64,000 bases of DNA, from contig CM059431.1 in NCBI GenBank assembly GCA_030390025.1, positions 117,926,001 to 117,990,000 on the forward strand. Reading direction: 5' to 3'. How positions within the stretch are numbered: the first letter of the stretch is position 1; the number at the start of each line of letters is the position of its first letter. Of this stretch, positions 1 to 64,000 are shown piece by piece. The position numbers and the translations under genes are program-made. The notes beneath the pieces were generated by a model, which saw only the letters and a list, made by a program, of their open reading frames with translations, was not told where the DNA came from and did not search any database. Origin of the DNA: Squalus acanthias. Its lineage: Eukaryota.

Positions 1-349
1 GCATCTACCCTGTCAATCCCCCTCAGAATCTTATATGTTTCAATGAGATCACCTCTCATTCATCTAAACTCCAGAGAGTATAGGCCCAATCTACTCAATA
101 TTGCCTCACAGAACGACCCTCTCATCCCAGGGATCTATCTAGTGAACCTTCGTTGCACCGCTTCTAAGGCAAGTATATCCTTCCTTAAATAAGGAGACCA
201 AAACTGTCCACAGTACTCCAGTTATGGTCTCACCAGTGCCCTGTACAATTATAGCAAGGCTTCCTTACTCTTGTACTCCAACCCTCTAGCAATAAAGGCC
301 AACATGCCATTTGCCTTCCTAATTGCTTGCTGTACCTGCATGCTAACTC
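1..349 (-). mobile_element. CR1-type LINE, 3' part of ORF2 (continues at 2131 after an insertion)
   Basis: Minus strand encodes an RGDLIETYKILRGIDRVD-type CR1 ORF2 C-terminus; sequence resumes colinearly at ~2131. Confidence 0.85.
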
Positions 350-350
350 T

Positions 351-2130
351 CGGGCCATTAATTTAATGGAGGAGGCGGGATGGTGGCGGGAGAGCTGGTT
401 GCGGTCCCACTCCCAGCTGCAGCCGCTCTGTAGACGTGCTTTTCCCTTGATTGGCCTTGTTAAGCCCGCCCTGTGGGCTTCCCGGCCAATTAACAGGAAG
501 CGGGTCTAATGACATCATTTGATGATGCATCTTCAGCCGGTTTCCTTAAAGGGACCACGTCGACATGGAGTTTGACAGATGTTCTGTCAGTGTTTGACAG
601 CATTGACATGCTGCAAACACTGACAAGCACTGCACAAAGGTGAACACTTGCACCCAGGCTCTCCAATGACCCCCTCCATATGCTTATAGAGGGAGTCACA
701 TCACGCAGGGAGGTTCTCTTCCCTTCCAAAGACGGAATAGACCTCCCCAGGACACCAACGCAGCCTGGTTGCACATTGCACAGGAGAGCAAAAGCAAGGA
801 TGTCATCAGGGGTCCCTGGCTGCGGTGCCGCCAACCTTTCAATGATCTCAGTGGATCACAAAATATTACTGCAAAGCCACACTCAAACTCACCCTACTGT
901 GCCACTCAACACATCCCCATCACTCTGCCTTCCATACCCTTCACCTGCACATCCTTACTCACACCAACTTACCTTGCACCTCCACCCATCTCTCTCTATC
1001 TACATTATCACTTCCCCATCTCACTAGCCACCCCTCACACTCACCCTCATCCTAGTGCAATCATACTAACTAACAACACACAAGGATAGGCACTTGAAAG
1101 GTTTAGCCAATATCCATGTGAAGTTTCTGGTAATGTGTTGTCATACAGTGAAATCTATATTTTCAACACTGCCCCTTATTGGACAGATCTGAGCGCACCT
1201 TGAGAAGTGTCTTACTGAGTTCCAGTGATTGTTCAGATATAACTTACCCCTCCCCCCCCGCCCCCCGCTACAGTGATATGTGTGCATGGAATGGCTTGGA
1301 CATTAAAGGGATGCTTCATGGTGTTGGTGTGGGATGGTGTCAACCTGGCGCATCATGTTGAGCCAGGGTTTACAGCGTCAATTGAAAAAAATCTGGTCAT
1401 GGTGACTCCGCCGCTGGCCTCCCGGCCAGCAATATTGTCAGGGGCTGATGTCCTGTGTCCTGTGCAGTATCAGGTGATGGCGGAGAAGGTTGGTGATGTT
1501 GTTGGTGATGTTAATGTGCCTGGTGATGTTGGTGTTGGGGCTGATCGTGGACGGATTCAGAGGACCAAGGTCTGATCGTTTCAATGGCTCCGATGTTGTT
1601 GCTGCAGGTCAGATGACAGCAGCGATCTGTCAATGGTGAGGGAGGTTCTCCCAATGAGGTGGCACTGGACATACAGTTGGATCTAAAAACTTGTAAGCTA
1701 AAGAAATCTCGATATGTATTACAAATGCAGTAACCAACATTTTTTGCACTCTGAAACTCACCATCTGCAACATGGCATTGTTTACACCACTTCTGCAGCT
1801 GTCAGCTTTTCACAAACATCAGAGCAGACTCAAAACACGCCAGGTTGAGCTGGCGTGTTCCCCGAACAGCAGGTAACCCGTGGGGGAGAGCGTAAAATTA
1901 GAAGTAAGCCTCAAAATAGTCTTAAATTGGCTCTTAACAAGCCATTTAACAAGCTGAATTGTATCCCCCGCCACTTGGTGTCGGGTCAGTTCTCCGCTGA
2001 CAGACCCGACACCTGGGAGACTCATGTGGAGGCGGGTTGACAGCGGGTTTCCTACCTGCTGTCAACCTTAGCTATTTTGACAGCAGACCCACCTCCAAAC
2101 CCACCCCCTCTAGCGCTATTAAATTTGCGG
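351..2130 (+). mobile_element. Non-autonomous PIF/Harbinger-derived element with decayed Myb/SANT-like gene
   Basis: Frameshifted MLIEGVTSRREVLFP...WLHIAQE...WLRCRQPFNDL Myb/SANT-like motif at 650-860; homologous to 22880-24100; splits the CR1; termini approximate. Confidence 0.7.
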
Positions 2131-4298
2131 TCTCTGTGTTTCTTGTACTAGGACACTCAAATCTCTCTGAACACCAACATTTAATAGCTTCTCACCATTT
2201 AAAAAATATTCTGTTTTTCTATTCTTCCTACCAAAGTGAATAATCTCACATTTCCCCACATTATACTCCATCTGCCACCTTATTGCCCACTCACTTAACC
2301 TGACTATGTCCTTTTGCAGGTTCTTTGTCGTCCTCACAGCTTACTTTCCCACCTGGCTTTGTATCGTCAGTAAACTTGGATACATTGCACTCGGTCCCTT
2401 CATCTAAGTCATTAATATAGATTGTAAATAGCTGAGGCCCAAGCACTGATCCTTGAGGCATCCCACTAGTTACAGCCTGCCAATCTGAAAATGACCCGTT
2501 TATCCCAACTCTCTGTTTTCTGTCTGTTAACCAATCCTTTATCCACGCTAATACCTTACCCCCCAACCCCATGTTCTTGCTTAACAACCTTTTATGTGGC
2601 ACCTTATCAAATGCCTTTTGGAAATCCAAATATACTACATCCACTGGCTCCCCTTTATCTACCCTGCTAGTTGCATCCTCAAAAATCTCTAATAAATTGG
2701 TCAAACATGATTTACCTTTCATAAAAACCATGTTGACTCTGCCTAATCATATTATGATTTTCTAAGTACCTTGTTAACACTTCCTTAATAATGGATTCAA
2801 GCATTTTCCTGACTACTGATGTCAGGCTAACTGGTCTATAGTTCCCGGTTTTCTCCCGCTCTCCTTTCTTGAATAGCAGGGTTACGTTGCTACCTTCCAA
2901 TCTGCTGGGACCTTTCCTGAATCTAGGGAATTTTGGAAGATCACAACCAATGCATCCACATCCCTGCAACCACCTGTTTTAGAACCTTGGGATGTAGGCC
3001 ATCAGATCCACAGGATTTGTCCACTTTTAGTCCCATTAGTTTCTCAAGTAATTTTTCCCTACTAATATTAATTACTTTAAGTTCCTCGCTCTCATTAGCC
3101 CCTTGGTTCCCCACAATTTTTGGTATACATTTTGTGTCTTCTACTGTGAAGACAGATACAAAATATTTGTTTAAAGCCTCTGCCATTTCTTTGTTCCCCA
3201 ATATAATGTCTCCTGTCTCAGCCTCTAAGGGACCAATGCTTTTTTTTGCTACTCTCTTGCTTTTTACATACTTGTATAAGCTCTTACAATCTGTTTTTAT
3301 ATTTCTTGCTAATTTAATCTCATATTCTATTTTCTCCCTTTTTATCAATGTTTTGGTCATCCTTTGCTGGTTTCTAAAGCTTTCCCAATCCTCAGGCTTA
3401 TTACTATTCTTTGCAACATTAGAAGCCTCTTTTAATCTAATACTATCCTTAACTTCTTTAGTTAGCCACGGATGACTCACTTTTCCCGTGGAGTTTTTAT
3501 TTCTCAATGGAATGTATATTCATAGAGAATTTTAGAATAGTTCTTTAAATGATTGCCACTGCTTATCTACTGTCATACCTTTTAATCTAATTTTCCAATC
3601 TACCTTAGCCAACTTGCCCCTCATATCTACGTAATTGGCTTTGTTTACGTTTAAGACTCTAGTGTCGGACTTAAGAATGTCACTTTCAAACTCAATGCGA
3701 AAATTCTATCATATTATGATTACTCTTTCCTAGAGGATCCTTTACTATAAGATTACTAATTAACCCTGACTCATTACACAAAACAAGATCTAAAATAGCC
3801 TGTTCCCTGGTTGGTTCCATAACATATTGTTCTCGGAAACAGTCTCAAATACATTCCATAAACTCATTTTCTAGATTACCCTTGACAATTTGATTTATCC
3901 AATCTATATGCAGATTAAAGTCCCCTATGACTATTGTTACAAGCTCCTATTATTTCTTGGTTAATACTCGGTCCAATGGCATAGCTACTGTTAGTGGGCC
4001 TATAAAATACTCCCACCACTGTTTTCTGCCCCTTGTTATTTCTTATCTCCACCCATACTGATTCTACTTCCTGATCCTCTGCGCCAAGATCCTTTCTCAC
4101 TACTGTCCTTATCTCATCCTTAATTATCAGTCTGCCTGTCTTTTCAATAAGTCAAGTACCATGGAATATTTAGTTCCCAACCCTCGTCACCTTGCAACCG
4201 TGTCTCTGTAATGGCTATTAGATCATACCCATTTATCACTATTTGTGCCACTAATTCTTCAACCTTGTTACGAATGCTTCGTGCATTCAGGTAAAGAA
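2131..4298 (-). mobile_element. CR1-type LINE ORF2 remnant (endonuclease to RT), frameshifted
   Basis: ORFs 2291-2731 ([28 protein letters not shown]), 2712-2969 (GNYRPVSLTS) and 3915-4100 (ESVWVEI...VGVFYRP, AP endonuclease). Confidence 0.9.
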
Positions 4299-4669
4299 CC
4301 TTGGGCTAGTAATTCATATGGTTTGCGCCATGCAGAAGCTGCCGCTAAAACGCCTTTGATAGCTGTAACATTCGAATGGGATGAAAATTGGGTGGGTTCT
4401 ACAGCGGGTGGGAAATCCACAGCGTCAGATTATCGCCCAGGCAGTCGAGGTGAAAATTTACCTCAGTATGTCATCGTTCTCCTGGGCATTCTGTAGCCTT
4501 GTGGATTGAATACTGACATTAACAACTTCAGATATTAACTGTCTTCTTGTTTTCCTGATGGTTTCTTCAATTCACGTTCAATTTCTTTCTATTTTGGAGT
4601 GCTTTACTTACCTTTTGTCCTTCTAATTAATATAAACAAACTGAGATAGCTTTTGTATATCACCCAACA

Positions 4670-5682
4670 CTTTTCATCTTTCCCTGCCTCTGCACTCGCT
4701 TAAAACCTGTCATATCTCTAACTTTTTCCAGTTCTGATGAAAGGTCATCGACCTGAGACGTTGGGCTGGATTTTGCCAATGGGGAGCTTTTGGAGGTGGT
4801 ACTCCCACTTGTCATGTTTTAGTCCCGCGTCTGGCCAACCCACGCTATTTTCCCTTGATTGACCATGTTAAGCCCGCCCAGCCAGGTTTAGCAGGCCAAC
4901 TAAGGGAAAGCCGGTGACAGAGAACGTCAGCGTATGACGTTTCCAAAAATTTTTGACAGATGAATTATCATTGTTTTGACAGCTCTGTGAAGCTGTCAAA
5001 CACTGACATTCTCTGTTGTTTGATGAGTCCTTGTATTCAAAACTAATCAAACCTATCTGCTGAGCAGAAATCAGATGGTTGTTGCATCAGAGAATGCAGC
5101 AGCCATCTGTCATCTCTGCCGTTGAGATGCAAGAGCCAAGGTTCCCCAACTGTTGAAGCCTGCAGGAAGAAACAAATGTAAGTAAACATTTTCTATCACT
5201 TTACACACACCTCACATAATTACCTCTCCACACTTGCTCCCATCACTCACCTCCACAGCGCACTTTTGTACCCCTCCGACCCCCGCAGACCCACTGCTCG
5301 CCTCCGTGACCCTGGCGGGGTTTCCCAAAGTCGGGAAGCCCGCACTTGCAGGGGTGAAATGGGGATAATCCTCTTAACTGCCTGTTAACTACCTGTGGCT
5401 GTAATCTCCTTCCCGCCTTGGGGAGGCGGCTCCCAGCACGGTTCAGGTACCTGCCTCCCGGACAGATGGCACGAAGGCGGGTTGGGAGCGGGATGGCCAC
5501 CCGCCCCCAGATTCTGCCATTTTCCCGGCAGTCCCGCCTCCAAACCCGCCTCCCCAGGGCTGGCAAAATTCCCCCCGTTAACTCTGTTTGTCTCTCCACA
5601 TATGCTGCCTGTCCAGCTGAGTATTTCCAGCATTTTCTGTTTTAATTTCAGAATTTGAGCATCCACAGTGTTCTGCTTTTGT
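4670..5682 (+). mobile_element. Penelope 3' tail fragment with hammerhead motif, split by the MITE at 4763-5576
   Basis: CTGATGAAAGGTCATCGACCTGAGACGTT resumes as GTTAACTCTGTTTG at 5577; same tail as the Penelope copies ending at 45874 and 49612. Confidence 0.75.
4763..5576. mobile_element. Harbinger-type MITE
   Basis: Imperfect TIRs GGGCTGGATTTTGCCA / TGGCAAAATTCCCCCC; 3-bp TSD GTT on both sides; related copy at 13970-14797. Confidence 0.8.
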
Positions 5683-8009
5683 ACTTTTAATCTTTTTCTA
5701 GTTCATATTTTCAAATCTGTTTGCAGGACATTAAGGCCTAGAAAATAAGAGCTGTGGAAACCTGCTGGTGGCACCGCGGGCCGTAGTTAACGGCCGCCAA
5801 AATTAATAGCGCTGGCAGCACCGGTATTATGATGCTGCTTGCTAATTGACATTAGTGCAGCGCTAAACTTACTGTGCAAGGCCGGTTTTCATGCCGGTAA
5901 TCTCAGCAGGAGGCCGAATGCAGCATGGCCATAGTGTCATTGCAGCTGCAGCAAGACCAGCCTTCTCTTAAAGCAAGGCTGTCATTTTAGAAAGTAGTGC
6001 GATCCCTTAAAGGGGAACTAACTTCTAAAATTGAAAAAAATAAAACACATTTAAAAATAGGCAGTTTTTAGCCCTTACAGCTCAACTGCCTTCTGAAAAA
6101 TAATTAACATTAAAAAGAATTTCCAAATGGCAGTCATCAGCTCTTAAAGCTGAATTGCCTTCTGCACCTAAAAAGCTTCAGCACTATCACTAATGGCTCA
6201 ACAAGTCATGGAGCGGCATCCAGGGTCTTGCACACAGCACTCCAGCTTTGTGCAGGGGGTCAACACTGCAAGAGAGGTCCTCTACCCACAGGGGCCAGAA
6301 GGCCCTCCAGAAAGAACGATGTAGGAGCAGATCATCAAGGCCATTACTGCCATCAGTGTCGCCCCCATGACCTGGCTCCAGTGCTCAAAGAAGCTTCATG
6401 ACCTCAGATCAGTGGTCAAGGTCAATGAATGCATATTCAAAAGGCATCTTCTACCTACTGCCCCACTAGCCCCACACACTGCTCATTGCACGATCCCCGC
6501 CCGCTCAATCACACACCTACCAACAATCACTCACCTACCAACAAACACGAGGCACACCTCCCATTCCTAGCTTTGCCTCACCCCCCTTTGAAGAGTTGGT
6601 GTTGGCCATTCTTGGCAGGGACATGGCTGAGCCCTTGGCCAGCAGCAGGGCTGAAAGGACACAAGAGTCTGATAACCTTGTGCGTTATCCTTCTTCTCGC
6701 ATGTGCCTCTTGCTTTCCTGCCCTCCCCTCAACACAACTCCACCCTTGTGCCTTCCTCATTTCACACACCCAAGAAATCCAGCCTGCCCAGCCAATGGTT
6801 GACCAAGAAGAGAGAGAGGATAATGAAGAAGAAGAAGAAGAAACACCAACACTCGATTTGAAACTCCCAGCCACCAGCTCCTCAAGGTTGACCTGCAAGG
6901 CCATTTGCAGTGTCCCCCACTGAAAGTCAACAGCCTCCCACCAGCCATGCTGCAGCCACTGGGGTAGCACTGCATGACATCAGTAGGATAGGCAAAGACA
7001 CATACAAGACAGACACTAAAGGGAATGCACAAAGGTGATGAGTTGATTTCTTGGTGCCATATTGAATGGATAGCTGTATAAAGTTGGATTGGAAAGTTTT
7101 CTTTGTGGTTGCTTTTATTTCAGCATTGTGGCCTAGAGGACGCTGTGATGGTCAGTAACAGAGGGAAGGTATGGTGTGGGACTAATGTTGAAAGGGAATT
7201 GGTGTAAAGGAATAGCCATATTTCAGAAAAATACACCATCCTATGAACAGAATTCTGACTTTATTAAAATATGACAAACTGGGTTTAAAAATCTAAAAGA
7301 CTCAATGACACAAGCTGTGAATACAGGCTTCTGAGATAAAATGAGTCACAAAGCAGTAAACACCATACAAGCTTTTGAAATGGGAATTGGTTGTAAATAC
7401 TAAGACAATGGCCTCATTGAAACAGAGGGTTGGAGGTTCCAAGAAGTCTGCAGTTTGGAACCAACACAATAGCTATACCCAGTTTAAAGTGTTAAAAAGT
7501 AGCACTTCAAACAGAAACACAGAGCATTAAAGAAACATGTGCCTTTGTAACATTAACATCACATGAAAGACAGGAAACATAAGTTTGTAATACAACCAAT
7601 TGAAGTAGATAAGAAATGCATAGAACACCCTAGTTGAAGTGTTTTTGATTTACATATTGTAAAAGTTACAAACAGAAGACTTTGTAAATATTACATCAAT
7701 AGATGCACCAAGCAATCACATGGTTTTTGTATTGAACTTGGAAAAGTTGGGAGACGCAAAGTCTGGGTTACAAGCAGCTGAGGTGGTTTAAGAATTCAAT
7801 AGAAGACCTTCCTAAGAATCGCATCAAATAGATACAAAAGTCAAATTGTTTTTTATGATAACATTCAAACACCTAAAGGTAGAGACAGAATTCTGCAAGT
7901 TAACAGCTGAACTGACAGTAAGATTAGAAAGAAGTCAACAGAGATATGACTAGAGATAATTAGCTTACATCAGCAGAAAACTTCAAAGAATATACCACTG
8001 CAAAAAGAG

Positions 8010-8016
8010 TATAAAA
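8010..8016 (+). promoter_or_regulatory. LTR TATA box (TATAAAA)
   Basis: Conserved in 3' LTR at 13250; followed by a splice donor and AATAAA in U3-R order. Confidence 0.65.
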
Positions 8017-8079
8017 TATAGAGCTTTCAGATAGGAAGTCAGAAGGGCAAAGCGATTCTCAACTTCAGAGGCAGGCTCT

Positions 8080-8085
8080 GTAAGT
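8080..8085 (+). promoter_or_regulatory. Putative major splice donor in R (GTAAGT)
   Basis: Consensus donor about 40-50 nt downstream of the inferred cap site; conserved in 3' LTR at 13331. Confidence 0.55.
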
Positions 8086-8297
8086 TTTTAACTCTTTGAG
8101 TCTCGGGGATCAAACGGTACTTTTATTTGATTTTGGTGGATATTCTGGATTAAGAATAAGACTTAGAAATGTAAAAATGTAACAAAGTTAAGATTTGAGA
8201 ATAAGGATCTCTGAGAATAAGAAATGTAAGCTATTTGTATTTTGAACTGTTAAAGTTGCGATTGACTCACCAACTGTTAACTACATGTCAGTTCTTT

Positions 8298-8303
8298 AAT
8301 AAA
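8298..8303 (+). terminator. LTR polyadenylation signal AATAAA
   Basis: Present in both LTRs downstream of TATA box and donor. Confidence 0.6.
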
Positions 8304-8650
8304 TCTATATATTTTTAGAATTGTGTCACAGAGTATTTCTGTATCAAACTCGCAAACTCAATCTCTGTACACTCTTTTGTGAGGTTGCAGAATTCTGGGG
8401 GGGTTTCCGGACCCTCATAATATCCGGAAGGTTACAGTCTAGTTAAACTTATTAAAAGTGCTATCTGGAGGACAGTAATATCTTCAAGTCATTTCTTTCC
8501 TTTAGGGAGAGATAGTCTGGACCTTTAGACCCAATTAAGTGTCTTATAGGATTCGGCTATCTCTAACTTTAGTTGAAGGGGAACGTCTGGGGAATACGCC
8601 TGATCTGGGGTTTCCCGAGAAGGGCTAGGACTTGTAATTATCCCTTCAGT

Positions 8651-8668
8651 TGGCGCCCAACATGTGTG
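8651..8668 (+). promoter_or_regulatory. Primer binding site, tRNA-Lys1,2 type
   Basis: TGGCGCCCAACATGTGTG 2 nt after the LTR end; first 11 nt match the Lys1,2 PBS TGGCGCCCAACGTGGGGC used by foamy viruses. Confidence 0.85.
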
Positions 8669-8942
8669 TTAATGAGTTGATATAGTACCTATACTTATAT
8701 TTATATCTATATATATCCTGTAGATTGTTAAGTATAGAAGGAGTGTTTCTGATAGTGGTACTAAGACCCAGATTTAAGTTTCTAGAGACGACAAGTCCCT
8801 GATCAGGCCTTGTAGAACTTAAATCAGAACTCCCTCAATATACCATTGAGGTCTAGAAGCTTCTTATAAAGTTCATATTAAACCCTAACCAAGGTTAGGT
8901 CCTGACGAAATTAAACCCTAACCGAGGTTAGGTCCTGAAGAA

Positions 8943-9556
8943 ATCGCAAACCCTGTCGGAATTGACCAAGTCTTTTTATTAGGAAATTCAAATGATTGCT
9001 TTATTAGGGGAAATAATCCTATCCCTGTACCTCCACAAAACCAAGTGATAATTTTTGAAATAGAAGGTTTTGATGCCGAAGGAGCCGTTCGAACTCATGG
9101 CATGATTAATGTTGATCCCCAGAACCAGGGGATACAGAATATCCAGTGGGATAATCAAACAAATACTCCAAATCCAATAAATTCCTTAATGATAAGGTGC
9201 ACACCTGCACAATTGGGAGGCCTAATGAACGGTGCCCAACAAGGTGGTGACAACCATGGCCGAATAGCAGGACCCAGAGCAGCCTATGCTCCTGGGGGCC
9301 ATGGATTCCAGTTAAGGTGGCAAGCTCATGATGAAATAAATGACCAGAATCTTCGAGAAAACTATAGACAGCTTAGAATTCAAGATAATAAACGGTCTGA
9401 CATACCCCCTAAGGGATCTGGAAAACATAATACCCTCAAGAGGGAGGAACAAAAATCAGTTAAAATAATTAAAGATAAAGCAGCAAATCAAACTCAGGAT
9501 CTTGAGGATGAACAATCCCAGGATTGGAGGCCTGGCACACAGCCAGGGCCTCTTGA
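8943..9556 (+). pseudogene. gag: Foamy-like Gag, N-terminal domain plus C-terminal tail, central region deleted
   Basis: Frame open from 8922; probable mutated start ATC at 8943 (IANPVG); PVPPQNQVIIFEIEG and GRIAGPRAAYAPG resemble the PFV Gag N-terminus; only ~205 codons. Confidence 0.65.
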
Positions 9557-11800
9557 ATTCCCCTATGCCCTCGCAAACTTGCCCACAAACACACAAGTGA
9601 AGGCTCTGTTTGATACGGGAGCTGATTACACTGTAATAGATCCTCCAATTATAAAAACTAAGGGGACAGATTTGGGTAACCCAATTTGTAAAAATCCATT
9701 AGGGGGATTCACACAAGATGAAACCAAAATGATTAATTTTTACAAAATACCTATTACTATATATGGAATCACGGTGACCCTAGATGTAGGACTGGTACCA
9801 CAATTGGCCTGTTCCCTCATTATAGGACAACCAGACATGAAACATTATCTTAAAATTCAGCCAAACCTGTAGAAGCATCCAGAGACCAGGATGACAGGGA
9901 AAAACATGTTTGAATACAGCTTGATCGAACTTGCCTAGAGGGGGGAGGCAAAGACCTTCTCGAGCAACTCATTAATAGATACTACCCTTATCTATAACAC
10001 CATACAAATCAATGTGGAAAGATAGAGCATCTCCCCATCATGAAGGATGATGATACGGAGGAGGGAATAAGACAAATAGCTATGAGACCGCTTACAGAAT
10101 ACCATCAAGTTATTTACTGTGATGGATCGTCAATGACGATTAAAAAAGGGACATCCCAACAATCCTCAGCTGGGATGGGGATAGTAGTAGGGACTTTTTG
10201 AGATTCCTATTCTTTTTATCAAGAAGAATTACTGTCCATACCCCTTGGCCATAAGACAGCACAATATGCTGAAGCCGCAGCATTATGGTATGCTTTAGAG
10301 AAAGCAGACCCTATTAAACCCACACTAATCTGAACGGATAGTGACTACTGTAAAAGAGGATATAACCAAGATCTAGTTTTCTGGGAACAAACAAATTTTA
10401 CCAATCATAAGGGTAAACCCATAAAGCATAAGTCATTGTGGGAAGAAATTCTCCGTTCGAGGATGGAGAAACAGAATTGTCAGGTGATTCATGTAAACAG
10501 GGCATACCACTGGGACAGTACACTCTAAAGGAAACAGCCTTGCTGACGAACAAGCAAAACGTTCGGTCTGCATGACACCCCCTCAAGAGGGGCCTGCCAA
10601 TGTTAGTGTAATCACTAGGGCAGAACGGGCAGCTAATCAGGATGAGGAACTGATTCAGCTATTAGACCCAACACAAGAGAATCCACCAGGATATCCACCA
10701 AAGTACTCTTACTCGGAAACCCCTACGGGTATAGTACTAGTTAAGTTGCCCAAGGGAAACCAAGAAGTACCCCCGAGCCACAAACGAGAACAGCTTGTAA
10801 AAGAAGCTCACGAGGGCATAAGTCAAGCACATTGTGATGCCAGAACAACATTCTGCAAATTGACCCCCTAATATTGGTGGCCAGGCATGCTTTGAGCCTG
10901 TAAAACATACGTGGCAAATTGTGAGCCATGCTATTTGACCAACAAATCATCACTAATTAAGCCACCACCATTGGCTCCTGTGAAAGCTGATGAGCCAATG
11001 CGAAAATTCTTTATTGACTTTATTGGACCACTTCCCCCATCTTTGGGATATAGACATGTTCTTGTTTGTGTGGATGGATGCACTTCCTTCTGCTCGCTGG
11101 TCCCCATAAAAACTGTTTCGGAAAACGCACTTGCCAGGGCTATTTCTGATATAATTACTGTAGCTGGTGCACACAAAATCTTACACTCTGATCAAGGTGG
11201 AGCCTTTGTATCCAAGGTCTTCAAAGACTACTGCGAACAAAGGGGGATTGGCTTAGTGCACAGCACGCCACGTCATCCGCAATCAGCGGGGCTGGTGGTA
11301 TGTAAAAACCAGGAAGTAAAAAAGCTATTGGTCAAACTGTTGAGAATTAGGGGGAATAAGTGGACCACCATCATTCCGGAGGTGCAGCTATCACTCAATG
11401 ATGTTCCCACATCTGCATCAGGGACAGTGTCCCCTAAAGCTCCATATTATCTGATGTATGGGGTTGAGATAGTTCTTTTATTGCCTCTACACACTCTGAG
11501 TCCTTGACCCGACAGCGACAGTTAGATTTAAAAAAAGAAGTAACAGAGAAGATTCATCGAATTGATCAGAGGATAAGGGAGGCAAATAGGCAGAAAAAAT
11601 TGACAAATAAAGCATGGCAACCCATAGTAGGAGAATGGGTACAGGAAAAGACGTTCGAGCAAAAACCTGGTTTAAGACTGAAGTGGAAAAAACCTGTTCA
11701 AATACATTCTGTTATTAACGAAAGAACAGTTCAAATACATAATAATCACCCGAATGGCAAGCATATTCTTAAAATTGTCTCCATAGACAATATCAAGAGA
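9508..11800 (+). pseudogene. pol: Foamy-like Pol: protease, RT N-terminal stub, RNase H, integrase; RT core deleted; stops and frameshifts
   Basis: ALFDTGA protease; VIYCDGS, AGMGIV, SIPLGHKTAQYAE, TDS, KPIKHKSLW, GNSLAD RNase H; GYPPKYSY, YWWP, KFFIDFIGPLPPSLGY, HSDQGGAF, STPRHPQS, WQPIVGEWVQE, VSIDNIK integrase. Confidence 0.92.
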
Positions 11801-12167
11801 TGCCCTGTGGGATACCGAAAAGGAGGAACAATACAAGGTGCAGTCGTACATTGTCTTTCAAGACCCAGCTTGGAGCACGACACAGGAAATGGATGCGATC
11901 GAATTACTGATGATGGTCAGTCAGACGGTGTCACCGGCTCTTCTACACGATGCTTGGCAACGCATCAGGAGTTGGATTTGCGAAAAGCAACAACCGAAAC
12001 AAGGAAAGATCAACAAGTTACTTCAGCGAAGGAGGAAGACATCGCGGATGAAGAAGGAATCAACTGAGTGCCTGGCAAGGCCTTTACGACAACAAGCATC
12101 TGTACACACGCCGGATCGAAGGAACAGCGTGTCAAGCTTCAATTACTTTCACATGACGTCTCCTTGA
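11787..12167 (+). other. Unassigned open frame between integrase and 3' LTR, candidate accessory gene remnant
   Basis: About 126 stop-free codons with basic cluster QRRRKTSRMKK; no hydrophobic Env features. Confidence 0.4.
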
Positions 12168-12433
12168 CTCGTATGAATAACTCACCTCTACGGAACATAC
12201 ATCTGCCGATTGGACATTCTAAGTACATGTTGTTGCGCTAATAGCATGACTATGTACTATCATCCTTTTAAATTGTGTTCAATTTAAAATAAGGCAAAAC
12301 ATTGTCCTAGGATGACTTAAAAGGAATTTTCATGTAACACATGATTATGAATCTCATGAAATTAATATGCTATTGTAACCTGATTTTTATCATTGACCAA
12401 ACTCTGCCCTGATGTTTTAAGCTCATCGTTTGG

Positions 12434-12442
12434 TCAAGAGGG
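12434..12442 (+). promoter_or_regulatory. Short 3' polypurine tract region (TCAAGAGGG)
   Basis: Abuts the TG of the 3' LTR with no spacer; ends AGAGGG like the foamy PPT AGGAGAGGG. Confidence 0.7.
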
Positions 12443-13903
12443 TGTAAAGGAATAGCCATATTTCAGAAAAATACACCATCCTATGAACAGAATTCTGACT
12501 TTATTAAATTATGACAAACTGGGTTTAAAAATCTAAAAGCCTCAACGACACAAGCTGTGAATACAGGCTTCTGAGATAAAATGAGTCACAAAGCTGTAAA
12601 CACCATACAAGCTTTTGAAATGGGAATTGGTTGTAAATACTAAGACAATGGCCTCATTGAAACAGAGGGTTGGAGGTTATAAGCAGTCTGCAGTTTGGAA
12701 CCAACACAATAGCTATACCCAGTTTAAAGTGTTAAAAAGTAACACTTCGAACAGAAACACAGAACATTAAAGAAACATGTGCCTTTGTAACAGTAACATC
12801 AAATGAAAGACAGGAAACATAAGTTTGTAATACAACCAATTGAAGTAGCTAAGGAATGCATAGAACACCCTAGTTGAAGTGTTTTTGATTTACATATTGT
12901 AAAAGGTACAATCAGAAGACTTTGTAAATATTATATCAATAGATGCACCAAGCAATCACATGGTTTTTGTATTGAACTTGGAACAGTTCGGGGACGTGAA
13001 ATCTGGGTTACAAGCAGCTGAGGTGGTTTAAGAATTCAATAGAAGACCTTCCTAAGAATCGCATCAAATAGATACAACTGTCAAATTGTTTTTTATGATA
13101 ACTTTCGAACACCTAAAGGTAGAGACAGAATTCTGCAAGTTAACAGCTGAACTGACAGTAAGATTCGAAAGAAATCAACAGAGATATGACTAGAGATAAT
13201 TAGCTTACATCAGCAGAAAACTTTAAAGAATATACCACTGCAAAAAGAGTATAAAATATAGAGCTTTCAGATAGGAAGTCAGAAGTCGCTGGAAGGGGCA
13301 AAGCGATTCTCAACTTCAGAGGCAGGCTCTGTAAGTTTTTAACTCTTTGAGTCTCAGGGATCAAACGGTACTTTTATTTGATTTTGGTGGATATTCTGGA
13401 TTAAGAATAAGACTTAGAAATGTAAAAATGTAACAAAGTTAAGATTTGAGAATAAGGATCTCTGAGAATAAGAAATGTAAGCTATTTGTATTTTGAACTG
13501 TTAAAGTTGCGATTGACTCACCAACTGTTAACTACATGTCGGTTCTTTAATAAATCTATATATTTGTAGAATTGTCTCACACAATATTTCTGTATCAAAC
13601 TCACAAACTCAATCTCTGTACACTCTTTTGTGAGGAGTTGCAGAATTCTGCGGGGGGGGTTACCGGACCTCATAATATCCGGGAGGTTACAGTCTAGTTA
13701 AACTTATTAAAGGTGCTATCTGGAGGATGGTAATATCTTCAAGTCATTTCTTTCCTTTAGGGAGAGATAGTCTGAACCTTTAGATCCAATTAAGCGTCTT
13801 ATAGGATTCGGCTATCTCTAACTTTAGTTGAAGGGGAACGTCTGGGGAATACGCCTGATCTGGGGTAGCCCGAGAAGGGCTAGGACTTGTAATTATCCCT
13901 TCA
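12443..13903 (+). repeat. 3' LTR (1461 bp)
   Basis: Direct repeat of the 5' LTR, roughly 50 substitutions plus small indels by manual count. Confidence 0.95.
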
Positions 13904-13969
13904 TTGGGGCTGTGGTTACTGGTACCACAGGCAGATGATTCCATCCCAGATTTCCCGGCCAGAAAGGTA

Positions 13970-14797
13970 GGGCTCGATTTTATGAATGGAGACATGTTGG
14001 AGGCAGGACTGCTGCTTGTCTGGTTTCAGTCCCGCCTCCATCAGCCTCTGGCCAACCAGCGGGACCTTCCCCTGATTGACCTTGTTAAGCCCACCCGGCG
14101 GGCTCAGCAGGCTAATTATGGGGAAGTCAGTGACAGAGCACGTCAACGTATGACGTGTCATCTGTCAAGAATTTTTAAAAGAAGAAATGTTGTCATTTGA
14201 CAGCTCTGTGAAGCTGTCAAACACTGACATTCTGTGTAGTTTGATGAGGCCTTATGTTCAGGACTCATCAATCCTTTCTACTTTGCAGCAATCAGATGAC
14301 TGCTGGATCGGAGGATGTAACAGCCAGTCTGTGATGTCGGGACTCCGGCTTCACAGCGACTGAAGGCTGTAGGCAGAAACAAAGGTAAGTTAACATTTTC
14401 TAACACTTTACACTCATCTCACATACTTACCACTCCACACTTGCACCCATCACTCCCCTCTACATTGCACTTTCATACCCCTCCAACCCCCGCAGACCTC
14501 CTACTCAGCTCTTACACACTGGTGGGGTTCCCCCAGGTCGGGAAGCCCGCATTTCGGAACGAAAAATGGGGATAATACTATTTTCTGCCTGTTAACTACC
14601 TTTTAACAGGCAGTTAATAGGCTTTAATCCCTTCCCGCCTCCAAGGAGATGGGACCCGGGGCAGGACGGCTTCCCGCCTCCTGGCAAGAGGGCACGGATG
14701 CGGGTTGGGGTATTTTTGCCACCCACCCCCAAATTCTGCAACTTTCCCGGCAGTCCTGCTTCCATACCTGCCTCCTCAGGGCTGAGAAAATCCAACC
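13970..14797. mobile_element. Harbinger-type MITE, related to 4763-5576
   Basis: Colinear similarity (e.g. GACAGCTCTGTGAAGCTGTCAAACACTGACATTCT); imperfect TIRs GGCTCGATTTT / AAAATCCAACC. Confidence 0.75.
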
Positions 14798-14879
14798 TGG
14801 GCTGACTGAGTTGCATCCTTCCTTCTTCTTCCTTCTCTTCTGTTTCCTCCTCTTCTGCTTCTTCCTTTTCCCTCTGTGA

Positions 14880-15022
14880 GCGGATGCTGGAAATCTGAAA
14901 TAAAAGCATGCAATGATGGAAATACTCAGCTGGTCAGGCAGCATTCCAACCTGAGACGTGAACTCTGTTTCTCTCTCCACAGATGCTGCCTGGCCTGCTG
15001 AGTATTTCCAGCATTTTCTGTC
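14880..15022. repeat. Inverted pair of Penelope tail fragments
   Basis: GGAAATACTCAGCTGGTCAGGCAGCAT is followed by its near reverse complement ATGCTGCCTGGCCTGCTGAGTATTTCC. Confidence 0.65.
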
Positions 15023-16328
15023 TTCTCAGACGCCTTCCTTTACCATCCAAGGTCTTGCAAGTATCCAGCAGCACTCCCTTCACTGCCTGCACATTTTAAT
15101 AACTTTTAACATGTATTGCACCAAGCCACTACTTCAATAAAATATAAAAAATCCAGTCCAAAAGCTTAAATGCAAACTTACCTGAAAGATGTGTGTGTCC
15201 CTTTAAGAAGTGCTGACAGTGCCTCTGTCGGTTTGCTGCACACTCGCTTTTCATGCTTTTCAGATTTGCATGTCCAGGGCCAGCACTGCTAACAGCAGCG
15301 CTATGGTCCTCACCAAAATGGCGGCCGCTGAGTCCTGCACCAGAGGCTGGCGTTAGAGCGGCGGCTGCCATTTTCTTCTAGGAGTCTGCCGCTAATGGTT
15401 GGCGGTAAGAAGCCCAATTTCTAGGCCTAAATCTATTAGCTGGCCCTCTATAATAAAAGTCAACACTTATGTACTTATCGCCTTTACCTGTTGATTTCCC
15501 TTCCTTATGTTGTGCTCAGTCCTTTAAAGGGGCTTTCAGGTTTTTCATGTGAATCTTTATTTCTTTTCAGATGGGCTGCTATGTAATTCCATTTATTTTA
15601 AAATTTTGAGTTCACATTTCCGACATTTCCAATTTTTCTTTTTATCTATCATTTTGTTGAAGTCTTGTCAAATATTCCCGACTGCACAGGGAAGAAATTG
15701 AATCTGAGCCAATTTGCTGCATACCTCCACCGGCTAAAGAGGTAAGTGTGCTACCTAATTTACAGCTCACCCAGGCACAGCTAGGGAGGAGCAAAACACA
15801 CTTGAGTTTGAACCTTCCATTTGATTTTGCCAGTTACTGAACAAAACCAAGGCGGTGATATCAGGACCACAGAGGAGATCTAACTGTAATAGTTTCTGCT
15901 CAGTGCATTAAACTGGCTGCAGCGCAATCATTTTCAGTGGAGATGGGGGACTCCAAGTTAAAGTCGTGCGGAACCAAGTATTTTAAATCTGATTTATTAT
16001 CACTGATGTAAAGTTCAAAGTGTGTGCTTGATCTTAGTAACAAGAATTACTTTTTAAAATATTCTACTGTCTTCTCTGCAGTGGATGAATGGATTGTCAA
16101 CTTTGTGAATTAATAATAACTGTGCTGCAGTTCACTTAATTCACAGAGTCAACAGACGATTCGTAATTGTGCATTACAGTAAAGTAACTTCATAAGGATT
16201 TGAGAAATCAGGCATCAGAAATCAGTTATTTCTTAACAATAAAGCAGATTTGTCCTGAAAGATCTGAAGACAGCTGTAACGGTTAAATAGAAATCCTTAA
16301 ATAGATTTGAAGTAGTAATCAGTTATTA

Positions 16329-16660
16329 CAGGAAACTTTCGTTTATCCGGCACCCTAATATCCGGAATTCTCGCTTAACCGGCAAAAATCAGGTAAGTTT
16401 TATTATACAGACAAGACCCCGATTCTGACCTTTCGCCCCCACGAAAGGGGGGTCAACGTTCTTCCGACTCCGACCTGTCGCCGCCACGGAGGAAAAAGCC
16501 GGAGTCTCGTTTACCTTCCCTCTCCGGGTCCCAATTGTTCAGCCTGTGGCCGTGTACGGGGCTCTCGTACCTTGGTAAGTATACCTCTCTGTAATCCAGC
16601 ACTTTCGATCAACTGGCACCACGCCGGTCCCGTCGGTGCCGGATAAACGAAAGTTTCCTG
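16329..16660. mobile_element. Tc1/mariner (pogo/Tigger-like) MITE
   Basis: Perfect 26-bp TIR CAGGAAACTTTCGTTTATCCGGCACC; TA on both flanks. Confidence 0.9.
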
Positions 16661-16766
16661 TATTATTTCGTTAATAGGAGTGAATGAAGTGGATGGAGAT
16701 AGAACTGATCCAATGGTACTTGGGGGTCATTGAGTTATCAAACTGTTCCTTTACCTCAGAGACCAG

Positions 16767-17394
16767 GGGGGGGGAAATTGGGTTGCATTGTGCCTTCTGC
16801 TAGTGCCCCGGGGGGTGCGTTAATGGGGCGCAAAGCCCCTAGCCCCTGGGTGCAGCGCCGCTAACGCCTCCCACGAAATTCAGCGGGAGGTTAGCGGTGG
16901 CAGTAACCGGTAGCGTCCCGCAGCGCTATGCCTCCAGCGATGACGTCATTGCCTTGCACAGCGCCCCGCTTGCGTCCCGGCCGCAAACTTCGGTCACGCC
17001 CCCGACTTACCGCCAGACACTATGTCTGACAGGGTCAGGGTGTGGGGTTTGCGGCCGCGCTGGCGTAAATTAAAGGGCAGGTGCCGGGCAGTCATTTTTT
17101 TTCTTGGGCTGCGTGCCAGCACCTGCCCCCTTCCACTTCTTCATGCGGGGTGCCGGCCGCAATCGGTCAGCCCGGCACTCCGATCCCTGGTGGTCCAGCT
17201 ATTGCACGTAGCACTGCGATATTGAATGGCAGCGCCACAGGAAGGAGGGGGAGTGCTTCCAGTAGCGCTCCACCTCCTGCTTGGGGCACTACCACTCAAT
17301 TTACGGCGCAGGGGCGCTAACTTTTCCTGGCACAAAAAAGTAGCGCCCCGGTGAAATTAGTGCCCCAAAGGGAGCGTGACCGAATTTTTCCCCC
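16767..17394. mobile_element. GC-rich Harbinger-type MITE
   Basis: Termini GGGG...GAAATT / AATTTTTCCCCC; CAG TSD; ends resemble the element at 32735. Confidence 0.75.
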
Positions 17395-17609
17395 CAGAGA
17401 TTTTATCCAGCCCATACTGAGGGGATGACATTGTGTTCCTTCCAATCACTGTATGGGTCCTGAGGGAAAGAACATTTGGAATTCCAAACCAGTTCCTAGT
17501 GGATATGAATCGACACCACAAAGGTGCCCCTCATTCAGTGCATTTATTTTGCTTATTCAGAGTCCAAAAGGATATCTAATATGATAGATGGAAAATTCAC
17601 ATGAGAAAG

Positions 17610-19450
17610 AAAGATGTTGCATTTATATAGTACCTTTCACGTCCTCCAGACATCCCAAGTGGCTTCACAGCCAATGAATTACATTGCACTTGCTTTTGTA
17701 ATGCAGGGTAATGTGGCAGCCAATTTGTACACAGCAAGGTCCCACAAACAACAAATGTGTAAAATGAGCAGTTAATCTGTTTTTTGGTGGTGGTGGCTGT
17801 AGAATTCGCAAAATTATCGTGATTTTATAAAAATAAGAAGGAGACATAAAGTTTCGTATAAACAGCTTTATTTCAGCAGAATGCTGTCAGGTTTCAAAAC
17901 GGACACAAACAGCCTGTAAAATGGCCGCCACGCCTCGTGGCAGAAAGTTCTAGACTTTCAGTAGGCAGACAAGATGGCGCTTCAATAAACATTTCAGCAA
18001 GATCGGACAGGACTCAGCACATTTGAGATAATTGACAAGACATGATGGGTTTACATTTTAAACATAAATACTGAAATCGGTCTCCCAGTTGCAAACAAGG
18101 GCTATTGTACTGAGCGATCAAGGACCCATCCAAAGACATTAATATGCAAAATCCCCACGGCTCTACGATGAGAGAGCCGTTCGCGGGTACTCACAGCAAG
18201 CATTTGGAAGCCCCAAAACCCCTCCAGGGAGACTACTAGCCGGTTCCACAATGGGAGAAATATTAACGGGTACTCAGACAGTCACAAGTGTCACCGAAAC
18301 CCATTAAAGACTGAGATCACCCCATACAAGAAGTTTGAGCGCCAAAACCCTGACAAAAGATAGACATTAAGATTGGGCGGGAAAAGAGGAATTACAGCAC
18401 TATAACTGTAAAGTACAGCCGTCCATCTCTCTCTTGCTGCTTTGACTCGCTGGAAGGCTGTTGAACTTTTATTCTCTTACCTGACGACTCTGGACTCTGA
18501 TCCGCTAGGATCAACCTCGTGGCTTGCCGCGAAGATCTGTGGAGAACTGGGCTGTGAGGCTTGGAGGCGGGCGCACCATCCCAAGGAGTCGGTAAACGGT
18601 GTTGGAACCGAAGGCCCGAGAGGAGATGAGATGAGATGAGATGAAGACTACACGTGTCGCCACGGTCAGTAAGCCCCGACCGCACCTAAAATATAAGGAC
18701 CATTTTCGAATTCTATCGGCTACTCCACAACTGGCCCAAGAAGACTATTCTTCGAGTTCTACCGACAACTGGTGTAGGACACAGGAAGACTCTTTTTTTT
18801 TGAGTAGTATCAGAACTCCGAGGGCAACACAGATCTTCATGACAGCAGACGGTCCAGCCTGCTAGCCGGAGCAGAAGCGAGTAAACAAGTGGGGTACAGA
18901 GACCCATGATCAACACGTGGATAGTCAGGTGCTGCGGTAAAAACATCCGAGCAGAGTTTCAGAATTCTCCGAGTTATCACGAGTGGTGAGCATGAGTCTC
19001 GATCCTACAAATCTAGATTAGGACAGGTATTGATAGGGGATGGTTTAAGTTTTAAGGATAATTATAATGTGTGTCCCCTTTTACGATGTGTCGTGAGCTC
19101 CTTGTTTCCCTAAAATTAGTTTCATAACTGTGTGTAAGATTGTACTGTCATTAATCTGTGCTTATGACATGTATCTCGTAATCTTGAATAATAGGCAATA
19201 AAGATTTTCCATTTCGCACTATTCAACCGGGTCTACCTGAGTCTTTCTCTGCTTTATTGCTCTCGCACCTAAGCCCAATGTCAGAACCGTAAGGGCGAGT
19301 GGGTCGAACCACTCACAGGTGTCTCGTGTTACCAGGCTGGCTGGAGACCAGAACAGGCAACAAGGCCTAACCTCGCACTAGCACCCAGGCTAAGCACAGA
19401 GCCACACGTCACCCCTTACAGTGGCTGAGGAATAAATCTTGTCCAGGATA
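17610..19450 (-). mobile_element. Deu-domain (SacSINE1-like) SINE fragment interrupted by a solo LTR
   Basis: GCAGCCAATTTGTACACAGCAAGGTCCCACAAAC core and TTGCATTTATATAG L2-like tail; resumes after 19420. Confidence 0.6.
17798..19420 (+). mobile_element. Solo LTR (1623 bp), family shared with 59566-61233
   Basis: TGTA...TACA ends; 5-bp TSD GTGGC; AATAAA at 19197. Confidence 0.88.
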
Positions 19451-20254
19451 TTCGCGTGTCTCCAATCTGGTTTCACAAGCTAAGCAGCTCTGCAACATAC
19501 TTCAAACATTGCTAGAAAGCCACTGCTCCCCATTGCTTGTGATGGGGCTGCTCTGGGACATTTCCCTGGCACTCATGTCACTAGGGCAGGCCAGCAGTCA
19601 AGGAGGTCCTAATATCCAAGAGGCTCCAACCCAGCAAGTAATTTATTTCCCCACAAACCTTCAAACAGAAATTGAAAATGGGACGGTGGGTGGGGGAGGG
19701 GGGATATTTCAAACAGATGGTGCTCCCATAAACTTTACTGTCCCTTGAACAGCAATTTGGCTGAATTCTATCCAAAACGTATGTGTATATATTCAGACAT
19801 AAAAGGCGGTTCATGTACAAGATGGACCGTCGCTGGACAAAGCTCACTGGAAGGCAGGAAATTAGACTCCAACACGTACGGACTGTGCCATGCGTGCCAC
19901 CACTGAACACAGAGGGGAGCGAGCAGAGTTCAAGACAGAGAGGATGAAAGTGGAGACCTGCTCTGGGGAACCCAATGCAGACAGGAAGGGTAGGAGCCAC
20001 CAGCAGGTGAGCTGCCCCCAGAATGATCTACAATGCCACCTACCTGCAATGACTTGCAAGTGAAATACACACCCCTCCCACATACTTCCAATCCCAAGCC
20101 TCCTGGGAAGATGGAACGGAGGCGGGTTGGGGGCGGGATGGGTACCTGCTCCCAGATTCTGCCATTTTCCTGGCATTCCCGCCTCCAAACCCACCTCCCC
20201 AGGGCTGGCAAAATCGCCCACTATGTCTCCCCCAATACCAGGAACCCTCAAATG

Positions 20255-20605
20255 GGGCAGTTACTGTTATTTTGTAGGCAAAAGCAGCAGCCAGATTGTG
20301 CACAGCAAGGTCCCACATACAGCAAGTGATTAAAAAAACAGTTAGTCTGTTTGGTGGTGTCGGTTAGGGATGAATGTTGGCCAGGATCCTGCTTTTTTGG
20401 GGGAAAAGTGCAGTGTCCTTTCCACTGATCAGGTAGACAAGTCTTTGGTTTAACATCTTATCCAAATGACTGCACCTCCAACAATGCACCAGTCCCTCAA
20501 TACTACACTGAAGTGTCAGCTGAGATTACAAGGCTTAGGTCCTGGAATAGTGCTTAAACCCACAATCTTTTTAATCCAGGACATGAGTACTACTCCTGAG
20601 ACAAG
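20255..20605 (-). mobile_element. Deu-domain SINE, decayed
   Basis: Same core (CACAGCAAGGTCCCACA) plus TCCCTCAATACTACACTGAAGTGTCAGC segment. Confidence 0.55.
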
Positions 20606-20637
20606 CTAACACTTGAGCAGTGCATTAATCAGCATCT

Positions 20638-22295
20638 GGCGTGAATACATGAACTCATTTCTCTTATTTGGAAGGAGGAGAGCATGCCAGGGGATCTCAG
20701 AGACGCCGTAATCGTGACCATCTTCAAGAAAGGTGACAAGTCCGATTGCGATAATTACAGAGGAGTCTCCCTGCTGTCTGCCACAGGGAAAGTCATCATA
20801 AGAATCCTCCTCAATCGCCTTCGGCCAGTGGCTGAAGAGTTCCTCCCAGAGTCGCAATGCGGATTCCGCCCACTAAGGGGCACAATGGACATGATCTTCA
20901 CCGCGCGTCAACTGCAAGAGAAATGCAGGGAACAGCACCAACTGCTGTACATGGCATTCTTTGATCTCACAAAGGCCTTCGACACTGTCAGCCGTGAGGG
21001 ATTATGGAGTGTCCTCCTCAAATTCGGCTGCCCTCAAAAGTTTGTCACCATCCTCCGCCTGCTTCACGATGACATGCAAGCCATGATCCTGACCAATGGA
21101 TCCATCACAGACACAATTCATGTACGGACCGAGGTCAAGCAAGGCTGTGTCATCGCACCAACGCTCTTCTCGATCTTCCTGGCTGCAATGCTCCATCTCA
21201 CCCTCAGTAAGCTCCCTGCTGGAGTGGAGCTAATCTACAGAACAAACAGGAAACTGTTCAACCTCCGTCGCCTCCAGTCCAGATCCAAGGTCGTCCCATC
21301 CTCTGTCATCGAATTACAGTATGCAGACGACGCTTGCGTCTATGCACACTCTGAGGTCGAACTCCAAGCCATCGTCACCGAAGTGTACGAGAGCATGGGC
21401 CTACACTAAACATCCTTAAAACAAAGGTCCACTACCAACCTGCCCCCACCACACAGTACTGCTCCCCGATTATCAAAATCCACGACTAGGCCTTGGACAA
21501 CGTGGACACTTTCATACCTCAGGAGCCTACTGTCAACAAGGGCAGACTGTCAATGACGAAGTCCAACACTGTCTTCATTGTGCCAGTGCAGCCTTCGGTC
21601 GCCTGAGGAAGAGAGTCTTTGAAGACCAGGACCTCAAACCCAGCACCAAGCTCATGGTCTACAGAGCAGTAGTGATACCCGCCCTCCTGTATGCTTCAGA
21701 GACATGGACATGTACAGCAGGCAGCTCAAAGCACTGGAGAGGTACCACCAATGCTGCCTCCGCAAGATCCTGCAAATCCATTGGCAGGATAGGCGCACCA
21801 ACGTCAGTGTTCTCGCTCAGGCCAACATCCCCAACATCGAAGCTTTGACCACGCTCGATGGACGGGCCACATCGTCCGCATGCCCGATACGAGACTCCCA
21901 AAGCAAGTGCTCGACTCGGAGCTCCTGACATGGCAAGAGAGCCCCAGGTGGGCAGAGGAAACACTTCAAGGACACCCTCAAAGCCTCCTTGAAAAAGTGC
22001 AAAATCCCCACCGACACCTGGGAATCCCTGGCCCAAGACCGCACAAAGTGAAGGAGAAGCATCCGGGAAAGCGCTGAACACCTCGAGTCTCTTCACCGGG
22101 AGCAAGCGGAAGCCAAGCGCAAACAGCGGAAGGTGCGCACGTCAACCCAAGCACCCCACCCACCCGCCCCTTCAACTACCGTCTGCCCCACCTGTGACAG
22201 AGACTGTAGGTCCCTATTGGACTCATCAGTCAGCTGAGAACTCATTTTTAGTGTGGAAGCAAGTCATCCTCGGTTCCGAGGGACTGCCTAAGAAG
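20638..22295 (+). mobile_element. RTE-clade (BovB-like) LINE, 5' truncated
   Basis: ORF 20684-21409 with NYRGVSLL, DLTKAFDTV, KQGCVIAPTLF, LQYADD; short AAG tail; TSD AATCAGCATCT / AATCTGCATCT. Confidence 0.88.
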
Positions 22296-24929
22296 AATCT
22301 GCATCTAACACATACAATAGTTCACCTGAGAAACTTGGGCCCTGCTATTAATCTAAAGGTGGCTTCCGATCTAGAGGGTGGAATTGTCTGCGCAAAACTC
22401 CGATGTCAACTCAGCGGGCCGGAATTTGCAATCGCAACTGAATTGCAGAAATAAATTTTGACTTCCGGGTTTTGCGTCTCCAAGTGCACCCGCATGATGC
22501 GATTTCAGCTTTATTTAAAGGGACAATACTTTCCCCCAGCAATGGGAGGAAAAATATGCTGCTCTCACCAAGAAGGTCTGGTTGGAAATAGCTGAGGAGG
22601 TGAGCAGCAGGAGCGTTGTGCCCAGGTCTTGGATGCAATGCAGGAAGCGGTTTAATGATCCAACCAGGTCAGGAAAAGTGAGCACCTTTGATGATTCAAC
22701 TACCTTCGTCCCCTTTCACTCTGTCTTGCCAAGCGTACGCCATCACATCATTCCTCGCACACACTCAACTTTCAGCAGCACCCAGCCCTCACTTTCAGTG
22801 CACTTCACCACCTCCCCATTTATTCATCCACCTTTGCAACTCACCCCAATCCTTAATGCATGTGATGGATCCGTCTCATAGGCCGCGAATTCCCCTACTT
22901 GGGTGGGTCCATGGCGGGCGAGGTCGGTGGCAGGTCACGGCCGCATTGCTGGCTCCATCCCAGCCTCTGACTTGACTTTCCACGATTGGGCTTGTTAAGC
23001 CCGCCCAGGGCGTTTCACGGCCAATTGAAGGAAGCAGGTCTTATGAAGTCATTTGATGACGCGTCATCAGCCAGTTTCCTTAAAGGGACTATGCGCAAAT
23101 TTAGTTTGACATTTGTGCTGTCAGTGTCCTACAGCATTGAGGTGCTGCAAACACTGACATTCATTGCACAGAGGTGCAGGGCTGCACCCAGGTTCTCCCA
23201 TGACTTCCTCCATGTGCTTATGGAGGGAGTCACAGCATGCAGGGAGGTTCTCTTCCCTTCCAATGGGCGGAAGAGGCCTCCCCAGGAGACCAACACAGCC
23301 TGGTTGCACATTGCACAGGAGGACACAAGCAGGGATGTTCTCAGGAGGACCAGGCTGCAGTGGACGCAAACCTTTCAATGATCTCAGTAGATCACGAAAC
23401 GTTACTGCAAAGCCACACTCAACCTCATCCGGCTGTACCACTCATCACATCACCATCATTCTGCCTTCACTACCCTACTCCTGCACATCCTTACACCAAC
23501 TTACCTTGCACCTCCACCCATCCCTCTCTATCTACATTATCACATCTCCATCTCACTAGCCTCCCCTCAACACTCACTCTCATCCTCAGCCTATCATAAC
23601 AACTAACAACACACAAGGGTAGGCACTTGTGTGTTTTAGCCAATGTTCATGCGAAGCTTCTGTTAATATGCTGTCAAACATTGAAATCTTTATTTTGAAC
23701 ACTTTCTGTTCTTGGACAGATTTGTATGCACCTTTGGACGTGGCTTAGCGAGTTGCAGTGAATGGTGAGACATAATGGTAGCCCCCACAATGGTGATGAG
23801 TGTGAAAGGAATGGCTTGGGCATTGTAGGGATGCTTTAGGTTGTTGGTGTGGGGTGGTGTCAACCTGGCGCATCATGTGGCAGTCAGGGTGTGTAGCGTC
23901 AAGTGAAGTAAATGTGGCCATGGTGAAGCCATCCCTGGCATCGCAGGCAGCAATGTGGCCAGGTGCTGATGCCCTCTGTCCTGTGCAGCATTAGGTGATT
24001 GCGGAGAAGTTTGGTGTGGTTGGTGGTGCTGCTAGTGAGCCTGGCGATGCTGGTGCTGTGGTTGATCGTGGTCAGATTCTGGGGACCAAGGTGAGAGAGT
24101 ATAAATCGTACCCATGCTGAGCTCTGCTCAGCTGGACACAGATGCTGAACCCCGAAGGCAATCGTTGAGAAGGAGATTGCTAGAGTTACATCAGCAACTT
24201 AGCCAGGTACTGACAGATCTGCCATGCACACTCCACAATAGCAGAGAGGATGGAGGAGTCCAACTCGATCGCTAGTGGATTGGTGGTGCAGGAATTGTGG
24301 GAATGCCTGCCATAGAGAGAGTGGCCACTTCCATGTAGCTTCAAGCACGGCTCTCAATATCATGAGTGCATGCAGGCCATTAGCACGGCTGTGAAGATGT
24401 CTGTCTCTTTAAACAGGATGACAGATACCTTATCCGTGGCCTTACAACAAATCACTGATCTCCAAAAAGCAGTTCTGCAGCAGAGTGGTACGTTTGATGT
24501 TGCGTTAGACCACGAGAGAGATGATGGCAAAATGGGACATGGAAGTGGGAACTCCACTCAAAGTGCTCCAACGTCTCACCTGATGCAACCCCTGCCCCGC
24601 CCAGTCAGCATCCGCAAGGCGCACATTTGCATGACCGTCTTGTGGTTACACACTAGCTATGCATCGATGGACGAATATCCCTTGCGGGATATAAAAGCTC
24701 CTGGTTGCTGTGGTAGACCTAGGATTGCCAAGTGTGTGCAACCGATGGCACCCTGTTCCTGTCCGCCAGGTCCAGCAGGTAGAATGTCTTCTTCTAGGAG
24801 GCTGCAGATGTCTGCCACCACCTGACGTGACAACCTCAAACTGCAGAAACTCTGCTCTTCTGAGAGGAAAAGGAAGCTGAGCCACGGTCTGTAAACTTTA
24901 TGATGTGGGTAGAGCCTCCTGTGAGTTCG

Positions 24930-25670
24930 GCACCTCTCCTGTGCACCTCTCTCCTGTGCACCTCCCTCCTGTGCACCTCCCTCCTGTGCACCTCTCTCCT
25001 GTGCACCTCTCTCCTGTGCACCTCTCTCCTGTGCACCTCCGTCCTGTGCACCTCTCTCCTGTGCACCTCTCTCCTGTGCACCTCCCTCCTGTGCACCTCT
25101 CTCCTGTGCACCTCTCTCCTGTGCCCCTCTCTCCTGTGCACCTCTCTCCTGTGCACCTCCCTTCTGTGCACCTCTCTCCTGTGCACCCTTCTCCTGTGCA
25201 CCTCCCTCCTGTGCACCTCCCTCCTGTGCACCTCTCTCCTGTGCCCCTCTCTCCTGTGCACCTCTCTCCTGTGCACCTCCCTTCTGTGCACCTCTCTCCT
25301 GTGCACCTCCATCCTGTGCACCTCCATCCTGTGCACCTCCATCCTATGCACCTCCATCCTATGCACCTCCCTCCTGGTGCACCTCCATCCTGTGCACCTC
25401 CATCCTATGCACCTCCCTCCTGGTGCACCTCTCTCCTGTGCACCTCCATCCTGTGCACCTCCATCCTGTGCACCTCCATCCTATGCACCTCCTTCCTGGT
25501 GCACCTCCATCCTGTGCACCTCCATCCTGTGCACCTCCCTCCTGTGCACCTCCATCCTGTGCACCTCCCTCCTGGTGCATCTCCATCCTATGCACCTCCC
25601 TCCTGTGCACCTCCCTCCTGTGCACCTCCCTCCTGTGCACCTCCCTCCTGTGCCCCACTCTCCTGTGCAC
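24930..25670. repeat. 15-bp minisatellite (CCTGTGCACCTCYCT), about 49 units, degenerate continuation at 26643-26745
   Basis: Directly visible tandem array. Confidence 0.95.
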
Positions 25671-26640
25671 TGTAAGATTTGGATCACAGGTCACACACAT
25701 ATTACCCAAAGGGTCTTAGGAGTCATAGGTCATTTTATTAAGGAGCGGCAGTGCAAATATAGTTAAGTACAACATACAATCAGGATAGACATAGTAAACA
25801 TACAACCCGTAACAGATAAAATCAGTTTACCAGCCCCGGAACGGACGGACAGATGGAGGTTGAGGTAGAATGGTGGTCTCGGATTCCTGCATCCTGCGGC
25901 AGTGGTCTCTTCCTCTTTGGTCGTCTCCCGAGCTGGCGGAGGTGTTAAGCCGAAGCTAGCATGAATCCACCTCTGAGGTTGAGCTTGACCAAGGTGTTAC
26001 GCCAAAGCTAGCATGAATCCACCGCAGGGAAGCCCTTCCCCTCTCTGCCTGTTTTTCCCTTTTTGGCTGCCCGTTTATATACCTTATTTCGGGGTTGCCG
26101 GTGGATACCTCATGTCAATCATTTGTTTAATCACTTTTACCTATTCAATTGTCCAATTACAGAGGAATAGGTACCTACAGCAGACCCCTCCCAGTCTCAT
26201 CATTCCTCTGCTTGTCTCTTGTTTGGACATCTTGCCACCTTCTCCTGGACAGTTTGTTTAGCATGAGTCGCCTTACTCAACCTTTTATCAGGCCCAGCTA
26301 AGCCTACTTGAATGCCTGTTCATTGTTATGTCCTTGTAACGAGCTCTCTGTGAAAATCTTTATCTGACATGATTAGAATTGTTCTGTGTCATCAACTCAG
26401 GCAGACTGCTGAGCTAGGGAAACCCGTATTTTATTATAGGACTATTATTTCTTACAATTCCCAATTTCTTCCAATTCACGATTTCTTACAATTCCCCACC
26501 TTAAGAAGGAAATATCCTTATTGACTTCTCACAATCGGCTCTTGACTAATCTAGCTAATTCTAAGTTATCAGCCCATTTCCCTAACTTCTTGATCATACT
26601 CCGCAGGTAACATACCAATATCATCAGAATCATTAGCACA
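25671..26640 (-). mobile_element. Truncated ERV 3' end: LTR 25671-26490, PPT and short internal piece
   Basis: TGTAAGA...TCTTACA termini; minus-strand TATATAAA (~26075) and AATAAA (~25735); GGTGGGGAAT PPT-like tract at 26491-26500; ORF end DQEVREMG-stop upstream. Confidence 0.7.
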
Positions 26641-28784
26641 AACCTGTGCGCCTCCCTCCTGTGCACCTCCTTTCTGTGCACCTCCTGTCAACTTCCTCCT
26701 GTCAACTCCCTCCTGTGCACCTTGCTCCTGTGCACTGCCCTCCTGTTCACATGCTGACACCACCACCGCACATCGTCGCTGCCATGGATGGTGATGGTCT
26801 CCTCTTCTGATGTGCTGTCAAATATATCCAAGGTGCCGCCCATCCTGATCTTGTCAGCTTGAAAGGCTCCAAAGTTGAGAAAAAGCTGATTAAAACAAGA
26901 ATTCTCTGCCAAATATTTGCCAGAGGGAACTGAGACACTAGCTGTAATAAGTGAGCTTTTATTCAGATTGGGCAATCACAAGTTTAAATACCCACCTGAA
27001 CTGTGGTACAATCTCGTCTCCTTTTAATTGGTCAGTTTCCCAAGCCCCGGAAAACCCCTGCTGGACATGTTAACTTTATAGGTGAGTAAAATTGAATGTA
27101 AAAAGACCTCATTAACGTCTTCTAAGGACGTCAATTGCTGCAATAAGTACCCGATGCCGGCACAAATCAAAGCACCGACTTTGACGAGTAGGTTACTCGC
27201 AGGCATCTAAACGCACCTCCGTTAAAAGTGGGTGCGTTGGAGGCTGGTTGCGGTTGCAATGTCAAATTCAGTTATTTTAACTGCCCACCCGCCCCAAACC
27301 ACCCATTCTTGCGGGTTAAAATTCATCCCTTGATGTTGTCTCTGTCTTGATAATTTTCCGAGTAAATGAATCAAAAAGTAAAACAAGGAGTTCTCCTGGT
27401 TCCTTGGTCAACATCTCTTTGTCAACAACTATCATCAAAAACATATTCACTGGTCATTCATCTCTGTGCCAGCTTTTGGGACATTGCTTGCGCAAAATGG
27501 GTGGCATGCTTGCTTACATCATAGTTTCTGTGCTTCTAAAGTAATTCATTGTAGAAAGATCTTATAATGATCCAGTTAAATAGGCACTACTTGTACAAAA
27601 ATTATCTTAAGGTTACAGGCAGAAAAAAGCTACGTTACAAAGAGAAATTCATTTTGAGCTGTCCCGGGGAGCAATTTCAATTTGCAGTAAATTTCAATTT
27701 ACAGTAAAATATAGTGTCATTAAAATGTTGCAATCAATTTTTAGTAGCGAGGTAAAATGTTGTCAACAAAGTGCAGTGGTGCACCAATTGTAGCCATGAT
27801 TTTTCTGATTAATGTTCAGTACCGCAATTCCATTTAACACTAAAAGGCACAGATAGTTGTGAATCTTATTTATCTGTGAGATCTAAAAGAAGAGACTCCC
27901 TTTTCAGTTCCATATTCTTAGTTAACATTAAAGAACTGTCTGAACATATCATTCAAAAGCTACTTTCGGGTTCAAAACTAGAGAAGTGGAAATCCTCATT
28001 TTATTTAACGAAATCAAACATCATAAACAGATATAACCATTACATGAAGTAGCAATAAAAGCCTCATGTCTAAAGTTAATTTGGTCATGTCTGATTCACA
28101 GCTTATGCTATCAGATTTCCCTCAATAAGGAAGAAGTTTGCAATTGATTCTTTAATATACACTCTTTAAAGTTAACAGGACAGTTATACTGCAAATACAG
28201 TATTCCACTGATACAAAAGAACTAAATCTACAATGTTCTAGTGATGAATTATAAGCAACGGAAAGTTTTTGCAGTGGTGGAGGACCATTTGAAGTTTGAC
28301 CTTACACACTGCTTCAGCACTATAACTCCAAGGAGGGCAAAGACAAATTTTGAAACTGTTCAGTCTGCAGAATTGTCTTAATTTAATGTTAGTTTTTGAG
28401 GGTGGAGAAAGCTGATGGGATATTTTTTGTAAGTTGGGCACAAGTCAGAAGAGCAGTATGCATATGTTTAAGTAGTCATGCACAGGGCTCTACTTTGCCT
28501 GATTGTAAAGTGGAACAACTGGGCTCTGTAACTTGATGCTGTCTGCTGTCAGTGCTCTAAGAATGGTACCAGTGCCAAACCATTGTGCGCCTTATAATAG
28601 TACTATAAAGCATAACTTTTCCAAGTAGGCATCAGCAGCAAGGAATTTCACCTGCTGCCAGAACATTTGAAGGCAATGCACTCACAATTTGCCAGTATAG
28701 ACTGGCAAGGTTTATTACCACCTGCACATACACCAAACACTATTCGCTGAATATCTATCAAATTAAACTAAGCATCTTTATTCA

Positions 28785-30025
28785 TAGAATCATAGAATGA
28801 TACAGAACAGAAGGAGGCCATTTGGGCCATTGTGCCTGTGCCAACTCTTTGAAAGAGCTCTCCAATTAGTCCCACTCCCCTGCTCTATTCCCATAGCCCT
28901 GCAAATGTTTCCATTTCAAGTATTTATCCAATTCCCTTTTGAAAGTTATTATTGAATCTGCTTCCACCGCCCTTTCAGGCATTGCATTCCAGAACATAAC
29001 AACTTGCTGCATAATTTTTTTCCTCATGGCTCCCCTGGTTCTTTTGCCAAAAACCTTAAATTTGTGTCCTCTGGAAGTGACTTTTCTGCCGCTGGAAACA
29101 AATTCTCCTTATTTATCTATCAAAACCCTTCATGATTTTGAAGACCTCTATCAAATCTCCCCTTAATCTTCTCTGCTCTGAGGAGAACAACCCCAGTTTC
29201 TCTAGTCCCTCCACATATCTGAAGTCTTTCATCCCTGGTACCATTCTAGAAGATCTCCTCTGAACCATCTCTAAGGCCTTGACATCCTTCCTAAAGTGTG
29301 GTGCCCAGATTAGGACACAGTACTCCAGCTGAGGCCTAAACAGTGTTTTATAAAGGTTTAGTATAACTTCCTTGCTTTTGTACTCTATTCCTCTATTAAT
29401 AAAGCAAAGGATCCCATCTGCCTTTTTAACAACCTTCTCCACTTGTCCTGCCACCTTCAAAGATTTGTGTCCGTACACCCCCAGGTCTCTCTGTTCCTGC
29501 AGCCCCTTTAAAATTGTACCATTTAGTTTATATTACCTCTCTCATTCTTCCTACCGAAATTAATCACGTCATGTTTTTCTGTGTTAAATTTCATCTGCCA
29601 TGTGTCTGCCCAGTTCACCAGTCTGTCTGTGTCATCCTGAAGTCTGTTACTATCCTCCTCACTGTTTACAGCATTTCCGAGTTTCGTGTCATCTGCAAAT
29701 GTTGAAATTATGCCCTGTATACCCACGTCCAGATCATTAATATATATCAAACAGAACAATGGTTCAAACACCGAACCCTGGGGAACATCACTGCACACTT
29801 CCGTCCAATCTGAAAAACAACTGTTCACCATTACTCTCTGTTTTCTGCCCCTTCGTCAATTTTGTATCCACGTAGCCACTGCCCCTTTAATCCCATGGGC
29901 TTCAATTTCTCTAACAAGTCTATATGTGGTATTTTATCAAATGCCTTTTGAGAGTCCATATACACAACATCATCCGTACTATCCTCATCAACCCTCTCCG
30001 TTACTTCATCAAAGAACTCAAGCAA
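28785..30025 (-). mobile_element. CR1-type LINE 3' fragment
   Basis: ORFs with PQGSVF, FADDTKL, LRGDLIEVFKIM; ATAGAATC tail repeats at 28785. Confidence 0.9.
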
Positions 30026-30705
30026 GTTACTATTTATATCAACTGGAGTAAATGCTGCAAATGTTGAATTAATTAATTAATTAATGGAAAATACGTAAAA
30101 CTCACCCGTGGATGGAATTAAAAGAAAAGCTTGCAGGTTTGCAAAGGTCATTGAAATTTGAAAATGTTCGAAGAAGGATATGTTGATCAGGTTAGATTAA
30201 GAGGGGTGGGAGGAGGCTCGTGTGGAGCATAAACATCGGCATGGACCTGTTGGGCCGAATGGCCTGTTTCTGTGCTGTAAATATTATGTAATAAAATCTG
30301 GCAATTTTTTTTTTTATTCATTGACTCTGAGTCAAAAGACATTTTGATCGTTAAAAGTATGTAAACTGGATTATAACGGTAAATAATTCCCCCATGTTAG
30401 CCCTGACAAAAATGAAAAATAGTTTGTGCTAGTTCAACCAGTGGTCTGCTCAGCCCATTTGACACACCACTACTTTCAGCTGGCAACAGCACCAAAGCTC
30501 TTAGCTGTAAAAGGTTCACTGATTTCATAGACATTGCAACAAAGTCTCATACCAGGTACTTCATGAGGGATTTCAATATCCCAGAAAGAGTTGGACAGAC
30601 AAAGGAAAAGCAGAAGTCTTGGGTAAAATAAAAACACAAGCAATTTCATAGAGATTGCTTCCTAATGCATGATGTCAAGCAGGGTAGTCAGGAACTTGCA
30701 ATATT

Positions 30706-31440
30706 GGGCCGGATATTCCGATCCCTATGGGTGGGTATGCACTATGTACATAGGGACATTGGAAATGCCGGTTTCAGGCATGCCAAGCGAATGTGCCGAA
30801 AACCGGCATTTCCGATCTGTCAAGAATGCTCTTGACAGATCGGACGCCTGCCCTGGAGAAGGGCCTCTGCGAGCGGATAGTTCCGCTTTCTGGAGACCCT
30901 CCGCCCACAGAAAACCCTTAGAAATCTTACGCCTGTTAAAAGTAGGCGTAAGGCCTGCTTTTACTAGCATAAGATTTCAAAAAAGTAAAAAAAAAAAATT
31001 TTTTTCACTAATTTATCATTTAAAACTACTTTAAAAAAGGTACGTAAAAAACTTTAATCATTTTTTTCAAAAATTTTAATTTTTGTTTAAAGTAGTTAAT
31101 TTATTGTAATTTCAACTAATTTTAAAAATGTGATTAAAAAAATATATTTAATGTTTTAAAGTGTTTTGGAGGTGATCATCATTCATATATTTGACAGGTC
31201 GATCGGTCAAGTGTATGAAGGAAGATTCCCTTCTTTGATTGGCTCCCCATGGCCCACATGATCCCAGGGACGCTTGCGAACCGCCTGCGCCTCTGGGATA
31301 CGTGGGCCCTGCACATTTTGAGTTGGAGAGGCCCAGGAGCAGAATTGTCCGGACCGCGGGAGCCCTCAGGTAAGTGCGTAGATTTTTTCCAGATTGGAGG
31401 CCTCCGCACGCGGGAAGCCTCCGATCAGAAAATACGGCCC
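30706..31440. mobile_element. Harbinger-type MITE
   Basis: TIRs GGGCCGGATATTCCGATC / GATCAGAAAATACGGCCC; ATT TSD both sides; AT-rich core. Confidence 0.85.
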
Positions 31441-33191
31441 ATTAAGTTTAAGATTTAGCAACCACCAGAAGCAACTACTAGCCTGGACGCAGGTGAACAC
31501 TCAGGGCCTTGTGATCATTCCCACTAAATTAGATATTATAATAAAGGCTAAGCTCAGCAATGACAAAATGGAGTGTAACATTTTAAAATGTAAAATATGA
31601 CAGGGCACCAGCTTTGCTGAGGACATTAAGGGAGCATTTCAAATTTAAAAAGCTGGTTTCCCTACTGCAATCGATCCACTCACTCAGTGCCGAATTTCCA
31701 CCTCTCTCCAGTTACACCACAAACGTGTGGGCTCCCAATCAATATATGCAAGTGTCCAGAAAGTGGGCTAGTGTGCAGGGCTGCAAACAGTGGGTAGAAA
31801 TCCCACCCTACCAAGGACTTGCCACCATGGTGACACAGAGGAAATTTGGGGCCAATGTAATTAAATTCTTTTCCAAAATCTATGGGGTGTCTTAGAATAA
31901 AGCTACCATAACATGTAATAAACCACTTTTTTCCTAACATAAGAATCGACCTGTTAGGTTCAATATGAATAAATTAAGATAGGATTAAAAAAGATCTATT
32001 TTGCTGAGGAGGTGTCAGCTGTTAAACTAATTCAATCGGTCTGCTGTAATTTGTACCAAGTTTCATCTTTTGAATATTAACTATAATTGATTTTTGCACT
32101 TCTAATATGTAGAGATTTATAGATTGCTGGAGTGAATGTAATGTAGAATCTCAGCAAGGAATGCAGGTGATATCAAAGCAACACAGTCTGACTGCCTGAA
32201 GCTTTATAGCCTCATCTGAGCCCTGAGATAAGATTACTGCTTGAAATCAGTCCAAGGTATTGATTAGCTTTATACTGTACACTATGGAATTCATGGAGGT
32301 GGTTTAGTCTGCTCTGGGTCAGCTTCTGTTTGCCACTAGTGGCAACAAAAACCTTCTTAAAATGTCGCCGACTGCGCCCAAAGCGGAAACTCCACCCCGC
32401 AGGGTTTAACCTTTGAGACAAGTGCATGCTACTTATGTGTGAAGGCCTGAGGCCTACAGCGCACACCAATGAGGGCAAAAAGTGCAAAGGGGAATCAGTG
32501 TACAAGTTGCACATGAGGGTCATTAGCTCAGAGTTCCACTTAAAGGAAGCAGCTGCCCCATAGTGCGCCTGAGAGACTGAGCTGTGCTCCTGCTACACGG
32601 TGCCTGTTTGTAATAGACGCTGAACCACATTGTTTCTGATACATGTTTCCCTGATCTCCGTATTTGTACATCCCCCCCACCCCATTACATCGCTACTGTC
32701 AGGAGGTCTGTAGACAACTCCTACAAGAGTGTTGGGGGGAAAAATTTGGTTGGTTTGCGCCTCCCGTTATCGCCTTAAGAGGGCGCTAATGGGGCACAAA
32801 GCAACTAGCGCCCGGGCGCGGCGATGTTTGCGCCGCTCGCGAAATTGACCAGACATTTTGCGGCGGCGCTAAACAATACCGCCCCGATCTCCTGCGCCCG
32901 CAGATCTTGACGTCAGTCGAGCGTGCAACGCCCTTGTGGTGTCCCTGACCGGATATTGAGTGGTGCCCCCCTCCTTTCCGTCTGGCGCAAGCAACGACAG
33001 GTAGACTGGAACGTTTCCCAGTCGGTGTGGGGCTGGGGGGGCGCTATTTAAAGGCGGCCTCTTCCTGGCTTTTTCTGTAGTAGACATTTTTGCACCACTC
33101 ATTCTGACAGAGAGAGAGATTCTGAGAGAGAGGAGAGTCTTCTGCAAAGAGTCAATGCTGTGTGAAGTAGTTTTGGCTACTGAGCATCACT

Positions 33192-34402
33192 TTGCAGGTA
33201 CTTTTGGATTTTGGCCTTCATTACTTTGATTACCAAGAGACTTCAGGGGCTGCACTGATTCGGGGCGTCGTCCTGCGCCTGCAGATTTGGATGCAACATA
33301 GACGCAGAGAGAGAGTGGCAATCATGGCCAGACGGAGGAGGGCCAACAGGCCTCTGTACAGGAGACCTTACCCTCCCAGGGTATATCACCAACAATTCAC
33401 ATATATTAATATGTCTGAGGAGCAGTGTTTGCGAAGGCTGCGCTTCAGCAAGGAGGTAGTCACTGAGCTCTGCCACCTGCTGCAGCCAGATCTGCAGCCT
33501 CGACTGAGGTCCAGGACGTCTCTGTCGGTGGCAGTGAAGGTCACAGTGGCTCTGAACTTTTATGCCACCGGCTCCTTTCAAGCAGCTACTGGGGACATCG
33601 CCAATATCTCCCAGTTCACGGTCCATTGCTGCATCCGTCAGGTCACAAATGCCCTCTATAAAAGGAGACGAGAGTACATCTCTTTCCCGATGAGCCGGGC
33701 CAAACAGCATGAACACGCATTGGGCTTTGCGAGGATAGCGGGCTTCCCCATGGTGCAGGGCGCCATTGACTGCACGCATGTGGCATTGCGTGCACCGCAA
33801 AGAATGCAGGGAATTTCCGCAACCGCAAGGGGTTCCACTCCTTTAATGTCCAGTTGGTCTGTGACCACAGACAGCTGATACTCGCTGTCAATGCCCGTTA
33901 TCCTGGTAGCAGCCACAATGCATTCATCCTGCGCCAGACTGCTGTGCCAGAACTTTTTCAGGCACTGCATCAGCCAAGTGGTTGGCTCCTCGGGGACAAG
34001 GGTTATCCACTGTGCACCTGGCTGATGACACTGCTCCGTAACCCCAACACCCCTTCTGAGCTGCGGTACAACGAGGGCCATCTCGCCGCCAGGAACGTCG
34101 TTGAGCAGACGATCGGCATGCTCAAGCAACGGTTCCGCTGTCTGGACCACTCAGGAGGAGCCCTGCAGTACTCACCTGAGCGAGTCTCCCTCTTCATAGT
34201 TGTTTGCTGCATACTGCATAACCTGGCAATCCTCAGGACCCAGCCAATGCCACCAGGCCTTGGAGCACCACCGGAGGAGGAGGAGGAAGAGGAGGAGGAA
34301 GAGGAGGAGGATGATCATCAGCAGCACCAAGGCGGGGGGGCGGCCCACAATGTTGAAACTGGAAGGGCCGTCCGTCAACGGCTGATAGCAAGCCGCTTCT
34401 AG
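33192..34402 (+). pseudogene. Harbinger DDE transposase (HARBI1-like family), one frameshift near 33800
   Basis: GAIDCTH, RKGFHSFNVQLVCD (after frame change), LLGDKGY, RNVVEQTIGMLKQRFRCL, CCILHN; true start uncertain (ATG at 33291 possible). Confidence 0.9.
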
Positions 34403-36044
34403 GCCCCTGCTGAGGAAATGGCTTCTGCCATGGAGAACATCATGAATGAAACCAACCCACAACCCCTCAGCCAGCCGAGGCAGCAATGAGTCCAAAGACC
34501 AAACATGTACATTTTGAATACAAAAACTTATTTATTTTACAAACTCTGTGTGTGTCATTTCTTCATGACAAACTAATAGAAACAAACACAAAAAATCATT
34601 CATTAACATAACTGGTTCTCACAACCTGGAGATAATGTCCAAAACACTAAACAAAAGTTTGAACGCGAACCTCGACCTTTAATAAAAAATTGACCAACAT
34701 TTCGACACACCTCCTACTGTTTGCCCTTCGAGGGTGATCTCCTTCCCTTGCGCACTTCCCCTCTTTCCACCCTACTGCTGCTCCGTAATGGGGCCCCAGT
34801 GGCTGCAGCAAGGCTGGTGGAAGGTTGCTGATGTCAGATCCTGAGACTGCAGATGCCCTTGAAGGATGGCCTCGACCAGCTCTGGGCCTGGAGGGCCCGG
34901 CTGCAGACTGCACCAACTCTTGATTGTCGGCAGCAGTCTGTCCTACAGGCGGTGGCAAGTGCAATGGGGAAGTGACAGTGGTGGCAGCAGGAATGCTGTC
35001 ATCCTGAGACAGGACAGCACCTCCCTGCTCAACCGACACACTGGCACTCCCACGGGGCAGCACCTCAGCATCCGGAGCAATCTGCTGGAGCACAGATTGC
35101 TGGCCTGCTGCAGCGTGGTGAGAGCCCTGGGAAATGTGTCCGAACCAGCGAGAATGGCAGCAGTCAGTGCTTGCGTGACCTCAATCTGAGTCTGCATGAG
35201 AGCAGTCTGAGATGGGGTCACAGCAGCCAGTGACTGAATTGCAGCACTAAGCTTCAGTGCGGCATCCGCCTGTGCTACAGCGAAGTGCTCCACACTCCTT
35301 ACCAGTGATTCAATGCATTCGGGCACCCTTCCCACTGCACCCATGAGCTGAGTGTGCATGTGCACCGCCTGGGTGTTCATTTCAGTGATGAGCCGCTCCT
35401 CCTCTGCATCCAGTGCAGCAGGACTAGCTGGCCTACTCTCCCTCCGGGGAGAAGGCCCCCGAGCTTCCCTAGCCACATCGCGTTGCTGCAGCCCGCTGGG
35501 TCCTGGAGCTTCACCCTCATCAGACCCTTCCCCCCTGCTCCCCTCCAGGGAAGGCGTGTTCCCAGTGTGGGCATGGGCTTCCTCGGGAGAGGGTGGCGCT
35601 GATGCTCCGGCTTCCTCTTCCTCCTCGCCTGCAGCTTCACTCCCACTGGCAGCTTGAGGGCCCGTCTCCTCAGCTGGTGAATCACCATCTGAAAGCAGGG
35701 AGGTACAAGAGTGGCTTTAGCGTGAGGACAGGGTGGCAGTAAGGGAGGAATGAGTGCAGCGATTTAGTAAGTTGGATTGAAAGTGTCAAAGGCTGGTGTT
35801 GTGAGGGACAAGTGGAATGAGAGAGGAGAAAAAGGTGATGACCTTACCATTGCTGTCCAGAATGGGGTCGGCCTCTCCAGGGGCGATGGGACCGATCACC
35901 TGGCTTGCCACAATCCTGTGGACGCGCGCCTCAAGATCGCTGAGGGGTTGCAGCTGAGGCTGTCCTCCATCCGTCCGTTGCTGCTGTCTCCTATTATGAG
36001 ATAGCTTGGCCTGTAAGAAAAAGGACAGCGTCTGAGTAGATATA

Positions 36045-36279
36045 CAGCCATGGTCTTGCCTGATGTGCCTCCCATAATTGAATAGCCCTTAATGTAAGCA
36101 GCCATGGTCTTGCCTGATATGCCTCCCATTGTTGAATAGTCCTTAATGTAAGCAGCCATGGTCTTGCCTGATATGCCTCCCATTGTTGAATAGTCCTTAA
36201 TGTAAGCAGCCATGGTCTTGCCTGATGTGCCTCCCATAGTTGAATAGCCCTTAATGTAAGCAGCCATGGTCTTGCCTGA
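36045..36279. repeat. 54-bp tandem repeat, about 4.3 units, in Myb gene intron 1
   Basis: CAGCCATGGTCTTGCCTGATRTGCCTCCCAT... at period 54; a further unit at 37497-37541. Confidence 0.92.
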
Positions 36280-37496
36280 AATAACAACAGAAAACGCTGG
36301 AAAAACTCAGCAGGCCAGGCAGCATCCGTGGAGAGAGAAAGAGAGTTGACGTTTCAGGTCGATGACCTTTCATCAGAACTGGGAAGAGCTGGAAATCAAA
36401 TAGATTTAAGGCCAGGGTAAAGCTGGGAAAAGGGGGAGGGGATAAAGGAACAAAGGAGGAGATGAAGAGACATTAAGAGACATTAAGAGATATGCAAGGC
36501 TAGAGGTGGTGTTAATGTGACAGATTAAGGCTGAATGAAGTGTGAAATCTACTGGCAGAATGAAGGACAGCTGCCAGCTTCTAGGAGGAAAAAAAAGGTG
36601 GGGGGGACAAATAAAAGGGTGGATAAAATAAAATATAAATGTGATTGGAGCTGAGGTTATGATCTAAAATTGTTGAACTCGATATTGAGTCCAGAGGGCT
36701 GTAGCGTGCCTAAACGAAAGATGAGGTGCTGTTCCTCGAGCTTACGCTGAGCTTCCGTGGAACAGTGTATTAGGCCGAGGACGGTGAGGTCAGAGTGGGA
36801 GTGAAGCGGTGAATTAAAGTGACAGGCCACCGGGAGCTCGGGGTCCCCCTTACGGACTGAACGGAGGTGTTCCGCAAAGCGGTCACCCAATCTGCGTTTG
36901 GTCTCCCCAATGTAGAGGAGTCCACATCGTGAGCAGCGAATACAGTATACTAAATTGCAGGAAGTACAAGTAAATCGCTGTTTCACCTGGAAGGGGTGTT
37001 TGGGGCCCTGGACAGTGGGAAGAGGGGAGGTATAAGGGCATGTGTTGCATCTCCTGCGCGTGCACGGGAAGGTGCCGGGCGAAGGGGAAGGGGTGCTGGG
37101 GGTGGTAGAGGAGTGGACTAGGGTGTCGCGGAGGGAGCGGTCCCTGCGGAATGCTGAAAGGGGAGGTGAGGGGAAGATGTGTTTGGTGGTGGGATCACGC
37201 TGGAGGTGGCGGAAATGGCGGAGGATGATCCGTTGAATGTGGAGGCTGGTGGGGTGAAAGGTGAGGACAAGGGGAACCCTATCGTGGTTCCGGGAGGGAG
37301 GGGCAGGGGTGAGGGCAGATGTGCGGGAGATAGAACGGACACGGTCGAGGGCCGTGTCGACCACGGTAGAGGGGAATCCTCGGTTGAGGAAAAAGGAAGA
37401 CATGTCGGAAGCACTGGTATGGAAGGTGGCATCATCAGAGCAGATGCGGCGGAGACGGAGAAAGTTATTTCGGATTTCCAGCATCTGCAGTATTTT
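36280..37496 (-). mobile_element. Penelope-like element, 5' truncated, GIY-YIG region open
   Basis: ORF 36657-37484 with LVYCIRCSRCGLLYIGETKRRLGDRFAEH; TSD GCCATGGTCTTGCCTGA / GCTATGGTCTTGCCTGA. Confidence 0.92.
36344..36380 (-). ncRNA. Minimal hammerhead ribozyme
   Basis: Minus strand AGTT-CTGATGA-AAGGTCATCGACCT-GAAAC-GTC-AACT: intact core, stems I and II, GUC triplet. Confidence 0.8.
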
Positions 37497-38281
37497 GCTA
37501 TGGTCTTGCCTGATGTGCCTCCCATAGTTGAATAGCCCTTACTGTATGCAAAGTGTGGAATGTGCATCTGTGTTTCATGAGAGTGCCATAGGTATTGGAT
37601 GAGTGTTGGACATTGGGGTTTTAAGACCCTCTGGCCATAGAGTGAGGTTGAGATGGAGGGATGGAGAGGTATTGAAAAAAAGCCACTCACCCTGACGACC
37701 TGAGTGAGGTCGTTGAACTTTTTGCGACATTGAGTATGGGTCCTGGGCACCATGCTCCTGGAGGAGACGTGCTGAGCCACCTCCCTCCACACTCTTCTGT
37801 ACTCATGCGGCAAAGGCCTCCTGCCACTCTCAGGGAAGAGTATAGATCTTCTGCGCTCCACCGCACCAACCAGAGCCTCCAAGGCCCGCTCGCTGAAGCG
37901 CTGAGCTCGTTCTCTCACCCTCTCCATAGTCCTTGGCTAGAAAATGTAGTCCCAGGTCTCTCCAGGCCGAGATTCAAGGCTCCAATGAGTAGGGTGTGGC
38001 TGGAGAGCCTCCCCATTAAGAACTGTCCGGCGCCAGTGTGTCTGTGTTCCATCGCTAACTGACATCACCTGCGCTGCGCCCGCGCTCTGAGTTAACGCCT
38101 CGCTCCTCGGCCTTTGCGCCTTAAGACAGGTGTGCAGCGCCTGATTTAGCGCTCCAATCACCTCCAGGGGCGATAAAAGCCAAGTTTGCAGTCGGAGGCG
38201 ATAATTAGTGCCAGGCACTAATCTTTGCGCCCAGCCGATAATCGCGCCCCAAACGGGGCGATACTGGATTTCTCCCCCTTG

Positions 38282-39600
38282 GATCCTTTGCTGTTCCTTA
38301 GTTCTACCCCATAGGTTTCCACTGTCTGATCACCCTTACTGAAATTATTTATTTCCTCTGCTGAATTGTGTTTTCTGTCAATATTGCTACTCCTCCTCCT
38401 TTCCTAATTTCCCTGACCTTTTTAAAAACCCCATAGCTGGCAATATTTAGCTTCCAGTCATACCCAACTTCTAGCCAGGTTTCTGATATAGCAACTAAAT
38501 CATACCCTTTAAGCTGAGTTTGTGCTTCAAACTCATTTGTGTTATTTATTATGCTATGCGAATTTGTGTACAGAACTCTTATTCGGGTATCTGTCCCCAC
38601 CCATGTGCCCGGATGGTGTATTCCTCACACTTCATGAGCTATTACACTTTTGGTTGCTCATGTTATGTATGTTGCTATACAGGCAATTTATTATGTTCTT
38701 ATATTTCATCACTCCTGCTTTATTTTTAACAGGTATTTCATTATTACTTCCCATAATCTTTTCTGTTCCCAAAGTATTTTGTTAACTATATCGCTTTTTT
38801 TACACTGACCTTTGTTCATACCCTCTTTTTCTTATCTTTAAGTTACTATTATATCCACCTGGACCCTCTTCCCTTTATTGGTTTAAAGTCCTTTCCACAG
38901 TCCTATTCATCCTTCCCGCTAGGTCCCAGTCTAGTTCAGGTGCATCCCATGCCAGTCGCACAGGTCCTTCCTATCCCAGTACTGGTGCCAGGATCCCATC
39001 AAATGGAACCCTTCTTTCCCACACCAGTATTTCAGCCACGCATTTACTTCCCTGATCTTTTTATCTCTATCCCAATTAATAAGTGGCTTGAGTAGTAATC
39101 AGAAGATTACCACACTAGTGGTTCTGTATTTTAATTTAGTGCCTAGCTCCTGATACTCTTTTAGCAGGATCTCCTCTCTGTTCTTTCCTATGTTGTTGGT
39201 TCCAACATGGATCACAACAATTGGTTCTTCCCCCTCCCTTTCCAAGTTCCTTTCCAGACACTTTGAGATATACCCTAGCACTGGGCAGGCAGCACAACCT
39301 GCTGGACTCTCAATCGTGACTGCAGAGCATACCCTCTATCCCTCTAATTATCAAATCCCCTAAAACTTCAACCTTTCTATTATGCTCCTCCCCCTTGGAC
39401 TGCCTCCTGCTCCACGGAGCCTTGGTTAACAATCTGCCCATCCTCCACACAGCCTTCTTCTTTATTCCCAGATTCTGCGGTTCCTTCTTCCCCGCCTCCA
39501 CTAGGTTCCCCCAAGCCTGCTGATCGTCAATCACACAATTCTCTTCCCGTAATTGTATCTCCCTATGTAGAGTCTTTCTGGCTGGAGGCAATAAACTGGA
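38282..39600 (-). mobile_element. CR1 5' portion: ORF1 esterase-like domain and ORF2 endonuclease start (continues at 32620-32731)
   Basis: VLGDLIIRG and VVIHVGTNNIG in ORF1; LYTNSHSI and DLVAISETWL in endonuclease; TLVGVVYRPP on the other side of the Harbinger. Confidence 0.8.
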
Positions 39601-40275
39601 CCAAATGGCCTTCCTTATATGTATGTATCTTGTGATCTGGTGATAACTTAATCCATTTGCATTGTTAGGACAGTATCAGCACTGGTTATCAGAATGGAGG
39701 GAAGTATATTTCTATTCAGTGCTCTACTCAAAGTGAAAAACCTGCTTGTCTTGAGTTTCAATAAACTGATTATGTTTTTATTAAACTTTTTGTACTACCC
39801 TTCATATAAACGATTCCAGAGAGAGGGCTCTTAGTTGCCATGAGGACTGATAATGTGGTACAAGCCTGCCTTGGACTGTACAGAATCTCCATTATTTGAA
39901 GACTGGACCACTTGCCCTCAAGGAAACTATTCACATGGACCAGGGATTGACAGACTTCTGTACTCTGATGAACAACAGATTGGTTTGTTAGCAGATGTCT
40001 GGGATGCGTTCCAGACATTTTTAAGTTGGCTGGTAGAGGAAGCTCAGGAGTTGGCAGACAACAGCACACCCAGAAGCTGATTTGGCAAAATTAAGACATG
40101 GTTCAACAGAACTAGCAGATGATAGGGGCACATCAATACCGTTTATATAAAAACCAGCAGCTGGTTAAACTGAATAATTAGAGGAAGCAAGAAAAAGGTA
40201 CAAGAAATGTTTGAGCACCCCCCACCTCACCCAACCCTAGACACATTGACATGCACGGGGGTGGGGGTGTGGAGA

Positions 40276-40455
40276 GGTAAAATTCAACTATGGCAGAGGT
40301 GCAGAATGGGTGGTAGCAGATTGGCCACCCATTATACACTCCATCCAATTTTACTTTCTATTGAAATCAATGTAAAGAAAAATCAGGTAGTGTGTATCAT
40401 GGGAGGTCAATCTGCTACCAACAATTTTGCGTCCCTTTGAAATTGAGTTGTACCT
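40276..40455. repeat. Short palindromic MITE-like element
   Basis: GGTAGCAGATTGGCC...ATACAC pairs with GTGTAT...GGTCAATCTGCTACC around central TTGAAATCAA. Confidence 0.7.
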
Positions 40456-40560
40456 CTACAGTATCAGATATGCAGCTTTTTGAGGCTTTAATATAGTCTT
40501 GCTGAGGGAAATTTTGAAGAATCTATAGGTGCAGAATAAACCATTCTCATTCTTAAATGA

Positions 40561-40793
40561 GTGGAGTTTGCACATTCTCCCCGTGTCTGCGTGGGTTTCC
40601 TCCGGGTGCTCCGGTTTCCTCCCACAGTCCAAAGATGTGCGGGTTAGGTTGATTTGGCTATGATAAATTGACCCTTAGTGTTAGGGGGGATTAAATACGT
40701 GGGGTTACGGGGATAGGGTGGGATATGTGTCGGTGCAGGCTCGATGGGCCGAAATGGCCTCTATCTGCACTGTGGGGATTCTGTGATTCTGTG
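40561..40793 (+). mobile_element. HE1-like V-SINE, 5' truncated
   Basis: V-domain GTGGAGTTTGCACATTCTCCCCGTGTCTGCGTGGGTTTCCTCCGGGTGCTCCGG; CR1-type tail GGGCCGAAATGGCC...GATTCT. Confidence 0.8.
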
Positions 40794-43159
40794 AAATCCA
40801 TCTATGCTGCAGGCCAATTAGTCTTCTAGTAGAGCATCCCTTTCAACATCTTAAATTACAACTTGTATCTAAATTCTAACAGTTCCTATCACAGCTTTGC
40901 CCATCAGCAATGTTTTGTCCTGTGATATTCTTCTGCACACAGTACAGGGCAAATTTGATAGTTCAAGTAATTTAATGGACAAATGAATAAAACCATACTT
41001 ACAGCACATTGGCATACTTTTTGTGCTAATTTGCATATCTTCTCACAACATATTTCATGGCTTAATTTGCAACAGTGCCTCAGATGGAATAAAAATTGAG
41101 CGGCTTCTTCAACAGATGGGCGATCCGCTCCGCCACACTCCTGCCCAGCCTGCGAAGACGAAAATTTACCCCATGGTGTTTTCATCGGAGGAAGAATCTG
41201 AGAACTGCACAATTAAAAAGTTGCACATGATTTTAAAGTCGCAGTTCACATCTTTGTTCCCTGTCCCCATGCTTTTCCCCAACTAATAGGGTGGGTCAAT
41301 ATAGAGCATGTGCAGAAAAATGCTTCACCCACTTTCTCCATTGGTGGTTGAGCTGACCAGACCACTGGGAGACAGCCAATATGGTTACTTTTGTCTTGAA
41401 TGAAAAACCCCATTGTATTTATATTGTTACTGTGGCCAGTACTGCCTCCAGAGACACTTAAGGAAACAACCTTCAATTTGTGTCTTCAACCCACCAGAAG
41501 CAGTGTTTCTCGGAGTTCTATAACTGATGCAATTTCTGATAGTTTCTAATGTGTTCCATTGGTCCAGATAAACTTGCAATAATCAGAAGCCAGTGACCAT
41601 GACTTGGTCACAACGTTAGAATTAGAATATGAAAAGAATTTGGAGACTGACAGGAAACCTGTTTAGAATACTTTGAAAATATTTTCTGATGAATTGGACT
41701 GTGTTGTTCAGATAGCAATGTGACAATAATTGTTAACACCGATCCTTATGTGTTAGAAGCACATTTTCTTTTAAGCATCGGTATCCAACAGCAGATTAAT
41801 CAAAAAGCAAATGCACAATTGCTTAACCATTTTAATGAGTGACAGGGCTTTGGAGAATTGTCAGTACAAGGGCAGTTATCAGCTGACATCGCAGATGTTC
41901 TTGAATGTATTGAAAGGCTTAGAATATTATAGGGGATCAGTCATTAATTCCTCAACAAGTTTACAATGCAAATAAATGGGCACTTGTTGTAGAACCAATT
42001 ACTCTTTGTGTCGATCGCAAAGACATGGAGAGAAAAATAGTCTGGGTTTACTTTAAATAAGGGCCATCACATATTTTGATTGTAGAAATATTGTAAGAAA
42101 TGTTAGGGTTTACTATTACTTAAATGTAAATCAAACAATTAATTTGTTAACAAAAATATATCAAATTCCAGAGGATTTTGGCATTGCATGAATTTTGTTG
42201 CAATTAACCTTCCATATTCTTCCTTTCATTGCTGCCCTTTATGGGAATTGGATGTGCTCTCTGACACAAAAACAACTTTCATTTATAGAGTGTTACTAAC
42301 ATTGACAAAATGTTTTACAGATCAAAGAATGAAATGGGCAGCAAGCAGTAAGGAAAATAATAGAATGGAATTAAGAGGTGGAGCCGAAAGGTTGAAAAAA
42401 ATATTAATAGACTTTTGAAAGCTGGGAGGAAGTAAGGCAGAAGGTCTTTGGAGGAAGCTCCAGAGGATGATGACATAGTGGCTGAAAGGGCAGCTGCCAA
42501 CAGTGGGGGATAAAGAAGAGGACAAGGGAAGTAGACCACTATCAGAGGAGTTAAGGGTGCAAGTAAGGGACATACGGCTGAAAGACGTGACTGAGGTACG
42601 GTAAGGTGAGGGCATGGAGGCATTTGAAGATGAGGATTTGGATCTTGAAAATAATTCATAGGACCACAAGAAGCCAATTGAACCTCGCAAAGATTGGTGT
42701 AATGGGAGTGCAAGTGGTTAAGGACACGAGCAGCAGCATTGTGAATAAGCCACATTTTGTGAGAGATGGGAGGAGGGAGGACAGCTAAGAATGTATTATA
42801 GAAATTGAGCCTCAAGTTAACAAAGGCTGGATAGAGAGTCAGTGGAAGTGGGGAAGAGATAAGGTCAGAAGGGAACAATGTTAAGAAGCTGGTCTTAGTT
42901 ATGAAACAGATGGGGGAATAGAAACCTCAGCTTGAAATCAAGGAGTACCCCCTAGCTTCTACACTATCAGACTTGGCCTGCTGTGTAAGTGGGGCATTTG
43001 ATAGTATTAAGGGCAGAATTTTGTAGGAACTGAAGGGAGCCAAAAGGTATTGCTTCAGCTTTGCCTACATTATGCTGAAGAAAATTTTGACTGATTGGAT
43101 AGATAACTGGAGAGTCAAGCAACAACCGTGAATTCAAAAGCAGAAGCAGAAAGATAAAG

Positions 43160-45874
43160 GAGAGATTCAGGTGTCAAGGATCGCAAGCTTCAACAACTCT
43201 TGGACACTAATGCCCCTCCGGAACCTTCTTCCCCTTCACTTTCCTCTGACCCCATCCCTTCTCCCAATCTCACCCCCTGTCGCGTTTTCACTATCCCCTC
43301 TGACCTTCCCATCTCTGACCCCGAACGATAGTCCTTAGCAAAGGCCTGAGCTTCATCCCCTTGCGCCCCCACCTCAATGAATTTTGAGCTCAGCACGACG
43401 CTGAGCTCTTTTTCCGCTGCCTTCGTCTCCATACCCACTTCTTTGGCCAGGAGTCTTCCCCCCGCATGGCTGACCCTTTCTCCCGCTTTCAGAATTCTCG
43501 TTCTATCTGGACCCCTCCCTCTGGCCTCTTAACCTGTCTAGATCTTTTCATTGCAAACTGCCGGCGTGACATCGGCCGTCTCCATTTCTCTGCTCCCCTC
43601 ACTCACTCCAACCTACCTCCCTCTGAACTTGCAGCACTCCATTCTCTCAGATCCAACCCCAACATTGTCATTAAACCTGCTGACAAGGGTGGTGCTGTTG
43701 TTGTTTGACGAACCGACCTCTAACTCACGGAAGCTGAACGCCAACTCTCCGACACCTCCTCCTACCTCTGCCTGGACCATGATCCCACTACCGAACATCA
43801 AGCCACCGTTTCCAAGACTGTCACTGACCTCATCTCCTCTGGAGATCTTCCCCCCACTGCCGCCAACCTCATAGTTCCCCAACCCCGCACAGCCCGCTTC
43901 TACCTCCTTCCCAAGATCCACAAACAGGACTGCCCTGGTAGACCCATCATTTCAGCCTGTTCTTGCTCCACGGAACTTATCTCTTCCTATCTCAACTCTA
44001 TTTTTCTCCCCTTGTCCAGTCTCTTCCCACCTACATCCGCAGCTCATCCGATGCCCTCCGCCACTTCAACAGTTTCCAGTTTCCTGGCCCCAACCGCCTC
44101 CTTTTCACTATGGACGTACAATCTCTCTACACCTCCATCCCCCACCAGGATGGCCTGAGGGCGTTCCGCTTCTTCCTTGAACAGAGGCCCGACCAGTCCC
44201 CATCCACCATCACCCTCCTCTGCCTGGCTGAACTTGTTCTCACATTGAACAACTTCTCCTTTGACTCCACTCACTTCCTCCAAATCAAAGGTGTTGCTAT
44301 GGGAACCCGCATGGGTCCTAGCTATGCCTGCCTTTTCGTGGGATATGTGGAACACTCTTTGTTCCAGTCCTACTCAGGTCCCCTCCCTCACCTCTTTTTC
44401 CGGTACATTGATGACTGTCTCGGTGCCGTTTCCTGCTCTCGCCCTGAACTAGATAATTTTATTCACTTTGCTTCCAATTTGCACCCTTCCCTCACCTTCA
44501 CATGGTCCATCTCCGACTCTTCCCTTCCCTTCCTCGACTTCTCCATCTCCATCTCTAGGGATAGGTTAATGACAAACATTCACTACAAGCCCACTGACTC
44601 CCACAGCTACCTGGACTACACTTCCTCCCACTCCGCCTCCTGTAAGGACTCTATTCCATTCTCCCAGTTTCTCCGTCTCCGCTGCATCTGCTCTGATGAT
44701 GCCACCTTCCATACCAGTGCTTCCAACATGTCTTCCTTTTTCCTCAACCGAGGATTCCCCTCTACTGTGGTTGACACGGCCCTTGACCGTGTCCGTTCTA
44801 TCTCCTGCACTTCTGCCCTCACCCCTGCCCCTCCCTCCCGGAATCACGATAGAGTTCCCCTTGTCCTCACCTTTCACCCCACCAGCCTCCACATTCAACC
44901 GATCATCCCCCGCCATTTCCGCCACCTCCAACGTGATCCCACCACCAAACATATCTTCCCCTCACCTCCCCTTTCAGCATTCCGAAGGGACCGCTCCCTC
45001 CGCGATGCCCTGGTCCACTCCTCTATCACCCCCAACACCCCTTCCCCTTGCCCGGCACCTTCCCGTACAAGCGCAGGAGATGCAACACATGCCCTTATAT
45101 CTCCCCCCTTCCCACTGTCCAGGGCCCCAAACACCCCTTCCAGGTGAAACAGTGATTTACTTGTACTTCTTGCAATTTAGTATACTGTATTCGCTGCTCA
45201 CGATGCGGTTTCCTCTACATTGGGGAGACCAAACGCAGATTGGGTGACCGCTTTGCGGAACACCTCAGTCCGTAAGGGGGACCCCGAGCTTCCAGTCGCC
45301 TGTCATTTTAATTCTTCGCACCACTCCCACTCAGACCTCACCGTCCTCGGCCTCTTGCATTGTTCTACTGAAGCTTAGCGGAAGCTCGAGGAACAGCACC
45401 TCATCTTTCGATTAGACACTTTACAGCCTTCTGGACTCAACATAGAGTTCAACAATTTCAGATCATAACCTCGGCCCCTATCATATATATATTTTTCATC
45501 CACAATTTTTTGTCTGTGTCTTTTTTTCTTCTCTCCCACATGGCAGCTATCTTTCATTCTGCCAGCACAATTCACACTTCATCTCGAGCCATCCTTTGTT
45601 TCTTAACCTGTCCCATTACCATCTCCTTTTGCCTTGAATATCTCTTAATGTCTCTTAACCTCTCCTGCCTTCTATTCTATCACAGACCTTCCCTTTTGTT
45701 CTTTCATCCCCTCCCCCCTTTCCCAGCCCCTGCACTTGCTTAAAAATCTGTTCCACTTCCTGCTTTTTTCCAGTTCTGACGAAAGGTCATCGACCTGAAA
45801 TGTTAACTCTGTTTCTCTCTTCACAGATGCTGCCTGACCTGCTGAGTATCTCCAGCATTTTCTGTTTTTATTAT
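43160..45874 (+). mobile_element. Penelope-like element with RT and GIY-YIG, disrupted
   Basis: IKPADKGGAVVV, TMDVQSLYTSIP, GVAMGTRMGP, FRYIDD, LYIGETKR; 15-bp TSD AGCAGAAAGATAAAG. Confidence 0.93.
45772..45808 (+). ncRNA. Minimal hammerhead ribozyme motif with altered stem III
   Basis: AGTT-CTGACGA-AAGGTCATCGACCT-GAAAT-GTTAACT. Confidence 0.65.
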
Positions 45875-48679
45875 AGCAGAAAGATAAAGATGGGTGTCAT
45901 CGGCATGCATATGGTACTTAATCCTGTGCTTCTGAACAATGCCATGGGGGGCTGCATATTAATGATTAAATAGTGGGGAACAAGGATGGAGCCCTGTGGT
46001 ACAATTTTGAGGTGTTCAAATCAGGCCAGTTGCACAGCAAATGCATTCAAGCTTATAACCTACAGATTTGAAGCCATGAAGGTAGCTGTCATACTGGGGG
46101 CATGATAGGATTGAGAGATCATTGGAAATCTAGTCAGGATAAGGGCATTAAAGATAAAGGCCAGGTAATTATAGAGGAGATAAATACAGGCATCAATATC
46201 GTCATGGGTGGCAGACTAGAGAAGTGATGAAATCAGAATTTGAGACATTCTCCGTGAATAAATTAGAGGGTAGTTTTTTTCCAAGTGTAGAAAGTAAAAG
46301 TGGAGGAAGATTTGGCTGTCAGGGGATGTGTTGAAGGAAGAAAGTAAGAAAAAGAATCTGAGAGAGTTCTATCAGTAATAGAGATCTCAGAAATTTTGAG
46401 GTACTATGTGATAAAGAGGTCAAGGTGTGGCCATGCATCTGGGTGGGAGAGTTTATATCGAGGATGAGGTTGGAGTAAGTGAGAAAGGCAAGAAAGTCAT
46501 CGGAGATAGGGGAGGAGAAGATAACATGAAGGTCAGAATCAACAAGGATCAGGAGTCATTCAGGTGCAGAGACTGAAGACAGACAATGACTGCTCAAAAG
46601 TTGTGCTTGGTACGGTTATGTCACCTGTCTTCTGTGCTCAGGCCATAAGTATATCAGCATACTCCAGTGGCAATATATGGTACAAACATTTACAACTCTT
46701 TTTAGATACCTGCACTATCTACCTACAATATAATGTGCTATTTTAAATCTGATGCCTTGAAATTACACCATGGGTTATTAACAAAGGAGCACTTAACAAG
46801 TTCATTGGAATTTCCTCTCTCTGCTATTTTAGAAGTGGCATTAACCTTATTAATTAAATGGACTGATAGCTGTGCTAAAATAATGAAGAGGGTAATTACA
46901 CATCAACACGTTAAGCTGTTACATTAATACTCCTCACTGTAATTTCAGGGTCTGTGCATTTTTTAGCTTACAGCGAGGCCATTTTTTTTCACAGATCATT
47001 AAATTTATCTCACAACTGGTATGTCTCTCTGTGCTTGTCTTTCCCTCTTCAACCTGCTCTCACTCTTGCATTTTCCGTTGCTGAATGTTGCTTGAATATC
47101 TCTCTGCTTAACTCTCCTTTGCCTCTACTTCTCTGTTTACTCTTCAAAGAGCTTTGGGGCTCATTGGAACTTGCCTTTCCATTTCTTGGTTACTCTCTCC
47201 CGGGTGTAGTTTGTTTGTACCATTGCTTGCTTTAATTCCAGCCAAGTTATCCAAATTGTTATGCCAGCAATGTTGAAATTGCTCCATAAATACAAGTTGT
47301 TTCAGCCATAGTATGGAATCTAGTTCATACCACCACTATATCAGTAAGTATATTTTGTCTAGATTTTAAGCCAAGAGTAAAAGGTCAGTTGGGAGAGCAT
47401 GACAAGTTAGAAGACAAGACAAGCTAGCTTGAGTCAATTAGCACTGGAATAGTAATAGATTAACAGGAAGGGAAAGAGATGTCAGAAGAAGAAAATACAA
47501 GCACCAGAGGGCAAATGAAAGATGGAGATTAAGTTAAAATCGTGGGATAGGGATTAAAAATAACTTCGCTGTTTTTCTCCCTCTTTGTCTCTCATGCTCC
47601 CTTTTCAATAATTGCAAAATGCTCGGAGCCATTTTTTTCTGTGTGAGGAGCAGTAGAGAAATGTATATTCATGTAGTGAATCACTTTCTTTACAATTGGC
47701 AATGAGCTTGGTTCCCAATTAGCAATCTGTAGTGAGGGGGAAGTGTGTTAGAATTGAAAATGCAGCTGCAAAAAGATCATACAGTGTTATATCTCACATA
47801 AGGTTCAAATCTTTAAGATGGTAACAATGGAAAGGAAAGCTGTTATTGTCAACAATATTTTATGCATATTAATCAAAAAATAGAAGCTAGCCATTAGACT
47901 TAAATATATCTTCTCTTAACGTATTAACACAGTAAGTATTTGTTGATTTGTCATTTTGGAATGACAAAACATGAATATTGCTTTTGAAACCTGTTTTTAG
48001 TGCAAGTCTGATTGCCAACGTGCATTAAAAATGTTAATATCTAGATACTGCATGCCATTTACAATAATTATCATAATCCCTGGAAGGATGGTTGATTGTT
48101 CTCTGATGGGTTTCTTTTTAGTATTTTGTTCCTGAGGTCTTCAATATTTTTTTTAATCAAACCAGCTTCCAATTAAGACAACCTTATTTCTGAGTGATCG
48201 TTTAGCCTCCTGTGTGACCCCCAAATGATAATTTGATATGCATTGAATTCGTTCCCCTAAACATAACATCAAAATTACAGCAAAATAATTATGATGTTCT
48301 CAAGTTAAAAAAAAATATTTAAAAAAAACTTTCATCAGAAAGTGACAATTTGCTGAATGTCCAGTCCCAGTGTGGAAACTGAGCCAGCCTCCCTCAATGG
48401 GCATGTTCCCCATGATTTTCCATTCACTAATATTAAGGAGTGAGGTCCTGTTGTCTGTAATGCCCATATTCAGAGTTTGCAATGTTAAGGGTGGGAGATA
48501 TAGGTGCTGCAGGGTTTCATCATCTCTGCAAGGGCATTCGTCTGTATTGTTTGTGGAGGCAAGTTTTGCTTAATTTTATATCAAGACAGCAAGGAGCATA
48601 GAAGCAGCCCAGGAAGCAGCAGGAAGACCTAGAGGTTTTCAGATGGTAGCCTGCAGGGGCTACTGAAGCAGGTGTGGCT

Positions 48680-49612
48680 GCTCGGAAGGGACCGCTCCCT
48701 CCGCGACACCCTGGTCCACTCCTCTATCACCCCCAACACCCTTTCCCCTTCGCCCGGCACCTTCTCGTGCAAGCACAGGAGATGCAACACCTGCCCTTTT
48801 ACCTCCACCCTTCCCACTGTCCAGGGCCCCAAACACTCCTTCCAGGTGAAACAGCGATTTACTTGTACTTCTTGCAATTTAGTATACTGTATTCGCTGCT
48901 CACGATGCGCTCTCCTCTACATTGGGGAGACCAAATGCAGATTGGGTGACCGCTTAGCGGAACACCTCCATTCAGTTCGTAAGGGTGACCCCGAGCTTCC
49001 GGTCGCCTGTCACTTTAATTCTCCGCTCCACTCCCACTCTGACCTCACCGTCCTCGACCTCTTACACTGTTCTAATGAAGCTCAACATAAGCTCGAGGAA
49101 CAGCATCTCATCTTTCGATTAGGCTCTTTACAGCCTTCTGGACTCAACATAGAGTTCAACAATTTCAGACCATAACCTCTGCCCCTCTTTTTTTTTCCAT
49201 TCATTTTATTTATTAAATATATTTTTTTACACTTCATCTAGGGCCATCTTTTGTTTCTTAACTTGTCCTGTTGCCATCTCCTTTTGCCTTGCACCAACTC
49301 TTAATGTCTCTTAATCTCTCCTGCCTTCCATCTAGAGCCATCTTTTGTTTCTTAACTTGTCCCATTACCATCTCCTTTTGCCTTGCACCATCTCTTAATC
49401 TCTCCTGCCTTCCATCCTATCACAGACCTTCCCTTTTGTTCTTTCCTCCCCTCCCCCGTTTCCCTGCCCCTGCACTTGCTTAAAAACCTGTTTGATCTCC
49501 AACTTTTTCCAGTTCTGATGAAGAGTCATCAACCTGAAACATTAACTCTGTTTCTCTCTCCACAGATGCTGCCTGACCTGCTGAGTATTTCCAGTATTTT
49601 CAGTTTTTATTT
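48680..49612 (+). mobile_element. Penelope-like element, 5' truncated
   Basis: ORF 48672-49175 with GIY-YIG (LVYCIRC...LYIGET); 11-bp TSD CAGGTGTGGCT; decayed hammerhead at ~49511. Confidence 0.9.
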
Positions 49613-49989
49613 CAGGTGTGGCTCTGTCTTGCTGGATATATTTGGAAAACATAGGGACACAGGCCTCACAGAATTATGTTGCAAAATGCTTGGGAGGAGG
49701 TGGTTACACATGTCAAATCAGAGGGAAACACCCATAGAACGTGGCTGCCAGTTAGAAAGATGTTTCGAGACCTCTCAAAGTCTGCAAACGAAGGACCAAG
49801 AACCAGTACACTCTCTTAAGCATGATAGCAAAGTATGCATAACACATTGGCCTTTTTCAGACCCCTCATATTGTAGGGGTGATTTGCCAATTTTGCACTG
49901 ACAGCAAAGACCATCAACTGCCGGGAGTGCATATCTGAAATTAAGATGCGCACTGCACAACATTTTCCAGCTATTTAAAGAGAGCTGAG

Positions 49990-50430
49990 GTGATTGCTGA
50001 CCTAGATTGGCTCCCTGTCCGGCAACACCTCGATTGTAAAATTCATATCCTCATGTTCAAATCCCTCCATTGCCTTGTCCCTCCCTATCTCTGTCACCTC
50101 CTCCAGCCCTACAACCCTCCAAGATCTCTGTCCTCCTCCAATTCTGACCTCTTACGCATCCCCAATTTTCATCACCCCACCATTGGTGGCCAAGTCTTCA
50201 GCTGCCTCGGTCCTAAGCTCTGGAATTCCCTCCCTAAGCCTCTCCACCCCTCCACCTATCTCTCCTCTTTTAAGTCGCTCCTTAAGGCCTACCTCTTTGA
50301 CCAAGCTTTTGGTCACCTGTACTAATATCTCTTTATGTGGCTCGGTGTCAATTTCTTAACCTGATAACGCTCTTGTGAAATGCCTTGGGACATTTTTACT
50401 ACTTAAAAGCACTATATAAATGCAATTTTT
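49990..50430 (+). mobile_element. L2 LINE 3' end
   Basis: LDWLPVRQH...PKLWNSLP...FKSLLKAYLF; tail CTATATAAATGCAA. Confidence 0.85.
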
Positions 50431-51032
50431 TGTTGTCATGGCTAGATCTCAGCTGCACCTACCTGTTTATCCCCCTCCATTGACTCTACATATGCCAGAA
50501 AACAGGCAGCACCACACAGACCCCATAGCCATAGTCATGTGACAATCAGTGGCTGAAGGTTTCAAGACCAACTTGAAGGAGGTAGAGGTTACCTGAGTCC
50601 TAAGAACATCTTGTGCCACCACTTCACTGACTTCAGTCACTAGGGGAGCACATAGAAGGAGTAGTCAATTATGTTCTACAGCACATAAATCATGTAGTTT
50701 CAGTAAGTGAAAGAACAGTGATGCATGACAGTAGGACCACACACAAAACACTTGTACGTAATAAATATTTAACATAGTGCTTAAATAGTTCTGTGTCCAG
50801 AAAGTGTTCTGCCTATTCCTTTGCATAATGGTTCATCAGAAGGAAGAATTGGGATAAATGTGAGTTGAGATACAGCATTATCCTTATTAAGTATGGTGTG
50901 ATTAGCTATTGATGATTGTTTATTTATTGGGGCAATGGTGGACTTAGTATGCACCTTGTGGGTGGTAGAACGGCAAATGTGCATTGAAAGTTCCTGACAT
51001 GTAGAAACTGAGGGCAGTAGTGATCTTCACAG

Positions 51033-51790
51033 TGTAAGATTCTAAAAACCATGATAAAACCGCTGCTACTGTGTGGAGGTCAAAGTTCAGAACGAATTGT
51101 GAAATGGTTCAAAATGTAGGAAGTCATCATGTGTTCTTTGTTTGTGAAGACATAAAATGGCAGAAGTCAGCAGGGGGTCCTTTGCCTGGTGGTCAGCATG
51201 GTCCTTTGTTTGAAGGAGAAACACGAGTGATGAGGAAATCCTGCCCCCACACACCTCACAGGAACATGAATGTGTCATGCGGAAGGAACTTCAATCAGGG
51301 AAGGTTTGGAGTGAAACTGACCTATCAGAGGGAGGCAGACAGTGATATACAAGTGAGGCCGGCAGAAAGGCACCATAAAGAGATAACCCAGAGGCAGGAA
51401 ATTCAGAAGAAAGAAAGAAGACAGAAGTGGAACCACAGAGGAACAAAGAAAGCTGGCCTGTCTATGTTTTTCGACTTACGACTTTTCCTGGACCGATCAC
51501 CCAGAGATAAAGGAGTATGTATAAAAGTCTATGTGTAGAGCTTAGATATTGTTAAAGGGTACTTTTATGTACGGTTGACTTGGGATATAAATCACCAGGA
51601 GGTAGCGTGTAAGTTGCTGGGGAGTACTTCTATGTACGGGTAAATTGGGTGCATATTGATTGCGATGTACACTTGAATTTTGAATTGTAGTATGAATAAA
51701 GACCAATTTTATTGATCACATACTTATCTGTCATTGTTACGCTTATTCGTAATTCTCAAAGTCCAAACAGTAGTAAGAGAAAGGCTTACA
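51033..51790 (+). mobile_element. Solo LTR (758 bp)
   Basis: TGTAAG...CTTACA inverted termini; flanks ACAG / GCAG; AATAAA at 51695. Confidence 0.7.
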
Positions 51791-53744
51791 GCAGCCAGTA
51801 ACAGTACAGTGCATGTGGTAGAACATGACTGGAGGTTTGCTTGAAGCATACGACACAACTGAGTCACAGGATCTGTATTGAAGAGGTATGAATTCCTCTG
51901 TCTATATATGCAGCCTGGGGGTACTTGATTGTATGGTAAATATACTTGTGGTGAAACTTGACCTGCAAATTATCCCTCATTTGCCTTCGACTTCTTCCTC
52001 CAGGAAATATAAATACAGTGGGCATCCCATGGACAACCCAATGTTGGCATCTTAAACCAAAGTGCCATGAAATGGGTGCAAAATGCACATTAATTATCCA
52101 CAGCAAAGTTTCAATATCAAAAATAAAATGACTCCTTCTAAAATAATGCAGTTTTCCATTTCAGAATTCAAGAATATCAAATTGGGGAGTCCAAAGTTAA
52201 AACTCTTTGCGCCTGAAAAGCCATGGGCCATCTTGGTGCACTTGGGAATAGAGTGTATAACAGAAGACCTGCAAATTAGACTAGAGCCTGAATACACTGG
52301 TTCCAGACTGTCAGTTTCCTGGGGCCTTGTTTGGGATAGAACTTTTGTCTGGTTGAACATGAAAAGGTGGGCATGGCTGGAGAAGGGAATTCCCAGGCCA
52401 GGAATTTGCTTGGTCCCAGCCTGGGTTATGCCTGGCATCTGGTACACTGGTAGAAATATGGCATATTGGACTCCCATTGGGCATATGTGGGGCTCACCTG
52501 GAGGTCCAGGCTGGATCTTGGTCTGGACACTGAACAGGGCTCCCTGCCACAGGGGCTGAATGACCCCGATGGCCCTTTCAAAATGTCACTTCAGGTCAGA
52601 GCTGCTGCTGACTCAATGGGCAACTGATCACTGCTGCTTCTTCTGCACCCCTCACTCTGGCGGAAGCTCATCAGTAGTATTTAAATTAGGGAACCTCCCC
52701 CAAACTCCAACAGGGTCACTGGTGGAGGTTCCCAATGGGTAAATCAAGGCACTTATGTCATGACCGATGCTTATGGATTTTGGGCCCTTTATATTCTTAG
52801 GTGCCCCTTTTCAATGGTCATTTGGGATACTCAGCATCATTCTAATACAAAATGTGCAAATACGTCTGCTTCCATCAGCATTATCATATTCAATGAATCT
52901 CCCATCGGATCTGGATGAGATAATCTTGTGTACATTCTGCACCTGACTGAAAGTTGGCAGCAAAAAGTAGGTGGCATAAGTGTGGCAGAACAGAGCTCTG
53001 CCCTCCCACAGCCACAGGCTAGAAAACCCATCCCAAATACTGGGAAAGGGGTCATTTATATTTCCAGGGTGGGCTACCAGCACTAGCAAGGATGCATCAA
53101 CAGCACCCTCCACAGCCTAATGCACCCTTCTAAGGAGGAGCAGTGCCTTGCAATTCTACCTGAGGCCTCTCCAAGAAGAAAATAACTTTGCTTTCAAAAC
53201 CTTTGGCTCACACTGGAGCCATTATGCCACTATATAAAAGTAATTAATCCCTTCTGAGATCGATGACCATATTCTAGTAAATATCTGGGCACTTCAGAAA
53301 GTCTTAAATTGACTTGTGCTGGGTCTCAACTGGTGTGAGTTCCGCTGAGGCCTTTCAAAGGCCTAAAGAAAGGAATTCCCTTGTAAAGTCCTGGCATGCC
53401 CCCCAACATATTCCCCTGATGTAGGGGGCGCAGGCAGCAGATCTACCATGGCCCCCTGACCAGAATTTAAAGGTCCTAGCTAAACAGAGAAGAAATTTGG
53501 TGGAACCTGGTTCCTACTTATATTCTGGGTACCCCCCATGCTCTCCGCCACCACCCCAGGCAGCAATCAAACTTACACTCTCTCCCAACCATGGAATTTC
53601 AGGGTCACTGAATGCAAAAGGTGGGATTGTTCCAGCTGCAAGATGACATGGTGCAGAGTGGCTACCATTAATTAGATCTGGCATTCAATTCTGATCGTTT
53701 TGCATATTGGTAGACCAACATGACCTTACAGAAAAAAGTAATGA

Positions 53745-55095
53745 ATAACTTTCTATGTGACATGCATTAGGACACAGTTGCATCCAGTCCTTGCCATCCC
53801 ATTATAGAAAAGATAATTGAACCATTGGAAAAGGCCCCACAAATGTTCACGAGAATAATAGCAGGACATAAAGGTTATAGTTCTGAAGAAAGTCTTAAAA
53901 ATTGGACCTTTCCACTGGCACAGAGAAGATTAAGGGGGAATTTAATGAGGTATTCAAAAGGATGATATGTTTTGAGAGGGTAAACAGTGATAGATTGTTT
54001 TCTTTGGTTGGTGAATCTTGAAAAAGGGGCATTGGGGGAAAAATTCAGTTGGTTGCGCCTCCCGTTAGCACCTTAAGAGGGCGCTAATGGGGCTCAAAGC
54101 AACTAGCGCCCGGGCACGGAGATGTTTGCGCCGCTCGCGAAATTAACTAGACATTTTGCGGTGGCGCTAAACACTACCGCCATGATCTCCTGCGCCGACA
54201 GATCGTGACGTCAGTCGAGTGCGCAACGCCCCGGTATCGCCCCGGAGCGGATATTGAGTGGCACCCCCTGCCTTACCGCCTGCCGCTAGCAACGACAGGT
54301 TGAGGGGAGCGTTTTGCAGTCAGGAAGGGACTGGGGGAGCGCTATTTAAAGGCAACCGCTTCCTGCCTTTTATTGTTGGTGACATTTTTGAACCACGCAT
54401 TCTGAGAGAGAGAGAGAGAGACTTCTGGAGCGATTCAATGCTGTGTGAAGGAGTTTTGGATATTGAGCTGCACTTTGCAGGTTCATTTTGATTTGCCCTT
54501 CCTTGTATCGATTTAGAAGAGAGTGTTGGGGTTGCACTCTGAGCTCTTTCCCTGGTACTCTCCATTGTTCTTTCCAGCAGATTTGATGTACAGCTCTCTC
54601 CAGGCCGAGATTCAAGGCTGCAATGAGCAGGATGTGGATGGAAAGCAAGATCAACCCTCCCCTTTAAGAACTGGCCCGTGCCATTGTGTGTGTGTTCCAT
54701 TGCTGACTGATATCACATGAGCTTCACCAGCGCTCTGAGGTAGCGCCTCGCTCCTCAGCCGTTGCGCCTTAAGACAGGTGTGAAGAGCCTGTTTTAGCGC
54801 TCCAATCACCTCCAGGGGCGATAAAAGTCAAGTTTGCAGTCGGAGGCGATAATTAGCGGCAGGCACTAATCTTTGTGCCCGGCCGATAATTGCGCCCCAA
54901 ATGGGGCGATACTGAATTTCTCCCCCATAGAGTCAGGATGATAATGAGAAGAATTAAATTGTAAGTAACAAGAAATCTTTTTACACAATTGAGTAATACA
55001 ATATGAAATGCTTTACCACAAGTGACTATTGAGAAAGAGACAATAACATCATTTAAAAGGAAATTAGATAAGTATTTGAAATCAAAGAATATAAA
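53745..55095 (+). mobile_element. Old CR1 3' fragment split by the element at 54034-54926
   Basis: GAGAAGATTAAGGGGGAATTTAAT (RLRG-L motif) and colinear continuation after 54927. Confidence 0.6.
54034..54926. mobile_element. Internal-deletion derivative of the Harbinger family at 32735-38278
   Basis: Left ~470 bp and right ~400 bp match the two ends of the autonomous copy; TIR GGGGGAAAAATTCAGT / ACTGAATTTCTCCCCC. Confidence 0.9.
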
Positions 55096-55104
55096 AGGAT
55101 AATT

Positions 55105-55595
55105 CCAATGCTCTCCTGCCCGGCTTCCCAGCTTGCACCCCCCGTAAACTTAAGCTCATCCAAAACTCTGCTGCCCATATCCTAACTCGGACCAAGTCCC
55201 ATTCACCCATCACCCCTGTACTCACTGACCGGTGACTCCACGATTTTAAAATTCTCATCCTTGTTTTCAATTCCCATCATGTCCTCACCCCTCCCTATCT
55301 CTGTAACCTCCTCTAGCATTACAACCCTCCAAGATCTCTGCATTCCTCCAATTCTCCACCATTGGCGGCCGTGCCTTCAACTGCCTTGGCCCGAAGCCCT
55401 GGAATTCCCTCCCTAAACCTCTCCGCTGCTCTACTTCTCTCCTCCTTTAAGACGCTCCTTAAAAGCTTTGACCAAGGTTTTGGTCACCTGTCCTAATATC
55501 TCCTAACGTGGCTCGGTGTCAAATTTTGTTTGAAAATCGCACCTGGGACATTTCATTATGTTAAAGGTACTGTATAAAAGCAAGTTGTTGTTGTT
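55105..55595 (+). mobile_element. L2 LINE 3' end
   Basis: LIQNSAAHILTRTK motif; similar to 49990-50430; GTT-repeat tail. Confidence 0.8.
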
Positions 55596-57635
55596 GTTGA
55601 TTATGGGGAAAGGGTAGGGAAATGGGGTTAGACAATATAGCTCCAATTGAAGAGCTAGCACCAACATAGGCACGATCAGGTGACTTCCACCTGGGCTGCA
55701 TTTTCAAAGACTCTGAAGACATTGACACCTCACCAACTTGCAATAATACTGTGCTGTTTACCTTCGCTCATGTAACTACATTATGAGTCTACCAATCTAA
55801 CTGAATTGAAAGATGATGAACTACTGCACCAATGCCATACACTGATTTTATCACACTAACTGAACTCCTTCAATGAATTTTAGGAACTGCAATACAATTC
55901 CAAGTCGATCAGTTTTACGCAGCTAAAGTGTTATCAGAAAATTGATCGCAGAAGTGCTCAAGTGATAGCAGTCAACTCGCAGCAGATATAACTTTTTTAA
56001 AATCCGAGGCAAGCCCTCAAGGCATTTCACAGTTGATTATGTTGCATGTTGAAGAAAAATATTTTAATAAAATCAGCATACAATCAGCAAACACTTATTG
56101 CATATGAAATTACAAAAATCAACGGGTGACTAAAATGAAAGACTACCAATGTGGAGGCAAAAATGTTTGGCCAGATTTTTCAGCAGAATTAACACTATAC
56201 CCTTCCACATGACATCACAGTTGATTTTTACACAATCTATAAAGACAAATGTGGAAAAGCATACATTTTTTATAATAAAGCAACAGAAAAGTAAAGTCAC
56301 CTCCATGTCTATATCAGATCACCCCTGCCATTAAGGAAAGAAAGGATGAGTTAAAAAAATATATATTTTGTGCTTTAAGCAACACAATTTACAGAATGTT
56401 CTTGCTGCTACTGGAGTATCTGCTATCCTAGCGATTTAGATGAAGCGAGTAATCTTCTGGATCACAGTAATGTCAACACTGGATGACCAACATGCAGAAA
56501 AAGGTCATTATTGGATGCTAGGTCCAATTAATAATCGCCATGCTGCACCATGTCAGCATGCAGTCTTGGATGCACTCTCTCCTTTGTGCTGCTGTTTGGC
56601 TATATTGATGGTAAATTAGGTCATGCACTCCTCCATACTGTTCAAACTGTGCTTCATGGAGCAGAGTAACCTTTCTGCACTGTAACATATTCCTGTAACC
56701 CCTGTTTTAAGGGATCTGCGCAGAGTTCTTCGTTCTTAGGTATATTGGGAGTAGCAGTTGACATGGAACTCCACAAAGAGCCGCTATTTTAATTTTTGTG
56801 CTCACCAAGCTGCTAGAGAGTGGAATTCTTCTCATTTCAGGCACTGTCGGCATTAAACACTCTCAGTCTGGTACAGCACAGCCAGATGCAAAGTAAAGCA
56901 CTTGCCACCAGCATCCTGTAGCTTCTCTGAGTGAGCTTGCCAATAAGTGCTGAGTTCGAGACAGTTTTGTGCTGCAGACCTATGCCCAGTTGGAGCTAAA
57001 TTGAGACTGTCCAAACTCAATTTACAAAAGACTCTTACAGCCAGCACATGAAGGAGACTTTCATCCCAGCATCTAGGCTGGATTTGAACCTAGGTCCCAG
57101 AGGTAAAAAGTCAATGCCTGCAATAAATTTTTAAGTTCAGAAGCCACCTTTGATCGTGGAGAGCCACAGCCATCACAGGTAAATCCTGTTGCCTAACCTC
57201 TAGGTGAAGTCGTATTATGACACATCTTATTTTGGGATTCTGCTAAATAATTAGTTGATTATCCACCATTACATCAAAGAAAATAATGACTTAGCCAGCT
57301 GGATTTGAAAAAAAATTATGATAACATGTGCACTTGGAAAAGTTTTATTTCCCAGCATGTTCATGTAAATAGCATCAGCCAGCCAAGGCCATGCAAACAA
57401 GCCATTTGGGAGCTGAGTATTAACCCTCATCAGCCAAGTCATCCACATGGTAAATACTGTGCAAAATGTGACAATTTTAGAAAGCAAGTTAGATGTTGAA
57501 ATCCCCACCGATGCATTAGTTGTCACGAGGATCGTTTACATCAAACCAAGAGATGTTCTACCTCATCTCTCATGAAATGAGATTTTACTTCACCAAGATG
57601 TTTGTTGGAAAAACTGCGATATTTGGAAGAAACTA

Positions 57636-57790
57636 GCTGGGAATTCCCTCAGAGCTGCTCCTGCTCCTTTGCCGTAACTTCTCCAGAAACACGGCAGAAA
57701 CCCAGTTTATGTGTGCAAATGGGGTTTTTAATCACACTTCTGGCAAAGTTGCAGTAAAGGAGTGAGAGCTGCTCCAAGGAAAATGCCAGC
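57636..57790. repeat. Short palindromic MITE-like element
   Basis: About 55-bp imperfect inverted arms (GCTGGGAATTCC...CCAGAA / TTCTGG...GGAAAATGCCAGC). Confidence 0.6.
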
Positions 57791-58239
57791 CCAATGTCAT
57801 TAAATAATTAATCACAGATATTCATCCACATGTAATAATTCAGATGTCTGCTTAAATGTACAAGCTACATCCAAAAATATCTTTACAGGGGGAAAAAATG
57901 CAACTATGTAACGGAAACTGGAGGAATGTCTGGAAAGGTGTTTGATCTCAAGAAAAGTAGCAAGGTGAGCATTCAAACAACAATGGCCATGATAAAAATA
58001 GACTGCCAGATACGTAGGCTACCTTATATAAAGACGATTATTTATGCCAAATAAAGTAAGTTACAGTTGTCAGGCGTGTTGCCTTGAGTAGCTTTATGTA
58101 CTGACCTCAGCTGACCCAGTAACCTATTGCATTTGCAAAACAAAGAACAGAAATGAAGGTGGTTAAGAAGTGGTATAACAGTGTAAAAAAAAAATGAATA
58201 GCCTAGACAGATGCAGGTCAGATAGACGAAGACTCACTG

Positions 58240-59000
58240 GGGCCAATTTTGACTTTGACTGCATTTTCCCCAATGACAGGTAGCTCGCTGAATTACAAGG
58301 CGAGATTTAAGAGTTTCTCGAGTCTCTCTAGTCTGTACTACAGAAAGCCTGTTGGCTTTGTGGCAGGTGCCTTGATAGCAGCCTGTACTTGGGGGAAGCC
58401 TGCTTTGTTAGAAAACCTACAGCCCATTCCTGCTGGCTCCTGGTGTTCAGGGAGGACGTGAGATACTCGTTGGCATTTGCGAACAGGGTGTTAGCGGCCT
58501 ACTTGATGCAGGCATGGGCTGCAGACTGACTAATATGATCGATGTCACCTGCTACAGTTTGGAAAGAGCCCAAGGTGAAAATGTTGAGGGTTGTAGTGAT
58601 GTTCACTGCCACAGACAAGGCATGGGTCACTGTGGGAGTGGGTTACAGGTCTTGCTGTAAGAGGCTTCACAGGTCTATGACAGCCTCTCTGGAGAAGTGC
58701 AGCCTTCTTACGCACAGTTCCTCAATAAGCTGGAGGCAGGTGACTGGGCCTATACACCCTATGGGTAGGGTAACGAAGCCTGCAAGCAGCCATCCTTCTC
58801 TGTAAGCTCCGAACAGCCCCAACTGCAGCTCCCGAGGTGTTGCTGCTCCTCTTCCTCCAACTAGAATGAAGTGGTCAAGACAACACCCCCATTGTCCAGT
58901 ATCGAGAAATCCTTCAGCTTCCTGGAGAATTTGAAGCAAGTTGTACAGAAAATCCAGCAATGTCCAAGTCAATGACATTACTATGAATCAAGCATTGTTT
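58240..59000 (-). pseudogene. Harbinger transposase remnant
   Basis: Minus strand EELCVRRLHFSREAVIDL*SLLQQDL...LSVAVNITTTLNIFTLGSFQ, homologous to the 33400-33650 region. Confidence 0.75.
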
Positions 59001-59565
59001 CTTCCAGACAAATACCAATGATCTGAGCACTTGCAGGTGAGTTCCTCTATAATCATAGAATCATAGAATGGTTACAAGCACAGAAGAAGGCTATTTGGCC
59101 CTTCAAGCCCATGCTGGCTCTCCGCAAGAGCACTTCAGCTAGTCCCACTCCCCCGCCCTTTCCCCGTAGCCCTGCACATTTCTTTCCTTCAGATACTTAT
59201 CCAACTCCCTTTTGAAAGCCATGATTGAATCTGCCTCCACCACCTTCTCAGGCAGTGCATTCCAGATTTTAACCACTCGCTGCGTAAAAATGTTTTTTTC
59301 TTACGTCGTCTTTGGTTCTTTTGCCAATCACCTTAAATCAGTGTCCTCTGGTTCTCGACCCTTCTGCCAATGGGAACAGTTTCCCTCTATCTACTCTGTC
59401 CAGACCCCTCATGATTTTGAACACCTCTATCAAATCTCCTTTCAAACATCTCTGCTCCAAGGAGAACAACCCCAGCTTCTCCAGTCTATCAACGTAACTG
59501 AAGTCCCTCATTCCTGGAACCATTCTCGTAAATCTTTTCTGCACCCTCTCTAAGGCCTTCACATC

Positions 59566-61233
59566 TGTAAAGTTTCGCAATTATCGCAATTCGAAATAAC
59601 GAGATAGAAGCAGATTCGTTTGATCAGTTTATTGAAATGAAATGCTGTCATGATTAAACAGGACACAGAAGCCTGTAAAATGGCCGCCGCACATCGTGGC
59701 AGAAGTTTCCAGAAGTACAGTGGGCAGACAAGATGGCGTTCGAATAAACATTTTCGATAAGCACTGATAAAGACAGGATGCAACCTGTTTGCATTTGTGA
59801 CAATAGCATAAGATATGAGTGCTGGAATCGTTTTCCATGCACAAGTAAGGACCATTGTACTGGGCAATCGAAGGCCCATCCAGACACATCAACACGCAAA
59901 TACCCCCATGGCTCTACAATGAGAGAGCCATTCTCGGGTGATTAAACAAATATTCGGGGGCCCCAAAACCCAGCCAGGGAGGCTCCGAGCCGGTTCAACA
60001 ATGGGGAAAACATTAACGGGTAGTTGGCCAGTCTCAGGTGCTACCGAAACCCGTTAAAGACAAGAATCACCCCATGCTGGGAGTTTTGAGCGCCAAATTT
60101 TCACAAAGGACAAACATTAAGATTTGAGCGGGAGATAAGGGAACACAGCACTATAACTATAGTGAACAAATGTCCATCGCTCTCTTATCTCTCCTATCCT
60201 TATCCTCGGGTATCGCTCTGCTGGACGAGCAGCCTTCTGTGTTTTCTCTGGACTCTGTCGACTAATGTTGGGTGGAGCTCAAATGGAACGAGCCGCCTCG
60301 ACGAAGGCCGGTAACCGGGTGCACCATCCCGAGAGTCGGTAAACGGTGTTCTGGACCCGAAGGCCCGAAGAGACGAGACGAGACGAGATGAGAAGAGAAG
60401 AAGAAGAGTCCACGTGCCGCCGCGGTCAGTAAACCCCGACCGCGCCCGAAAATATATAGACCATTTTTGAACTCTATAGGTTGCTGCACGAACCAGTGAA
60501 AGACTCTTCTTCGAATTCTATCGACAACCGGTGTCGATACAAGAAGACTCTTCTTTGAATTCTACCGGTAACTGGTGTCGGTACAGGAAGACTTTTCTTT
60601 GAGTTCTACAGCCGGGCCCGAGCACTGTCGAGTTCCTCATGACAACGGGGAGCACAGCCTGCTTGCAGCAGCAGCGAAAGTAAACAAGTGGGGTACAGAG
60701 ACCCCTTCAAACACGTGACAGTCAGGCGCTGCAGCGAAACGAGCCGAGTGCCTCACTTTAAAATTCTCCGAAGTATCACGAGTGGTGAGCATGTTTCCGA
60801 TCCTACAAATCTAGATGTAGTGTAGGTATTGATAGGGGAGGGTGGTTTTATTAAGGATAAAGTATAATGTGTTCCCTTTTTTACGATGTGCCGTGCGTTC
60901 TTCATTACCATAGACCAAGCTTTATGAATGTATGTATACTTGTACTATCGTTAATTTGTGCCTATGACATGTACTTCATGATTTTGGACGCTATGCAATA
61001 AAGATTTCCATTTCGTACTATTCAACCGGGTCTATTTGAGTTTTTCTCTGCATTACTGCTCTCGCACCTAAGTCCAGTGTTAGAACCGTAAGGGCGAGTG
61101 GGTCGAACCACTCACAGGTGCTTATTGCAACAAGGCTGGCCGGAGACCAGAGCAAGCAATAGTATTAGTCAGCGAAGGCCTAACCCCGCACCAGCACCGT
61201 CTGCGATACAAGCACGACACAGAACCCCTTACA
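59566..61233 (+). mobile_element. Solo LTR (1668 bp), related to 17798-19420
   Basis: TGTA...TACA ends; CATC TSD; AATAAA at 60997; colinear with the other copy. Confidence 0.88.
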
Positions 61234-62081
61234 CATCCTTCCTAAAGTGTAGTGCCCAGAATTGGACACAGTACCCCAGTTGGGGCCGAACCAGTGTTTT
61301 GTACAGGTTCATCATAATTTCCACACCTTTGTACCTCTATTTATGAAGCCCAGGATCCCGTAAGTCTTTTTAACTGCTTTCTCAACCTGCCCGGCCACCT
61401 TCAACGATTTGTGCACACATACCCCCAGGTCTCTCTGTTCATGTACCCCCTTCAGGATTGTACCATTTAGTTTTTTGTCCTCCCCTCATTCTTACGACCA
61501 AAATGTATCACTTCACACTTTTCTGCGTTAAATTTCATATGCCACGTGTCCGCCCATTTCACGAGCCTGTCTATGTCTTCCTGAAGTCTATCACTCTCCA
61601 CTATACTTCCAAGTTTTGTATCATCTGCAAATTTTGAAATTGTGCCCTGTACACCCTCACCCAAGTCATTAACATATATCAAGAAAAGCAGTGGTCCTAG
61701 ATCCGACCCCTGGGGAACACCACTGTGTACCATCCTCCAGTCCAAAAACTAACCGTTTACCACTACTCTCAGTTTCCTATCACTTAGCCAATTCTGTATC
61801 CATGCTGCCACTATCCCTTTTACTGCAAGGGCTTCAACTTTGCTGGCAAGCCTATTATGTGGCACTTTGTCGAACGCCTTTTGGAAATCCATGTACACTA
61901 CGGCAACCGCATTAACCTCATCAACCCTCTCTTTTACCTCATCAAAGAACTCAATCAAGTTAGTTAAACATGATTTGCATTTAACAAATCCGTGCTGGCT
62001 TTCCTTAATTAATCCACACTTGCCAAGTGACTGTTAATTTTGTCCCTGATTACTGTTTCTAAAAGCTTCCCCACTACCGAG

Positions 62082-63248
62082 TGTAAGCATCGGAGCAGGC
62101 CCCAAGGATTTGTATGATTGTTACTGCTGTTCGACCAGCAGTCTGTTTGGCCCAGTGAGAGGGGCGTCGTGCAGTTGGACCTAGAAGCACAGACACACCT
62201 GTGAGTTTCAATTTAATAATGGAAAAGACATTTACTTTGGACAATGAGCGTCTCGATAGGTGATTTAACGGTGAAAAGGTGATTTAACTTTGGACAATGA
62301 GACTTCGTGTTTTAATGGGTTTTGATGGATCTTCAATTGGATAAGACAACGATGCCAGTTTTGCTGGAACAATGAACTTCCTGGAACCTTGGGCAAGACA
62401 CATCAGCAGTAAGACTAAATCACAGCAAATATGTACCACAGGGAGAGGGAGACAAGATAAGGAATTGTCTTCCATCCCCCAGCCCTGTACATGTCCTGTG
62501 GTTTGGATTACTGGGTGAGTATTGGAATACAAGAGTTGGGGGAAGGCCCAGACTTGAAAAGGCGGGAACCAGACAAAGAAGGGTGATTTAAAAGACATCA
62601 CTGCAATACACAGACCAGAGTGAACTTTTAGGGTATACAGAGAAGGCAGCTTTGGGCATTCTCTCTCTCTCTCGCTTGCTCTAAACCACCACGAGCAACA
62701 AGAGCCTTGTCTTGCTCTTCGACTGTAGGAACAAACCTCGAAACTGGGACTTGGATACTGCATCGGCGATACGGAACCAGGAGACACGCTCTACACAGGG
62801 AAGCAGCGAGCAAGAAAACGGACAATCGGGGTGAGCATTGTCCAAGCCCACGCATCCTTAAGACCACCGGTACTGTGTGAGGGGGTGTTGTGTGTCCCAA
62901 CCAATCCAGAGGGGCTTAGTGGGAAGATTCTGTGTGTATTATATAGTGTATGTTCCGGGGTTTGTGGGACAAGTCCATGTTATACTCTCTATAGCAACAC
63001 AGTGTGATTTTAGGCATCTTAATATGAGACAGGGGCCTGTTTGACAGGCCAAGTTGTATTGTTGTACTGTTTGTTTTACGCCACAAGGTATTTTACGTAC
63101 TGGAGGCGGGTGTGTGTGTTAACCTTATTAAACACCATACGGTTGAGTCCGAAAAGCTTGTCTGTGTTCCAATCCTGTTCACTGTAATTCCTGTCGTATA
63201 GAGCTAAGTAGGAGGAGTGATTCGAACCACCAAAGCAAACCACCTACA
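62082..63248 (+). mobile_element. Solo LTR (1167 bp), distinct family
   Basis: TGTA...TACA ends; 4-bp TSD CGAG; ATTAAA near 63128. Confidence 0.85.
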
Positions 63249-64000
63249 CGAGGTCAAACTGACTGGCCTGATCTTTACACCCATTTATGAACAATGGTGT
63301 AACATTTACAATTCTCCAGTCCTCTGGCACCAGCCCCGTATCTAAGGAGGATTGGAATATTATGGCCAGTACCTCCGCGATTTCCGCCCTCAATTCCCTC
63401 AGCATCCTAGGATGCATCCCATCTGCTCCTGGTGATTTATCTACTTTGAGTACAGCCAACCTTTCTAATAGCTCCGCTTTATCAATTTTTATCCTATCAA
63501 GTATCTCCACTTCCTCCTCCTTTAATATATCTATGGCAGCATCCTCATCCTTGGTGAAGACAGATGCAAAGTACTCGTTTGGTACCTCAGCCATACCCTC
63601 TGCCTCCATGCGTAGGTCTCCTTTTTGGTCCCTAATCAGCCCCACCCCTCCTCTTACTACCCTTTTACTATTTATATGCCTGTAGAAGACTTTTGGATTA
63701 CCTTTTATGTTGGTTGCCATTCTATTCTCACACCCTCTCTTTGCCTCTCTTATTTTCTTATTCACTTCTCCTCTGACCTTTCTATATATAGCCTGATTCT
63801 CAGATGTATTTGCAACCTGATATCTGTCATACGTGCTCTTTTTCAGCTTCATCATATTCTCTATTTCTTTCGTCATCCAGGGAGCCCTGACTTTAGTTGC
63901 CCTGCCTTTCCCCCTAGTGGGAATATACCTCAACTGTACCTGAACTATTTTCACTTTAAAGGCAGCCCATTGTTCCATTACAGTTTTGCCTGCCAATTTT

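Follow-up and report, generated by a model that had tools for sequence, protein, structure and literature searches.

Did the compact provirus in this window (the whole 64,000-nt stretch of Squalus acanthias DNA that was analysed) lose its genes by decay at one locus, or did it integrate as an already deleted genome, and how was such a genome multiplied? The provirus occupies positions 7203–13903 on the forward (+) strand. Its two LTRs, placed by direct-repeat search, are a 5' LTR of the TG...CA form (7203–8648) and a 3' LTR (12443–13903), and identical copies of the target-site duplication (TSD) TTGG flank it at 7199–7202 and 13904–13907 (4 of 4 bases in the TSD script). These boundaries reproduce the 3.8-kb interior given in the initial annotation. 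The K2P distance of the LTR pair is 0.034 over 1,454 nt. The window provirus is dead; it is a copy of an endogenous retrovirus (ERV) of foamy-virus-like type. We consider it highly probable that this decayed, env-less provirus had its gag and reverse transcriptase (RT) deletions before it integrated, and that such genomes were likely multiplied in trans by the Gag and Pol of RT-bearing siblings.

The interior opens with a leader (8649–8942), retained by both deletion lineages described below. Inside the leader are the primer binding site TGGCGCCCAAC (8651–8661, two bases past the LTR, read from the sequence) and a 33-nt tandem duplication with a palindromic core (8877–8944). The leader hairpin has an unremarkable fold (z-score −1.76), and an Rfam search of the window gave no match. 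The gag gene (8943–9524) is short, as the initial annotation had it, at 194 codons rather than about 205, and its start codon is ATC, where relatives have ATG. The gag/pol boundary codon (9525–9527) is TGG in the window, with pol following in frame; among 61 copies it is TGA in 47, TGG in 11, TAA in 2, and GGA in 1. The pol region includes the protease (9528–9872; DTGAD at 9612–9626), a linker with the N-terminal stub of RT (9873–10026, by alignment to RT-bearing copies), the pre-RNase H linker and RNase H (10027–10750; CDGSS at 10118–10132; Pfam RNase_H), and an integrase composed of a zinc-binding part, a core, and a C-terminal SH3 domain (10751–11800; Pfam rve and SH3_11). An Env leader peptide stub (11787–12125) follows, and a 3' untranslated tail (12130–12442) ends in the polypurine tract (12434–12442).

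The Pfam search of the window ORFs returned protease (a weak RVP match; the matching stretch of the sibling copy L022 scored 20.9 bits), RNase H, integrase core, and SH3. RVT_1 was absent from these ORFs and present, with YVDD, in sibling copies, in agreement with the annotated loss of the RT core. The annotated single pol frame is not borne out: according to the ORF list, pol is interrupted by frameshifts near 9855, 10500, and 11480 and by about six stops. The 9-mer of the 3' polypurine tract, TCAAGAGGG, has 3 matches in the window, all within the provirus, one of them at the RNase H/integrase border (10583–10591). An exact copy at this border is at most suggestive of a central polypurine tract and was not retained as such, since the border motif typical of the family, TCGAGAGGGG, is one base off; given this family-typical form, the exact TCAAGAGGG in the window is a CpG change.

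Foamy kinship was measured for RT and integrase on sibling copies. The sibling integrase matched PFV integrase with an E value of 5e-57 (next match Ty3 at 1e-8), and the sibling RT matched foamy PR-RT at 4e-57 (next match Ty3 at 2e-23), with 49–51% identity to simian foamy virus Pol. The missing middle of gag is the segment that carries a Gag_FV_central match of 34.5 bits (cut-off 30) in the long copy L022 (8668–8934). For Foamy_virus_ENV there were 11 matches, spread over six or more loci that exceed the cut-off and have a pol and tail alignable to the window; none of 14 control genomes gave a match. Mammalian foamy viruses express Pol from its own spliced mRNA, without a Gag-Pol fusion. This hallmark is not seen in the layout here: in 47 of 61 copies gag stops at TGA and pol continues in that frame, a codon arrangement that suggests possible read-through. 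The primer binding site is presumably a match to the 3' end of tRNA-Lys1,2. Foamy virus primer binding sites are complementary to tRNA-Lys1,2, according to a review (PMC5035957). The FLERVs of cartilaginous and other fishes and ERV-Spuma of the catshark (PMC10699275, PMC5512871, PMC4422223) likewise have a foamy-closest Pol, many copies, and an old age; in our case, Pfam foamy Gag and Env domains were found in the relatives. The FLERV literature searched, mostly at the level of abstracts, describes no env-less amplification, shared joints, or non-autonomous lineages.

Comparison between the window provirus and its relatives in the same genome revealed that the window lacks (i) about 993 nt of gag, with the joint at 9380–9389; (ii) 1,272 nt (424 codons) of RT including YVDD, with the joint at 10023–10026; and (iii) env except for a stub, with the joint placed by comparison with env-bearing copies near 12125–12129, not to the exact base. 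The gag gap was 993 nt in 2 of the 6 copies measured and 972, 982, and 1,122 nt in three others, the sixth being measured from another anchor; of the 7 copies measured for RT, five had a gap of 1,272 nt and two had gaps of 1,273 and 1,265 nt. The initial annotation had put the first two joints at about 9385 and 10030 and had described both deletions as apparently frame-preserving, and translation of both sides of each joint confirmed this. It had also stated that no env follows integrase, with a joint at about 11800. Env is indeed lost, but a leader-peptide stub stays and the joint lies further downstream. This stub, of about 78 codons, is part of an ORF (11787–12167) corresponding to the cytoplasmic N-terminus of the foamy Env leader peptide and ends before the membrane anchor; in env-bearing copies, translation continues into the hydrophobic anchor and a Foamy_virus_ENV match. 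The copies C20, C17, and C4 (env-bearing) have 3.2–6.2 kb between the env-joint flanks, part of which consists of later insertions.

The three joints were searched for in the genome as 26-mers across the joint, allowing up to 2 mismatches (3 in the case of env), and the reversed 26-mers served as the control. The RT joint was present at 65 loci (its intact left boundary at 125), the gag joint at about 42 loci (38 with an ATT variant and 4 with an AAG variant) versus 162 intact, and the env joint at 383 loci; each reversed control gave 0. The window carries the rare AAG variant of the gag joint, and its own gag 26-mer matched 6 loci, 4 with the AAG variant and 2 with the ATT variant at two mismatches. 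An integrase 26-mer from the window, 3 mismatches from the commonest variant, was found at at least 161 loci, a lower bound with no bearing on whether some copies lack integrase. The initial annotation had proposed a search with the junction sequences and had named uniqueness to this locus as the result that would speak against a non-autonomous genome; none of the three joints is confined to the window locus. The occurrence of the env joint at 383 loci means that env loss is a trait of the family rather than of the window copy.

For TSD calling, the LTR ends were fixed from the primer binding site and the polypurine tract. This rule resolved 15 of 62 RT-deleted loci and 11 of 40 loci of a second, shorter deletion lineage (designated mini), whereas the sequence retrieved for the other loci contained no LTR pair or did not pass a motif requirement. 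Foamy viruses make 4-bp TSDs, as found here: in addition to TTGG in the window, the duplication was perfect in 11 of 11 resolved mini copies and in 9 of 15 resolved RT-deleted copies, these nine being all different, with the other 6 matching at 3 of 4 positions. Another boundary rule resolved 18 RT-deleted copies, of which 11 were perfect, 6 matched at 3 of 4 positions, and 1 remained. The LTR K2P distances were 0.023–0.065 in RT-deleted copies, except for two outliers of 0.126 (the L108/L118 pair), and 0.011–0.063 in RT-bearing copies, so that the ages of the two groups overlap. The reading of the locus as a non-autonomous genome is supported by joints that are common to many independent insertions with their own TSDs.

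How these genomes were multiplied was addressed through within-group shared variants in the RNase H–integrase region, counted by codon position. The RT-deleted clade showed no bias (69/60/61 at the first, second, and third positions, p 0.68), in contrast to the RT-bearing copies (23/12/39, p 0.0006; Fisher p 0.003 between the two groups), and singleton variants were flat over codon positions in all groups. The RT-deleted clade evolved without coding constraint, and its RT-bearing siblings evolved under constraint, a combination that argues for mobilisation in trans. Within the RT-deleted clade, RNase H–integrase and the non-coding tail did not differ in their shared-to-single variant ratio (OR 0.81, p 0.19); this comparison was limited to the 3' part, the whole-interior profile being left unused because singleton density varied two-fold and the mini rows were misaligned. 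The part of the initial annotation that invoked trans mobilisation is supported, and its helper virus needs to be replaced: the likely helper is the set of env-less RT-bearing siblings of the same family, not an infectious virus.

In the mechanism that we propose, template switching (copy choice) of reverse transcriptase between short imperfect repeats would have produced the deletions, and the gag and RT deletions would have been present in the RNA genome at integration. Deleted and complete RNAs may have been co-packaged and then recombined. The env-less RT-bearing subfamily would have acted as the helper by supplying Gag and Pol in germ-line cells, and the spread would have been intracellular retrotransposition. 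More tentatively, a cis-acting role like that of CAS-I and CAS-II could be the reason why the leader, 5' gag, and the RNase H–integrase block were kept.

The mini lineage consists of 5-kb elements at at least 78 loci that are left with the leader, 38 gag codons, and RNase H–integrase; its joint fuses gag codon 38 to DGSS in frame. What both deletion lineages have in common is one block made up of the leader and the opening 38 codons of gag, and a second made up of RNase H–integrase with its polypurine-like motif. The mini lineage bears on an alternative that we regard as unlikely, namely that the deleted genomes were not pure passengers and that the frame was kept since a fusion protein ending in integrase was needed in cis. 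Absence of purifying selection was found in the RT-deleted clade and not in the mini lineage, which has an excess of third-position variants (38/25/53, p 0.006) and in which shared variants are scarcer in RNase H–integrase than in the tail (OR 0.64, p 0.018). Open frames of 630–687 aa exist in 4 of 40 mini copies, and two of them begin upstream of the joint. The RNase H–integrase block may thus be kept as a gene in the mini lineage; however, the mini copies form an unresolved basal grade in the tree, and their shared variants may derive from, or be swapped with, autonomous relatives. Four of the 5 recurrent internal deletions are in frame: gag, RT, the mini fusion, and an RNase H deletion of 111 nt (p about 0.045 if one in three is expected by chance). 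The generalisation that all deletions are in frame fails on the fifth, a protease deletion of 76 nt relative to the intact frame, which lies upstream of integrase and causes a frameshift in the many RT-deleted copies that carry it. This frameshift and the flat codon positions of the main RT-deleted clade both argue against a protein required in cis.

Mobilisation of already deleted genomes can also be set against repeated origin, in which each RT-deleted copy was made afresh from full-length RNA at one hot-spot repeat and the deleted form was never itself copied. Trees were built with FastTree, and the 3' tree included 45 RT-deleted copies, 39 of which form one clade with support 98. The window copy, C20, L099, L107, and L080 fall outside this main clade and share a grade with five RT-bearing copies, so the RT-deleted copies are not a single clade in this tree (4 label changes), and recombination or repeated deletion is needed. 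The gag and protease deletions each have two in-register joint variants, indicating that these repeats were used, or resolved, more than once. Both features are those expected of repeated origin. On the other hand, a single 26-mer, allowing up to 2 mismatches, accounts for every one of the 65 RT joints, at a repeat of only 4 exact bases. Moreover, the 111-nt RNase H deletion, which spans window positions 10324–10434 and is not shared by the window copy, is common to about 49 of 53 copies that extend over this stretch (counted from the map) and to 0 of 17 RT-bearing copies. The 39-copy clade also diversified without codon bias, and together these observations make origin afresh for each copy distinctly improbable. 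When the deletion states at gag, protease, and RNase H are combined, 7 of the 8 conceivable patterns are seen among RT-deleted copies; such recombination between deletion forms suggests co-packaging of unlike genomes.

Primate foamy virus gives rise to defective deltaTas genomes from spliced viral RNA, and the initial annotation had suggested a spliced-RNA origin for the deletions here. At the gag, RT, and mini joints, whatever the register, the missing segment is never bounded by GT..AG, and all three joints lie on short direct repeats. The joint repeats are TCA[TT/AG]ATAAT at gag, TAGA (within TAGA(G)CATC) at RT, and TGA; they are imperfect and 3–10 nt long, consistent with the microhomology that had been suggested as a check on the joints, and reverse transcription of spliced RNA is accordingly a very improbable source. 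Post-insertion loss at this locus, or copying by segmental duplication, has next to no probability: shared flanks do occur within L095–098/L116, within L108/L118, and perhaps within L082/L101/L102, and the window copy did decay further through its stops and frameshifts, but the joints recur on many contigs with distinct TSDs, and C20, which carries all three deletions, aligns to the window just from LTR end to LTR end.

Mammalian genomes contain non-autonomous ERV deletion derivatives that are copied in trans, such as ETn/MusD, IAP I-delta-1, and HERV-H. The dogfish elements resemble them in having an internal deletion common to many independent insertions, copy numbers comparable to those of the coding-competent partner, and, in the main RT-deleted clade, leftover genes without coding constraint. 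They differ in being of foamy type in a non-mammalian genome, in forming several nested and recombined deletion lineages, and in keeping about 2 kb of 3' pol in every amplified lineage. An env-deficient primate foamy virus is said, in work by Heinkelein et al. from 2000, to retrotranspose within cells in culture. Loss of env followed by amplification without an extracellular phase is the pattern of the 383 loci here, with the difference that ours is a germ-line record and its mechanism is inferred.

A need for two packaging elements, CAS-I and the CAS-II of pol, is not known outside modern foamy viruses. Foamy vectors contain CAS-I (nt 1–645), CAS-II (about 1.8 kb of 3' pol), and CAS-III, and the second packaging element inside pol, unusual among retroviruses, is known only from vector work on few mammalian viruses (PMC5035957). 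According to their maps, the 62 RT-deleted and 40 mini copies have kept the 5' leader, the opening codons of gag, the 3' part of pol, and the LTR with the 3' polypurine tract; the same copies have no working gag, RT, or env, which is a vector-like pattern of retention. Judged by eye on these maps, window positions 10435–12125 contain no deletion common to independent loci; by a rough estimate, five deletions would all spare this 1.7-kb block with a chance of about 0.09, and in the RT-deleted clade the kept pol block showed no substitution-level constraint by the comparison with the tail given above; both points weigh against the cis-element reading. What the window copy has kept, and the mini lineage more strictly, corresponds to the parts of foamy vectors (R-U5-PBS-leader with the first gag codons, the C-terminal Pol block, and the 3' polypurine tract with the LTR), whose proteins are likewise provided in trans (PMC5035957). 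In contrast to vectors, these are natural germ-line elements in which the packaging role of the kept blocks is putative, and the window also keeps protease and part of gag. On this comparison, the CAS-I/CAS-II reading would fit the retention pattern of both deletion lineages. That the two lineages (65 and at least 78 loci) arose and spread separately as natural minimal foamy vectors keeping the same two blocks is a tentative proposal, which we hold with less than even confidence.

If that proposal is true, the CAS-I plus CAS-II requirement was already present in a foamy-like virus whose host was of the cartilaginous-fish type, and the deletion map bounds the packaging elements to window positions 8649–9058 and 10435–12125. 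Retention as cis elements would date a hallmark of foamy assembly very deep and map it without bench work; if the retention is not for cis functions, the case is a well documented but ordinary non-autonomous ERV spread. With one env joint at 383 loci, an env-less foamy-like family became a retrotransposon and gave rise to at least two parasitic deletion lineages, whose 65 and at least 78 loci together exceed the 125 RT-bearing loci. With the census, the TSDs, and the codon test, this family provides a clean non-mammalian example of complementation in trans.

The provirus in the window (7203–13903) is flanked by a TTGG duplication and bounded by 2 LTRs (7203–8648 and 12443–13903), which start with TG, end with CA, and are separated by a K2P distance of 0.034. 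Two bases downstream of the 5′ LTR, at the position of the primer binding site, lies TGGCGCCCAAC, with which a primer binding site of the Lys1,2 type putatively begins. According to PMC5035957, the foamy virus primer is tRNA-Lys1,2. The compact deleted genome described in the initial annotation is real: the 3.8-kb interior consists, in order, of gag, protease, an RT stub, RNase H and integrase, a 126-codon ORF in another frame, and a tail with the polypurine tract at its end, and a Pfam scan of the provirus found neither an RT domain nor env. The gag has 194 codons with its ATG replaced by ATC, the protease carries DTGAD, and pol has approximately 3 frameshifts and 6 stops (read from the ORF list); judged from its sequence, the window copy is dead. 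Directly upstream of the gag start, a 33-nt unit occurs in 2.1 tandem copies (8877–8944), with a near-palindrome, CCTAACC..GGTTAGG, in each unit. Its place is reminiscent of the dimer-linkage palindrome in foamy CAS-I, and its fold z-score is only −1.76.

Several other repeats are present in the window. Two Pfam RVT_1 ORFs and 1 DDE_Tnp_4 transposase ORF, presumably Harbinger-type, are found among 2291–2746 (−), 20645–21409 (+), and 33770–34402 (+). A GIY-YIG ORF (36657–37538, −) and a weak RVT_1 ORF (43942–45147, +), both from Pfam, are assumed to be Penelope-like; the ORF at 48633–49175 (+) is by eye similar to the GIY-YIG ORF. A minisatellite of 49 15-nt units occupies 24936–25670.

Longer relatives in the same 3.7-Gb genome are foamy-like. 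A long copy (L022 + L010) contains RVT_1 with YVDD, RNase H, and integrase, and its gag middle matches Pfam Gag_FV_central with 34.5 bits (cut-off 30). Its integrase matches that of the foamy virus PFV with an E-value of 5e-57 (Ty3 next, 1e-8), and its RT matches foamy PR-RT with 4e-57 (Ty3 next, 2e-23) and is 49–51% identical to simian foamy virus Pol. Pfam Foamy_virus_ENV gave 11 matches at no fewer than 6 loci in the genome and none in 14 control genomes, and these loci align with the window on either side of env. Env-bearing relatives with such matches, L048+L049 (G000:C20:14474000-14493999), L052+L053 (contig C22), and L056+L057 (contig C4), branch outside every env-less copy; of these, the C4 copy comes closest to the env joint that marks the env-less family. 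At the gag/pol boundary (9525–9527), 47 of 61 copies have TGA and 11, including the window, have TGG, with pol directly 3′ in the same frame, which suggests a read-through-type layout. By contrast, mammalian foamy viruses express pol from a separate mRNA. For catshark ERV-Spuma elements, PMC10699275 reports no detected Gag or Env domain.

Three deletions distinguish the window copy from its relatives. At the gag joint (9380–9389), which sits on the imperfect repeat TCA[TT/AG]ATAAT, long copies have approximately 970–1,120 nt more; the excess is 993 nt in 2 of the 6 copies measured. At the RT joint (10023–10026), 1,272 nt (424 codons) are gone in 5 of 7 copies measured, with the microhomology TAGA. 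The impression in the initial annotation that both deletions keep frame was borne out by the two sides of each joint. Its suggestion of an origin from spliced RNA is not supported: GT..AG was absent from every register of the gag and RT joints, so these 2 are not splice joints. The third deletion, placed by the annotation at ~11800, exists but lies approximately 300 nt away and leaves an env stub. Env-bearing copies align to the window until ~12096–12129 and resume from ~12125; the joint is not placeable to the base, and 3.2–6.2 kb lie between the flanking segments in the copies compared. The ORF at 11787–12167 corresponds to the N-terminal, cytoplasmic part of the Env leader peptide and ends before the membrane anchor.

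Further deletions recur among RT-deleted copies, that is to say, those with the RT joint. A 111-nt RNase H deletion (10324–10434) is present in approximately 49 of 53 copies covering the site (counted from the map), the copies without it being the window, L099, L100, and the C20 copy, which has all 3 deletions and aligns with the window from LTR end to LTR end. A 76-nt protease deletion takes out DTGAD. Four of the 5 recurrent internal deletions (gag, RT, RNase H, and that of the mini lineage described below) are in frame (p ~0.045 under one in three), and the protease deletion is out of frame; there are 2 in-register variants of the gag joint and likewise 2 of the protease joint. L099 (G000:C3256:3042373-3052372), which lacks the 111-nt deletion, has a 105-nt insertion within RNase H at window-equivalent 10290.

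A genome-wide census with 26-mers spanning each joint (reversed-pattern controls gave 0) revealed that the joints are not unique to the window. With up to 2 mismatches, the RT joint was found at 65 loci and the intact left RT boundary at 125; the common ATT variant of the gag joint at 38, the AAG variant of the window at 4 (6 matched, 2 being the ATT variant), and the intact left gag boundary at 162. The env joint was found at 383 loci with up to 3 mismatches; therefore, the whole amplified family was founded by env loss, which is not window-specific.

The RT-deleted set comprised 62 of the 65 loci (60 fetched loci, the window, and the C20 copy): 30 gag-long, 21 gag-deleted, and 11 truncated or otherwise rearranged (counted from the map). 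With LTR ends set by the primer binding site and polypurine tract, target-site duplications (TSDs) were resolved at 15 loci, 9 being perfect 4-bp duplications, all distinct, and 6 matching at 3 of 4 positions; under a different boundary rule, the counts were 11, 6, and 1 of 18. Common flanks occurred only in L095–L098/L116, L108/L118, and perhaps L082/L101/L102, and therefore roughly 55–60 separate insertion events are represented. The 4.8–6.6 kb of flank common to the 5 copies L095–L098 and L116, all on small contigs, points to segmental duplication or unplaced haplotigs. A single insertion is present in duplicate as L108 and L118; its LTR K2P distance, 0.126, is far above all other pairs, and its LTRs may come from 2 subfamilies. 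The flanks of L065 (G000:C1:259842254-259852253) match each other at many offsets with 85–93% identity, so this insertion lies in a tandem repeat. Apart from the L108/L118 pair, LTR distances were 0.023–0.065 in RT-deleted copies and 0.011–0.063 in 5 RT-bearing copies (env-less siblings that keep RT). These ranges overlap; therefore, possible helpers integrated in the same period as the RT-deleted copies.

With env-bearing copies as the root, a tree of the RNase H–integrase region unites all 63 env-less copies in one clade (support 100), and 39 of the 45 RT-deleted copies in the tree form one clade within it (support 98). The window, C20, L099, L107, and L080 fall outside the latter, intermixed with 5 RT-bearing copies. 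The deletion states of gag, protease, and RNase H occur among RT-deleted copies in 7 of their 8 possible combinations, and therefore recombination or repeated events are required. We read this pattern as a replicating RT-deleted lineage that probably swapped segments with its siblings; such exchange would require 2 different RNAs per particle. Gene conversion after insertion may instead have contributed.

RNase H–integrase variants outside CpG sites were divided into single-copy variants (decay after insertion) and shared variants (changes during spread). Shared variants at codon positions 1/2/3 numbered 69/60/61 in the main RT-deleted clade (36 copies; p 0.68 versus 1:1:1) and 23/12/39 in RT-bearing copies (17 copies; p 0.0006), the 2 distributions being different (Fisher p 0.003). 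Single-copy variants were flat over codon positions in every group, and a separate run left the picture unchanged.

A second deletion lineage, mini, has gag codon 38 (window ~9058) fused in frame to RNase H DGSS (~10122) with the microhomology TGA, at 78 or more loci. Among the first 40 of 42 loci with at most 1 mismatch (L120–L159; for example, L123, G000:C15:2528623-2535923), most are uniform 5-kb elements composed of LTR, leader and gag 1–38, RNase H–integrase, env stub, and LTR. TSDs are perfect and distinct in all 11 resolved copies, and LTR distances are 0.030–0.050. Shared variants show a third-position excess (38/25/53, p 0.006) and are scarcer in RNase H–integrase than in the tail (OR 0.64, p 0.018), and 4 of the 40 copies have open frames of 630–687 aa. 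The mini copies thus bear signs of coding constraint, unlike the RT-deleted clade. Because they form an unresolved basal grade in the tree, this signal may have come from autonomous relatives, by inheritance or exchange; alternatively, mini copies may have supplied their own integrase.

According to PMC5035957, PFV CAS-I (nt 1–645) includes R-U5, the primer binding site, dimer linkage sequences, and approximately 200 nt of gag; CAS-II, of approximately 1.8 kb, encodes the C-terminal Pol domains and contains purine-rich motifs, among them a copy of the 3′ polypurine tract (PPT); and CAS-III is the 3′ PPT and U3-R. The RT-deleted and mini lineages both retain blocks corresponding to all 3 elements, and no deletion common to independent loci was seen by eye within 10435–12125 in the maps of either. 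The 3′ PPT 9-mer TCAAGAGGG recurs at 9436–9444 and 10583–10591, and its 3 matches in the window are all within the provirus; at site 10583, most family copies read TCGAGAGGGG, one base off this 9-mer. Three points count against a natural vector: the shared-to-single variant ratio of the RT-deleted clade is no different between RNase H–integrase and the tail (OR 0.81, p 0.19); 5 deletions would all spare the 1.7-kb block by chance with a roughly estimated probability of ~0.09; and the pol block in the mini lineage may be kept as a gene. A natural vector is thus an appealing interpretation, yet an unproven one, which we regard as possible rather than probable. In the openly available literature surveyed, no paper describes foamy-like ERVs with common deletion joints or with non-autonomous lineages, and only 2 reviews of exogenous virus assembly bring "endogenous", "foamy", and "CAS-II" together.

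The distribution over codon positions indicates that RT-bearing copies evolved as genes and that the RT-deleted clade did not. Together with the shared joints and distinct TSDs, it makes the proposal of the initial annotation, a non-autonomous genome mobilised in trans, well supported. In place of the helper virus of that annotation, the RT-bearing, env-less subfamily is the most likely helper.
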